Position numbers and translations under genes: made by a program. From the IMG/VR virus record IMGVR_UViG_2880389630_000005: a DNA stretch of 64,000 nucleotides; one strand, written 5' to 3'. Numbering within the stretch: position 1 is the stretch's first letter; every line of letters starts with the position of its first letter. Below the pieces are notes generated by a model that was not told where the DNA came from, made no database searches, and was given only the letters and a program-made list of their open reading frames with translations. The DNA is from a virus (Duplodnaviria > Heunggongvirae > Uroviricota > Caudoviricetes). Positions 1 to 64,000 of this stretch are shown here, in pieces.

Positions 1-10179: not shown

Positions 10180-11528
10180 TGGGCTGGGCTGAAAACCTGC
10201 AAAACGCTTCCTTTCGTGGCGTGCAGTTTGAGGTGCTGAATACTGACGAACAAATCAGCCGCGACCATGCGGTCTATGAATACCCGTTTGTTGACGGGGC
10301 GGATTTGCACGACCTCGGACGCAAGGCGCGACCGTTCCGCATGACGGCGTTCCTGTGGGGCGATGACTATGAATATAAACTCGGGAAACTGACCGCCGCC
10401 CTGGATGAAGGCGGCGATGGTGAACTGATTCATCCGGTTTATGGCTCTGTGCCGTCGGTGATTGTGACCGGCTACAACATCCGCCATGACGCAGAAAGCC
10501 CGGACAGCTGCACCATTGACATGAGTTTTCTGGAAAACCGCACCGGTAGCGCGTTGTTCAGCACCCCGTTACCGGAGCTGTTCGCGCAACAGTTGTTTGA
10601 TGAACTGGACACTTTACAGGCGCGGTTAAGTGATTTTTTTGATGCCGTTACTGCACCTTTAAATACCGTTAACGGCATGATTAAAAAAGCCCAGACAGTG
10701 CGTGCCACACTGGTGAATACCCTGCTGTCGTTCAAAAGTGATTTTGTCTCCACTGTCGATAATATCGTGTCACTGGCAGGCGAACCCGGAAAATTTATCA
10801 ATGAACTGGCAGAGGTGCTGGAAATCCACACATCAGATGTCGGGCAACCGGTGCAGGTTCTGCAACGTGTTGATTCTGCCACCCGGACCGGGTTGGCAGG
10901 AGAGACGACCGTCGCCAGTTCTGCGACAGTGATGAACTGCTGGAATAAGGTCATCACTGATATGGATGAATTTGTTGCGTTGCCTGTTACCCTGGTCAGT
11001 GGCGATAAAGTAGCGGAGGTGGCACTTCCTGCGGATGCCTCGCCAGACGATGTGCAGGATGTGAAAGCAGTTTACGCAACACAGGCCGCATCTGAACTGG
11101 CCAGTGTTGCAATGGCGATACTGGTTGATGATGCGCAGTCAGAACAGCTTATACCGGCGGATATCGGGCGACTGGTCGGGGATGTGCGCACCCGCTTACA
11201 GGCTGCCATCACGCTGTTCCGTGAACGCTATGAAGGCGAACGCGAACGGATAACCGAAACCGCATCACCGCTGGGGCTGATGTACCCGGAAATCATTCAG
11301 AGCATGAAAAACGTGGCGGCAACCGTGCAGGATGTCGGCCTGCTGGTTCTGTCACGCCGCCCACCGCTGACGCAGAAACAGGTGCAGGCGGACAGCTGTC
11401 TGCTGTTGCTGGCGTGGCAGTGGTACGGCGATTACAGTCGTGCGGCAGAACTGCAACGCCTGAACCCGCAGTTACGTGACCCGAACAACATAACCGCCGG
11501 GGTGGTAATTAATGCCTACGCCAAATAA
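10179..11528 (+). CDS. DNA circularization protein (Mu N-like)
   Basis: 449 aa; N-terminal ASFRGVQFEV...GR...F motif matches the DNA circularization N-domain pattern. Confidence 0.7.
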   Translation: MGWAENLQNASFRGVQFEVLNTDEQISRDHAVYEYPFVDGADLHDLGRKARPFRMTAFLWGDDYEYKLGKLTAALDEGGDGELIHPVYGSVPSVIVTGYNIRHDAESPDSCTIDMSFLENRTGSALFSTPLPELFAQQLFDELDTLQARLSDFFDAVTAPLNTVNGMIKKAQTVRATLVNTLLSFKSDFVSTVDNIVSLAGEPGKFINELAEVLEIHTSDVGQPVQVLQRVDSATRTGLAGETTVASSATVMNCWNKVITDMDEFVALPVTLVSGDKVAEVALPADASPDDVQDVKAVYATQAASELASVAMAILVDDAQSEQLIPADIGRLVGDVRTRLQAAITLFRERYEGERERITETASPLGLMYPEIIQSMKNVAATVQDVGLLVLSRRPPLTQKQVQADSCLLLLAWQWYGDYSRAAELQRLNPQLRDPNNITAGVVINAYAK

Positions 11529-12723
11529 CGAAGACAAAATTAGCCTGGTCATTGCCGGAAGGTCGCATTCTGACTGGAGCAGTTATCGTATTGACAGCGA
11601 TTTCCTGAAAGCTGCCGACGGCTGGCAGCTTCAGCTGGGGCTGCCTGAAAAGGTGTTCCCGGCGGATATCGTCCGGGGCGCACAAATCCGGTTGCAGGTG
11701 GGAGATGAAACGGTGCTCAGTGGGCGCATAGACAGCGTGCGCCGTAGTGTGTCCCGTCAGAGCTGCACGCTGGCCCTGTCCGGGCGTGATGATGCCGCCA
11801 TCCTGGTGGACTGTGCCGCGCCGGTGTTCAGCGCCAACCAGCTGACGCTGGACGAGGTCATCGACAGGATAGTCAGACCACTGGGGATACAGCGCATCCG
11901 TATACAGGCGTCCGGTGTGTCACGTAATGACAAAGTTGTTATTGAGCCGGGGATGCGTGCGTGGGATGCACTGGCCAAAGCTGCCGCCGGTCGCGGCTTA
12001 TGGCCGTGGTTTGAGCCTGACGGGACGCTGGTTGTGGGTGGCCCTGACTACACCACCACGCCGGTGGATACGCTGATTCTGAAGCTGAACGGCACCGGGA
12101 ACAACGTGATGGAGCTGGACGATACCCGATCCATTAACGGCTGTTTCTCCGAACTGACGGTGCTGGCCCAGAGCCACGCCCGCCGCGCAGACAGCAAGAA
12201 ACAGGTGGCCGTGGTGCCGCTGGATATCTGGAACGAGGACGGCAGCGTGCGCACATTATCCGGGCAGGACAGCGGTAATACGGACTGTGGTCAGACAGGC
12301 ATTCATAACATGAAAGCCGTGGCCACCGACCCCACCGTGGATTATTACCGCCCGCAGATTATCACCCAGGGCGACACCAGCAATCTGGAGCAGGTGAGCT
12401 GGCGCGCAAAAAAAATGATGAGTGATGCCCGCCTGTCGGGGCTGGATATCGTCGCACTGGTTGCAGGTCATCGCACGGCAGATGGTGTTCTGTGGCAGCC
12501 CGGCCAGCGGGTGCGGATTGTCAGCGAACTCCACGGCATTGATGCCATCTTTTTCCTGATGGGGCGTGAGTTCAGCGGAGGCCGGAACGGGCAGACAACC
12601 CGGCTTCGCTTTAAGGAGGACGGCGTGTGGATACCTGACGCCTTCCCGCGCGAGAAGAAACGCCATCACCGCAGGGGCAAAAAGAAAAAAGAGGTCGCCA
12701 TTGTTAAGGTCTGGGAGAAATGA
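11512..12723 (+). CDS. baseplate hub protein (Mu P/gp44-like)
   Basis: 403 aa; conserved order after N-like gene. Confidence 0.6.
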   Translation: MPTPNNEDKISLVIAGRSHSDWSSYRIDSDFLKAADGWQLQLGLPEKVFPADIVRGAQIRLQVGDETVLSGRIDSVRRSVSRQSCTLALSGRDDAAILVDCAAPVFSANQLTLDEVIDRIVRPLGIQRIRIQASGVSRNDKVVIEPGMRAWDALAKAAAGRGLWPWFEPDGTLVVGGPDYTTTPVDTLILKLNGTGNNVMELDDTRSINGCFSELTVLAQSHARRADSKKQVAVVPLDIWNEDGSVRTLSGQDSGNTDCGQTGIHNMKAVATDPTVDYYRPQIITQGDTSNLEQVSWRAKKMMSDARLSGLDIVALVAGHRTADGVLWQPGQRVRIVSELHGIDAIFFLMGREFSGGRNGQTTRLRFKEDGVWIPDAFPREKKRHHRRGKKKKEVAIVKVWEK

Positions 12724-13373
12724 TGTGGGACAAGGTTAATCAGCGCGTACAGCAGGCACTGGCCGCCGTTCGCCAGGCATTCAGGGTGGTGATCGGTACG
12801 GTGGACAGTTCGACCAAAGTACAGCTGCTTCAGCTGAACGGGCTGGCAGGCGAACAGCTGGATGGTGCGGAGTATTTTCAGCATTACGGCCTCACCACAT
12901 CCCCGCCGCCCGGCTCAATGGGTATTGCCGTTCCGCTGAATGGCAATACCTCCCATACCGTCATCGTGGCCACAGAGCACGGCGCATATCGCCTGACGGA
13001 ACTGAAACCCGGCGAGGTGGCCCTGTATACCGACGAAGGCGCGAAAATCGTATTGAAGCGCGGGCGGATTATTGAAACAGAATGTGACGTTTACCGGGTG
13101 AAATGCAAACGCTATGAGGTTGAGGCAGAGGAGAACGCCGCATTCACGACACCGTTACTGACGGCCAGCGATAAGCTGACGGTGGAAGGTAAAATCACCG
13201 GCAACGGTGGCATGGCCATCCGTGGCGGCAAGGAATACGCCGCCACTTTTGAAGGCAACATCAACCATGTGGGTGGTGTGCTTACCTCCGTTGATGTCAC
13301 CATTAATGGCATTAAAATCGGAACACACAAACACCCAACCCCACACGGCATGTCTGACACGCCGGTTAATTAA
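12720..13373 (+). CDS. baseplate spike/assembly protein (Mu gp45-like)
   Basis: 217 aa; overlapping start (ATGA); position in baseplate cluster. Confidence 0.6.
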   Translation: MMWDKVNQRVQQALAAVRQAFRVVIGTVDSSTKVQLLQLNGLAGEQLDGAEYFQHYGLTTSPPPGSMGIAVPLNGNTSHTVIVATEHGAYRLTELKPGEVALYTDEGAKIVLKRGRIIETECDVYRVKCKRYEVEAEENAAFTTPLLTASDKLTVEGKITGNGGMAIRGGKEYAATFEGNINHVGGVLTSVDVTINGIKIGTHKHPTPHGMSDTPVN

Positions 13374-13426
13374 GTGCTGAACACCCTCACCTGATTCTGA
13401 CCTGTCCATGCTGCCAGACTGGCGGC

Positions 13427-13777
13427 ATGGACCAGACGATTTCACCTGCAACCGGCGACTACGAACGCCGCCGGATTTATACACTCCATAACGCGGTTTA
13501 TCTGCGACTGGCGACACCGCTTGGCAGTTACTGGGCGGATGCGTTGCTGGGGTCACGCCTGCACGAACTGAAGCGGGAAAAAGACGTTTCCCGTGTTCAC
13601 AGGCTGGCGGCGCAGTATGCCAGCCAGGCACTTCAGCCCCTGCTTGATGACGGGCGGGCAAAATCCATTACTGTTGACACGAAACCGGGTCAGCGCGGCT
13701 GGCTGTTGCTGTTAATCACCGTCACGGATAACGCGGGCACACCGCAGACATTTGAACACCCTGTGAGGATTATGTAA
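13427..13777 (+). CDS. baseplate protein (Mu gp46-like)
   Basis: 116 aa small baseplate component upstream of J-like gene. Confidence 0.55.
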   Translation: MDQTISPATGDYERRRIYTLHNAVYLRLATPLGSYWADALLGSRLHELKREKDVSRVHRLAAQYASQALQPLLDDGRAKSITVDTKPGQRGWLLLLITVTDNAGTPQTFEHPVRIM

Positions 13778-14856
13778 TGCCGTTTCCTGTTCCGGGCGTT
13801 GCTGAAAACACAGAACGCCAGCTACGTGATATCGCTAACGCCCTGCCGGGAGAAACCATCGACACCAGCGCTGACAGCGATTACCGCATTCGTGCAAATG
13901 CCGTATCCGGTGTGGCTGACGGGCTTTATATGCATCAGGGGTGGATACTCCGTCAGGTGTTTCCTGACACGGCAGACCCTGAATATCTGGAGCTGCACTG
14001 CCGCACGCGCAATGTTTTTCGTAAAAAAGCGACCGCCTCATCCGGTCCGGTGGTGATTACCGGCACTCCCGGTAAGACACTGCCAGCCGGTGCGGAAATT
14101 CGTGGTGAAGGTGTCAGCGTGTCCACCACAGCAGACTGCACCATCGGCCACGAAGGCAGCGCAGAGGTGACGGTAAAAAGCACTGCCACGGGGGCACTGA
14201 CGAATGCATCCACGACGCAGACGGCAACGCTGGTCAGTCCGCCGGAAGGCATCAACAGCACGGTGACGATTAAATCCCTGACCGGTGGAACAGACAGGGA
14301 AAGCAACGCCGACCTGCTGGCGCGTTATCTGGACATTCTGCGCAGGCCGCCCGCTGGCGGTAATAAATATGATTACAAACGCTGGGCGCTGGAAGTGGAT
14401 GGCGTTACCTCGGCATATGTGGAGCCATTACGTCGTGGACTGGGGACGGTTGATGTGGCCATTACGTCAGCCAATGACCTTCCCTCGCAGGAACTGATTA
14501 ATGCCGTGCTGGCACATATTGAGGAAGTCTGCCCGGTCACAGCAAAGGACACGATGGTACTGGCCCCGACGAAAAAAGCCGTTGATTTCGTTGTCCGGGT
14601 AAAAACCAGCGGCCTGACCGTTGAGCAGATAAAACCACAGATAACTGAAGTTATCACGGATTTTATGAACCGACTGGAGCCGGGGCAGGAATTAATTATT
14701 TCACAACTGGAAACTCAGATTTCATTAATTTCTGGCGTCAGTGACCGGCGGATTATTATGCCGTCAGATAATGTAAAAGCAGTTGTCAATGAATCCACAT
14801 GGGAGTGGCTGCGTCCGGGGAGTATTGATATCCAGCCATTTCCCCGGGAGAGTTAA
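13777..14856 (+). CDS. baseplate J-like wedge protein (Mu gp47-like)
   Basis: 359 aa; position and size of baseplate J family. Confidence 0.65.
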   Translation: MPFPVPGVAENTERQLRDIANALPGETIDTSADSDYRIRANAVSGVADGLYMHQGWILRQVFPDTADPEYLELHCRTRNVFRKKATASSGPVVITGTPGKTLPAGAEIRGEGVSVSTTADCTIGHEGSAEVTVKSTATGALTNASTTQTATLVSPPEGINSTVTIKSLTGGTDRESNADLLARYLDILRRPPAGGNKYDYKRWALEVDGVTSAYVEPLRRGLGTVDVAITSANDLPSQELINAVLAHIEEVCPVTAKDTMVLAPTKKAVDFVVRVKTSGLTVEQIKPQITEVITDFMNRLEPGQELIISQLETQISLISGVSDRRIIMPSDNVKAVVNESTWEWLRPGSIDIQPFPRES

Positions 14857-14859
14857 TAC

Positions 14860-15432
14860 ATGAATACGGTTGATTTATTTCGTGCCATGTTACCACCGGT
14901 CAGCTATGACCCGAACGGGAAATATATTTCAACAGAACTGAACGCAGAAGCAGCCATTATGGATGAAGTAAAAGCGTCAGCTGCACGAGTGCTTGCATCT
15001 GTCACACCATTTTACGCATCCATGACACTGTCTGACTGGGAACGAGTGTATGAAGTAATACCCCGCGATGGTGCCACACAGCAGGAACGCCGAGAAAATA
15101 TTCTTATAAAGATGGCTGCAACTGGTGGGTTATCTATCCCTTATTTTAAACAACTTGCAGCCAGCCTCGGGTACACCATAACAATTACTGAACTCCATCC
15201 ATTTAGAACGGGGGTAAACCGATGTGGTGATCGTCTCTATATAACAGATGCCCGATGGATTTGGCAGGTTAATGTCACAGGAAGCAAAACGCCAGCTTAC
15301 AGATTCAGAACCGGAGTATCTGCTGCCGGGGAACCGTTACTTTCCTTTGGTGCCCCTGTACTGGAAGAAACATTTAAAGAGCTTAAACCCGCTTTTACTT
15401 ATTGCCATTTCACATATAAGGAGGAGCAGTAA
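14860..15432 (+). CDS. tail protein (Mu gp48-like)
   Basis: 190 aa between baseplate J-like gene and tail fiber. Confidence 0.55.
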
Positions 15433-17810
15433 TGCAAAATCTGATGCCCCCGATAAATACACCGGATCAATTGTTTCATGATGGTGACCCCACTCAGGGG
15501 ATAGAAGGAACCATCGTAACTGCTGATTATTTAAACAATCAGCAGGGGGCAATCCGTGATTTACAGCAGGAACTCCTTAATGTTCTTGGTAGTGTACATA
15601 TTCAACCTGCCCCCCAAAAAACGGATCAGCTACTTACCGCGCTTCGTGCGCTGCTGTTAAGCCGCAAGAATCCGTTTGGCGATATCAAATCGGATGGCAC
15701 GGTAGAACGCGCTCTTGAAAATCTGGGGTTACAGGATGTAAAAGCTGGTTCATTGAACAATCTGTACACTAACCATTCCCGTAGTGTCTTAATGGAATTG
15801 CCGTTATTATTCCCGGACTACGATACGGTGCTGGCTGCTCAGTCTGGTGCGGAATATATGTATCCACAGGGATTTGTGGTGACAGGAGAAAAAATCTATC
15901 TGAGTTATACCGTTGAGCCAAAGCAGACACGGAACGTTATAGTTCAGTACACAACATCCGGCGAATATGAGGGATATTATTATGTCGATAATGGAGGTCG
16001 TGGCGTTGTCAGCGAAGGCCTTGTGGTGACAACGGATTACGGTGGATTACGTTTGTTCATGTCAGGAGAAAATGGATTACTGAAACAGTTTTCGCTTGAT
16101 GGGGCAATTTCTGGTTCAGTATTGCCGTTAATTGATGAACATGATGTCGGTGTTTACAACCAGTTCAGCTATCGTAAAAACCGCTGGGTGGTTGAACAGT
16201 CAGCGCCGGAAGTGGGAGGCCTGATCACCCGCACAGTATTTGCGGTGTATGATTTTCAGTTTCGTCGGACAGGGACATTCACATTACCGTTGCATGATTC
16301 CGGATATATCACGGAAAGCACAGACAGCTATGCAAGACGCTTCACAAAACGTCAGGGAATTGCTGTGGGAGACGATTATATTGCCTGTTCTTATGGTGGC
16401 TATTTTAATACCGGGGCATCAGCCGGATTTAACCAGTTTCAGGGGGTTAAGGTCTTTTCTCCGGATGGAGTAAAGCAGCAGGAATCCATTCTTCATCCCC
16501 AAAAAATGATAGATGTGCTTACCAGGCAGGGTTTTACACCTTCGCGCATTGAGAACGAAGGAATTTGTATTTCTGACGACGGCGGCAGTATATATTCGCT
16601 TTATATCTTTCTGGAGCGTGGGTTACCACAGGCTTATCAGAAAGGAATTGTTCTGATGAAAGAGTTCAGTACTGGCAGAGATGCTATTGATTTTCGTCAG
16701 GCAGCCTGGTTGTACACGGGGTTTGATGTGTCTCATGCCAGTATTGGAACATTTCCCCGTAGTGCCCAGGGGTTGGTAAACCCGGTGTTGGGGACGGTAT
16801 TCACATCCCTGTCTGAAATTCTGGCATATATGCGTTCTGTGAGTCAGAAATGGTTTTGTCTGCATACAACCACGACACCGATTAAAGATCTGAGTGGAAA
16901 TGACATTCCTGCTGACAATTATGTGTTCATCAAGAATGCTAATAACCAGACATTCTATATAACGCAGGAGTCAGCTGAAGGTGGAATAAAATATAAAGCT
17001 GTCACTACAGACAGCGGAGAATATGGTTTTCAGCGACAAAGAGAGGCAATCTGGTCCAATGTTATCACCATCGCACAAAAGAGCGATGGTGAGGATCAGT
17101 TTAATCGTATTATCGCTGCCTCGAAAAGTGGTTCGGGTAAAAATCAGGATAAAATACTGGTAGTTGACCAACAGGCATCAGAGGGGAATAACACGCTGGT
17201 AATTGGCGGTGGTTCATCTGTGTTCAGGTCAGCGACAGTGATTGATTTTGCAACGAATCAGGATGCAAATGCCACAGGAGGAGAAAAGAGATGGCGCATA
17301 GATTCATCAGGAAATCTCCGCCCTTATACAGATAATACGTATTCGATCGGTTATGCCTCATGGCGACCCGCACAGGTTTATTCAGCTACGGGAAGTATCA
17401 GTACATCAGACCGGACTCATAAACAGGACGAAACAATTCTGTCGGATGCAGAAAAAAGGGTTGCCAGAAAGCTGCTCGGGTATATCTGTCGGTTCCGTTT
17501 CAGGGATGCAGTGTCCAGCAAAGGGAACGCAGCCAGATGGCATGTAGGAGTGATTGCTCAGGACGTACAGAAGGTCTTCTCCGAGGAAGGGCTGGACGCT
17601 TTTGATTACGGTATTTTGTGTCGTGATGAATATCCGGCGGAATATGAAGTGGTTTACGGGACTCGTATGGAGCTTGGTTCTGACGGACTCCTTACAATGG
17701 AAGAATACGATACCGGAGAGCGCAAGCTGGTCAGGGAGGCTGGTGAAATAATGTCTGTAAGGAATGATGAGCTGCATTATTTCATGCTGGCATCGCTGTC
17801 TGGCCAGTGA
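15432..17810 (+). CDS. tail fiber protein with C-terminal intramolecular chaperone domain
   Basis: 792 aa; conserved fiber N-terminus; C-terminal about 130 aa resemble the peptidase S74-type auto-cleaving chaperone domain. Confidence 0.7.
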
Positions 17811-17821
17811 ATAATATTAAT

Positions 17822-17846
17822 GTAAGGAGCGATATAAGCTCCTTAC
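17822..17846 (+). terminator. hairpin downstream of tail fiber gene
   Basis: GTAAGGAGC-N7-GCTCCTTAC inverted repeat just after stop; weak T-tract. Confidence 0.4.
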
Positions 17847-17926
17847 ATCATGCATTTTATGCTGCGATTATGCGTTCTCCTGTTGTTTGTTGCTGAGAGT
17901 GAAACACCGGAAACATAACTAATAAG

Positions 17927-17984
17927 TTAGCGCCCAATTCTGGGCTTTTTGGCTGAGATCTCCCCGCCCAGAATTGGGCGCTAA
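17927..17984. repeat. 19-bp perfect inverted repeat with 20-bp spacer
   Basis: TTAGCGCCCAATTCTGGGC ... GCCCAGAATTGGGCGCTAA; lies in the junction between Mu-like module and CP4-like genes. Confidence 0.6.
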
Positions 17985-18055
17985 TTAGCCCAGAAAAAAA
18001 CGCGAAGTTACACTGGTACCGTCAGCATCATGCTGACAGCAACTGGTATGAAAAC

Positions 18056-18583
18056 GTGTATGAGGACTTCAGGGCGGTCTGTGGCATTTTCGGAATTGAC
18101 CTCCGCCAGCGCGTTTTCCGGCTCAGCAACGGCAGGTTTATGGAAGAGGCGTGCATCTGGTTCAGCGGATTCTGCAGCCAGGGGGACGGAGCCTGTTTTG
18201 AAGGACGCTGGCACTGGCAGCCAGCAACAGCCAGAAGGCTCCGGGAGTATGCCACACAGGACCATGAACTCCATCGTATCGCGGATGCCCTGCAGGCGGT
18301 GCAGAAACGTAACTTCTGGCAACTGCAGGCTGAAATCCACCACCGGGGACGTTACTGCCATCCGTACAGCATGGATATCACTGTTACCCGGAACAGTCCG
18401 ACTGGTCAGGCTATGACAGCCGATGCGGAAGCCGCTGTCAGCGAAGCCCTGCGCGACCTGGCCTTCTGGTTGTACCGTCAGCTGGAAAACGAGTACGACA
18501 GGCTGACCTCTGATGCCGCTGTGGATGAGGCCCTTCTCATCAACGAATACACCTTCACCGAAGCCGGTCTGCGCGCCGGCTGA
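18056..18583 (+). CDS. hypothetical CP4-type prophage protein, possibly 5'-truncated
   Basis: 175 aa from a GTG; frame open upstream with no ATG; directly precedes the cbeA-like gene. Confidence 0.35.
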   Translation: MYEDFRAVCGIFGIDLRQRVFRLSNGRFMEEACIWFSGFCSQGDGACFEGRWHWQPATARRLREYATQDHELHRIADALQAVQKRNFWQLQAEIHHRGRYCHPYSMDITVTRNSPTGQAMTADAEAAVSEALRDLAFWLYRQLENEYDRLTSDAAVDEALLINEYTFTEAGLRAG

Positions 18584-18598
18584 CCTGAGGACTTTATC

Positions 18599-18967
18599 GT
18601 GTCAGACAAACTCCATGAGACAAATTATCCCGACGACCATAACGACCGCCTCTGGTGGGGACTGCCCTGCACCGTGACGCCCTGTTTCGGGGCACGTCTG
18701 GTGCAGGAGGGTAACCGGTTGCATTACCTTGCCGACCGCGCCGGTATCAGAGGCCTGTTCAGCGATGCAGATGCGTACCACCTGGACCAGGCCTTTCCGC
18801 TGCTGATGAAACAACTGGAACTCATGCTCACCAGCGGTGAACTGAATCCCCGCCATCAGCATACCGTCACGCTGTATGCAAAAGGGCTGACCTGCAAAGC
18901 CGATACCCTCAGCAGTTGTGGTTACGTTTATCTGGCTGTTTATCCGACGCCCGAAATGAAAAATTAA
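18599..18967 (+). CDS. cbeA: CbeA/YeeU-family antitoxin (type IV TA)
   Basis: 122 aa; near-identical to remembered YeeU sequence (WWGLPCTVTPCFGARLVQEGNRLHYLADRAG...). Confidence 0.85.
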   Translation: MSDKLHETNYPDDHNDRLWWGLPCTVTPCFGARLVQEGNRLHYLADRAGIRGLFSDADAYHLDQAFPLLMKQLELMLTSGELNPRHQHTVTLYAKGLTCKADTLSSCGYVYLAVYPTPEMKN

Positions 18968-19055
18968 CTCTCCAGAATAGCCTTCTGCTACGGCCTGGTG
19001 TTTTCACCACGCCACTTTTCCATTTTTATATCTGCATATCAGGAAAATCTTCAGT

Positions 19056-19430
19056 ATGAAAACATTACCTGTATTACCCGGGCAGGCGGCCAGTTCTCGC
19101 CCGTCTCCTGTTGAAATCTGGCAGATACTGCTGTCCCGACTGCTGGACCAGCACTATGGCCTCACACTGAATGACACACCGTTTGCCGATGAACGTGTGA
19201 TTGAGCAGCATATTGAGGCAGGCATTTCACTGTGTGATGCGGTGAACTTTCTCGTGGAAAAATACGCGCTGGTGCGTACCGACCAGCCGGGATTCAGCGC
19301 CTGTACCCGCTCTCAGTTAATAAACAGCATCGATATCCTCCGGGCTCGCAGGGCGACCGGCCTGATGACCAGCGACAATTACAGAACGGTAAATAACATT
19401 ACCCTGGGTAAGTATCCGGAGGCGAAATGA
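19056..19430 (+). CDS. cbtA: CbtA/YeeV-family toxin (type IV TA)
   Basis: 124 aa; near-identical to remembered YeeV sequence (MKTLPVLPGQAASSRPSPVEIWQILLSRLLDQHYGLTLNDTPFADERV...). Confidence 0.85.
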   Translation: MKTLPVLPGQAASSRPSPVEIWQILLSRLLDQHYGLTLNDTPFADERVIEQHIEAGISLCDAVNFLVEKYALVRTDQPGFSACTRSQLINSIDILRARRATGLMTSDNYRTVNNITLGKYPEAK

Positions 19431-19621
19431 TGACACTGGAAGCCGACAGCGTTAACGTACAGGCGCTGGATATGGGGCACATTGTCGTTGACATTGATGG
19501 TGTTAATATCACTGAACTGATTAATAAGGCCGCTGAAAACGGTTATTCACTCCGCGTGGTGGATGACCGTGACTCTACCGAAACACCGGCAACTTATGCC
19601 AGCCCTCACCAGTTGCTGTAA
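19427..19621 (+). CDS. yeeW: YeeW-like small protein
   Basis: 64 aa overlapping the cbtA stop, as in CP4-44. Confidence 0.7.
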   Translation: MMTLEADSVNVQALDMGHIVVDIDGVNITELINKAAENGYSLRVVDDRDSTETPATYASPHQLL

Positions 19622-20061
19622 GACAATGCAGTGATACAGGGTATAGTGCCATTAACCACAGAAACAGCACTGTTGTCCTGTATTAAGCAGGCAAGAGAAG
19701 ATGTCCTTACCCTGCGCCATCTGCAGCTTCTGCACCAGAACCGGTGAATCTCACTCAACAGGCTTCATTTCCCCTGACGCCAGCCTGAATACAGCTGGCG
19801 TTTTCATTTATAAACAGAAAGGAAAACCGATAATAATGGAATGGACGCCCCGACCATGAAGCAACGGTAGGATATTACTGATAAACCTTCCAGTGGAGGT
19901 GCGTTATGGCCGTTTTAACGATTAGCATTGACCTGACAAAAAATGAATTCCAAATCCACGGTCTGGGTAGGAACAGAAAAATCTAAGCTCAGAAAACGGA
20001 TTAAAGTAAGCGTCAACGGAGCACCGTATTGACGCTTATTTATTGGTGAGAACTACGTTCC

Positions 20062-20418
20062 ATGGCAGGAGTTCGTCAACACGGTTGGAGGGCCATTCCG
20101 GCAGTATGCTCAGAATATGGCGCAGATACGCTTCCGGATCGATACCGTTCAGACGGCAGGTGCCTGCTTTTCCGGCAACAAGCAGGAATCTCAGCGCTGA
20201 AGCAGGAATTAGAGGTAAAAACGCCCTACCGGGCCATGAATCACCCGGTCATTGGAGTAGTAACCAAAGCAGATTTAGCCAGCATGGAACAAATATCTTT
20301 GGTGACAAGTTGGTTACGGGAAGCTGGAGCGCACAACGTGTTAGTAACCAGTGCAGTTAATAACAATGGAGTTACAGAACTTTTTGCCTTGCTGCATACA
20401 GAAGAAGGCTGTTGTTAA
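20062..20418 (+). pseudogene. yoeF-like gene fragment (GTPase-like C-terminal remnant)
   Basis: 118-aa ORF with no clear RBS, in the position of CP4-44 pseudogene remnants between yeeW and yeeX. Confidence 0.3.
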
Positions 20419-20470
20419 TTTCGATTGGTTCTCAGATGAGAATGATGACGGTGATACACAGATAAGAATC

Positions 20471-20499
20471 AATGAGCAATGAGGGTTGCCGGGCAACCC
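20471..20499. terminator. perfect palindromic hairpin downstream of yeeX
   Basis: CAATGAGGGTTGCC/GGCAACCCTCATTG directly after the yeeX stop (- strand). Confidence 0.5.
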
Positions 20500-20518
20500 T
20501 CATTGAATAAAACGGGAA

Positions 20519-20848
20519 TTACTTCGCTTCGCCGTTTTTCATTTCGCCCATAGCTTTCAGCTTTTTGGAGATATCGCGGCGTTCTTTGGAGAGCTCGGCA
20601 TTTTTGATGATGTAATCGTCAACGCGATCTTCATAGTCACCTTTCATGCTGGCGATGATGCCCTGGATTGCTTCAACGCTCATCCCTGGCTTGATGTAAT
20701 CGCTCAGGTTGTCCAGCAACAGGACGCGCTTCTGGTTGTCACGGATCTTTTTCTCAACGTCCTGAATTTCACGTTGCAGTTTGTTCTTACGACGGAACAG
20801 ACGAACAAATTCCAGTACGTCCTGGAATGAAGGCTTGGTAGTTTCCAT
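20519..20848 (-). CDS. yeeX: UPF0265/DUF496 protein YeeX
   Basis: Starts at internal Met ([41 protein letters not shown]...), 109 aa; matches remembered YeeX. Confidence 0.85.
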
Positions 20849-21019
20849 TTTTATACCCCTGATAATGTGAGAGTCGGATTCGTTTAAGCAACCGCTATTC
20901 GTTAGGGCCAACATTACTCATAGCTGCCGCAGATGACAATGCTTTTATCCCTTTTCACTATCATACCCTTTATCCTTGCTGAATCGAAGCAGCAGCAAGA
21001 TGATTCTGAAGTTCAGGAA

Positions 21020-22078
21020 TTATTTGCGCAAGGCCCGGCAAATCAGATTCGATAGCAACTCAAGCTGATGTGCCGTTTCCATGTTCAGCCACACATAACC
21101 ATAGATTGGTGTTTCCAAGACTTTCAGGTCATGGTGGTTATCGAGCAACTGACGCAGCTCTTCCACAGCATCGTTCAATTTTTCCGTATTGGCAAAAACC
21201 GGCTGCGGATTACCTTCGTACAGCGCATGAACAAGGCTCAGCAGTATTTGCTGCATCATGTGCTGGGTATCACGAAGTTTTTGCGCGTTCAATAACACGA
21301 AATGGCTGGGGCGCGTGGCCCAGTATGCATTGATTTGCAACTCCAGCATACAAACCAGATTGCGATTAATGGTCTGGATACCTTCATATATCGATTTGGG
21401 AATACGGGTTTCTTTGCTGGCGGGCGCAATCAGCCCACGCATTTTCACGGCATCGGTCAGGAGTTTTTGTAGATGGCTTTCCAGACGTGGGCGTTCGAGT
21501 AAGTTCGGTGAGAATGCAGATTGATAGACCCGATTATACTCGGTCAGACTTTTCGCCAGTTGAATGCGCCAGTGGATGAACGCCCGTTGTGGCCAGATAC
21601 CGGTAAACAACATTGCCAGTAAAGAGCCGAGGATCACATCGCCGCTTCGCCATAACGCCGTATCAATTTCACCTGTCGGGGAACCCACAACAATTGCCAG
21701 CGTCACCCCAATCAATAATCCTTGATACGGTTTCTTGCCCAGCGCCAGCCAACCGCAAAGAAACATCGCCGCCGCGCACCAGACTAACATCAGCGGTAAC
21801 GAAATTAACTCCAGTTGCAGAGCGATAAGACCTAAAATCGAACCCAACACCGTACCGCCAATACGTTCGAAGGCACGAGGGACAACGTTCCCCCAGAACG
21901 AGATTGGCCCCATAATCACCACCATGGTGACCAGCGGCCAGGTGCTTTCCGGGATAGTAAACAGGCGGATAATGAGAAAAGTGAGCAGGAATGCCAGCGC
22001 GACCCGAGTACCATGCACAATGCGGTAATGGCGGTATACCCGGATTTCAAACGGGCTTAATGACTTATCGGCACGCAC
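21020..22078 (-). CDS. yeeA: inner membrane protein YeeA
   Basis: Multi-pass membrane protein; GTG start (VRADKSLSPFEIRVYRHYRIVHG...) gives about 352 aa. Confidence 0.75.
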   Translation of the reverse strand: MRADKSLSPFEIRVYRHYRIVHGTRVALAFLLTFLIIRLFTIPESTWPLVTMVVIMGPISFWGNVVPRAFERIGGTVLGSILGLIALQLELISLPLMLVWCAAAMFLCGWLALGKKPYQGLLIGVTLAIVVGSPTGEIDTALWRSGDVILGSLLAMLFTGIWPQRAFIHWRIQLAKSLTEYNRVYQSAFSPNLLERPRLESHLQKLLTDAVKMRGLIAPASKETRIPKSIYEGIQTINRNLVCMLELQINAYWATRPSHFVLLNAQKLRDTQHMMQQILLSLVHALYEGNPQPVFANTEKLNDAVEELRQLLDNHHDLKVLETPIYGYVWLNMETAHQLELLSNLICRALRK

Positions 22079-22275
22079 GCAGAAACTCCGTAATGAAGAT
22101 GAAAAGCGCTCATAACACATCTGTCGGCCAGAAGGCGCGCCTCTGAGTTATCCGACGGACATACCGGGAACAGTGTAATTTCCCGGCAGGAGCGAAAAAT
22201 TTGAAAGGCGCATCTTACTCTTTTCGCTTTCAAAAAAAGAGTGGTCTTCGCGTTAACACACCGCCCTGAGATGAA

Positions 22276-22749
22276 TTAGTGATGTTTTGGCTGCACCGCA
22301 ACATACATTTCGATATCCCAGTACCCATCTTCCGCGCCATTGTTCAAGTAAACCTCGAAGCAGGGCTTTGGTAACATTTCATAAGCACTGTCCTGCAAGA
22401 GGCTATTAAAGAACTGATACCAGGGTTTAGCAAAATCATCACCGACTACACGAGCCACCGCCACCGCATACTGACCACCTGAAATTTCTGTCAGAATGAC
22501 GCCCTCACTGTTTTCGGGGAGCGTAAAGTTATTCGGTACCGTCACGACGGTGTCGCAGCGTAATTTTTCGGCGGGTGTTTCATCTGGATTGTCGTAATAG
22601 ACAGCAACCCACTCCTTCGGCACAATATTTTTGCTATCTATCCACATCATCAACTGCTCAAAACCTTTCTTTACCATCTGCTCCCACGGGCCAACAAGAT
22701 GGAAACCTGCAACGGTACGTTTATCTTCCTGCTTAATCTCGTAGTTCAT
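22276..22749 (-). CDS. sbmC: DNA gyrase inhibitor SbmC (GyrI)
   Basis: 157 aa; matches remembered SbmC; LexA box upstream. Confidence 0.9.
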
Positions 22750-22765
22750 GACGCCTCCACTAACA

Positions 22766-22781
22766 CTGTTTTTATATACAG
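22766..22781. promoter_or_regulatory. LexA (SOS) box upstream of sbmC
   Basis: CTGTTTTTATATACAG fits CTGT-N8-ACAG, about 20 bp upstream of sbmC start. Confidence 0.6.
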
Positions 22782-22867
22782 TATAGTTGCAATATTAAAA
22801 CCACAAGGAATGAGTGTTGATTATGCGAGCAGACTCGCACTCCTGCCAGTCTGCTGCAAAAGAAAGG

Positions 22868-24040
22868 TCAGGCCTTATGGTGGAAATAATCACTCAGGCG
22901 GGAAAACATGCTGCCTTCCCCGACAGATTCCAGGGTAACCAGCGGCCAGTGCGCCACCTGTTTATCACGGTCGTAAAGTTCAATTTCCCCTACCCGCTGA
23001 TGGGCGCTAATTGGCGCGGTGAGTTCTTTACCATCAAGGGTATATTTGGCTTTGATATGTGGAATTTCGGCTTTCGGTAGCACCATCCAGAACTCTTGTT
23101 CCGTTCCCAGGGCGATATTTTCTTTATCACCATACCAGATGCGTTCCGTACCGACCTTTTTCCCACGGTGCAAAATTTGCACCGTAGTAAAGTTTTGTTG
23201 CCCCCAACGCAGTAATTTTCTTGCCTCTTCCTCACGACCTTTTGCGCTGTCAGCCCCCATTACCACTGCAATGAGGCGACGCTGCCCGTCTACAGCCGAA
23301 GCAATAAGATTAAACCCGGCACCAGAAGTATGGCCCGTTTTCAGGCCGTCAACATTCATGGTTTTATCCCACAATAACCCGTTACGGTTTTGCTGGGTGA
23401 TACCGTTCCAGGTGAGGCTTTTCTCACTGTACATATGATAAAACTCGGGCTCGCCGTGGATGATAGCGCGAGAAAGCACGGCTAAATCATAAGCCGAGCT
23501 ATGCTGGCCAGGTGCATCCAGACCATGCACTGTTTCAAAATGCGTATCCTTGAGATGCAGCTTCTCGGCATAGTTGTTCATCATTTCAACAAACTGCCGT
23601 TGCCCACCGGCAATATAGTCAGCCAGAGCAACACAAGCGTCATTTCCGGAATCCACAATTAAACCACGGCTTAAATCACGTACCGATACGCGATCGCCCT
23701 CTTTCAAAAACATCAGTGAAGAACCGACAAACACCGGATTATCTTTCGCCCACGCATCACGCCCCACGGTGACAATATCGTCTGGCGTAATGCGATGACT
23801 ATCGATAGCGCGATCCACGACATAGCCCGTCATCAGCTTTGTCAGGCTGGCGGGATTGCGCTGTTGATGCTCATTACCCGCGGTGAGAATCTGACCGGTG
23901 GTGTAATCCATCAATACCCAGGACCCGGCATGAATCTCTGGAGGCTGAGGTGAAAAAGGAATGTTTTCCGCCGCAAAACCAGACGATAAATTAAAAACGA
24001 ACAAAGAAGCAGCAATAATAAGACGGCGTTTCAACAGCAA
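22868..24040 (-). CDS. dacD: D-alanyl-D-alanine carboxypeptidase DacD (PBP6b)
   Basis: 390 aa with signal peptide; SxxK (SLTK), SGN and KTG motifs; matches remembered DacD. Confidence 0.9.
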   Translation of the reverse strand: MLLKRRLIIAASLFVFNLSSGFAAENIPFSPQPPEIHAGSWVLMDYTTGQILTAGNEHQQRNPASLTKLMTGYVVDRAIDSHRITPDDIVTVGRDAWAKDNPVFVGSSLMFLKEGDRVSVRDLSRGLIVDSGNDACVALADYIAGGQRQFVEMMNNYAEKLHLKDTHFETVHGLDAPGQHSSAYDLAVLSRAIIHGEPEFYHMYSEKSLTWNGITQQNRNGLLWDKTMNVDGLKTGHTSGAGFNLIASAVDGQRRLIAVVMGADSAKGREEEARKLLRWGQQNFTTVQILHRGKKVGTERIWYGDKENIALGTEQEFWMVLPKAEIPHIKAKYTLDGKELTAPISAHQRVGEIELYDRDKQVAHWPLVTLESVGEGSMFSRLSDYFHHKA

Positions 24041-24827
24041 ACCCTCAGGTGTTTCAAATAGCTGTTCTTTTTACGGAAATACTTATGAACTGGCTGGAAT
24101 AAAGTGCAAGAAAATGTGACTACTATCTCATTTTTATCTGACATGATCTGTTGCCACTCGCTGCCAAATTGTCGCGCTAAAGCTGATTAGCACGGTGATA
24201 TTTGATACTCTGGCAGACAGCAGAAATAACGGATTTAACCTAATGATGAATGACGGTAAGCAACAATCTACCTTTTTGTTTCACGATTACGCGCAACACC
24301 CCTGAGAACCGCCATGAACAAGGGTTTCATGATTTGTGATTTTAGTTTGGTACGCAATTTGGTACACAACACAATTTTCACTTCAGCGGGTAGTCATCAA
24401 ACTCACCATAACGAGCATCGTTGATGATGTATGTGATCACCACAAATATCACATCTGGACTAGTTCCGTCTTCATGCGCAGGTATTTGTTCACGCCTCCC
24501 TTTCTGCAAATCCTAAAGATGAGATTTTGGGGTTTTGGGATATCTTTTTATCCTCAGTTCTCTATCCATTCTACAAAGCAGTAATGAACCATCACCGTGT
24601 GATAGTGAGGCATCCGCTACGTTAAGCGCAGAGAAATGATGCAGTGGTGGTCGGACTGGATTGATGAAAAGGTGTAGCAACCAACATTGCTATATCTCAG
24701 ATAGCACAAAGCCTTGCAATCCAGTGCAAAGCTTTGTGTGTCTCAGTTTTTATAAATTCTTAAGCAAGAATTATAGTTATAACTATTATGTAAATTTTAT
24801 GATATATATTGTATTTAAATGCTGGTT

Positions 24828-26909
24828 TTACTTATTAACCCAACCTGTAGCATTTGTGTTGCTTTCCTTTATATAAAGTACTGTATTTCCACCTCCATCA
24901 GAACGAGTGTAAATAGAACCAACTGGTGCTCCAACTCCGCTAGATGTTGGGTTGCCTTCTTGCCCAAATATCACAAGTGAGCTTTTATCTGTAGCTTGAT
25001 TATTCTGTGTGGCTGATGTTCCAAATGAAACATTCCCTATAAATGACACGCTCTTACAGCTTGATGTAGCAAATATACCAACTGATGGTTTATTATTTGC
25101 AACGCCATCACGAATTTGATTTGAACTAACAATTACATTTTCTGCACCAGAGTCAATTCGTATGCCATTATGGTTATTATCTGCGGTAGAAACCCCAACT
25201 ATAATGTTTGATTGAATAGTAACATTTGAATATTTACCATTAATATGAATCCCATGCAGGGAAATATTTCTAAAGATGTTGCTAGAAATTACAACATCAT
25301 GCGAAAAACCAGACCCTATAAATTCTTCTGCATTAGTTTCAGAAATCCATAAAGAACTTGATGTTCCTGAATCGTATTCATTATTAGAGATGATTGATTT
25401 GTTAATAAAATCACCTTTGAAAAAACCGATTCCGCCTCTTGCTGTGTTTCCAGTGACAGTTAGTCCTGAAACCCATCTTGCGTCTACTGCATATGATTGA
25501 GACTCTGTAATAAACATGGAATTGTTGGATATTACGATATCTTCATGAAATGCATCTGATGTATCTGTATATGGATATGTAGGTGCAGCCAGAAGAATCG
25601 GGGATCTAACGCCTTCAAAATAATTGCCAACAATGCGCCCCCTCCTTGCCCCCTGTGGTTTTGATGATGATGGGAATGGGGTTACATGAACTCCTCGCGC
25701 GGTACTGTTATAGAAAGAGCATCCGCTAACCACCCAATCATACCAGTTGAAAACCCTTACCCCGGCAAAGAGCATTCCATCGAACCTGCAGTTTATGACC
25801 CTTATATTTTTGTCCTGATTCCCATATGAATTAGCATGGTTCCCAACCCCCACCCCCCACGCCCCAAACCCAGTGGTGGTATTTTGTGGATTTGAACCAA
25901 AATAACAGTTATCAACAAGAACATTGATGTTTGGGTAATAATCGCCAAGAGATTCAATCCCCGGATCTAACTGGATCGCTTCTGAATAATTTCGGTTGGA
26001 AAGTGGTTTGAAGCCAAGAAACTTACAGTCTCTTATAATCACCCCTTGCCCGTCAGCAATATCTACAGCATGAAAATCGACTACATCAAGAAATGTTACT
26101 CCAACAATAGAAAGATTTCTTGGTGAGGAGGCTGCAATGATGTCAAAAGGATCTGTAGGGTGGTCTTGTCCTCCTCCATCTAGTATTCCGCCTGTTATTT
26201 TAATGTTAGTGCCAGTATTAGGGCTTATTCTCAGCATGACGTCATTAGAAAAATTACGTTTAATGGTTACGCCATCAGTCATCTTTAGGTGAGTATTTGA
26301 TTTTATTTGCAACTCAGAAAGCAAAGTATATATGCCTGGTAGTGAAAACTGTAGTGTACCTCCTCCAATGCTATATATTGCATCTAGCGCAAATTGCAGA
26401 GCTACTTTATTGTCAGCATTCGATGGATGAGCACCGAAGTCAAGAACATCAATGATTTGTTGGTTCTTTTGGTGTTGAGTTTGATTTGCTGCTCCGGGGA
26501 ATGGTTGTTTCACCGACACTAATTCATCCCCATCACCATCATCAAAGGATGCCAACCTCTTCTGAAACTGATCAGGGTCATACTTCAGCACATTAGGAAA
26601 ATAAAACTGCTGCGCACCATATGCATCATAAACAGCCATAGAATGGCCCTGTACAGTAACGAATTTGGCAATCTGTCCGTTATATACAGGGTAACCAGCA
26701 GCGTTAATGATGATTGGTTGCGAAACAGGAACGTGAGAACCATCTTCGTTCTCTACATAAACTTGAATCTGGTTTTCAGGATTTACCGGGTCAGTGTCAA
26801 TTTTACCGATATAAATTTTGCCATTGGCTACGGCTTTAAAAGAACGCGCCATAGTGAAGAGTTGCGAAGGCATACTCACTACAACATTGGCATTTATCGA
26901 ATCTGTCAT
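24828..26909 (-). CDS. P22-like tailspike protein
   Basis: 693 aa; N-terminal ~115 aa closely match the P22 gp9 head-binding domain ([22 protein letters not shown]...VLKYDPDQ); divergent beta-helix C-terminus. Confidence 0.85.
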
Positions 26910-27076
26910 TTAATTTGCTCCAGATACAAGGAATCGCCGCAGCATGGCTACGGTGAGTTTTTTGTGATAAAACAACTTTTTCGGAAGTTATTTTGTTCGC
27001 TTTTCGACCTACACTTTTTGTGTAGGTCTCTCCTTCAAGCTCATTGCCTAAGTGTGGCTACGGTGAATTTTGGGCA

Positions 27077-27100
27077 TAAAAAACCCAGCCGAAGCTGGGT
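27077..27100 (-). terminator. rho-independent terminator downstream of ant
   Basis: On - strand ACCCAGCTTCGGCTGGGT followed by TTTTTT. Confidence 0.55.
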
Positions 27101-27118
27101 CGTTGCGTTGGTTATCTG

Positions 27119-28021
27119 TCAGTAGTTATGTACTGAAGGAGGTAATTCTTTATTCTTAAGTCTCATCCATGCGGAAAGATTCGTTGGTCCGTCTGGCTCA
27201 TTGATATCAACATCTCGTGTGTGATTGATTAAAACGTCTCTCGCCATTCCGATAACATACGAGAACTCATGACCGTAGTCGTAGCATCTGCCGGAATAGT
27301 TCGATTGAATTTGTTTTAATGCCGGATACAGTTCGCGGAATAATGCCTGTGAACGGTTAGCATAATCCCATAGCCATACAAGGCTGTTTGCTTCTTTTGC
27401 GGAAAGCTCGTTGGTTTTCTTCTCTTGTTTGCCGATGAATTCGCCTTCAAGCACTACCCTGTGGATGTACTCTACGGCTTGCGGTATCTGAGACGCATCA
27501 AGCTCTTCAATACTTTCCACATTGAAACGCTGATGAATCATTGCATAAGCTTCTGGGTACATTAGATGCTTTTTGCTGACCAGCATATTTACAGCATCAC
27601 GAAGCGGAGTCCTGTCATCAACAGATGTTTTCTTACGTGCATTTTCTGCCTTTCCCTTTGTCCAGTAGTCATGCAGCACGGTAAAGCATTCTTCCTGGTA
27701 CTGAATCAGTTTATCGCGGATGTCATCACGAACTTTCTCAGGGTTGATGCTGAACAGCCATCCATTTAACTTCTTCAAAGGAAGGCAGAGTAGCTTACGA
27801 AGCTTTCCATCAGCAGCAACCATATTCATATGAATACAGTTGAACTTATCTAGTTGTTTCATAAGTTTTTGTTGCTGAGTACCCCAGCTCATTCCGAGGT
27901 TTTCAACGATTGGCTTCATCGCAACATATGCAACTCCGGCAGCCATGGCGGTGATAATTTGCTGACCGTTGAATGGCACGTAAGAGGTGTTCACTGCTTC
28001 TAAAATTGCTATACTATTCAT
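27119..28021 (-). CDS. ant: antirepressor Ant
   Basis: About 300 aa from ATG ([21 protein letters not shown]...); ORF track's 28051 is an upstream TTG; position downstream of arc. Confidence 0.7.
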
Positions 28022-28083
28022 GTTGGTTTTTCTCCAAGGATTTACCGACAACCGAAGCCCTGACTGTTACCGCAGTTGGGGCT

Positions 28084-28308
28084 TCAACTTTTCACTTCTT
28101 TAAAGTGCCTACCTTCTACAGTTGCTCTGAGATAAAAATTCTTATCTTTACCGTTTAGTGCTTCCCAAGCATCAACAATGCACTTATTACAGATGTGGAC
28201 TTCTCGATAACCAATAGCTTTCCTGTCAATATTAGTGAACATAACAGCTTCTTTATCTGTCAATGTGGATGCATGACAGAAGTCGCAATCTATATAAGAT
28301 ACCTTCAT
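28084..28308 (-). CDS. Cys-rich small protein (putative zinc ribbon) in arc-ant operon
   Basis: 74 aa with CDFC...CNKC; sits between arc and ant, overlapping the arc stop. Confidence 0.4.
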   Translation of the reverse strand: MKVSYIDCDFCHASTLTDKEAVMFTNIDRKAIGYREVHICNKCIVDAWEALNGKDKNFYLRATVEGRHFKEVKS

Positions 28309-28463
28309 ACCGTTATCCCCTCTCTCTTCAGGCTGTCCATCACTCGCTTGTAAATCTCAGAGTTAACAGATCGCCCGTTCTCTTCCGCCACCTTACGCAC
28401 CAAATCCAATACTTCTTTAGGCCACCGCAAATTGAACTGCGGCATTTTGCTCATTCCTTTCAT
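28305..28463 (-). CDS. arc: Arc repressor
   Basis: 52 aa from internal Met; MKGMSKMPQFNLRWPKEVLDLVRKVAEENGRSVNSEIYKRVM matches P22 Arc. Confidence 0.85.
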   Translation of the reverse strand: MKGMSKMPQFNLRWPKEVLDLVRKVAEENGRSVNSEIYKRVMDSLKREGITV

Positions 28464-28479
28464 ATTCACCTCACAATAT

Positions 28480-28530
28480 AGGTCCACCGTGGACCTATTG
28501 AGAATATAGTAGAGTGCTTCTATCATGTCA
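28480..28530. promoter_or_regulatory. immI control region: Mnt operator and Arc operator, divergent Pant/Pmnt
   Basis: 17-bp palindrome AGGTCCACCGTGGACCT (Mnt operator-like) and ATAGTAGAGTGCTTCTATCAT (Arc operator-like) between arc and mnt. Confidence 0.7.
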
Positions 28531-28553
28531 ATACACTAACTTGGGGTGATGGC

Positions 28554-28808
28554 ATGGCTAGAGACGATCCGCACTTTAACTTCCGTATGCCTTTGGAAGT
28601 AAGAGAAAAATTGAAATTAAGAGCAGAGGCTAACGGAAGGTCAATGAACTCTGAGTTATTACAAATCGTTCAGGATGCTCTCTCAAAGCCATCATCAATT
28701 GTAGGCTATCGAGACGAAGCTGAGCGAGTCGCGGATGAGCAATCTAACGTTGTTAAGAAGATGGTCTTTGAAACGCTGAAAAATATTTATAGCAAAAGTA
28801 AGTTATAG
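28554..28808 (+). CDS. mnt: Mnt repressor
   Basis: 84 aa; MARDDPHFNFRMP...GRSMNSELLQIVQDALSKP matches P22 Mnt. Confidence 0.85.
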   Translation: MARDDPHFNFRMPLEVREKLKLRAEANGRSMNSELLQIVQDALSKPSSIVGYRDEAERVADEQSNVVKKMVFETLKNIYSKSKL

Positions 28809-28857
28809 GCTTATGACGTACAGTTAACCATATCGATATTGGCTCGCGTGATGACAA

Positions 28858-29577
28858 ATGAAAAAAAGCAATGGACTCACATTAAAACTTGACGGAACCA
28901 CCCCTGGCCAGCTGTCAATGGCTAAGTTGGTCAAGTATATGTCTGCTCTCGTAGATCTATACGGTTCTGCAGATTCTGTTCACTTCGACTGTGTAAGTGA
29001 AGGATCGGCTGACTTAAATGCATGGGTCGATAATGATATTTGTTATAACGCTGTCATAGCAAGGGCCTCTCTCTCAGCCAAAGAGAAATCACCCGCGTAT
29101 CAAAAAATTGTTAATTTACTGGAACATGATGGTTTTTCAGCGAAACTACTCGGACGAAACCACTCAACCATTATCGCATTCCCGCGAGTAAAAAAGGAGC
29201 CAATCCCTTTACTCATAACAAAAACGTCAGAAGTTCAAGGAAGGCTATACAGTGTTGGTGGAAAAGACAACTCAATACCTGTGCGTATTGAGGGAGCCAA
29301 CGGTGAAACATTCAAGTGCGAGGCAACCCCTGATTTGGCGGCAGCTCTTGGGTCCCATCTATTCAAATATATTAGAGTTAAAGGAGATGGGTGCTGGGAA
29401 AAAAAGAACAACAAATGGGAGCTAAAGAAACTAAAAATAACTTCATTTGTATTGCTCAAAAAATCATCACTCAAGGATGCTATTAATGCTATCAAGCAAG
29501 TTCCTGGAGATCAGTGGTCCGAGGAACGCGATGTTGATTCAATCCTTAGGACTCTGAGGAAGATAAATTGCGAGTAA
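28858..29577 (+). CDS. hypothetical protein, first gene of accessory cassette
   Basis: 239 aa; AT-rich; no motif recognised; co-directional with mnt; 3' end overlaps next ORF by 10 nt. Confidence 0.5.
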   Translation: MKKSNGLTLKLDGTTPGQLSMAKLVKYMSALVDLYGSADSVHFDCVSEGSADLNAWVDNDICYNAVIARASLSAKEKSPAYQKIVNLLEHDGFSAKLLGRNHSTIIAFPRVKKEPIPLLITKTSEVQGRLYSVGGKDNSIPVRIEGANGETFKCEATPDLAAALGSHLFKYIRVKGDGCWEKKNNKWELKKLKITSFVLLKKSSLKDAINAIKQVPGDQWSEERDVDSILRTLRKINCE

Positions 29578-30116
29578 TTTTAGATACCAATATTCTGGTA
29601 TACCTACTATCAGATATAGAACACGATTATAGATTATCTGACCCTATACTTGGTTCTGAGATTCCAGATGCCAAAAGAAGAGCAGAAGCTCTTGTTGATC
29701 GAATAGATAACAAGAACGGGACAATCATCGTTCCAACTCCTGTATTGGCGGAGTTTTTAGTTGGAATCCATAAAGATTACCAACAAGAAAAACTGAATGT
29801 TATCAAATCGTTATCGTGCTTCGAGACTGTATCATTTGATGAGTTGGCTGCTATTGAATGCGCATCGATACCAACATTAAAAGAATTAAGGAAAATTAGC
29901 ACAGAAGGTACAGCAAATAAAATTAAGTTTGACAGACAAATAATAGCAATTGCAAGAGCAATTAATGCTGACGAGGTATGGACTCATGATAAGGGAGTGT
30001 TTGAGCGTTGCAAAAGTCTCAATATTCCTGTGTTCACATTGTCATCAATAGAACCAATTCCGGTTCAAAGTCTCATGGAGTTCTTACACGATTCAGACGA
30101 TCAGAGATTACACTAA
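29568..30116 (+). CDS. PIN-domain nuclease-like protein (VapC-like fold)
   Basis: 182 aa; N-terminal ILDTNIL, Glu in VLAEF, and FDRQIIAIARA...THDKGVF resemble the PIN acidic-residue signature. Confidence 0.55.
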   Translation: MRVILDTNILVYLLSDIEHDYRLSDPILGSEIPDAKRRAEALVDRIDNKNGTIIVPTPVLAEFLVGIHKDYQQEKLNVIKSLSCFETVSFDELAAIECASIPTLKELRKISTEGTANKIKFDRQIIAIARAINADEVWTHDKGVFERCKSLNIPVFTLSSIEPIPVQSLMEFLHDSDDQRLH

Positions 30117-30243
30117 AATATAATTTTTATGCATCCGTGATAATTACATCCGTCACGGATACATAAAGCTATAGCCAAAAGTGGACAAACCTTTATCTCA
30201 CTCCAAACCATCTGGTATCCTGCGTAAAACTAAGGAGGTTGGT

Positions 30244-30666
30244 GTGTTTGGTATATTAACGAGAAGCAAGATAAAAAAATTAAGGGCAGAACTCGCCGAA
30301 ACACAAAAACTGGCTTCACATTTTTACAAAATGAAATACGACGCTGAAGAGCGTGCATTTGTTGAGTTATGCGATTTATCTATTCGTATGGGAGTAGAGC
30401 CAGATGTAGCGGCAAAAACCCAACAAGGCATTGATATACTTGCAGATGTTGTTTTAAACAGGCAATATGCGTTTTATCTAAACGAGAAGGCCATTCAGAT
30501 TTACTCTCAAATCTTCCTCCTAGAAAAAAGAAGAGGAACTCACGATCGAGAAGAGTGGTTAAATGAAGTTGTTAAAAAATCTGGCTGGGAAGTTGTTTCA
30601 TCAGAGCTACCTCTTATTTGTGCTGATTTAATCGAAGAGGCAAAAGAGCGCCTATCCGATGGCTAA
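30244..30666 (+). CDS. hypothetical protein, third gene of accessory cassette
   Basis: About 140 aa from GTG preceded by AAGGAGG RBS (ORF track's first start is 30181); AT-rich. Confidence 0.45.
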   Translation: MFGILTRSKIKKLRAELAETQKLASHFYKMKYDAEERAFVELCDLSIRMGVEPDVAAKTQQGIDILADVVLNRQYAFYLNEKAIQIYSQIFLLEKRRGTHDREEWLNEVVKKSGWEVVSSELPLICADLIEEAKERLSDG

Positions 30667-30690
30667 ACGAATCCATCCGTGGATTACTAA

Positions 30691-32799
30691 TTACTCCCGC
30701 TCCATTCCGCTTAGCGATGCCACAATCCCACCCCTCGCTAAGCGCTGAAACTCTTCGTTTCCGACGGTATCACGTATCGCTTTTACAGCAGCTTTATTTG
30801 CCATAAATCTGCGTTCAGCCGCCGCTAATGCACCATCACTTGCCCCAACCTTAACTGCCTTTGTTGCCTCTTGAACAGCCTTTTCAATAGCGTAACGACC
30901 ACTGCGGGATGCAGCTAACTTTTCTATCGTCCCTTTAGCTATAGATCCAGAAACAGCCCCCACAACACCGCCAACAATCCCTCCACCAGTGGTACCAACA
31001 ATAGCCCCTGATGTTGAATTGCCTATTGCATTGAGAACTGTCATGACAGCTTTTGGCAGTCCTTGCTCAAGAGAGTTAATTGCCGGTATAGAGCGCCCAG
31101 TATGCTCTACATATCGCAGTGGTCTGGTTGCTGCTCTGGCAAGGTCGCTGTATGCCCTAGCAATCTTACCCATTTCTGGCGAGTGCTTGCTAATGGCAGT
31201 AATATTCTGCGGCGTAAGGATCGACGCTATATGGAATACGCCAGCAGACTCTGATTTACCGCCACGCACCCCTTGCGATACCGCATCTTGTAATATTGAT
31301 GCAATTGCTGGAGATCGCTCAGACTCTGGCAGTGCGCCAATAATCTGATGAAACTTTCCTGTCCCACTTTTTGATGAATTTTGCAAGGCTTTAATACCAT
31401 CAGTGACTAACTGATCAGTTGCAAGGTTTCTAAACGCTGCTTCAGCCTGTTCTTGTGCTGTAAATCTTGCTTTTGACAGATCATTAGCTTTTTGCCAGTC
31501 ATCAAGAAAACCGCCATTTTGAGCCATTATGCGCATATCTTCCGTTGCTGCATCACGAAGCTCCGCCATGCGCCTTGCCGTATTTGCCTCACCAGACCTT
31601 ATATACTTCTGCTCAGCGTCAGCAAGTTTACTTCGCCATGCCTTCATGGCATCAAACGTGATTCCTTTTTTACCAGTTTTAGCATAAGCAGATGCAAATT
31701 GTTTCATCTCAGGAGTTAGCGGCATACCAGCCAAAATATCACCCTGAATTGTAGCGTTCAGGTTTGACATTCTGGCCTTTGCGTCAGGCATCGTGGAGCG
31801 GACGCTATCCCATGCTGCCTTTTCTGAGTTCTTCATTTTATCAATACTTGCTAAAACCCTTTGTTTTATGGCTGCACTTTTTTCTGATGCAGATCCAGCC
31901 TCAGCACCAAGTTCATCAAGTGCTGAGTGGAATTTCGACTGTATTTCACTAAAAGCCCTAGTATGTGCATCCTGAACAATTCCTGGTTCGGATGCCAATA
32001 TCCCTTCGGCTTGTGCAATTCCACGACTTCCAGATCGCATTCCTGGTGTTAATGCGTTTATATCAATTCCAGCAGACTCAGCCGCTTTTGCTACATCTTC
32101 GGACACATTAGCGGCCTGACTGGCAATTGACTGACGCCCAGCACCTGACTTTGCCATCCTGGAAACATCATTAGCAGAATTCAGTGCTGCACCACCAAGA
32201 GCCTGTGAAACCCTTGGAGCAATAACGCGCCCGACACCTGAAAGAACGCCTTGAGCACCAATATTGATACCACCGTTAATGGCAGCATTTTGTGCAAAGT
32301 CGCCCTCCTGATTTGCAGCATCAGCAAGAGAACCTGCAATCATGTTTCCTGCGGAACCGATATCTTCAGCGAGCTTTGCTGGCGCTCCAGCAGCTTTTGC
32401 CGCTGTGCCAATTGGCAGGAGATACCCACCAATTGTTTCACCGGCTTGCGCGTAAGGGTCTGTCGGTCGATCGACTGGACGATAGACATCATCCAAAACC
32501 TTGGGGCCACCAAGCCCCTGGCTGATTGCATTAATCAGACTTGCGCCACCCTGCAATACGTCAAATGGTATGTTTACCAGACCACGACCAGCCTGTTCTG
32601 CAATTTGCCCTGCACTTTGACCACCAGTGAGCCAGCCAGTGGCTTTTCCTACCAGAGATTGTTCTTCTGGCTGCGATTGGTTTTGAGTGGATTGATCACC
32701 AGAAGACAGCATCTGAGCAATGCGACGTGCTCCCTCAGTATCACCGGCAGCATCAGCATTCCTTAACGCCGTCATCAACTGTTCGCGACTATAGGCCAT
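30691..32799 (-). CDS. ejection/DNA-transfer protein (P22 gp16-like)
   Basis: 702 aa, Ala/Gly-rich; position after gp20-like gene at end of the ejection protein cluster. Confidence 0.6.
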
Positions 32800-33346
32800 T
32801 ACTGCCCTCCGAGATATTTATTAATCAAGTCATCATCAGAAAGCTGCTGTTGAGACGGTTGTATGTCCTTCCCGTATTTCTGTTGCATACGTTTCTGAGC
32901 CATCTCAGTGGTTTTTATGATTGTTTTGATAGCTGCTCTGGCTGATTTTTCAGACTGATTTGGGGACAAACTACCAATAGCATCCATTACCTTTTGCCCC
33001 TCGGCATTACTTAAAGCCCCCATCCCTTTCATCTGCTGAATGCCAGATAAGAATCCCTGAGATTTCAGTGTGTCAACCAGAGTTTCTGTATCAGCAGCCT
33101 CTGTTCCTGGAATGAATCTACTCGATAGTGGGTTTAGGTTTGTTCCGAAATATCCCGTGAATCCTGGGCTATTAAGAACTTTTGTAGCCGTCTCTATCGT
33201 TCTGGAGAGATTATCCATTCCAGAGTTGTACGCATCGGCCTTATCTCGCTTTGCCTGCTCCATAGCTTGCTGATTGAAGTGGTTTACTGAATTTGGCCAC
33301 CTGAACAGAGGTGATATGCTCACCTCAGAACAACACAGGTGCCATA

Positions 33347-34494
<1,148 letters not shown>

Positions 34495-35336
34495 CTCGGT
34501 GGCCAGTTTTTGTTGACCACTTCAGATTCTGCAATCTCTTGTCCTGCAATTCAGCAAGTTTTAAGGCATTAGTTTCATTTGCGATGAGTCTGTCGTATTT
34601 CTTGTCCTCTAATTCCATCCGACGAAGATTGACATTTTGTTGCGCAATATTGTTGCTTGCCCACCCTCTGGCATTTGTCATGTCATTATTACGGATTGTT
34701 TCGTTAATTCTTTGCTGCTCCTGCTGGCGACCAACCATCTTGTCCTGATAATCCAGCATTTTATCCGGACCAACAGCCCCTAGCGTCATAGTAGTCAGCA
34801 TGTGTGATAGCTGCTCTGGATTCTGGATACCTGTCTGAATCATCCAGTCAGCATTCGCCCCCACGCGATTTAACCTGTCCTTGTTGTCAGTAATGAATTT
34901 ACTGTAGGCTTCCGGTCCCTGAGAAAGAGCGACGTTAGCCCTCATGGCTAAATCGCCCATATCGTTGCGTTGCTGATCATTAAGACCGGAAAACGCCTGT
35001 TGTGCCTGTGCAACAAACGCTGGATTTTCCTGGGCAAACTTAAATAGTCCCGATGGATCACCAGAAGCCCATGCATCAGCGTGAACCTTATTGAACGCAC
35101 TAATAGCTTTCTGTTGCTGTTCCTGCTTATAAATATCAGCAACTCCAGCCAGACCACGTAACGCGGTCAGACCAACGTTATTTGCACCTGATCGAGCCAG
35201 TTCATTGTTTTCGCGGATCAGACCAAGCGTTGCGTTAATGTCGCTTGCCTTTGGCGCATTCTCGTTTTGCGCACCAATGCCAGCCAGAAAACCACCAGAA
35301 TTAATACCCTGTTGCCACGTAGCCATTGATTACCCC

Positions 35337-36029
35337 TTAAAACAACGAGCCAAGCAGACCAAGACCAGCACCGATACCAGCACCCCACGGAGTTGATAGC
35401 TCGAGAGCACTGGCTATGCCACCACCCAAAAGCGCACCGGATGCAGCACCACTAACCCCCTGCTGCAATGCTGACGGTCGGTTGGCGTTTGCCGCAGCCA
35501 GCGCCGCGCTTTGCTGTGAAATCTGACTCATGTTGTTGGCATATGTTTGCCCGGCGTTTGCCTGCCCCTGAAGAGCGCCAAGACCGATATTTGCCAGGTT
35601 GTTGTAATTGTTCATTTGTCCAGATAGCCATTGCTGACCAAGCGTTGGTGCGATTGTTGCTAACTGATTACTTGTTGCGGTGGAACCCAATCCACCTGTT
35701 GCTTCCGCTGCCGCCAGACTCTGATAACGAGCCTGCCCTGCAAGGTCTTTATACTGCTGAGAGTTGTAATACTGGTTAAGTGCCTGACCTTGCCCCTCCA
35801 GAGACGATAAGTTCTCGAGGCTGCCGACATACTTCTCAGCCAGAGGAGTAAACGGCTTCAGGTTGTTCATGATGGTGTTGAACTGCTGATTTTGCAGGTC
35901 TGCGGCATACTTCTGGGCTTCTGCTGCATACTTTGCGCTTTTATCAGAGCTACCACCTTTCCCGCCTTTTTCAGGGCAATAAGGTTCCTCGCCGCGCAGT
36001 TTTCTGCCCAGCTTAAATGCATATAACAT
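35337..36029 (-). CDS. ejection protein (P22 gp7-like)
   Basis: 230 aa; Gln/Ala-rich with Gly-rich hydrophobic C-terminus; position before gp20-like gene. Confidence 0.6.
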   Translation of the reverse strand: MLYAFKLGRKLRGEEPYCPEKGGKGGSSDKSAKYAAEAQKYAADLQNQQFNTIMNNLKPFTPLAEKYVGSLENLSSLEGQGQALNQYYNSQQYKDLAGQARYQSLAAAEATGGLGSTATSNQLATIAPTLGQQWLSGQMNNYNNLANIGLGALQGQANAGQTYANNMSQISQQSAALAAANANRPSALQQGVSGAASGALLGGGIASALELSTPWGAGIGAGLGLLGSLF

Positions 36030-36031
36030 GG

Positions 36032-36487
36032 CTATCTCCCGTGATTCAGGAAGTCGATTAGTTCTTCGCGTGTGGCGCTGTAAAACGTCACGTCATCCAC
36101 GCCTTTGAAGTATTTCTTGATGGTTCCTACACGATTAAGGCCAATCATTGCGCAGTACATCTGCCCGTGGCGGAATTTGCGTGCAGCGAACGATGTGACG
36201 CACTGAACGGTGGTGTTAGTCAGAATGTATCGCCAGAACGCCAGCCCGATTTCCTTGCTGAAGCCGCGAATCTCTGGCAGGTACATGGCGTGGCAATCAA
36301 AGGTTAGCGGCTGAATCTCCTGATAGTAAACAATTCCGCCGAACTGCCCGTGCACGTTCACCTCAAAGTAACGGCATTCAGGTTTGTAGTCGTATCCATC
36401 ACCGTTGTTGCTCCCGGCGATAATGTCATGGTGATTTCCGACTGCTTCGATCAGGTCGATGTTTCGCGTTGGTTTGAATGTAATCAT
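36032..36487 (-). CDS. head assembly protein (P22 gp14-like)
   Basis: 151 aa between tail needle and ejection protein genes. Confidence 0.5.
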   Translation of the reverse strand: MITFKPTRNIDLIEAVGNHHDIIAGSNNGDGYDYKPECRYFEVNVHGQFGGIVYYQEIQPLTFDCHAMYLPEIRGFSKEIGLAFWRYILTNTTVQCVTSFAARKFRHGQMYCAMIGLNRVGTIKKYFKGVDDVTFYSATREELIDFLNHGR

Positions 36488-37188
36488 CAGTCAATCAGCC
36501 CATGTAATCTAAGTGCCGTTTCAAGCGCCAGAATACGCTGCCGCGCCTGCTGCAAACCTGTAGCGAGAGCCGCGACTTCGGATTGTGTGTACGTAGTGCC
36601 AACCGTGTATGACTGGTTAGCGTTGAATGAGCCAAGAAGAGGTGTACCTGTGGCTGCAGTCCATCCGGTATTTCTTGCTCCAACAACCTGAATTCCATCA
36701 ACTGAATATGATGTTTTTACATCCAGCGGTGACGCAAGAGACTGCGATTCGGTTACAGTTTTCGATACGTAATCACTCTTAATGTCAGATACATTGCTTT
36801 CTACGCCATCCAGTCTTTGGTCAACAGTGACCAGATGCGCCTGAATATCGATAACCTCATCAAGCAAGTAATCAACATCGCTACGCAGTACGACTATCTT
36901 CCCTTCGGCGGTTGTTAACCTGACCTCAAGGAGATTTATCGCTTTTGTGTTTGCGGTGATTCTTGCATCGTGATCTGCCAGTTCGACGTCCTGTTCATCG
37001 TTTTTTACCTGAGCATCGTAAGCGCCCTGACCAGCCTGATTTGCCTTCCCGGCAATTGCGCCAACATCAGCACCCTGATTTATGACATACAGCAGGTAAG
37101 ACTGGCTGAATATATTGCGTGGCAAAATTGAAGCATCAAGGCGCGTAGCCTGAACCGCGACAGGATTATTCAGTGATGAATCCGCCAT
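36487..37188 (-). CDS. tail needle protein (P22 gp26-like)
   Basis: 233 aa; N- and C-termini closely match P22 gp26 ([10 protein letters not shown]...; ...[21 protein letters not shown]). Confidence 0.85.
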
Positions 37189-38606
37189 TACTCAATCCTT
37201 ATCTGGCAGCCAGACAGAGTGACAGGTGACTTCGTGATAACGCGCAATTTGAAGCCGACATTTTTCCTGATTCGCCCGACACGCTTCCACAAAACGCGTT
37301 TGTCGTAAACGAACGGTTCATTCTGCTCAATCATCTGCTCACGACCGTAATTGATGCCGTCAGTGGTTGCAGAGAGGAACAGGCGGTCAGCGTACTGAGC
37401 GACACCCGTCGATGATTCAACTTCAAGATCGAAGCATCTGGCGTTATCTGCTTTGAAGAGTGGAGTAAACAGCAGGTGTTCTTGCTGTAGCCCATACTGG
37501 CTGCTGATATCGAACTGCAATTTCCCGGTCACGGACTCCAGCTTATCGCCGCACGTTATCTGATTGCCTTCGTAAATGAAGTCAATAGCGCGGTACACAT
37601 CGTCATACAGGCCTGTTTTCAGCACACACCATTGCGGACCATTGGCGCTTGAAGATGCGTCGTACACCAGAACATGGCGCGGAAGATGGATAATCAGCAG
37701 CTCATGCGCATCAAATCGCAGAGACTCCATCACGCCATCAGCCAGTTCATCAGCAGTGTAGGAGCGTAGTATTTTCTCAATGCTCGCGCTGGCGATTGGT
37801 GATACCTGACCGGAGCCGATGATGTACACAGACGGCGCACCCGTTGCCGGGTTGCTGATGAAAGCATAGGAATCAGCAAACGGCGTTTTGCAGTAAGTCC
37901 CGGCGATGCCTTTTTGCACCATCAGCGATGGCTGTGCGACATACAAAGCAGCACCAACAGTGGTTGCACCAGTCAGGGAGAAATATTCAATCGTCGATGA
38001 ACCAAAGCAGACGATGAAGTCTCGCCATGTTCCGATGCCGATGATACCGTCAGGCTGAGACTCGGCACGATATTGTGCACTGTAACGGTCAGGATGCGAT
38101 TCGTCTTCAAGGTCAGTGATAAACCATGAATCCGTGCCGTCTTTTGACCACGCATAACGCCCACGTAAGCGTGTAATGTCACGAACAGAACCTAACTCAT
38201 ACTGTGTGAATCCGCTGTCTGTAGGCCAGTTTGAGACGGTTTTAACCGTGCCATCATAGCGATACTCGACCAGTTGACCATTAACGCCTACCGCCTGTGA
38301 TGTCCGACCATGCGCCATTGATACGCGACCACTTCCGGCAACATCACCGACTTCACTTTCTCCTTTGTACAGCTTTCCACCACACACGCGATAAACAGCA
38401 TTCTGCGCCATGTTGTACTCGACGCCTCGCGATACTCCGTTCACATCAGAACGTTTGGCAATGCCCGGGAATGAACGAAGATATCCGCTGCTGTTAAGGA
38501 TTTCTTTGGGTGTAGCCAACATATTCACTGGCAGATAGTCGATATAGTCGGCGTTTCGGAAATCTTTGCCGACACCTTTCATAAGCGGAAGTTGCTGAAT
38601 CGGCAT
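37188..38606 (-). CDS. tail accessory protein (P22 gp10-like)
   Basis: 472 aa, same size as P22 gp10; conserved order. Confidence 0.7.
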
Positions 38607-38615
38607 TTATTCACC

Positions 38616-39077
38616 TCACGTACTCGGATCATCTTTCTCGATGTAAAACCGATTCCACGTAAACGCGCTTTTGTTACCACTACCGCGAGGCATGTCATTT
38701 CGTCGCTCAAGTGGTGGTATTTTTGTTAAAGCGATACAGATTGTCTGATATGCACTGTCAGCAGCGGTCAGGAGAGCATCCGACGGCTGAATGACGTTAT
38801 CCATGCACACCTGCACAGCGAGCTTCAAAGCGACGCCATCATTTGCCCATGCAGGGATACCTGAATCATCGTCAGGTAACGGCATGATGCCGTTTTCTGT
38901 ATCAGCAAACTGATATCCAAGCTCGATACCTTTCGCCTGCCATGCTGCCATCATGTCTTCGAGGTCATTAATGGCATCTTCAATTGCCTGAGGGTCGGCA
39001 TCTGTCAACGTGGCATTGGAATACAGCCCGGCTTTTCGTAAAGCCTTAAGAACGAGATCACCCTTCGTTTTCGCCAT
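38616..39077 (-). CDS. tail accessory protein (P22 gp4-like)
   Basis: 153 aa downstream of coat gene. Confidence 0.6.
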   Translation of the reverse strand: MAKTKGDLVLKALRKAGLYSNATLTDADPQAIEDAINDLEDMMAAWQAKGIELGYQFADTENGIMPLPDDDSGIPAWANDGVALKLAVQVCMDNVIQPSDALLTAADSAYQTICIALTKIPPLERRNDMPRGSGNKSAFTWNRFYIEKDDPST

Positions 39078-39246
39078 CTTCTTCCGCCTTAGCCACTTTT
39101 TGCTTCGTTGCGGTTTCTTCAGGAGTTTTTACCCAGCCTTTTTTCAGGTGAGATTTAACTTCTTCGTCATCAACAATGATGTAATCGACAGCAAACTGAC
39201 CACAGGTGATCATGTTGCCCGGCTTATAGAGCATTGTTCGTGCCAT
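39058..39246 (-). CDS. small hypothetical protein
   Basis: About 62 aa from internal ATG; acidic C-terminus; between coat and gp4-like genes. Confidence 0.3.
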   Translation of the reverse strand: MARTMLYKPGNMITCGQFAVDYIIVDDEEVKSHLKKGWVKTPEETATKQKVAKAEEDGENEG

Positions 39247-39287
39247 TGTCTTCTCCCAATAAAAATGGGGCCGAAGCCCCACCAAAA

Positions 39288-40541
39288 TTACTGCCCGGCA
39301 ATAACGATGCCCGTATATTCAGGAACAAGTACAGAGCAACCGTACAGAGTGGTGAAACGAGCAGTGGTTACGCCTTTGATGTGGTCGAAGGCATAAGACA
39401 TGATCAGCGTAGCGCCCTGCTCGGTGGTTGCTGTCATTACCTGTGGACCCTGACCAGTCGGGAACGCCAGTTTGCCGTACATCAGTTCAACAGAACCATC
39501 AGCCCAGAACAGGTTAGCCGGTGCGGCATTTTTGTTGAGAATGGTGATTGCTGCGCTACTTGCCGCATTAGCATCAACGTTTGCATATGGACGGCTGGCG
39601 ACATCCGCGTTGTCAGGCGGCAGAATTTTCGGGGATATAGTTACTGTCGTTCCGCTAACTGCCAGAACGCGGAATACCTGCGGCTGCCCGGTGGTATCTT
39701 TGGTGATCTGGTGTACGGAATTCACCCCTGCGATGGTAAACGCATCGCCAACCTGCAAACCTTCAGCAGATACCGTAATGGTCCCCTGTCGGTTATCCAC
39801 TGGCATATCGTTAGCATCTTTCGCTTCAACCTTGTGCGCAGGTGCTGCTGCCAGCGTAATGGAAGTTGCTGTACCCTTCGGAACACGACCGGAAATATCG
39901 GTCTTGTAGCTATCGAAGGACGCAACCGGAGGGATCTGCGCTTTTTCGTATGCTGTCAGGGTTGCGCCCTGAGCATAAGCACGGTGACCAAGCTCGCCAG
40001 CAAGGTCTTTATAGTTGAAGGGGTTCCAGAAAGAGCGGCGGTTGATACCCTGTGGTACACCAATCGCCGTCATGGTGGCATCAATACCTGCCGCACAGTT
40101 CCACAAATCACGGCCCTGTGAACCAGTGGTTGAGTCAGCCATTGTGATCACGTTAGTAGCACGCTGCGTGACCATGGAAATCAGATCAGAGTCAATCTGT
40201 GCAGCAAGGCGCATACCTGCGGCGCGACCAGCTTCAGTTTTATGTTCCGGGTCACGCATTTCACGCGCATCCAGAGTGTACAGAATGTTTTTCGGCTCCT
40301 TGAACACTGAAGGAACAAGGCGCTGAACCAGTGCTGTTGGCGTTTTGCCGCTGAGATCGAGGCCTTCCTCAATGTTCATGTGGTAATGCTGCGGACGATA
40401 CAGAACATCACCTGCTCGCTGCATTGCTGTATCACCGGGACGGAATTTTTTAGCGTTACGGGAAACTACGCAGGCGGCCTCAAAGCCTTCAACGTAGTTT
40501 TCGAACATGATTTCAAGGTCTTTTGCTAATTGGTTAGACAT
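39288..40541 (-). CDS. coat (major capsid) protein, P22-like
   Basis: 417 aa; position after scaffold gene; size of P22-family coat proteins. Confidence 0.75.
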   Translation of the reverse strand: MSNQLAKDLEIMFENYVEGFEAACVVSRNAKKFRPGDTAMQRAGDVLYRPQHYHMNIEEGLDLSGKTPTALVQRLVPSVFKEPKNILYTLDAREMRDPEHKTEAGRAAGMRLAAQIDSDLISMVTQRATNVITMADSTTGSQGRDLWNCAAGIDATMTAIGVPQGINRRSFWNPFNYKDLAGELGHRAYAQGATLTAYEKAQIPPVASFDSYKTDISGRVPKGTATSITLAAAPAHKVEAKDANDMPVDNRQGTITVSAEGLQVGDAFTIAGVNSVHQITKDTTGQPQVFRVLAVSGTTVTISPKILPPDNADVASRPYANVDANAASSAAITILNKNAAPANLFWADGSVELMYGKLAFPTGQGPQVMTATTEQGATLIMSYAFDHIKGVTTARFTTLYGCSVLVPEYTGIVIAGQ

Positions 40542-40559
40542 GCTTAATGCTCCGATAGG

Positions 40560-41453
40560 TTATTTTTTTGCCTTTTTAGCGGCGAAATACGGCGTCCAGT
40601 CACCAGTTTCCAGCGCCTTGGCTTTCAATTTGTCGAGGTTGTTGATTACTGCGCCGTTGCTCCCCTTAACTGTCGGGGTTGTGGCTGCCGTGGTTTTTGC
40701 TTTTGGCATGATTCTGGCCTTAGATTCGATACGTTCCAGCAGACGACCAATTGCTACGGGGTTGGTAGCTTCTGCCAGTTGCTTGCGCAGTTCAGCGTTG
40801 CGACCAAGCGCCAGAACAACGATTTCCGGCTTCTCTGACTCAAACAGGATCGCGTTTTGTGTCTCGATGGGGATTTCCTCGAGTACGGCCTGTTCTGCTT
40901 CCTGATAGCCAGGAACCTTGAGAGCCTTAACACGTTGCTGATATTTGGATAATCGCTCTTGATAAGCAGCCTGAAGCTCCTGCTCCTTCTGCTTGCGAGC
41001 CATCTCCTGTTGCTGGTACTTGCCGTTATCCTCTGCCCACTTAGCCATGCGTTGCTGGTAGATTTCTTCATCGAAACCGATGTCCTCATCGTCCAGTTTT
41101 GGCATTCGCGGTGGTTGAGTGATTACCGGCTGCTGCTCGACGGGTTTCTGAGACTGACGCATCAGCTCTTTCAGCTCGCGGTCTTTCTCTTTAATCGTCT
41201 TGCGCAGGTGTTTTACCAGTCCATGCTCTGCGCCATCTTCGCTGGTTGGCGAATCCAGCTTTTCGTCACCAAAGTAGAATTCCTGTTCTGATTCGTCGTC
41301 ATCAGTTTCAGTAGCTTCCTCTGCATCATTGCCGGAGGACTCACTGCCATCTTCTGTTTCGACTTCTTCAGCCAGTTCGACATCATCAGGAATCTGCTCT
41401 GACGCGTCGGTTTCGATTTCAACTTCTGGTGTGTTTTCTGCCATCTGGTCCAT
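40560..41453 (-). CDS. scaffolding protein
   Basis: 297 aa; highly charged, acidic N-terminus, helical; between portal and coat. Confidence 0.65.
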   Translation of the reverse strand: MDQMAENTPEVEIETDASEQIPDDVELAEEVETEDGSESSGNDAEEATETDDDESEQEFYFGDEKLDSPTSEDGAEHGLVKHLRKTIKEKDRELKELMRQSQKPVEQQPVITQPPRMPKLDDEDIGFDEEIYQQRMAKWAEDNGKYQQQEMARKQKEQELQAAYQERLSKYQQRVKALKVPGYQEAEQAVLEEIPIETQNAILFESEKPEIVVLALGRNAELRKQLAEATNPVAIGRLLERIESKARIMPKAKTTAATTPTVKGSNGAVINNLDKLKAKALETGDWTPYFAAKKAKK

Positions 41454-41543
41454 TTGTTACCCCTGTTTACTCGATGTTCAGCCCATCGGAAGGCAATAGG
41501 GTGCCAGGCCTCATAAAGACAGCCATTGCACGTTATGGGTTAA

Positions 41544-43742
41544 TTACTGCTGTGGTTGTTGCTGAGTTGGTTTTTGCAGGATGCTGCTGATGTCCATGCG
41601 CTGCGCATGGCCCTGTGCCTGACTTTTCAGGACAAGCTCTGCATCAGCACGGGCATTGTCTCCTTGCTGTTGCTGGAACTGTCCGAGCAGTTTCAGAGCC
41701 TCGCGGATATCAGATTTCTGCTGGCTATCGGCAGATGCGAGGATTTTCACAACATTTGCCGCTGCAACCTGAGCATCAGTCTGTGCCTGGAATGCTTTAA
41801 CCTGAATGGCTGCCTGTTCGTTCTGCGCTTTCTGCAATTCAGCCTGACCAGCAAGAAGCTGACCTTGCGCAGCAACCATAGCCGGATCTGGCTGACTGGC
41901 CTGTTGTTGTTTCGCCTGCTCAACCATTTGCTGCTCTTCTGGCGTTCTCGGCTTGATAACGCCAGACAGAAGCAACTGATTGCGGTTGTATTCTTTCAGG
42001 TCGTCCATCCCTTCGCCGTCCATATTGTCGAGAATCATCGACGATACAAGGTCGTGCTTCGGCGTTCCTGGTGGGATAAGTGCCAGCATGGAAAGTAACG
42101 ACTTAACCGTTGCATCACGGCGAGTAGCGAACGACTGACCGACATCGACAGTCACTTCATAGTTACCCTGCGAAAGGTCGTTAAGCGCGATAACCTGCCC
42201 TGTCTGACGGTCAACCACTTCACCAGTCATCAGCGCCACGTCATCGCTGCCGTCCTCATTAACGATACGCATCGGCGTATCACTGCCATAGACCTCACGC
42301 GCCATAGAAAGCCACACAACGCCAGCGCGGCGCATGGATTTAGCCATGTTGTCCATGTAGATATAGGACTGCGTGTCCATCCGGTTAAAAATGCTATCAA
42401 CGGTATCGGTGGCGACGTTGCTCGGCATGTTCTCAAGCTGCGACGCACCTGTAATTTGCTGAATAGCCGTTCCGGTGTACTGCAATAGCCCGGCAAGAGC
42501 TGGAGGCATTTGTGTCGGAGGTGTCCAGCCAGCAACCTGAGCCTCTGAAATGACCGTTCCGTTTTTGTCCTTCTTGCTGGTCATGGGAAGAACTGCAGGT
42601 CTTTTCTTATTCCTCTCTGCCCAGTGATTCATTAATGGACCGGGAATGAAATCAACATCCACGATAGGAATGCCATCACCGCCAGCCTGAGTAGCGTTAT
42701 CTGCAATCATGGAAACCATCAGGTTCTCAAGACGCTGTGCATCCATCGCTTTTGCAGCGTGGCCTTCGATTCGCTCCTGATTATCAACAAATGAGCGACG
42801 CCCATATACCGGGATGAGAGGAATATGTTCACCCGGAATACGCTTCGGTTCTTCCAGCCATTCAGCGCCAGACAGAAGACCGCAATAAACGCGGCGCTTC
42901 TTCACCGTTCGCTCGCCAATCAGTTCGAATGCACCATCGGTCAGCTCGTCGACAATATCTTTGATTTGCTCTTCATCATAGATTGCCGTTTCTCCGCTAA
43001 CAGGGTTGCGCCACGCCGTGAGCTTCACCTTCTCTATGCGAACTTCGTAGTAGCGTCCAACATAGATGGCATCGGGCGTTGACCAGTCATATTGAGTGCC
43101 AGTGTCATCACGAGAAAGGCTTGCCGCGATGGAATCAGGGTATTCAGCCTCGAACGCTTTAGGCGTCATGGAGAACATTTCCATAGCCCACATAGCATCA
43201 GAGCGGTCATATTGCTTGCTGTCCTGATCGAAGAAGACGCATGTCGCTGGGTCGTAAACAGGAAGAAGACTGATGCGTCGCTGCTCGTTACTCGGATCCA
43301 TTTCATCTTCGTAATCGGCACACATGCGGAAACAACCGAATCCGCCCGTTACAGCATCATCAAATGCGTTATCACACGCTTCGCCACCGGATGTTTCCTG
43401 ATAGTCAGCGCGGAATTTGCCGTTCATCTTTTCGGCTAACGCTTCCGATGCCTTATCGTCCTTCGGCCTGAATTTAACGCTTATGCGATTCTGTCGATAC
43501 TCGCCAATGATGCGATCACATTCACGGGCAATCTTATTCAGTTCAAAGCGCGGGTAATGCTCAAACCTGCCTTCATCAAATGAGTAACCAGCGTTTGTGC
43601 TGCCTTCCCACTGTGCGCCGGACACCCGTACGAAACGTTGAGCCTCAATAATCTGCTCACGCATATCCTGCGTTGCTGACCAGGCATTATCAAAGTTGCA
43701 CAGCACCTTGCGATGCCAGTCAGTCATCTTTTTTTCTGCCAT
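41544..43742 (-). CDS. portal protein (P22 gp1-like)
   Basis: 732 aa with Gln-rich C-terminal barrel-like tail; after terminase large subunit. Confidence 0.8.
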   Translation of the reverse strand: MAEKKMTDWHRKVLCNFDNAWSATQDMREQIIEAQRFVRVSGAQWEGSTNAGYSFDEGRFEHYPRFELNKIARECDRIIGEYRQNRISVKFRPKDDKASEALAEKMNGKFRADYQETSGGEACDNAFDDAVTGGFGCFRMCADYEDEMDPSNEQRRISLLPVYDPATCVFFDQDSKQYDRSDAMWAMEMFSMTPKAFEAEYPDSIAASLSRDDTGTQYDWSTPDAIYVGRYYEVRIEKVKLTAWRNPVSGETAIYDEEQIKDIVDELTDGAFELIGERTVKKRRVYCGLLSGAEWLEEPKRIPGEHIPLIPVYGRRSFVDNQERIEGHAAKAMDAQRLENLMVSMIADNATQAGGDGIPIVDVDFIPGPLMNHWAERNKKRPAVLPMTSKKDKNGTVISEAQVAGWTPPTQMPPALAGLLQYTGTAIQQITGASQLENMPSNVATDTVDSIFNRMDTQSYIYMDNMAKSMRRAGVVWLSMAREVYGSDTPMRIVNEDGSDDVALMTGEVVDRQTGQVIALNDLSQGNYEVTVDVGQSFATRRDATVKSLLSMLALIPPGTPKHDLVSSMILDNMDGEGMDDLKEYNRNQLLLSGVIKPRTPEEQQMVEQAKQQQASQPDPAMVAAQGQLLAGQAELQKAQNEQAAIQVKAFQAQTDAQVAAANVVKILASADSQQKSDIREALKLLGQFQQQQGDNARADAELVLKSQAQGHAQRMDISSILQKPTQQQPQQ

Positions 43743-43743
43743 A

Positions 43744-45159
43744 TCAACCTACACCACAAGGAATTGAGTAACTGGAATAGTCGGTTTGCGCAGCCGACTC
43801 CGGGCAATGCATACACATCATCAGCGCATCAGCCAGGTTAGGAGATGGAATACCGAGCTTCTGCTTCATTTCGACCTTAGTCATAAGCTCCAGCTTCCCG
43901 TTGTTATTGAATTTGCGCTGAATCTGCGTCAGTTCTGCAAACAGCTTCTCCAGCATCTTCTCGTCTATCGCTTCTTTGTCGAAACTCAGCATGTCGTCGG
44001 GGTCTGCATACTCACCGTGGGCAACCGCCCGATATGTCAGATACAGCCTGTCAGCCAGCGCGTAATAGAATTGCGCTCGCTTATTGCGGAATACATCGCC
44101 AATAGTGCGAACGTTGTCGCCCTGTACGACTTCATCAGCCCATGCTCCGGCCTGATACGGAGCATCTTCATCGAATGGCGATTCGCTGCCCTTGAACATC
44201 GTGGCGGTGATTTTCTTGCCGGAGAACGCTTCCGCTGTCTGTCTGCGTAGCCCGGCACCAACACCATCACCATCCCACAGGTAATGGTCAGCACCGTCTT
44301 CAATCGCCAGCGAAGTTGCCCAGTCAGCACCTTCATTGATGTCCATCAGCAGACCTTCGGCAATGCGCTTAACAACCGAACCGTGACGCGATGCATAACC
44401 TTTAGCATCCGGCCCTGTATCTGACGGGTCATGCGCAGAGACAACAGCGCCTTTCGCTTTCCATCCGAGTTTCTTGTGCGCATCGGTTGCGGCTTCAAGC
44501 CATTCACGTTTGATGATTGCCATATCACTTGCGCTTACTGGCTCACCAAGCCAGATGTGACGATACAGTGTCGGGTTTCTGCGTTTACACTCTTCCATCT
44601 CCAGACGGAGAACTTCAGGAAAGTGCGGGTTGTCGGTGTAGTTCACCGTCAGCAGACAAATATCATCAGGAGGATTTACGACGAATCGCTGATAGGTATC
44701 GTCGAGGATGTTTTTCGGGTTAAAGCTCACCCATATTTCGGAAAACGGCTTGCGGATGGTTGGTATCAGGATATCCCATGATTCCTTCGTTACCGCTTCC
44801 GCTTCTTCCACCCAGCAGATATCAATGCCTTCGAGCGATTTAATCTTCGTCGGGTTGTTTTTTATGCCGTAGAACATGAATTCAGCATTCGTTCCGAGAT
44901 GACGAATCATTGAACGCTGAATTTCAAACTCAGCCGAATACCCTTCCCGCTCTATGGTGTCTTCAAGCAACCGGATTACCGAATCGCTGATACTGTTTTG
45001 CAGTTCACGAGCGCAGAGAATACGCACAGGCTGCCGACGCGCCGCTTCAACAAGCAGCCTCGCAATTGCCCATGATTTACCGCTACCTCGACCGCCTTTG
45101 GCGACTTTGTAGCGATGCGCCTCAATGAACGGTTCAAAGATAGGATTAATCGAGGTCAT
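43744..45159 (-). CDS. terminase large subunit
   Basis: 471 aa; N-terminal Walker A-like GGRGSGKS; C-terminal nuclease-like region. Confidence 0.85.
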   Translation of the reverse strand: MTSINPIFEPFIEAHRYKVAKGGRGSGKSWAIARLLVEAARRQPVRILCARELQNSISDSVIRLLEDTIEREGYSAEFEIQRSMIRHLGTNAEFMFYGIKNNPTKIKSLEGIDICWVEEAEAVTKESWDILIPTIRKPFSEIWVSFNPKNILDDTYQRFVVNPPDDICLLTVNYTDNPHFPEVLRLEMEECKRRNPTLYRHIWLGEPVSASDMAIIKREWLEAATDAHKKLGWKAKGAVVSAHDPSDTGPDAKGYASRHGSVVKRIAEGLLMDINEGADWATSLAIEDGADHYLWDGDGVGAGLRRQTAEAFSGKKITATMFKGSESPFDEDAPYQAGAWADEVVQGDNVRTIGDVFRNKRAQFYYALADRLYLTYRAVAHGEYADPDDMLSFDKEAIDEKMLEKLFAELTQIQRKFNNNGKLELMTKVEMKQKLGIPSPNLADALMMCMHCPESAAQTDYSSYSIPCGVG

Positions 45160-45596
45160 TTTCCGAATAGAGTGCTCATCGGTGATGTTTCAATCTGGAT
45201 TGCGCCGCCGTCTTTGCCTGTTAGCTCGTGATCAACCTTGTCGCGCCATTTATCCTTCTGTCGGTTCTTAAGCCAGAAGATGGCAGCGGTTGTATCAGGC
45301 GGGTAATACTTCTCAAGCGGAGTTTCGACAATTCTGTTTTCAATAACACGAATATCGATGTCTGGAGCCACGAAGCCCATAGCTCGTTGATAAAGACGAT
45401 CACTAACTTCTGCATCAGCGACGGCCTTACCCTTTTTTATGGACTCCGAAAACTTAGGATAATCAAGCTTCCACTTGTTAATAGTTGACTCACTGACTTC
45501 GAAGAAATCAGCAAGCTCTGCATCGGTGTAGCCCAGCAAGCACAGTTTGCGTGCCTGTTCGGCATACGCCTCTTGATACTTTGTTGGGCGCGCCAT
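45156..45596 (-). CDS. terminase small subunit
   Basis: 146 aa with N-terminal HTH-like segment; stop overlaps terL start. Confidence 0.6.
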   Translation of the reverse strand: MARPTKYQEAYAEQARKLCLLGYTDAELADFFEVSESTINKWKLDYPKFSESIKKGKAVADAEVSDRLYQRAMGFVAPDIDIRVIENRIVETPLEKYYPPDTTAAIFWLKNRQKDKWRDKVDHELTGKDGGAIQIETSPMSTLFGK

Positions 45597-45598
45597 GT

Positions 45599-45841
45599 TT
45601 ATGCTCCGGTAGTAAACAGGTCTAACGCTTCCTTCGATTTACGCACCGCTTCGATTGTACGGGTCGTGATATCTGAATTAGCGCCACCTGACTGGAAGTG
45701 AATTTTGAATAGCTCAAGCTTCAGTTCGTCAGTGCCAATGAACTGAAATGCTTCCTCTGCAGCTGCGTTCTGGTTCATGACCAGTTTGTAAATCTCTAAC
45801 TGGAATTTCTGTTCTTCAGTCATGGGAATAATCTCTGCCAT
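45599..45841 (-). CDS. hypothetical protein
   Basis: 80 aa immediately upstream of terS. Confidence 0.4.
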   Translation of the reverse strand: MAEIIPMTEEQKFQLEIYKLVMNQNAAAEEAFQFIGTDELKLELFKIHFQSGGANSDITTRTIEAVRKSKEALDLFTTGA

Positions 45842-46068
45842 TGTTGGCTCCGTTTATCCGTTAAAAGGGATATCAGTTAAGTTATCCCGTGTAGGGTATA
45901 AGCCATTGTCGAGACCACTCATTGAATGGTCTCTGCAATAACCGATGTCTTTCCATCAGTCCGCCACCACAAAGAATCTTTTTTGCCACAAGGCTGGAGG
46001 TTCATCTTTCAGTGGCTGCCAGTGTTATTTCCCCACTTACTGGCTTGGGTTGTTTCGTGGTACTGCCG

Positions 46069-46611
46069 TTAATTGGTGAGTCCGGGGATTACGGTTTGCC
46101 CGTGCTGTTCAAGGCGTTCAATTCTCGCCAGTAGCTGAGGCTTCTTAATTTTTCCCCAGCGATTAAGCAGGCGGCCTGACATGCTGGCAACATCCTTCTC
46201 TTTCATGTACTCCAGCATTACGGCATTTCTCTCTTCTTCAAATTGACGATGACCAACCTGAAGCATGGCGTACATCCAGTTGAATGCGTTGATGTAAGCA
46301 ATTTTGATCCGCATTGCTTCTTTTTTGGTGTAGGACATAACCAAAAGCATCAACCCATCCTTACGTAGCCGATAGAATTTTTGTGGCTTACCATTCTGTA
46401 ACTCATTGTTTTTATAGCAAACCTCAAAATTGAGTTTTGTATCAAACTCTTCAGGACAAGCAGCGATAGTTCTTTCTACATCACGCACAACGTTGTCATG
46501 TCGCTTACGAAATGCTTTCGCCACCATAAATGAATCGGTGACAGGGTCATTGTTGGTAATAAAAACCAGTTCTTTGAAATCAATGCCGTCAACGATAGTT
46601 GGATAATTCAT
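46069..46611 (-). CDS. Rha-family phage regulatory protein
   Basis: 180 aa; N-terminal VTDSFMVAKAFRKRHDNVVRDV fits the Rha domain pattern. Confidence 0.6.
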   Translation of the reverse strand: MNYPTIVDGIDFKELVFITNNDPVTDSFMVAKAFRKRHDNVVRDVERTIAACPEEFDTKLNFEVCYKNNELQNGKPQKFYRLRKDGLMLLVMSYTKKEAMRIKIAYINAFNWMYAMLQVGHRQFEEERNAVMLEYMKEKDVASMSGRLLNRWGKIKKPQLLARIERLEQHGQTVIPGLTN

Positions 46612-46756
46612 CGGTGATTACCTTTTAGTGATGAACCTTGTCACACAGGATTCCGGCCCACAGAAAGGCACCGATCACCAAACCGGCATCCTCAAGGGTC
46701 ATCCTGAAAGGTTCTGTGTTCATAAATCGCGCGTGTGAAGCGCGTTTACTGCGGAC

Positions 46757-46781
46757 ATAAAAAAGCCCCGCATCGCGAGGC
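46757..46781 (-). terminator. rho-independent terminator downstream of Rz
   Basis: On - strand GCCTCGCGATGCGGGGC followed by TTTTTT. Confidence 0.5.
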
Positions 46782-46813
46782 TCATTAAATGGACTTTGTG
46801 ATTTGCAAAAAAA

Positions 46814-47251
46814 TTATTTCAGGCACTGAGTCCTGATGTATTCCTGCAGGTAGTCAACCTGCGCGGTTATCCTGTCGATTCCACTTCGGAGACGGTAATA
46901 ATTGAGTTCAGCATCTGCTGTAAGTCCTGGACTTTCTCCATCGCCCATGCCGCTGGCTCCGGTCGTTGACTTTGCACAGGTGGCGGCGACTTGCAGGCGC
47001 TTACGCCCAGCAGAAACATCAGCACGGAGACTTTCGATAGTCGCGTTAGCATCAGCAAGCTCCTTTGTGTATCTGGCGTCAAGTTCTGCTACATCACGTT
47101 GACGCTTCTGCATGTCAGCGATTGTGGATGCGGCCTTATCGCGCTGCTCTTTGTAGGCGATGGCGTTATCACGGTAGTGATTAACAGCCCATGACAGGCA
47201 AACGATGATGCAGATAACCAGAGCGGAGATAATCGCGGTTACTCTGCTCAT
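46814..47251 (-). CDS. Rz: i-spanin Rz
   Basis: 145 aa; N-terminal TM ([30 protein letters not shown]) matches lambda Rz. Confidence 0.8.
46867..47082 (-). CDS. Rz1: o-spanin Rz1 (embedded in Rz, +1 frame)
   Basis: Lipobox LLGVSAC followed by Pro-rich segment; true start probably an internal Met. Confidence 0.6.
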
Positions 47252-47724
47252 ACCTCAATCTCTCTTACCGTTCCGCCAGCTTCTTTGAATTTTGCAATCA
47301 GGCTGTCAGCCTTATGCTCGAACTGACCATAACCAGCCCCCGGCAGTGAAGCCCAGATATTGCTGCAACGGTCGATTGCCTGACGGATATCACCGCGATC
47401 AATCATCGGTAAAGCGCCACGTTCCTTAATCTGTTGCAGCGCCACAGCGTCCTGACTTTTCGGAGAGAAGTCTTTCAGACCAAGCTGCTTACGGTAGGCA
47501 TCCCACCAACGGGAAAGAAGCTGGTAGCGTCCGGCGGCTGTTGATTTGAGTTTGGGGTTTAGCGTGACAAGTTTGCGAGGGTGATCTGAGTAATCAGTGA
47601 ATAGCTCTCCGCCTACAATGACGTCATAACCATGATTTCTGGTTTTCTGCCGTCCGTTATCAGTTCCCTCTGACCACGCCAGCATATCGAGGAACGCCTT
47701 ACGTTGATTATTGATTTCCACCAT
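47248..47724 (-). CDS. R: endolysin R (lytic transglycosylase)
   Basis: 158 aa; essentially identical to remembered lambda R ([39 protein letters not shown]...). Confidence 0.9.
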
Positions 47725-48031
47725 CTTCTACTCCGGCTTTTTTAGCAGCGAAGCGTTTGATAAGCGAACCAATCGAGTCAGTACCGATGTAGCCGATGAA
47801 CACGCTCGTTATATAAGCGAGATTGCTACTTAGTCCGGCGAAGTCGAGAAGGTCACGAATGAACCAGGCGATAATGGCGCACATCGTTGCGTCGATTACT
47901 GTTTTTGTAAACGCACCGCCATTATATCTGCCGCGAAGGTACGCCATTGCAAACGCAAGGATTGCCCCGATGCCTTGTTCCTTTGCCGCGAGAATGGCGG
48001 CTAACAGGTCATGTTTTTCTGGCATCTTCAT
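47708..48031 (-). CDS. S: holin S (dual-start S107/S105)
   Basis: 107 aa; [39 protein letters not shown] matches lambda S. Confidence 0.9.
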
Positions 48032-48039
48032 GTCTTACC

Positions 48040-48495
48040 CCCCAATAAGGGGATTTGCTCTATTTAATTAGGAATAAGGTCGATTACTGATAGAACAAAT
48101 CCAGGCTACTGTGTTTAGTAATCAGATTTGTTCGTGACCGATATGCACGGGCAAAACGGCAGGAGGTTGTTAGCGCGACCTCCTGCCACCCGCTTTCACG
48201 AAGGTCATGTGTAAAAGGCCGCAGCGTAACTATTACTAATGAATTCAGGACAGACAGTGGCTACGGCTCAGTTTGGGTTGTGCTGTTGCTGGGCGGCGAT
48301 GACGCCTGTACGCATTTGGTGATCCGGTTCTGCTTCCGGTATTCGCTTAATTCAGCACAACGGAAAGAGCACTGGCTAACCAGGCTCGCCGACTCTTCAC
48401 GATTATCGACTCAATGCTCTTACCTGTTGTGCAAATAAAAAAAGCCACCGTTGCAACTTAAGAGTCACTAACGGCAGCTTACCCTCTAATTATGG
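48040..48495 (-). promoter_or_regulatory. late promoter pR' / qut / tR' region between Q and S
   Basis: Noncoding stretch; about 48040-48430 matches remembered lambda sequence upstream of S; hairpin plus T-run near 48436-48470 on - strand. Confidence 0.5.
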
Positions 48496-49014
48496 CTAAA
48501 TGGATAATTGCATGTCAAGGTTTTTAACAGCAATATGCTTAACTTTCTCAACACGTTTACGCATTTTGAAAGCATTTTGCATTGGTTGGTATAAAACAAA
48601 TAATGACGCTTTCAGGATGTCGTCAATTTCGTTTCTACAGGTTGCCAGTGAAGGTTTTCTCCATCCCTCGCCACCACGTCCACACATCTTGCGTGGCTTT
48701 GCAGTCGCGTGATAGTAGGATGCAATTGCTCGCTTAGATGAACCATGAGCGTAGTAGCTGAGGAGGATGCCAAAGGCTTTCTTGTCAATGTACATGACGG
48801 AATCGACGACCTGAGAAATCAACATTCCATCATCATCATTACACATTGGCCTTGTCATGACTCTTCCCGGCTCTACGCTCTCCATGAACTTCGCTATTAC
48901 GCTGCTCATGCGCTTTTCCAGACGACCTGAATAAACCCATGCGCCCCACAGTTCAAGCCAGCCATTCAGCCACTCGTGCTGCTCTTTGGTGAGGTTTAGT
49001 TCTCTTATGCCCAT
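48496..49014 (-). CDS. Q: late antiterminator Q (non-lambda allele)
   Basis: 172 aa just upstream of pR'/lysis cassette; Cys cluster; unlike lambda Q in sequence. Confidence 0.65.
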
Positions 49015-49676
49015 GCGCCTTCTCCCTGTACCTGAATCAATGTGAGGTTTCCGCAGAACACTGCGCCGGTATCGATATACATCTGGTTGGCAAACTTGAG
49101 TGGTTTCACTGCTGGCGTATGACCAAAGATGAACGTGTCCGCGCCTTTGATTTCTTTCACGATCCCGTTTTGTGAGTTGCTGATTCGTTCGCGGTTCCAG
49201 ATTACCTGCTGATGATCAACTGGCTTTCCAAACTCGTATTCGTCACAAGGATAATCGGCGTGGCAGATGACATATTTTTTATCTTTGCTCACCAGTTCGA
49301 TGATTAACGGAAGTTCATCTGCTTTATGGGCAAGAGCTTTAGCCAGAATTTCTTTGTCGTAATCGAGATTAAAGAACCAGCCACCGCCATTAAGTAGCCA
49401 GTGATTGACGTTTCCACGCTCTGATAAGCCATCAATCATCATTTGCTCATGGTTTCCACGTACAGCTCTGAACCAGGGGAATGTGATTAATTCCAGGCAT
49501 TCGACGTTCTCTGTACCGCGATCGACCAAATCGCCAACCGAGATAAGCAGGTCTTTTTTGGTGTCGAATCCTATCGTCTCCAGTTTTTTCATCAGGTTCG
49601 TGTAGCATCCGTGCAGATCGCCAACTACCCAAATATTTCGGTATTTTCTGCCATCAATTTTTTCGTAATAGCGCAT
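49005..49676 (-). CDS. ninI: Ser/Thr protein phosphatase NinI
   Basis: Starts at internal Met (MRYYEKIDG...); GDLHGC, GDLVDRG, GNHE metallophosphatase motifs; matches lambda NinI. Confidence 0.85.
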
Positions 49677-49860
49677 CTCTTTCACTCCATCCGCGATGAA
49701 CCATGAGAACGTCGTTGACGATGGCGTGCATTTTCCCGTCTTTATCATCAACGTATTTTCTGACCGTACCGCGACTACATTTCAGTCTGCGTGCTACTTC
49801 TGTCTGGTTTCCGTATGCTTCAACGAGCATGTCTGGAATGGTTTTTACTGAGAACGTCAT
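49654..49860 (-). CDS. ninH: NinH
   Basis: 68 aa; identical to remembered lambda NinH. Confidence 0.85.
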
Positions 49861-50468
49861 GCGGCCTCACTTCTGCTATTTCGCAGGTCTTTGAGTTTCT
49901 GTTGGTACTCTGCCTTGATCGCCTTGCACTCTTCGATAGTCCAGCGATGGCGGTTATGGTTTGATTCGATTTCGTCTACTGCTTCCTGCCCGATGCGGCT
50001 AATCAGTTCGACGCGATACGGAACGAGATTTCCGCTTTTGTGCTGGTTGCACACCACGCATTGCTTGTGAATATTGCGTTCATCAAATCGGAGTTGAGGT
50101 GCCGCAGCAGTTGTCCGGTAATGTCCGGCATCCCACTGAGCAGACGTGAGCGTTCCGCACGAGATACATGGTAAGTCGCGGTCTCTTTCTCTGATGAAGG
50201 CGTTTACGGCTTGTTGGGCTTGTTTAATCCAGTAACTGCGGGGCTTTAAAGCGAGTTTTCGAATCTTCAGTTTATCTTTCTGTTTCTGTTCCTCTCGTCG
50301 TCGTTTCTTCTCTGCTGCTTTTTCCGCTTTTTCGCGTTCTTTGCTTCGTCGTTCGAGTGCTATCTTTGTTCCACACTCTGGAGAGCACCACCACTGATTA
50401 GCGAATGCAGGGTGAAACCATTCCCGACATTCATCGTTTTTACATCGTCTTCGCGCTGGTTTAGCCAT
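49857..50468 (-). CDS. ninG: recombination endonuclease NinG (Rap)
   Basis: 203 aa; matches remembered lambda NinG. Confidence 0.85.
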
Positions 50469-50853
50469 GACGTCTCCCCCATTTCTCTTGGCATCTCCTC
50501 AACCACACACGCATATTTTGGCTGGTAATATCGGTATGCTCTCCGCTGTATTTCTTTTGTGAGTGTTTGCATCTCACATAAACAAATACGGCAAGCAATG
50601 GATATGCGAATAACAAAATAAATAACAGAGCTGTAGCAACAGATACTTTCACAAAAAATGCAGGCAACTCTCTGACCTGATAGTCTGGAAAATCCAAGAA
50701 TTCATCGATTATGTTGTTAGCAACATTGGTAGTTGCTATACATGCGACTGACAGACAATCAAAATAATTAAAGTCATATCCAGCCGCAGCAGCCCATGTT
50801 GGATTGTCTTGAAAATGTTTAAACGTTATTTGTCCGTATCGGCTAATCACCAT
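50461..50853 (-). CDS. hypothetical membrane protein inserted between ninF and ninG
   Basis: 130 aa with a hydrophobic helix ([28 protein letters not shown]); AT-rich; absent from lambda at this position. Confidence 0.35.
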
Positions 50854-51022
50854 CGTCTTCTTCCTCGTACATTGAGCTATTCGGATCGCTCATCAGTTCT
50901 GCGCAGCAATCGGAGCACACGTGAACTTCCAGCACATGCAGCTTCTGACCGCAGTTAGCGCACGTTAAAGCTCGCTCGACGCTTTCTTTCTGGTATTGGA
51001 GGGATTGGGATGGGCTAAGCAT
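50843..51022 (-). CDS. ninF: NinF
   Basis: 59-aa ORF found by hand translation (below ORF-track cutoff): [36 protein letters not shown]... matches lambda NinF. Confidence 0.7.
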   Translation of the reverse strand: MLSPSQSLQYQKESVERALTCANCGQKLHVLEVHVCSDCCAELMSDPNSSMYEEEDDGD

Positions 51023-51386
51023 TATTGGCGTCCTGAATCATGAGAAAGACAATCATGGCGGCGCGGAGGGGATTTTCATGTATAGCTCGCTTAGATTTAC
51101 AGTAGGCCACACCGCGTGCACCCCACTCGTCTTCATCGAGATTGATAATGCTAATCCTGTATTTTTCAATAATCGGCCATGCGTCTGCTGGGTTTGCGCA
51201 TGGGTTAAAGGATCCGCGCTCAACTTCTACTTCAACTGCGTCTCCGTTTACAATGTCTCCCTCAAATGAGATAAACACCATCGCGCCATTCTCACCTTCT
51301 TTGTAATCCGGTGATCCGTTATGAATGGCTTCGAATACCGCCACGTTAATTTCAAAATCACTTAACTGTGAATAATCCATTGTCAT
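51015..51386 (-). CDS. hypothetical protein (NinX-like position)
   Basis: 123 aa between ninE and ninF, where P22 carries ninX. Confidence 0.4.
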
Positions 51387-51559
51387 TTCCTAGCACGATG
51401 TCTTAGCCACCGGATATCCCACAGGTGAGCCGTGTAATTGAATGTTTTTACGTCAGATTCTTTTGGGATTGGCTTGCGTTTATTTCTGGAGCGTTTCGTT
51501 GGAAGGTATTTGCAGTTTTCGCAGATGATGTCGGTGAAACTTCGTCGCTGTCGCCTCAT
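51383..51559 (-). CDS. ninE: NinE
   Basis: Starts at internal Met; [53 protein letters not shown] matches lambda NinE. Confidence 0.8.
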
Positions 51560-51996
51560 GCCGCCCTGTCTCCCCATCTCGCTTTCCACTCCAGAGCCAG
51601 TCGCGCTTCGTCTGACCACTTAACGCCACGTTCTGTACCGAATGCCTGTATAAGCTCTAATAGCTCCGCAAATTCGCTTACACGCATCCTGCTGGTTGAC
51701 TGGCCTATTACCACAAAGCCATTCCCGGCAAGGTTAGGAACAACGTCCTGCTGCTTTAATGCTGCGGTAAACACACACTTCCAGCTTTCTGCATCCAGCC
51801 AGCGACCATGCCATTCAACCTGACGAGAGACGTCACCTAAGCAGGCCCATAGCTTCCTGTTTTGGTCTAAGCTGCGGTTGCGTTCCTGAATGGTTACTAC
51901 GATTGGTTTGGTTGGGTCTGGAAGGATTTGCTGTACTGCGTGAATAGCGTTTTGCTGATGTGCTGGAGATCGAATTTCAAAGGTTAGTTTTTTCAT
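51556..51996 (-). CDS. ninB: recombination protein NinB (Orf)
   Basis: Starts at internal Met ([31 protein letters not shown]...); matches lambda NinB. Confidence 0.85.
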
Positions 51997-52073
51997 GACT
52001 TCCCTCTCCCCCAAATAAAAAGGCCTGCGATTACCAGCAGGCCTGTTATTAGCTCAGTGATGTAGATGGTCAT

Positions 52074-53954
52074 TTAATACTCCGTCACGTTTTCCTGTCG
52101 CCACGCCTCGTCATATTCCGATTTCGGCATATTGGCGATGTAGCTATATGGCGATCCTGATTCAAGTTGCAGGAACTGGTGCGATTGCTCGTCAAGGAAC
52201 AACGGGACACCACCTTCCCAACCTTCGCCGTTACGTTGCTTTTCAAGCATCAAAACAGATGCCGGAGATGCCAGTAGCTGTTCGTCCTTCTCTGACATCT
52301 TTTCACCACTCTGAACTCTCTGTAACGCTCTCTCGCGAGCCTTGTTACGCCAGATGATAAAAAGGTTGTCTGTCAGGTCTGTTATCGCTCCAGAGCCTTT
52401 TACGTCCATTTTCCCGGTTGGTTTTTCTTCGCTATCTCCTTTTCTGGAGTGAGTAACGAGAATGACGTGGGAGTTTGTTTTGTTTTTGAAGTCACAAATC
52501 GAGTCAACAAATGCTTTCTGCCCGTTATAGTCATCGTCACCTATGCCGCATTTCATCAGGCTGTCGATGATGAATAACTGGATCCCGTATCGGCGGCGAG
52601 CGTAGTCGAATATTTCGATCAGCCTGTCGGCTTTCGCCGTTCCGGTCAGACCAAACACCCAAAGTCTCTCGTCATAAAATTTAAATGCAGAGTCAATTTC
52701 CAGCACTGGCGGCATCTTGCAGCACGTCGCCTGACGGGTAAGGCGCTTAAGGAGAATACCAGGCTTCAGCTCAAGTGACGCGATGCACGTCTTCACACCC
52801 TGACGCATTGCCTCAAGTGCCATATGCCCGACAACCTCCGTTTTTCCGTGACCGTTCACACCATTGACCAGCGTCAACTCGGCCTCACGGAACTGGAATT
52901 TATCTGCCAGAGATTCCCACGGTGGATTAAACAGATACTGCTGCTTGCCGTAGAAAGCGTTGATAGTGTCCTGGTAAAACTCTCGCGCGCTGTAGAGTTC
53001 TTCAGGATCGAAGTAGGATGCCGTGCCGATGTACTGCCAGATTTCATCCTCGGTAACACCGTTCATCAGGCATTCGTTGATGTCTTTGTACGGCAGAGTA
53101 ACAAGACGGCAACGATGTTCACCGAGTCGGCTTGCGATTTCCCTTGCGGCTTCACGACCAACATCATCAACGTCCATCGAGATGAATATTTCCTCAAACC
53201 TGTCGAGGTTGTGATACTCAAACTCAATCCACTGTTGCTTAGCGCCTTTCCCGCCACCAAACGGCACGGATAACGCCGAGATGCCGTATTGCGCATAGCT
53301 CATACAATCAATTTCGCCTTCGCAAAGTACAACCGCCCTCACGCCAGCGTCCAGAGCCTGCCATCCAAACAGACAAGGTTCGCAATCACCTTCTGCCATA
53401 ATGACTTTCTTCCCGTCCGGTCGCTCAGTGCTGATTCGCTTGACCTGCAACAACTCACCATCGCGTTTGTACGGAAGCACCAGTGCATCAAGTTCTCGTT
53501 CTCCATTCCACACCTTGCCGCTGACAACCTCGTAGCGCTTTACGACTTCTGGCGATATGCCACGCGATTGCAGGTACTCAAGATGGGATTCTGTTCTGGT
53601 AACGTAGCGGGCGATTTTCTTGCGGTCAGGTCTGGAGAATTTCTTCTCACGTTTGGCATCGAAATGGTGATCGTCATCCTTGATTCCGAGAAAGGCTTTC
53701 GCTTCCTGCATAGCCTGATGCAGGTTAATTCCACGACATGCCATCCACAAATCAAGCATGTCACCGCCGTCTCCCTCAGCGAAATCAGCCCATTTTTTCT
53801 TGCCGCTAAGGTTGACCTTAAGGCTGTTTCCCTTGTCACCGTTGACGTTACCGGCAACCCACTCATGCCCCTCTCTCTTGCCGTTTGGCAACAGGTGCGG
53901 AGCCACCCTGTCAACCTGCGCCCAAAGCAGGTCACTGAGTTCACTTGGAGTCAT
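52074..53954 (-). CDS. bifunctional DNA primase/replicative helicase
   Basis: 626 aa; central Toprim-like acidic cluster; C-terminal Walker A GVNGHGKT and RecA-like helicase features. Confidence 0.7.
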   Translation of the reverse strand: MTPSELSDLLWAQVDRVAPHLLPNGKREGHEWVAGNVNGDKGNSLKVNLSGKKKWADFAEGDGGDMLDLWMACRGINLHQAMQEAKAFLGIKDDDHHFDAKREKKFSRPDRKKIARYVTRTESHLEYLQSRGISPEVVKRYEVVSGKVWNGERELDALVLPYKRDGELLQVKRISTERPDGKKVIMAEGDCEPCLFGWQALDAGVRAVVLCEGEIDCMSYAQYGISALSVPFGGGKGAKQQWIEFEYHNLDRFEEIFISMDVDDVGREAAREIASRLGEHRCRLVTLPYKDINECLMNGVTEDEIWQYIGTASYFDPEELYSAREFYQDTINAFYGKQQYLFNPPWESLADKFQFREAELTLVNGVNGHGKTEVVGHMALEAMRQGVKTCIASLELKPGILLKRLTRQATCCKMPPVLEIDSAFKFYDERLWVFGLTGTAKADRLIEIFDYARRRYGIQLFIIDSLMKCGIGDDDYNGQKAFVDSICDFKNKTNSHVILVTHSRKGDSEEKPTGKMDVKGSGAITDLTDNLFIIWRNKARERALQRVQSGEKMSEKDEQLLASPASVLMLEKQRNGEGWEGGVPLFLDEQSHQFLQLESGSPYSYIANMPKSEYDEAWRQENVTEY

Positions 53955-54061
53955 GATTCCCTCAGATTGAGATTTTTAAACCAGAAATCGACAAACGAAA
54001 TACTTAACCAGCCGTGGTTATAACCAGCGACCAGTAGCGATTTGATTTTTGATTTCATGGT

Positions 54062-54922
54062 TCACCTGTCGAAAAACACGTAGCCAGTTTTCGATACGGT
54101 GATTGCGGATGATGGTTTGGATTGTGGTTGAATAGTTTCTGGCTTCTCGTCGTTCCAGCGCTGACCGTTCAGGTAGCTCGATGGTAACAACCTGTCGAAT
54201 CCGAACTGCTTACCATTCCTGCATGCGATGTCTTCTGCCAGCATCGTGGCAAACTCGCTTGCCGTACCCCTGGTAGTTTTACGCCATTCCCTGAACTGTG
54301 TTCTGAATGCCGAAGCTGCGTTTTTCTTCCCGGCTTTCCGCATGCCTGCACACCAGAATATTTCCTCGAATGCCTTGTCGGTTTCTTGGTGACGGTCAGA
54401 TGATTTTTCACACTCCGTCCGAACACTTTCGGACATAGTGTTTTTATTATTTCTTTTTTCTTTTGTAATAGTTTCTTTTGTGTGTCCCTGTTTTGGTGAC
54501 AGCGCTGTCACCGTTTTGGTGACACTTTTTGTCACCAATGCAGTGACATTATCACCAGAGTAGTGACACCCTTCGATTTGCCATTCTTCGATGTTCTTGT
54601 TAGGCCCGATTTGCTGGCCTTCGCGAAGGATAACCTTCATCGCGATAAGCTCATTCTTGGCCTTGTTTACCTTCTGTCTTGGCAGCCTGGTAATTTGAGC
54701 TAACTGACTATCAGAGATGCGATCCATCTTTTTACCGTAGCCGTATGTTTTACGGCATATGGCGTGGGCAACCTTGCTCTGATTTTTCGTTAAATCTGCG
54801 CCGATAAGCTCTTCATACAGGGCATTTGCAAGACGGGTATAACCATCTTCAACTTCTGCCACACGACGCTCCACAGGCCGTTGTGAAGGCCTTAAATGTG
54901 TTACGGTTGCAAGATTACTCAT
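54062..54922 (-). CDS. replication initiator (lambda O-like N-terminal domain)
   Basis: 286 aa; N-terminal segment (GADLTK.Q.KV...RKTYG...MDRI.DSQL..IT.LP...GPNKNI.EW) similar to lambda O; iterons inside the gene. Confidence 0.7.
54470..54575. repeat. replication origin iterons within the O-like gene
   Basis: Repeated GGTGACA/TGTCACC half-sites (GGTGACAGCGCTGTCACC, GGTGACACTTTTTGTCACC, ...) next to an AT-rich stretch (about 54420-54470). Confidence 0.6.
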
Positions 54923-55061
54923 GACCTTTCTCCTTCTGCATCAGCTTCACTTTTTCCAACTCAGCCCGGAATCGACCAGGCTGCTTGAAGCTGGACAGGA
55001 AGCGATCACGTAGTATGTGTTTGTGAATTTTGTCCTGGTAAGGACTGAGTTGTTTTGTCAT
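54915..55061 (-). CDS. small hypothetical ORF between cII and O-like gene
   Basis: 48-aa ORF found by hand translation ([21 protein letters not shown]...), overlapping the initiator start. Confidence 0.25.
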
Positions 55062-55095
55062 AATTACTCCTGTGGATTGATCCAGTCTTTCTACA

Positions 55096-55377
55096 TCAGG
55101 CCTCGAAGAATTCGCCGTTCTTCGGGGCTTTTTCTTTTGTCAGGTAATTGGCAAGCCGCTTAGTCAATTCAGCCATTTCATCGTCTTCGATTCCGTATTC
55201 CAGAACAGCCAGCATCATGCTTACCTGCGAGAAGAAACCATTCTTCCATCGGCTTACCTGATATTCAGGAACCCCCATTGCTCGAGCGAATGTCTTCTGC
55301 CCCATCAGTGCCAGTTTGTTCAGCAAGGCTGACTCGATGCGAGCCGCTTTCTTGCTTTTAGTTGCAATAGTACCCAT
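55096..55377 (-). CDS. cII: transcriptional activator CII
   Basis: 93 aa; RIESALLNK...SRWK...SMLLAVLE motifs as in lambda CII. Confidence 0.75.
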
Positions 55378-55453
55378 AGATAATTTCCTTAATGATTAGA
55401 TAGAGTTGGCTTCGCAAAGAAACGCAAAACCATAGAGATTTGTTTCTGGTAAT

Positions 55454-55485
55454 GCCCTTTTTCAGGGCTGTGATGTGTAAGAGCT
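55454..55485 (-). promoter_or_regulatory. nutR (boxA and boxB)
   Basis: On - strand boxA-like AGCTCTTA followed by boxB hairpin GCCCTGAAAAAGGGC, just downstream of cro. Confidence 0.55.
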
Positions 55486-55493
55486 AGAATGTC

Positions 55494-55709
55494 TTAAGCG
55501 GCTTTGTGTTCCGGCGGGAACACGTCATCAAGACTGACTTTTGCGCCTAACTTGTTTAGGCACTCAACAAGAGCACGGCATGTTTTAAGGTCTGGGAAGC
55601 GACGACCAGATTCCCAATGTCCGATAGCTCCCTGTGTGCATCCAACTGCCTTAGCAAGTGTTGTTTGAGAGATATTCAGTGACTCTCGATATTTTCGTAG
55701 GTTGCTCAT
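55494..55709 (-). CDS. cro: Cro-type HTH repressor
   Basis: 71 aa from internal Met (MSNLRKYRESLNISQTTLAKAVGCTQGAIGHWESG...); HTH; divergent from cI. Confidence 0.7.
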   Translation of the reverse strand: MSNLRKYRESLNISQTTLAKAVGCTQGAIGHWESGRRFPDLKTCRALVECLNKLGAKVSLDDVFPPEHKAA

Positions 55710-55820
55710 ATGCCCTCCATAGTAACCATGAAATAATAATACGATATGTACTTTTAGAATGCAAACAAAAAATACATCTTGTGCATGGATGGTTTTAGTA
55801 CAGAGCGTAATAATAAGGGT
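55710..55820. promoter_or_regulatory. immunity control region (OR operators, pR, pRM)
   Basis: About 110-bp AT-rich divergent intergenic region between cro and cI; operators not individually resolved. Confidence 0.5.
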
Positions 55821-56480
55821 ATGAAAATGAAATGGTATGAACTGGCTAGATCCAGAATGAAAGAGCTCGGCATAACTCAAGAGAAGTTAGCTGAAGAGCT
55901 TGGTATGACGCAGGGTGGAATTGGTCACTGGTTGCGCGGATCTCGTCATCCATCTCTTGACGAGATTGGTGTGGTGTTTAAATACCTTGGTATTGATAAC
56001 GTCTCATTCAACCACGACGGTACATTTTCACCTGTTGGCGAATACTCATCTGCCCCCGTTAAAAAACAATATGAGTACCCTGTTTTTTCTCATGTTCAGG
56101 CCGGGATGTTCTCGCCTGAACTTAGAACCTTTACCAAAGGTGATGCGGAGAGATGGGTCAGCACAACCAAAAAAGCCAGTGATTGTGCGTTCTGGCTTGA
56201 AGTTGAAGGTAATTCCATGACCGCGCCAACAGGATCCAAGCCAAGCTTTCCTGACGGGATGTTAATTCTCGTTGACCCTGAGCAGGCTGTTGAGCCAGGT
56301 GATTTCTGCATAGCCAGACTTGGTGGTGACGAGTTTACCTTCAAGAAACTGATCAGGGATAGCGGTCAGGTGTTCCTACATCCACTAAACCCGCAATATC
56401 CAATGATCCCATGCAATGATAGCTGTTCCGTTGTAGGGAAAGTTATCGCCAGCCAGTGGCCTGAAGAGACATTTAGTTAA
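55821..56480 (+). CDS. cI: CI repressor (HTH plus LexA-like S24 peptidase domain)
   Basis: About 219 aa; N-terminal HTH; C-terminal GNSM...Ser/Lys autocleavage domain motifs; start may be the ATG 6 nt downstream. Confidence 0.8.
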
Positions 56481-56512
56481 CAGCCTCACCACTCTAAAGC
56501 ACACAACAATAA

Positions 56513-56540
56513 CCCGACCTTAGTGTCGGGTTTTCTTTTT
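56513..56540 (+). terminator. rho-independent terminator after cI
   Basis: CCCGACC-TTAGT-GTCGGG followed by TTTTCTTTTT. Confidence 0.6.
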
Positions 56541-56605
56541 CCAAAATATAAACCCATTAAATACAAAGCGTTATAAAAAACCAATTATATTTAGAACATT
56601 TTGTA

Positions 56606-56634
56606 TTGACTCGATAAAGTACAAATCGTACTAT
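56606..56634 (+). promoter_or_regulatory. candidate pL promoter (with OL)
   Basis: TTGACT -35 and TACTAT -10 with 17-bp spacer; GTACAAATCGTAC dyad overlaps; upstream of nutL and N. Confidence 0.45.
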
Positions 56635-56673
56635 TTAGCCATCAGCAGGACGCACTGACCACCATGAAGGTGA

Positions 56674-56704
56674 GGCTCTTAAAAATTTAGCCCTGAAGAA
56701 GGGC
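56674..56704 (+). promoter_or_regulatory. nutL (boxA and boxB)
   Basis: boxA-like GGCTCTTA and boxB hairpin GCCCTGAAGAAGGGC, identical to lambda nutL boxB. Confidence 0.7.
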
Positions 56705-56814
56705 AGCATTCAAAGCAGAAAGCTTTGAGTAGCGCGAAATGCAGCTGCAAGACAGCAACCGTGGAGATAAGCATCACGGCGCGTTACTCAAAGCTAACTG
56801 ACAGGAGAATCCGG

Positions 56815-57141
56815 ATGGATGCACAAACACGCCGCCGCGAACGTCGCGCAGAGAAACAGGCTCAATGGAAAGCAGCAAATCCCCTGTTAGTTGGGGTAAG
56901 CGCAAAACCAGTTAACCGCCCTATTCTCTCGCTGAATCGCAAACCGAAATCACGAGTAGAAAGCGCACTGAATCCGATAGACCTTACGGTGCTGGCTGAA
57001 TACCACGAACAGATTGAAAGCAACCTGCAGCGTATTGAGCGCAAGAATCAGCGCACATGGTACAGCAAGCCACGTAGTGAAATGGGTGTGACTTGTGTTG
57101 GTCGCCAGAAAATGAAATTAGGCAGCAAACCACTTATTTGA
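56815..57141 (+). CDS. N: antitermination protein N
   Basis: Starts at internal Met; MDAQTRRRERRAEKQAQWKAANPLLVGVSAKPVNRPILSLNRKPKSRVESALNPIDLTVLAEYH matches lambda N. Confidence 0.85.
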   Translation: MDAQTRRRERRAEKQAQWKAANPLLVGVSAKPVNRPILSLNRKPKSRVESALNPIDLTVLAEYHEQIESNLQRIERKNQRTWYSKPRSEMGVTCVGRQKMKLGSKPLI

Positions 57142-57152
57142 GAGGAATTAAT

Positions 57153-57776
57153 ATGTCATCAATCCGCTTAACTACGAGAATGAAAGAGGAAATCGCTCGT
57201 AACGCTTTAATTAAGTCTGGGGTTTTCACTGAACTTAAAGAAGTAACAAAGTTAAAGAACCAGCTTGCACTTGACGCCAGAGTTATTGCGTTTGGCGGTA
57301 AAAAGAAAACTGAGGAAGTGGAACAGTTATCATCCAAGTTAGTAGCTATAAGTGAAGAACTTGAAAAAATGGGATGTTCATTTTACTCACGCGATGTTCG
57401 TTCTACATCAATTTATCTGACTGTATCTGGCAGAAGGGTTGGATGGCTTTCATATGGGAAAGACGGCAACGGTGAAGATATATTGCTCCCTACTCCGACC
57501 AAAGATAAATGCATGTTTGACGCAGAACACGAAATAACAAAAAGGTTTGATGAAATCTGCGCATTGCAACAAAACCTTGAAGCCTTGAAAAAGGATATCG
57601 AATCAAATGTATGGGCTGCTTTGAACTCAGTCACAACAGTTAAGCGACTTATTGAAGTTTGGCCTGAAAGCAAAGAATTGCTACCAAAAGAAGAAGATAA
57701 AGCAAGTACAGCACTTCCTGCTTTACGGGTAGAAGATTTGAATAAGATGATTGGACTTCCTTCCGAGGCCGCATAG
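57153..57776 (+). CDS. hypothetical protein, first ORF of N-cIII accessory block
   Basis: About 207 aa from ATG with GAGGAA RBS; AT-rich; no motif recognised. Confidence 0.4.
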   Translation: MSSIRLTTRMKEEIARNALIKSGVFTELKEVTKLKNQLALDARVIAFGGKKKTEEVEQLSSKLVAISEELEKMGCSFYSRDVRSTSIYLTVSGRRVGWLSYGKDGNGEDILLPTPTKDKCMFDAEHEITKRFDEICALQQNLEALKKDIESNVWAALNSVTTVKRLIEVWPESKELLPKEEDKASTALPALRVEDLNKMIGLPSEAA

Positions 57777-57792
57777 TCGGCCTTTATTTTTG
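57766..57792 (+). terminator. hairpin with T-tract after the 57153 gene
   Basis: AGGCCG-CATAGT-CGGCCT followed by TTATTTTT. Confidence 0.4.
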
Positions 57793-57815
57793 GCATAAAT
57801 ACACAGAGGTGAATA

Positions 57816-58067
57816 ATGACAGCAGGAAGAATGAAAAGGCCATGGAATGTTGTTGGCGCTGGATTTAACGATGATGGGGTTTATTTCACGTTTGACGATA
57901 CAACCATCCATCGAGGTGATGTGAGATTGATGGAGGCAGCTCCTGATTTGCTCGAAGCTCTGCAAGCGATGCTAAACAAGGCATACAAGCAAAACTGGAA
58001 TGACCATTATCCTGATGAAGTATCGAAAGCACAGTCAGCAATCAGCAAAGCCCTTGGAGATGAGTAA
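57816..58067 (+). CDS. hypothetical protein
   Basis: 83 aa; AT-rich. Confidence 0.35.
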   Translation: MTAGRMKRPWNVVGAGFNDDGVYFTFDDTTIHRGDVRLMEAAPDLLEALQAMLNKAYKQNWNDHYPDEVSKAQSAISKALGDE

Positions 58068-58070
58068 TAT

Positions 58071-58541
58071 ATGACAAAATCATGGAGCGTACCTTTTCCT
58101 GAATCAGAAACTGAACATGAGGGAATGCCTGTTTTCTGGAGATTCCAAGCGACAGTTGAAGAAGATGGAATCAAAATATTCGCACTTCAATATATAGCTT
58201 TTCATCAGACAGAGCATTATGCATGGTTGGTTCCTGCGCATTGGATTGTTAATTTTAAACCAGCACCAAATCAGTGGTTACAGGAATGGAAACAAAGGAG
58301 AAATAGATATGCAATTAAGAAAGTAGCAAAAAATGCAGAAAGATCTTTTGCATTCCCAACGAAGAAACTTGCCATTGAGAGTTTATTGCGCCGGAAGAAA
58401 CACCATTTAATGAGAATCAAACAAGATTTAGCTGTTGTATCAACTCTTGTTGATGGGATGAAGAATATTGATACATCAACACCAGATATTGAATATAACT
58501 TTGGACACAACCAAGAAACAGAAAATTGGGTATTTTATTAG
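58071..58541 (+). CDS. hypothetical protein
   Basis: 156 aa; AT-rich; follows previous ORF by 3 nt. Confidence 0.35.
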   Translation: MTKSWSVPFPESETEHEGMPVFWRFQATVEEDGIKIFALQYIAFHQTEHYAWLVPAHWIVNFKPAPNQWLQEWKQRRNRYAIKKVAKNAERSFAFPTKKLAIESLLRRKKHHLMRIKQDLAVVSTLVDGMKNIDTSTPDIEYNFGHNQETENWVFY

Positions 58542-58731
58542 TACGAATAAGCACTGTGTATTCATTCCAACGAGTGAATACACGGAGCAATGTCGCTCGT
58601 AACTAAACAGGAGCCGACTTGTTCTGATTATTGGAAATCTTCTTTGCCCTCCAGTGTGGGGGCCTTTTTATATGCATACCAATAACGCTTCACTCGAGGC
58701 GTTTTCGTTATGTATAAATAAGGAGCACACC

Positions 58732-58896
58732 ATGCAATATGCCATTGCAGGGTGGCCTGTTGCTGGCTGCCCTTCCGAATCTTTACTTGAACGAATTACC
58801 CGTAAATTACGTGACGGATGGAAACGCCTTATCGACATACTTAATCAGCCAGGAGTCCCAAAAAATGGATCAAACACTTATGGCTATCCAGACTAA
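58732..58896 (+). CDS. cIII: CIII (FtsH inhibitor)
   Basis: 54 aa from internal Met; MQYAIAGWPVAGCPSESLLERITRKLRDGWKRLIDILNQPGVPKNGSNTYGYPD matches lambda CIII. Confidence 0.85.
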   Translation: MQYAIAGWPVAGCPSESLLERITRKLRDGWKRLIDILNQPGVPKNGSNTYGYPD

Positions 58897-58978
58897 ATTC
58901 ACTATCGCCACTTTTATTGGCGATGAAAAGATGTTTCGTGAGGCCATCGAAGCCTACAGAAAATGGAGGTCAAAATGA
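58865..58978 (+). CDS. kil: Kil-like small protein
   Basis: 37-aa ORF MDQTLMAIQTKFTIATFIGDEKMFREA... overlapping the cIII 3' end as lambda kil does; shorter than remembered lambda Kil. Confidence 0.5.
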   Translation: MDQTLMAIQTKFTIATFIGDEKMFREAIEAYRKWRSK

Positions 58979-59163
58979 TTCCGGTAGAACTGGCGAAAAC
59001 TCCAGAATTAAGTCGATTAAAAAGAGAATATCACATTGCTGAGGCTCGTTACTGGCGTAAAGCGGGAGATAAATCAAAGAAACAACTTTGTTTATGGCAG
59101 GCTCAAAGAGAGCGCATGAATGAGCGCGAATTTCTTTCCGTCCCATCCGAATTACCATTCTGA
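58963..59163 (+). CDS. hypothetical small protein
   Basis: 66-aa ORF between kil-like and ATPase genes; start ambiguous. Confidence 0.3.
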   Translation: MEVKMIPVELAKTPELSRLKREYHIAEARYWRKAGDKSKKQLCLWQAQRERMNEREFLSVPSELPF

Positions 59164-59171
59164 GGCAAATT

Positions 59172-59852
59172 ATGGGAACTGCGACATTAATACTCGGTGA
59201 ATCTGGCACCGGAAAATCAACCAGCATGAGAAATATCAATCCAGAGGAAGCAATACTTATAAAACCAATAGGCAAGCCGCTACCATTTAAATCAAAAGAC
59301 TGGCTTGCATGGGATGCCAGAGCAAAAAAAGGAACCGTAGTTACCACTGACAAATGGGACGTAATAGTTGCCGTAATTAAGCGTGCTCACGAATACGGGA
59401 AAAGAATCGTTATTGTTGATGACTTCCAGTATGTGATGAGCAATGAGTTTATGCGCCGCTCAGAAGAAAAATCGTTTGATAAATTTACTGAGATAGGCCG
59501 CCACGCATGGGAGGTGATTAAGGCTGCACAGGATGCACCTGATGACCTGAGAGTCTATTTTCTTGCACACACCGAAGAAACCCCTATGGGGCGCGTGAAA
59601 ATGAAAACTATCGGCAAAATGCTGGACGAGAAAATCACTGTCGAAGGCATGTTTACTATAGTTCTTCGCACCCTTACCCGTGATGACCAGTTCTTTTTCA
59701 CCACAAAAAACAACGGTGCAGACACTGTTAAATCCCCAATGGGAATGTTTGACTCCAATGAGATTGATAACGATCTCTCTTTCGTCGATGCCACTGTTTG
59801 TGATTACTACGGCATCAATAATGTTCATCAAATTAAGGAAAACGCAGCATGA
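59172..59852 (+). CDS. Sak4-like RecA-core ATPase (phage recombination protein)
   Basis: 226 aa; Walker A GESGTGKS near N-terminus; Walker B-like VIVDDFQ; sits where lambda has Red genes. Confidence 0.55.
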   Translation: MGTATLILGESGTGKSTSMRNINPEEAILIKPIGKPLPFKSKDWLAWDARAKKGTVVTTDKWDVIVAVIKRAHEYGKRIVIVDDFQYVMSNEFMRRSEEKSFDKFTEIGRHAWEVIKAAQDAPDDLRVYFLAHTEETPMGRVKMKTIGKMLDEKITVEGMFTIVLRTLTRDDQFFFTTKNNGADTVKSPMGMFDSNEIDNDLSFVDATVCDYYGINNVHQIKENAA

Positions 59853-60436
59853 GCAACGTGATTTTTACTTATAACGAAGAAGCAGCACTGACCGCAGGGC
59901 AAGGTGGTTTTATTAACGAAACTGGCGCTCATATCATTACCATTACTGAAGCAGAACTCAAGCAATCAGAAAAAGGCGCAAAATTTATTGAGTTTTCTGG
60001 CGAATCCGACGACGGACGTAAAATCCAATATCTTAGCGTCTGTGTTCAGAAAAATGACGGAACGGAAAACAAATTTGGCGCAAATGTCGTTCACGCCATG
60101 ATGGGGTGTGCCGGTATTGGACAATTAACGCAACATATGGTTTCCGCCAGTAAATTTGTTGCGCCTGAATTTCATGGAAAGAAAATCGGGTTAGTGCTCC
60201 AGAAAGTATTAACCACAAACAAAAAGACTGGCGCAGACAGCTACCAGATGGAAATACGCATCCCGTTTATTGCACAAACAGGTCAAACCCTTAAAGAAAA
60301 GGCGGAAGGCAAGCAACCAGAAACTATCGCCAACATGGTTGCCAGCCTCAAAGATAAAGACAATCGCTCTAAAAACGTAAGCCAGAATCATGCAGATGAT
60401 TATGGTTACAGCCAGAACGATTACCCTCCTTTCTGA
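59849..60436 (+). CDS. putative ssDNA-binding protein (DUF669-like)
   Basis: 195 aa; overlaps ATPase stop; C-terminal acidic/aromatic tail ...DDYGYSQNDYPPF resembles an SSB C-terminal tip. Confidence 0.4.
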   Translation: MSNVIFTYNEEAALTAGQGGFINETGAHIITITEAELKQSEKGAKFIEFSGESDDGRKIQYLSVCVQKNDGTENKFGANVVHAMMGCAGIGQLTQHMVSASKFVAPEFHGKKIGLVLQKVLTTNKKTGADSYQMEIRIPFIAQTGQTLKEKAEGKQPETIANMVASLKDKDNRSKNVSQNHADDYGYSQNDYPPF

Positions 60437-60459
60437 TTACTGAAAATAAGGCTCCCATT

Positions 60460-60753
60460 ATGCCAGCGCCTCTGTATGGTGCGGATGACCCGCGCCGCTG
60501 TTCCGGCAATTCCGTATCGGAGGTGCTGGATAAATTCAGAAAAAACTACGACCTGATAATGTCGCTACCGCAGGAAACGAAAGAGGAAAAGGAATTTCGC
60601 CATTGTATATGGCTTGCAGAGAAAGAAGAACGCGAGCGAATTTACCAGACATCAATCCGACCATTCCGCAAAGCCACATATACCCACTTCCCTGAAATTG
60701 ACCCTCGCCTGCGTAATTACCGCTCACGCTATGGCGCTATCAGTAATGACTGA
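60460..60753 (+). CDS. hypothetical protein
   Basis: 97 aa. Confidence 0.35.
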
Positions 60754-60927
60754 GGAATTTACCATGAGAGGACTTGCATACAATCCCGGCATTCTTCCAG
60801 CAGAAATGATTATTCGCCAACGCGTAAAGCCAATGCCATAGAGAGAGGAATTGCTTAAGAGAAATAGTTTCGGTTCTGTTAATGACAACAAATATCTGAA
60901 TGCGATGTTGCGTAAAGGAGTCATCCA

Positions 60928-61305
60928 ATGAGCAAGATTGATTATCAAAAGCTTCGTGAAATCGCTGAAAAAACAAAAATTGCTGGTGAAGCACCTGTAA
61001 TGCCTTTCGATCAGCGAATTAATGCGCTTAACGATTTTATGAAGCACTTTTCGCCAGATATCGCGCTGGCATTGTTGGATGAAGTTAAACGCCTAGAAGA
61101 CACAAATATTGATGCCATGTGCCGAATTGCAGAACTGGAGAGCAATCGCGCGACGCTGGCGGCGGAGCATGGTATTCAGATTGCAATAAATGAACTGCTT
61201 GCTCTGGCCCCGCGTCTGGATAAACGAGCGGTGGATGCACTCTCTGTGGCTGTGGAGCACCTGTGTAAACTGATTAAGAAGGAGGCAGTCAGTGAGCAAA
61301 ATTAA
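60928..61305 (+). CDS. Ead/Ea22-like protein
   Basis: 125 aa; shares N-terminal pattern MSKI.YQ.LRE.A... and ALALLDE-type segment with next ORF. Confidence 0.45.
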   Translation: MSKIDYQKLREIAEKTKIAGEAPVMPFDQRINALNDFMKHFSPDIALALLDEVKRLEDTNIDAMCRIAELESNRATLAAEHGIQIAINELLALAPRLDKRAVDALSVAVEHLCKLIKKEAVSEQN

Positions 61306-61888
61306 TTGCCAGGCACTGCGTGAGGCGGCACAGAACGCGAAAGATTTAGGTGGGATTAAGAATTACAAGCGAGGCGAGCAAGCTGTTGCCGAATTTGAGT
61401 CCTTGATAACGCCACACATTGTGCTGGGGCTTCTGGATGAACGGGAAAGAAACCAGCAATACATAAAACGCCGTGACCAGGAGAACGAGGAAATTGCGCT
61501 AACGGTAGGGAAGCTGCGTGTTGAGCTGGAAGCCGCAGAGAAGCGCAACGCAAAATTACAAAGCGAGAATGCATACATCCGCAACAGGTACAAAGAACTG
61601 GACCTATTAATCGGGAAAAACATTCTGGTCATGCAGGCTGCCATTATCGAATGGCAATCGACTGGCGACGCTAAAAGCGGACTGGCATGGATTTATAACA
61701 CACTGTTTGGCCCAGGCGAATTGCCGGACGAATCTGAGAAAGATGCTCAGGCCTACTTTAATCGCAAATATGCACCGATTGACGAAAAGCTCATGGAGCT
61801 TCACAAGTGGTTTTGGGAACAAAGTGAAGCCGAGCGCGCCGCTGGAATTCGCACCAAAGGAGACGCAGGAGAGCAAAACGATGAATAA
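61292..61888 (+). CDS. Ead/Ea22-like protein (paralog of previous)
   Basis: 198 aa; N-terminus parallels previous ORF (MSKINCQALREAAQ...HIVLGLLDE). Confidence 0.45.
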   Translation: MSKINCQALREAAQNAKDLGGIKNYKRGEQAVAEFESLITPHIVLGLLDERERNQQYIKRRDQENEEIALTVGKLRVELEAAEKRNAKLQSENAYIRNRYKELDLLIGKNILVMQAAIIEWQSTGDAKSGLAWIYNTLFGPGELPDESEKDAQAYFNRKYAPIDEKLMELHKWFWEQSEAERAAGIRTKGDAGEQNDE

Positions 61889-62072
61889 CCGTAAAGCAAA
61901 GATGCTTATTTCCCGTGTATACAGACGTTGCTATCCCAGCCAGTGGTTGAGAGTTAGCAATCGCCGTATGGTGTTGTACTTATATTCTGGAATTGCCAGA
62001 GAGGGAATCAAAGATAAGCGCAGCGCGGCGCAAAACCGCTGGAAAAACCCCTTGCGTATCAAAGGAGAGTGA
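61881..62072 (+). CDS. small basic hypothetical protein
   Basis: 63 aa from internal ATG overlapping the upstream stop. Confidence 0.3.
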   Translation: MNNRKAKMLISRVYRRCYPSQWLRVSNRRMVLYLYSGIAREGIKDKRSAAQNRWKNPLRIKGE

Positions 62073-62210
62073 GGATGTTCAATAATTTGCCTGGTACTGG
62101 TTTTTTCGTTGTTTTCGGTGTCATTTGCGCCGTTATTGGTTGGGCAGTTATTGAGTCCATTCTTTGGCTGCTTTCTTTCATTCACATAACTATTGGTTGA
62201 GAACTGACCC

Positions 62211-63008
62211 ATGACCACTTTCACCGACAAAGAACTGATTAAAGAAATCAAAGAGCGCATAGGCAGCCTGGACGTTCGAGACAATATTGAGCGACGGTCG
62301 TATGAAATTGCTCTGGCATCGCTGGAACGCGAACTGATTCGCCACGAGCATGCCAAATGGTCTGACTCCACATTTGGCTGCGTTGGCCCCATTGGTCCAC
62401 TGAAACACCTCTCAAAAGAGGCTCTGGAAGCCGCAGCCGAACCAGACGATCTCAGCGAGTGGGCTGATATGCATTTCCTGTTGTGGGATGCACAGCGCCG
62501 TGCTGGCATCAGCGATGCTGAAATTACCGCTGCTATGGAAGATAAATTGAAGATCAACATGGAGCGCCAGTGGCCTGAACCAAAAGATGGTGAGCCTCGC
62601 TTGCACATTAAAGAACCCGGCAACTCTCCGGTAATTCCGGATGGTTTATCCACGGTATGCGCTGAGGCTTATCAGGTTGTAGGAGTTATGGCAGATGCGC
62701 TTGGTGTATTCGGTGATGCAGCAGTACAGAAAGTTCTGGATAACCTGTCACAGCAAAAACTTGTTCACAGAGATGTGCTGCCGTTCTCGCTTCCGGTGAC
62801 TCCGGATGGTTGGATAAGCTGTAGTGAGCGAATGCCGGATACCAAAACAGCCGTTCTTGTTGCCAGGGAGTTTGACAGGAAAGGTGACTGGCGAATGAAA
62901 TGGGCGACTTACATCCCGGGTCATCCTGACGCTAATGATGGGTGGATAATTCCTGGTGCGTCGTGGAAACCGTCACACTGGATGCCGCTACCAGAGCCTC
63001 CACTTTGA
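62211..63008 (+). CDS. DUF550/DUF551-type phage protein
   Basis: 265 aa; C-terminal WISCSERMP...WMPLPEPP resembles DUF551 of lambdoid early-left regions. Confidence 0.45.
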   Translation: MTTFTDKELIKEIKERIGSLDVRDNIERRSYEIALASLERELIRHEHAKWSDSTFGCVGPIGPLKHLSKEALEAAAEPDDLSEWADMHFLLWDAQRRAGISDAEITAAMEDKLKINMERQWPEPKDGEPRLHIKEPGNSPVIPDGLSTVCAEAYQVVGVMADALGVFGDAAVQKVLDNLSQQKLVHRDVLPFSLPVTPDGWISCSERMPDTKTAVLVAREFDRKGDWRMKWATYIPGHPDANDGWIIPGASWKPSHWMPLPEPPL

Positions 63009-63104
63009 AAGCGAAGCTTATACATATCTTTTACATCAGCAATCTATTGTTAATCTCCAATCAATGTTACGTTGTCATCTCACTCATGCTTTGGAGGTAG
63101 TGAT

Positions 63105-63284
63105 ATGTCTTGTCCAAAATGCGGTTCTGGAAATATTGCAAAAGAAAAAACAATGCGTGGATGGTCTGGTGATTATGTGTGCTGCGATTGCGGATACAAC
63201 GACTCTAAAGACGCATTTGGAGAGCGTGGTAAAAACGAGTTTGTCAAAATTAATAAAGATCGCGAAGGCAACGGAAAAAGCTAA
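63105..63284 (+). CDS. small zinc-ribbon protein
   Basis: 59 aa from ATG with GGAGG RBS; CPKCGS...CCDCG motif. Confidence 0.35.
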   Translation: MSCPKCGSGNIAKEKTMRGWSGDYVCCDCGYNDSKDAFGERGKNEFVKINKDREGNGKS

Positions 63285-63384
63285 TTTATTTATTCATATA
63301 TGAAAACAATGTAACCAATATTCGATTTGAAGAACTGAAAGAACACCAAGCCGCCTGATGGCGGTTTTTTATTGGAGACAAGAA

Positions 63385-63729
63385 ATGTCAGATTTGGCTA
63401 TGAAGGTTTTGAAATGGCAATCGACTGGCGATGTTGGCATCAGTAGCGCAACTCTTGCCTCAATCGCATGTGGACTGAAAAAGAATATCTATGGTCATCA
63501 CTTCGGCGCTCCCCATGACGCAGCCGATTTCAGACGATGCGTTGCACTTGTTGAGCAGATTCCAGAAATCAGAGATTCATTCAACAAGGTTGCAAAGCGC
63601 GTTCCGGCATTCAAAGGAATCCTCAACGAATGGGATTCCCTCGTTGCTCTGTTGAAGTCTGAAATGAAGACGTACGGGAACAAAGCACCAGAGACTTACA
63701 GAAGAATCAGCGAGCTACGAAAGGACTAA
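63385..63729 (+). CDS. hypothetical protein
   Basis: About 114 aa from internal ATG; the ORF-track start lies inside the upstream terminator hairpin. Confidence 0.35.
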   Translation: MSDLAMKVLKWQSTGDVGISSATLASIACGLKKNIYGHHFGAPHDAADFRRCVALVEQIPEIRDSFNKVAKRVPAFKGILNEWDSLVALLKSEMKTYGNKAPETYRRISELRKD

Positions 63730-63808
63730 CCCGCCTCACACTCGATGAGGCCTGTTCATATCTGATAGAGCCGCTATATGGCGGTTTATTTTTGCCTGGA
63801 GAATTAAG

Positions 63809-64000
63809 ATGACCGATACCAGCCTGATTCCTGAGAAAGAAGTGATGAACAAGCTCGGTGTTTCATCACGTCAGACAATCTGGAACTATACCAAACGGCA
63901 CGGATTTCCGAAGCCAGTCAGAACCCACCCCAAATCATACCTTCGTGAAGCTGTTGAAGGGTGGATTCTTAACGGTGGCGTTAATCAGAAATGCTCCTGA
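63809..64000 (+). CDS. AlpA/Xis-like excisionase or regulator
   Basis: 63 aa; FPKP...W..EVEGW pattern of AlpA-family HTH proteins; rightmost gene, integrase expected beyond window. Confidence 0.55.
   Translation: MTDTSLIPEKEVMNKLGVSSRQTIWNYTKRHGFPKPVRTHPKSYLREAVEGWILNGGVNQKCS

Follow-up and report, generated by a model that had tools for sequence, protein, structure and literature searches.

ORF1 and ORF2, two adjacent reading frames in the 64,000-nucleotide stretch of viral DNA analysed here (the window), very probably represent a pair of Ea22-family genes that was brought together in the pL operon of a P22-like prophage by cassette exchange and not by local duplication, and whose products would be pro-lysogenic oligomers. 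Module exchange is preferred to local duplication because the close relatives of the modules of both proteins sit on other partners. The pair would owe its origin to homologous recombination that swapped cassettes at short stretches of conserved sequence, the candidate joints being the boundary at the gene start, the start of the coil at LLDE(RERNQQY) and the 3' tails that bear a Shine-Dalgarno (SD) sequence. Identical RefSeq genomes already carry annotations for both genes, and mosaic, multi-copy ea22 is already published, Ea22 having been described as three-part, tetrameric, mosaic and multi-copy (PMC10834534).

ORF1 (60928..61305, + strand) opens with ATG and encodes a short Ead/Ea22-family protein of 125 aa, and ORF2 (61292..61888, + strand) opens with GTG and encodes a canonical Ea22-type protein of 198 aa. 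The ORF listing gives exactly the coordinates under which the preliminary description had reported two consecutive ORFs of different length. The genes are co-oriented, ORF2 being read in the +1 frame relative to ORF1, and they overlap by 14 nt. In the sequence, an AAGGAG SD stands at 60915..60920 (+), 7 nt 5' of the ORF1 ATG. The SD of ORF2, AGGAGG (61280..61285, +), lies within the 3' end of ORF1, in its last codons, 6 nt 5' of the GTG, which is itself 14 nt ahead of the ORF1 stop. Since the SD is contained in ORF1 codons and the GTG precedes the ORF1 stop, this layout implies that the two genes would be translationally coupled. A signal scan found neither a promoter-like site nor a + strand terminator-like site within or between ORF1 and ORF2. 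A programmed frameshift fusing the two frames was also considered and rejected, there being nothing in its favour; the SD, the GTG and the 14-nt overlap recur behind unrelated upstream genes.

On the 5' side of the pair, a DUF2737 gene (60764..60931, +) is interrupted by a TAG at 60839-60841 and is a pseudogene in the PGAP annotation of an identical record. The tail of this gene, ending LRKGVIQ, bears the ORF1 SD and overlaps the ORF1 ATG by 4 nt (ATGA); a tail of this RKG..Q type with an overlapping start was also seen at 23 distinct 3' ends of Ea22 type. On the 3' side stands a conserved ORF of 63 aa annotated as a hypothetical protein (61881..62072, +), whose ATG overlaps the end of ORF2 by 8 nt. 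Its own tail ends RIKGE and provides the SD-bearing boundary to the following small ORF. In loci L002 and L005, too, Ea22 genes are followed by an ORF of this size.

The start of ORF2 in RefSeq/PGAP is an ATT at window position 61355, 21 codons downstream of the GTG, which gives a protein of 177 aa (cf. P0150). The evidence favours the GTG at 61292, as in the gene model of the preliminary description, which appears to be the better one. AGGAGG is found 6 nt upstream of this codon, the Pfam match to ORF2 opens at residue 2, the alignment of the two paralogues opens at residue 1, and the sequence upstream of the ATT is kept in the close relatives of ORF2. Moreover, lambda ea22, 933W L0069 and P27 gp11 all use GTG, followed by SEIN.QALRE. 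When 74 distinct Ea22-type starts were aligned with the Tyr codon as anchor, GTG was the majority codon at the expected start (51/74), a frequency that is biased by the choice of the viral-locus sample through similarity to the ORF1 coil. The corrected start would restore 21 residues of the conserved family N-terminus that the RefSeq ATT drops. As Ea22 proteins affect prophage induction, including that of Stx phages, correct gene models are useful to those who test them. Residue 6 of ORF2 is a Cys, the result of a TAC to TGC change relative to the Tyr of its closest relatives; this position is not critical, because lambda Ea22 carries a Ser there.

The surrounding genes identify the locus as early-left (pL) accessory DNA of a P22-like lambdoid prophage. 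The 1-kb segment with ORF1 and ORF2 recurs at 100% identity in 19 complete E. coli genomes, ST131 included, in which RefSeq labels both genes 'ead/Ea22-like family protein'. The prophage is inserted between dacD and sbcB, its integrase end adjoining sbcB, and P22-type virion genes, the immI region and dacD lie upstream of the early-left region. In one such identical record, the genes run from a cI-like repressor through N, an Nmad5-family gene, cIII, kil, a Sak4-like ATPase, SSB and Abc2 anti-RecBCD to the DUF2737 pseudogene, ORF1 and ORF2. Beyond these come the 63-aa ORF, the gene for a dATP/dGTP pyrophosphohydrolase-DUF551 protein, Eag, the gene for an xis-like HTH protein and the integrase. 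The early-left accessory location proposed at first sight is thus borne out by the run from N, cIII, kil, the Sak4-like gene, SSB and Abc2 to the pair and on to xis and int. The Ea22 genes of lambda and of Stx phages have the same pL location, between the recombination functions and xis/int. Rfam models place a sar RNA at 28022-28089 and a lambda cIII thermoregulator at 58719-58777, upstream of the pair, and parts of the ORF1/ORF2 region are 96% identical to HK620.

Both proteins belong to the Ead_Ea22 family PF13935, membership being judged by whether the HMM score of the whole protein reaches the gathering cut-off of 27 bits. ORF1 scores 31.6 bits over residues 2-98 and ORF2 66.4 bits over residues 2-93, and both match PHROGs 250 and 368. 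In a pairwise BLASTP comparison, residues 1-55 of ORF1 align with residues 1-53 of ORF2 with 21/55 identities (38%, E=3e-7), and no similarity was detected by this comparison beyond residue ~55. The aligned block runs from MSKI(D/N)(Y/C)Q.LRE.A to (A/G)LLDE, which upholds the shared N-terminal pattern noted earlier; the similarity does not end after the first few residues. Comparison of the sub-family profiles gave a match of 98.7% probability (E=4.6e-16, 61 columns), likewise confined to the N-terminal module (N-module) and stopping a few residues past LLDE. At the DNA level, the shared 5' regions are ~50% identical, with no long identical tract. These alignments confirm a similarity that is real and beyond chance, and that is limited to the first ~55 residues.

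The modules of the two proteins are found elsewhere in other combinations. The N-module of ORF1 is ~94% identical in P1-like phages, in D6 and in Salmonella P22-like phages, where it is joined to other C-termini; these matches stop at residue 55, and a search of phage records returned none that covers at least 80% of ORF1. The full-length relatives of ORF1 have 60-99% identity. In a large protein collection, its C-terminal module (C-module) of ~70 residues recurs at more than 90% identity behind four or more different N-modules, P0008 and P0043 being proteins in which an N-module other than that of ORF1 is placed on the ORF1-type C-module. The reciprocal arrangement, i.e. the ORF1 N-module and early coil on unrelated C-terminal domains, occurs in P0016, P0018, P0029 and P0085. 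To the reference phage Ea22 proteins, ORF1 is related through the N-module alone. ORF1 can thus be regarded as a short variant with a helical C-module of its own that is nearly invariant wherever it is found.

For ORF2, residues 1-85 are 62% identical to residues 1-78 of lambda Ea22, and residues 31-189 are 78% identical to the coil and whole C-terminal domain of the 933W Ea22 protein L0069 (AAD25414.1). Stx2c phages encode residues 31-191 at 92% identity behind a different N-terminus. A protein 98% identical to ORF2 (P0121, 258 contigs) differs only in the first few residues, and in P0177 residues 1-51 of ORF1 are fused at LLDE to the remainder of ORF2. ORF2 is thus a mosaic: its short N-module is lambda-like, and its coil and C-terminal domain correspond to those of 933W Ea22. 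A common ancestry with ORF1 can be traced for the N-module only.

L0069 and ORF2 are alike in their GTG start, their SxIN.QALRE N-terminus and their early-left site between the recombination genes and xis/int. However, L0069 has 257 aa, with an insert of ~40 extra residues in the N-module and an extra coil segment of 28 residues, both of which ORF2 lacks. Like ORF2, lambda Ea22 (P03756; C-terminal domain PDB 8DSX) starts with GTG, is built of three parts and has a short N-module that lacks the Stx-type insert and leads into LLDERERNQQYIKRRDQENE. This stretch belongs to the conserved start of the Ea22 coil, LLDERERNQQYIKRRDQENE(D/E)IALTVGKLRVELE, which ORF2 carries. ORF1 does not have it and reads VKRLEDTNIDAMCRIAELE after LLDE.

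AF2 modelling with family alignments gave only helices for both proteins, with a medium pLDDT of 72 for ORF2 (helices at 6-18, 31-38, 41-124, 127-139 and 149-183) and a low pLDDT of 62 for ORF1 (helices at 6-15, 27-38, 43-92 and 99-124). ORF1 would be made of the N-module (1-55), a long helix (~43-92) and the conserved helical C-module (~56-125), and ORF2 of a short N-module (1-53), a long coiled-coil helix (~41-124) and a helical C-terminal domain of the 933W L0069 type (~100-198). The N-region, coiled coil and C-terminal domain layout of Ea22 is thus predicted for both. In lambda, the C-terminal domain forms a dimer of mixed alpha/beta structure (PMC10834534), whereas the C-terminal parts of ORF1 and ORF2 are predicted to be all-helical; neither part aligns with the lambda domain, and the lambda fold (8DSX, beta1-beta2-alpha1-beta3-beta4-alpha2) was not recovered, no strands being present in either AF2 model. 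A sequence search of the PDB gave no match at E<=1 for ORF2 and a chance-level match for ORF1. Foldseek comparison of the ORF2 model with the PDB returned nothing at E<=0.001 and no hit below E=1.8, which is not surprising for a long-helix model of medium confidence.

Two minor observations were made in these regions. A sub-threshold NCBIfam match of the long helix of ORF1 to a chorismate-mutase-like model (21 bits, cut-off 73) was treated as helix noise and this reading was discarded. The string WQSTGD is common to residues 121-126 of ORF2 and to the ORF at 63358-63729; the match spans 10 residues and gives no evidence of a domain, and a shared domain was likewise discarded.

In lambda and in the Stx phages Phi24B, 933W and P27, Ea22 favours lysogeny and host survival (PMC7093339, PMC10834534), the 933W gene being among the Stx-phage ea22 genes tested as pro-lysogenic (PMC7093339). 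The lambda and P27 proteins, the two tested, are tetramers in solution (PMC10834534). By analogy, ORF1 and ORF2 would be early-expressed coiled-coil oligomers whose C-terminal domains would be presented to a host or phage partner, and such oligomers would tilt the lysis-lysogeny decision towards lysogeny and host survival. This pro-lysogenic role is carried over from homologues that share part of the sequence, and the analogy is weaker for ORF1, for which it extends to the N-module only.

We considered that ORF1 might be a non-functional by-product, i.e. a chimeric remnant of recombination between Ea22 cassettes that persists only through recent exchange and because its 3' end bears the ribosome-binding site of ORF2. 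The comparison of its C-module with that of L015 points in this direction, with 3 synonymous and 10 non-synonymous codon differences, as does the distribution of variable sites over the three codon positions (17/12/17). The low confidence of the AF2 model, the neighbouring DUF2737 gene that is already a pseudogene, and one ORF1-type copy labelled as a pseudogene by PGAP are also consistent with it. Nevertheless, the frame is intact in 17/17 loci, in 6 DNA versions and under at least four N-modules, ORF1 has its own SD and ATG, and the copy labelled as a pseudogene is an intact ORF of 152 aa. In addition, relative to its closest different relative, the ORF1 C-module shows 4 synonymous and 4 non-synonymous differences over ~52 and ~152 sites, respectively, i.e. 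a dN/dS of ~0.3. On this balance, such a by-product seems an unlikely reading of ORF1.

The start of ORF2 lies in a conserved gene-boundary sequence (61270..61330, +) that comprises the end of the upstream gene, the SD, the GTG and the codons for SKIN(Y/C)QALREAA. This 61-nt junction block is nearly identical between the window and six elements of ~90 kb (L003-L008). In the alignment of the 74 distinct starts, the register in which the upstream gene ends is constant (74/74), its end lying 14 nt after the first base of the codon at the start position, and the upstream tails vary, e.g. EA(A/T/V)SE(Q/R)(N/D) or VKDGENDN. Column conservation is 0.43 in the body of the upstream gene, 0.67 at the SD, 0.80-0.84 from the start to ~+45 nt, and 0.56-0.63 beyond. 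The MSKI.YQ.LRE start thus lies on a boundary sequence that is kept in front of Ea22-type genes even though the genes upstream of it are many and unrelated.

The 3' tails follow a comparable rule. The 23 distinct tails ending IRIKGE all read ATC AAA GGA GAG TGA N ATG. The K-G-E codons, AAA GGA GAG in every one of them, thus double as the AAGGAG ribosome-binding site of the gene that follows, and these following genes are diverse. A further 23 tails of the RKG..Q type carry an AAAGGA(G/A) ribosome-binding site and an overlapping GTGA or ATGA start. The C-terminal K/RGE motif, the significance of which was termed unknown in PMC7093339, can accordingly be read as the translation of the SD of the next gene. 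The C-terminus reads GIRIKRGE in L0069, GIRTKGDAGEQNDE in ORF2 and KKEAVSEQN in ORF1; the lack of K/RGE in the latter two weighs little, because their 3' ends still carry the SD for the next gene. SD-bearing boundaries between translationally coupled genes would explain the conserved tails K/RGE, RKGGNQ and EAVSEQN as well as the heads MSKI.YQ.LRE.

Short conserved boundary sequences have been proposed as recombination joints of lambdoid phages in work on HK620 (Clark et al. 2001, as cited in PMC3029335). As presented in PMC3029335, the linkers of Clark et al. 2001 and Susskind & Botstein 1978 are short gene-boundary sequences that flank unrelated cassettes, and the boundaries seen here are alike in this respect. 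Their conservation pattern suggests that the boundary sequences of the ORF1/ORF2 region probably serve as such joints.

Copy number was assessed in 79 IMG/VR loci that were retrieved with the ORF1 coil and C-module and scanned with an HMM of the N-module. One Ea22-type gene is present in 25 loci, two in 51 and three in 3, i.e. at least two in 54/79, frequencies that are biased by the retrieval through similarity to the ORF1 coil. The spacing between Ea22-type genes is -14 nt (n=7), -4 nt (n=28) or ~0.04-1.3 kb (n=22). The finding of two or more copies per locus agrees with the two Ea22 variants reported in eight Stx-phage/EHEC genomes and the three reported in one (PMC10834534). Like the present pair, the Stx/EHEC ea22 variants V1-V3 occur more than once per genome and combine a common N-terminus with unrelated C-terminal domains. 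That survey covered Stx phages and EHEC prophages, whereas the pair described here resides in a P22-like prophage of non-Stx E. coli (ST131 and others), and the short ORF1-type variant is absent from lambda and from V1-V3 as described in PMC10834534.

Short ORF1-type proteins, such as P0043 (152 aa, 77 contigs) and P0002 (126 aa), are encoded on the ~90-kb elements and in other prophages. They resemble ORF1 in the C-module of ~70 residues (more than 90% identical), in the KKEAVSEQN end and in the 14-nt overlap with a downstream Ea22-type gene that starts with GTG. Unlike ORF1, most of them have a longer N-module with an insert of ~27 residues (GEWVAF), and their partners have other N-inserts and C-terminal domains than ORF2, of the lambda type in L004. 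A second Ea22-type gene with the same 14-nt overlap follows the ORF1-type C-module in 16/17 loci. For P0043 (24 contigs of up to ~170 kb), the next gene is an Ead_Ea22 gene at a 14-nt overlap in 6/6 loci shown; these partners have 164, 216 or 250 aa, one of them with a lambda-type C-terminal domain.

As the 14-nt pairing is kept in 16/17 loci while the variable parts of the partner change, an ORF1-type protein and its downstream Ea22 may form a conserved, translationally coupled two-protein unit, i.e. a two-component, cassette-swappable regulator of the lysis-lysogeny decision. In such a unit, the short paralogue would co-assemble with its partner via the shared N-module or the coiled coil, and would tune the activity or the oligomeric state of this partner. 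The pairing may mark nothing else than sites of cassette recombination, because the same boundary also follows unrelated upstream genes, and we regard a dedicated two-protein unit as quite improbable.

The exchange of cassettes also has to be weighed against a scenario in which one ea22 gene was recently duplicated in tandem at this locus and the copies then diverged, with loss or gain of the C-terminal part; the preliminary description had proposed duplication and divergence. The genes are adjacent and co-oriented and have an N-terminal domain in common, as expected from such an event. However, the shared part has only 38% protein and ~50% DNA identity, with none after LLDE, each module has relatives of 92-99% identity that are joined to other modules elsewhere, and ORF1-type genes pair with at least eight distinct downstream Ea22 partners. 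The common N-module thus stands from the earlier proposal, while a local event, given this divergence and the closer relatives found elsewhere, is very unlikely, and exchange of cassettes is retained as the origin of the pair.

Finally, the PADLOC model PDLC02890 ('DpdH') matches residues 80-189 of ORF2 strongly (E=2.3e-36, model positions 13-122 of 127), which would assign the C-terminal half of ORF2 to a 7-deazaguanine (Dpd) defence system, in the role of DpdH. This identity is hardly credible and was rejected on the domain size, DpdH and DpdI being described as BrxC-like factors (bioRxiv 10.1101/2025.09.15.676423) whereas ORF2 has only 198 aa, on the absence of annotated dpd genes from the surrounding ~63 kb, where a dpd cluster with dpdA-K would be expected, and on the 78% identity of the same region to 933W Ea22. 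An exhaustive search grouped the relatives of the ORF2 C-terminal domain into 366 representative clusters, nearly all of them small proteins that carry the domain at their C-terminus, almost all of 100-320 aa and none BrxC-sized. The 'DpdH' label of the match is probably an artefact of model construction, and users of PDLC02890 should be cautious, as this model picks up the C-terminal domains of phage Ea22 proteins.

In Ea22 proteins the C-terminal 'K/RGE' motif, whose significance has been called unknown (PMC7093339), is a Shine-Dalgarno sequence combined with a stop/start junction for diverse downstream genes. At the 3' ends of the Ea22-type genes in the compared loci L003-L088, the DNA of the motif read AAA-GGA-GAG-TGA-N-ATG in every distinct case (23/23). 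The window carries a 3' end of this type at 62058-62078, and the tails '...RKGGNQ*' and '...EAVSEQN*' follow the same Shine-Dalgarno/junction logic. A 63-aa ORF (window 61881-62072), which overlaps the end of the canonical Ea22-type gene ORF2 by 8 nt, terminates in ...RIKGE*. This ORF gave no family match; ORFs of the same size come after Ea22-type genes in L002, a locus of E. coli OkiPb01680, and in L005, one of the compared loci.

At the 5' side, the DUF2737 gene (window 60764-60931) lies directly upstream of the short Ead/Ea22-family gene ORF1. A stop codon in frame (TAG, 60839-60841) breaks this DUF2737 gene, which the identical RefSeq record labels a pseudogene, but the tail of the gene is intact and still provides the ribosome-binding site of ORF1. 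For ORF2, the RefSeq/PGAP start is the ATT at window 61355, giving a product of 177 aa (WP_369769930.1) that lacks 21 residues of the conserved family N-terminus; the family-typical start is the GTG at window 61292, with AGGAGG 6 nt upstream. In L002, the ORF1-type gene is entered by PGAP at 2767-3090 as a pseudogene that is incomplete ('missing C-terminus'). Its frame is nevertheless intact over 2767-3225 and encodes 152 aa, and an Ea22-type gene follows with the usual overlap of 14 nt.

The PADLOC model PDLC02890 ('DpdH') matched residues 80-189 of ORF2 (window 61529-61858) with an E-value of 2e-36. The matched part is the phage Ea22 coil and C-terminal domain, and the size, the context and the distribution of this domain argue that the 'DpdH' label is wrong. 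Defence-system calls made in prophages with this model may therefore be false.

Further downstream, a 265-aa ORF (window 62211-63008) contains a dATP/dGTP pyrophosphohydrolase domain (PF04447, E = 1e-41) and DUF551 (E = 4e-21), and its N-terminal segment resembles that of L0065 of the Stx phage 933W. PGAP divides this single uninterrupted reading frame into a partial pseudogene and a shorter CDS, though no stop codon interrupts it. The sequence W-Q-S-T-G-D is common to ORF2 (residues 121-126, window 61652-61669) and a 123-aa ORF at 63358-63729 (window 63415-63432). As the match spans only 10 residues, 6 of them identical, this likeness is probably due to chance.

Elsewhere in the prophage, Rfam matches to the sar RNA, the P22 immI antisense RNA (window 28022-28089, 97 bits), and to the lambda cIII thermoregulator element (window 58719-58777, 88 bits) confirm that the immI region is of the P22 type and that the cIII leader resembles that of lambda. 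According to the annotation of the identical record, the early-left operon has a putative nucleotide-modification gene of the Nmad5 family immediately behind N, at about 57153-57776 of the window (position computed by offset).
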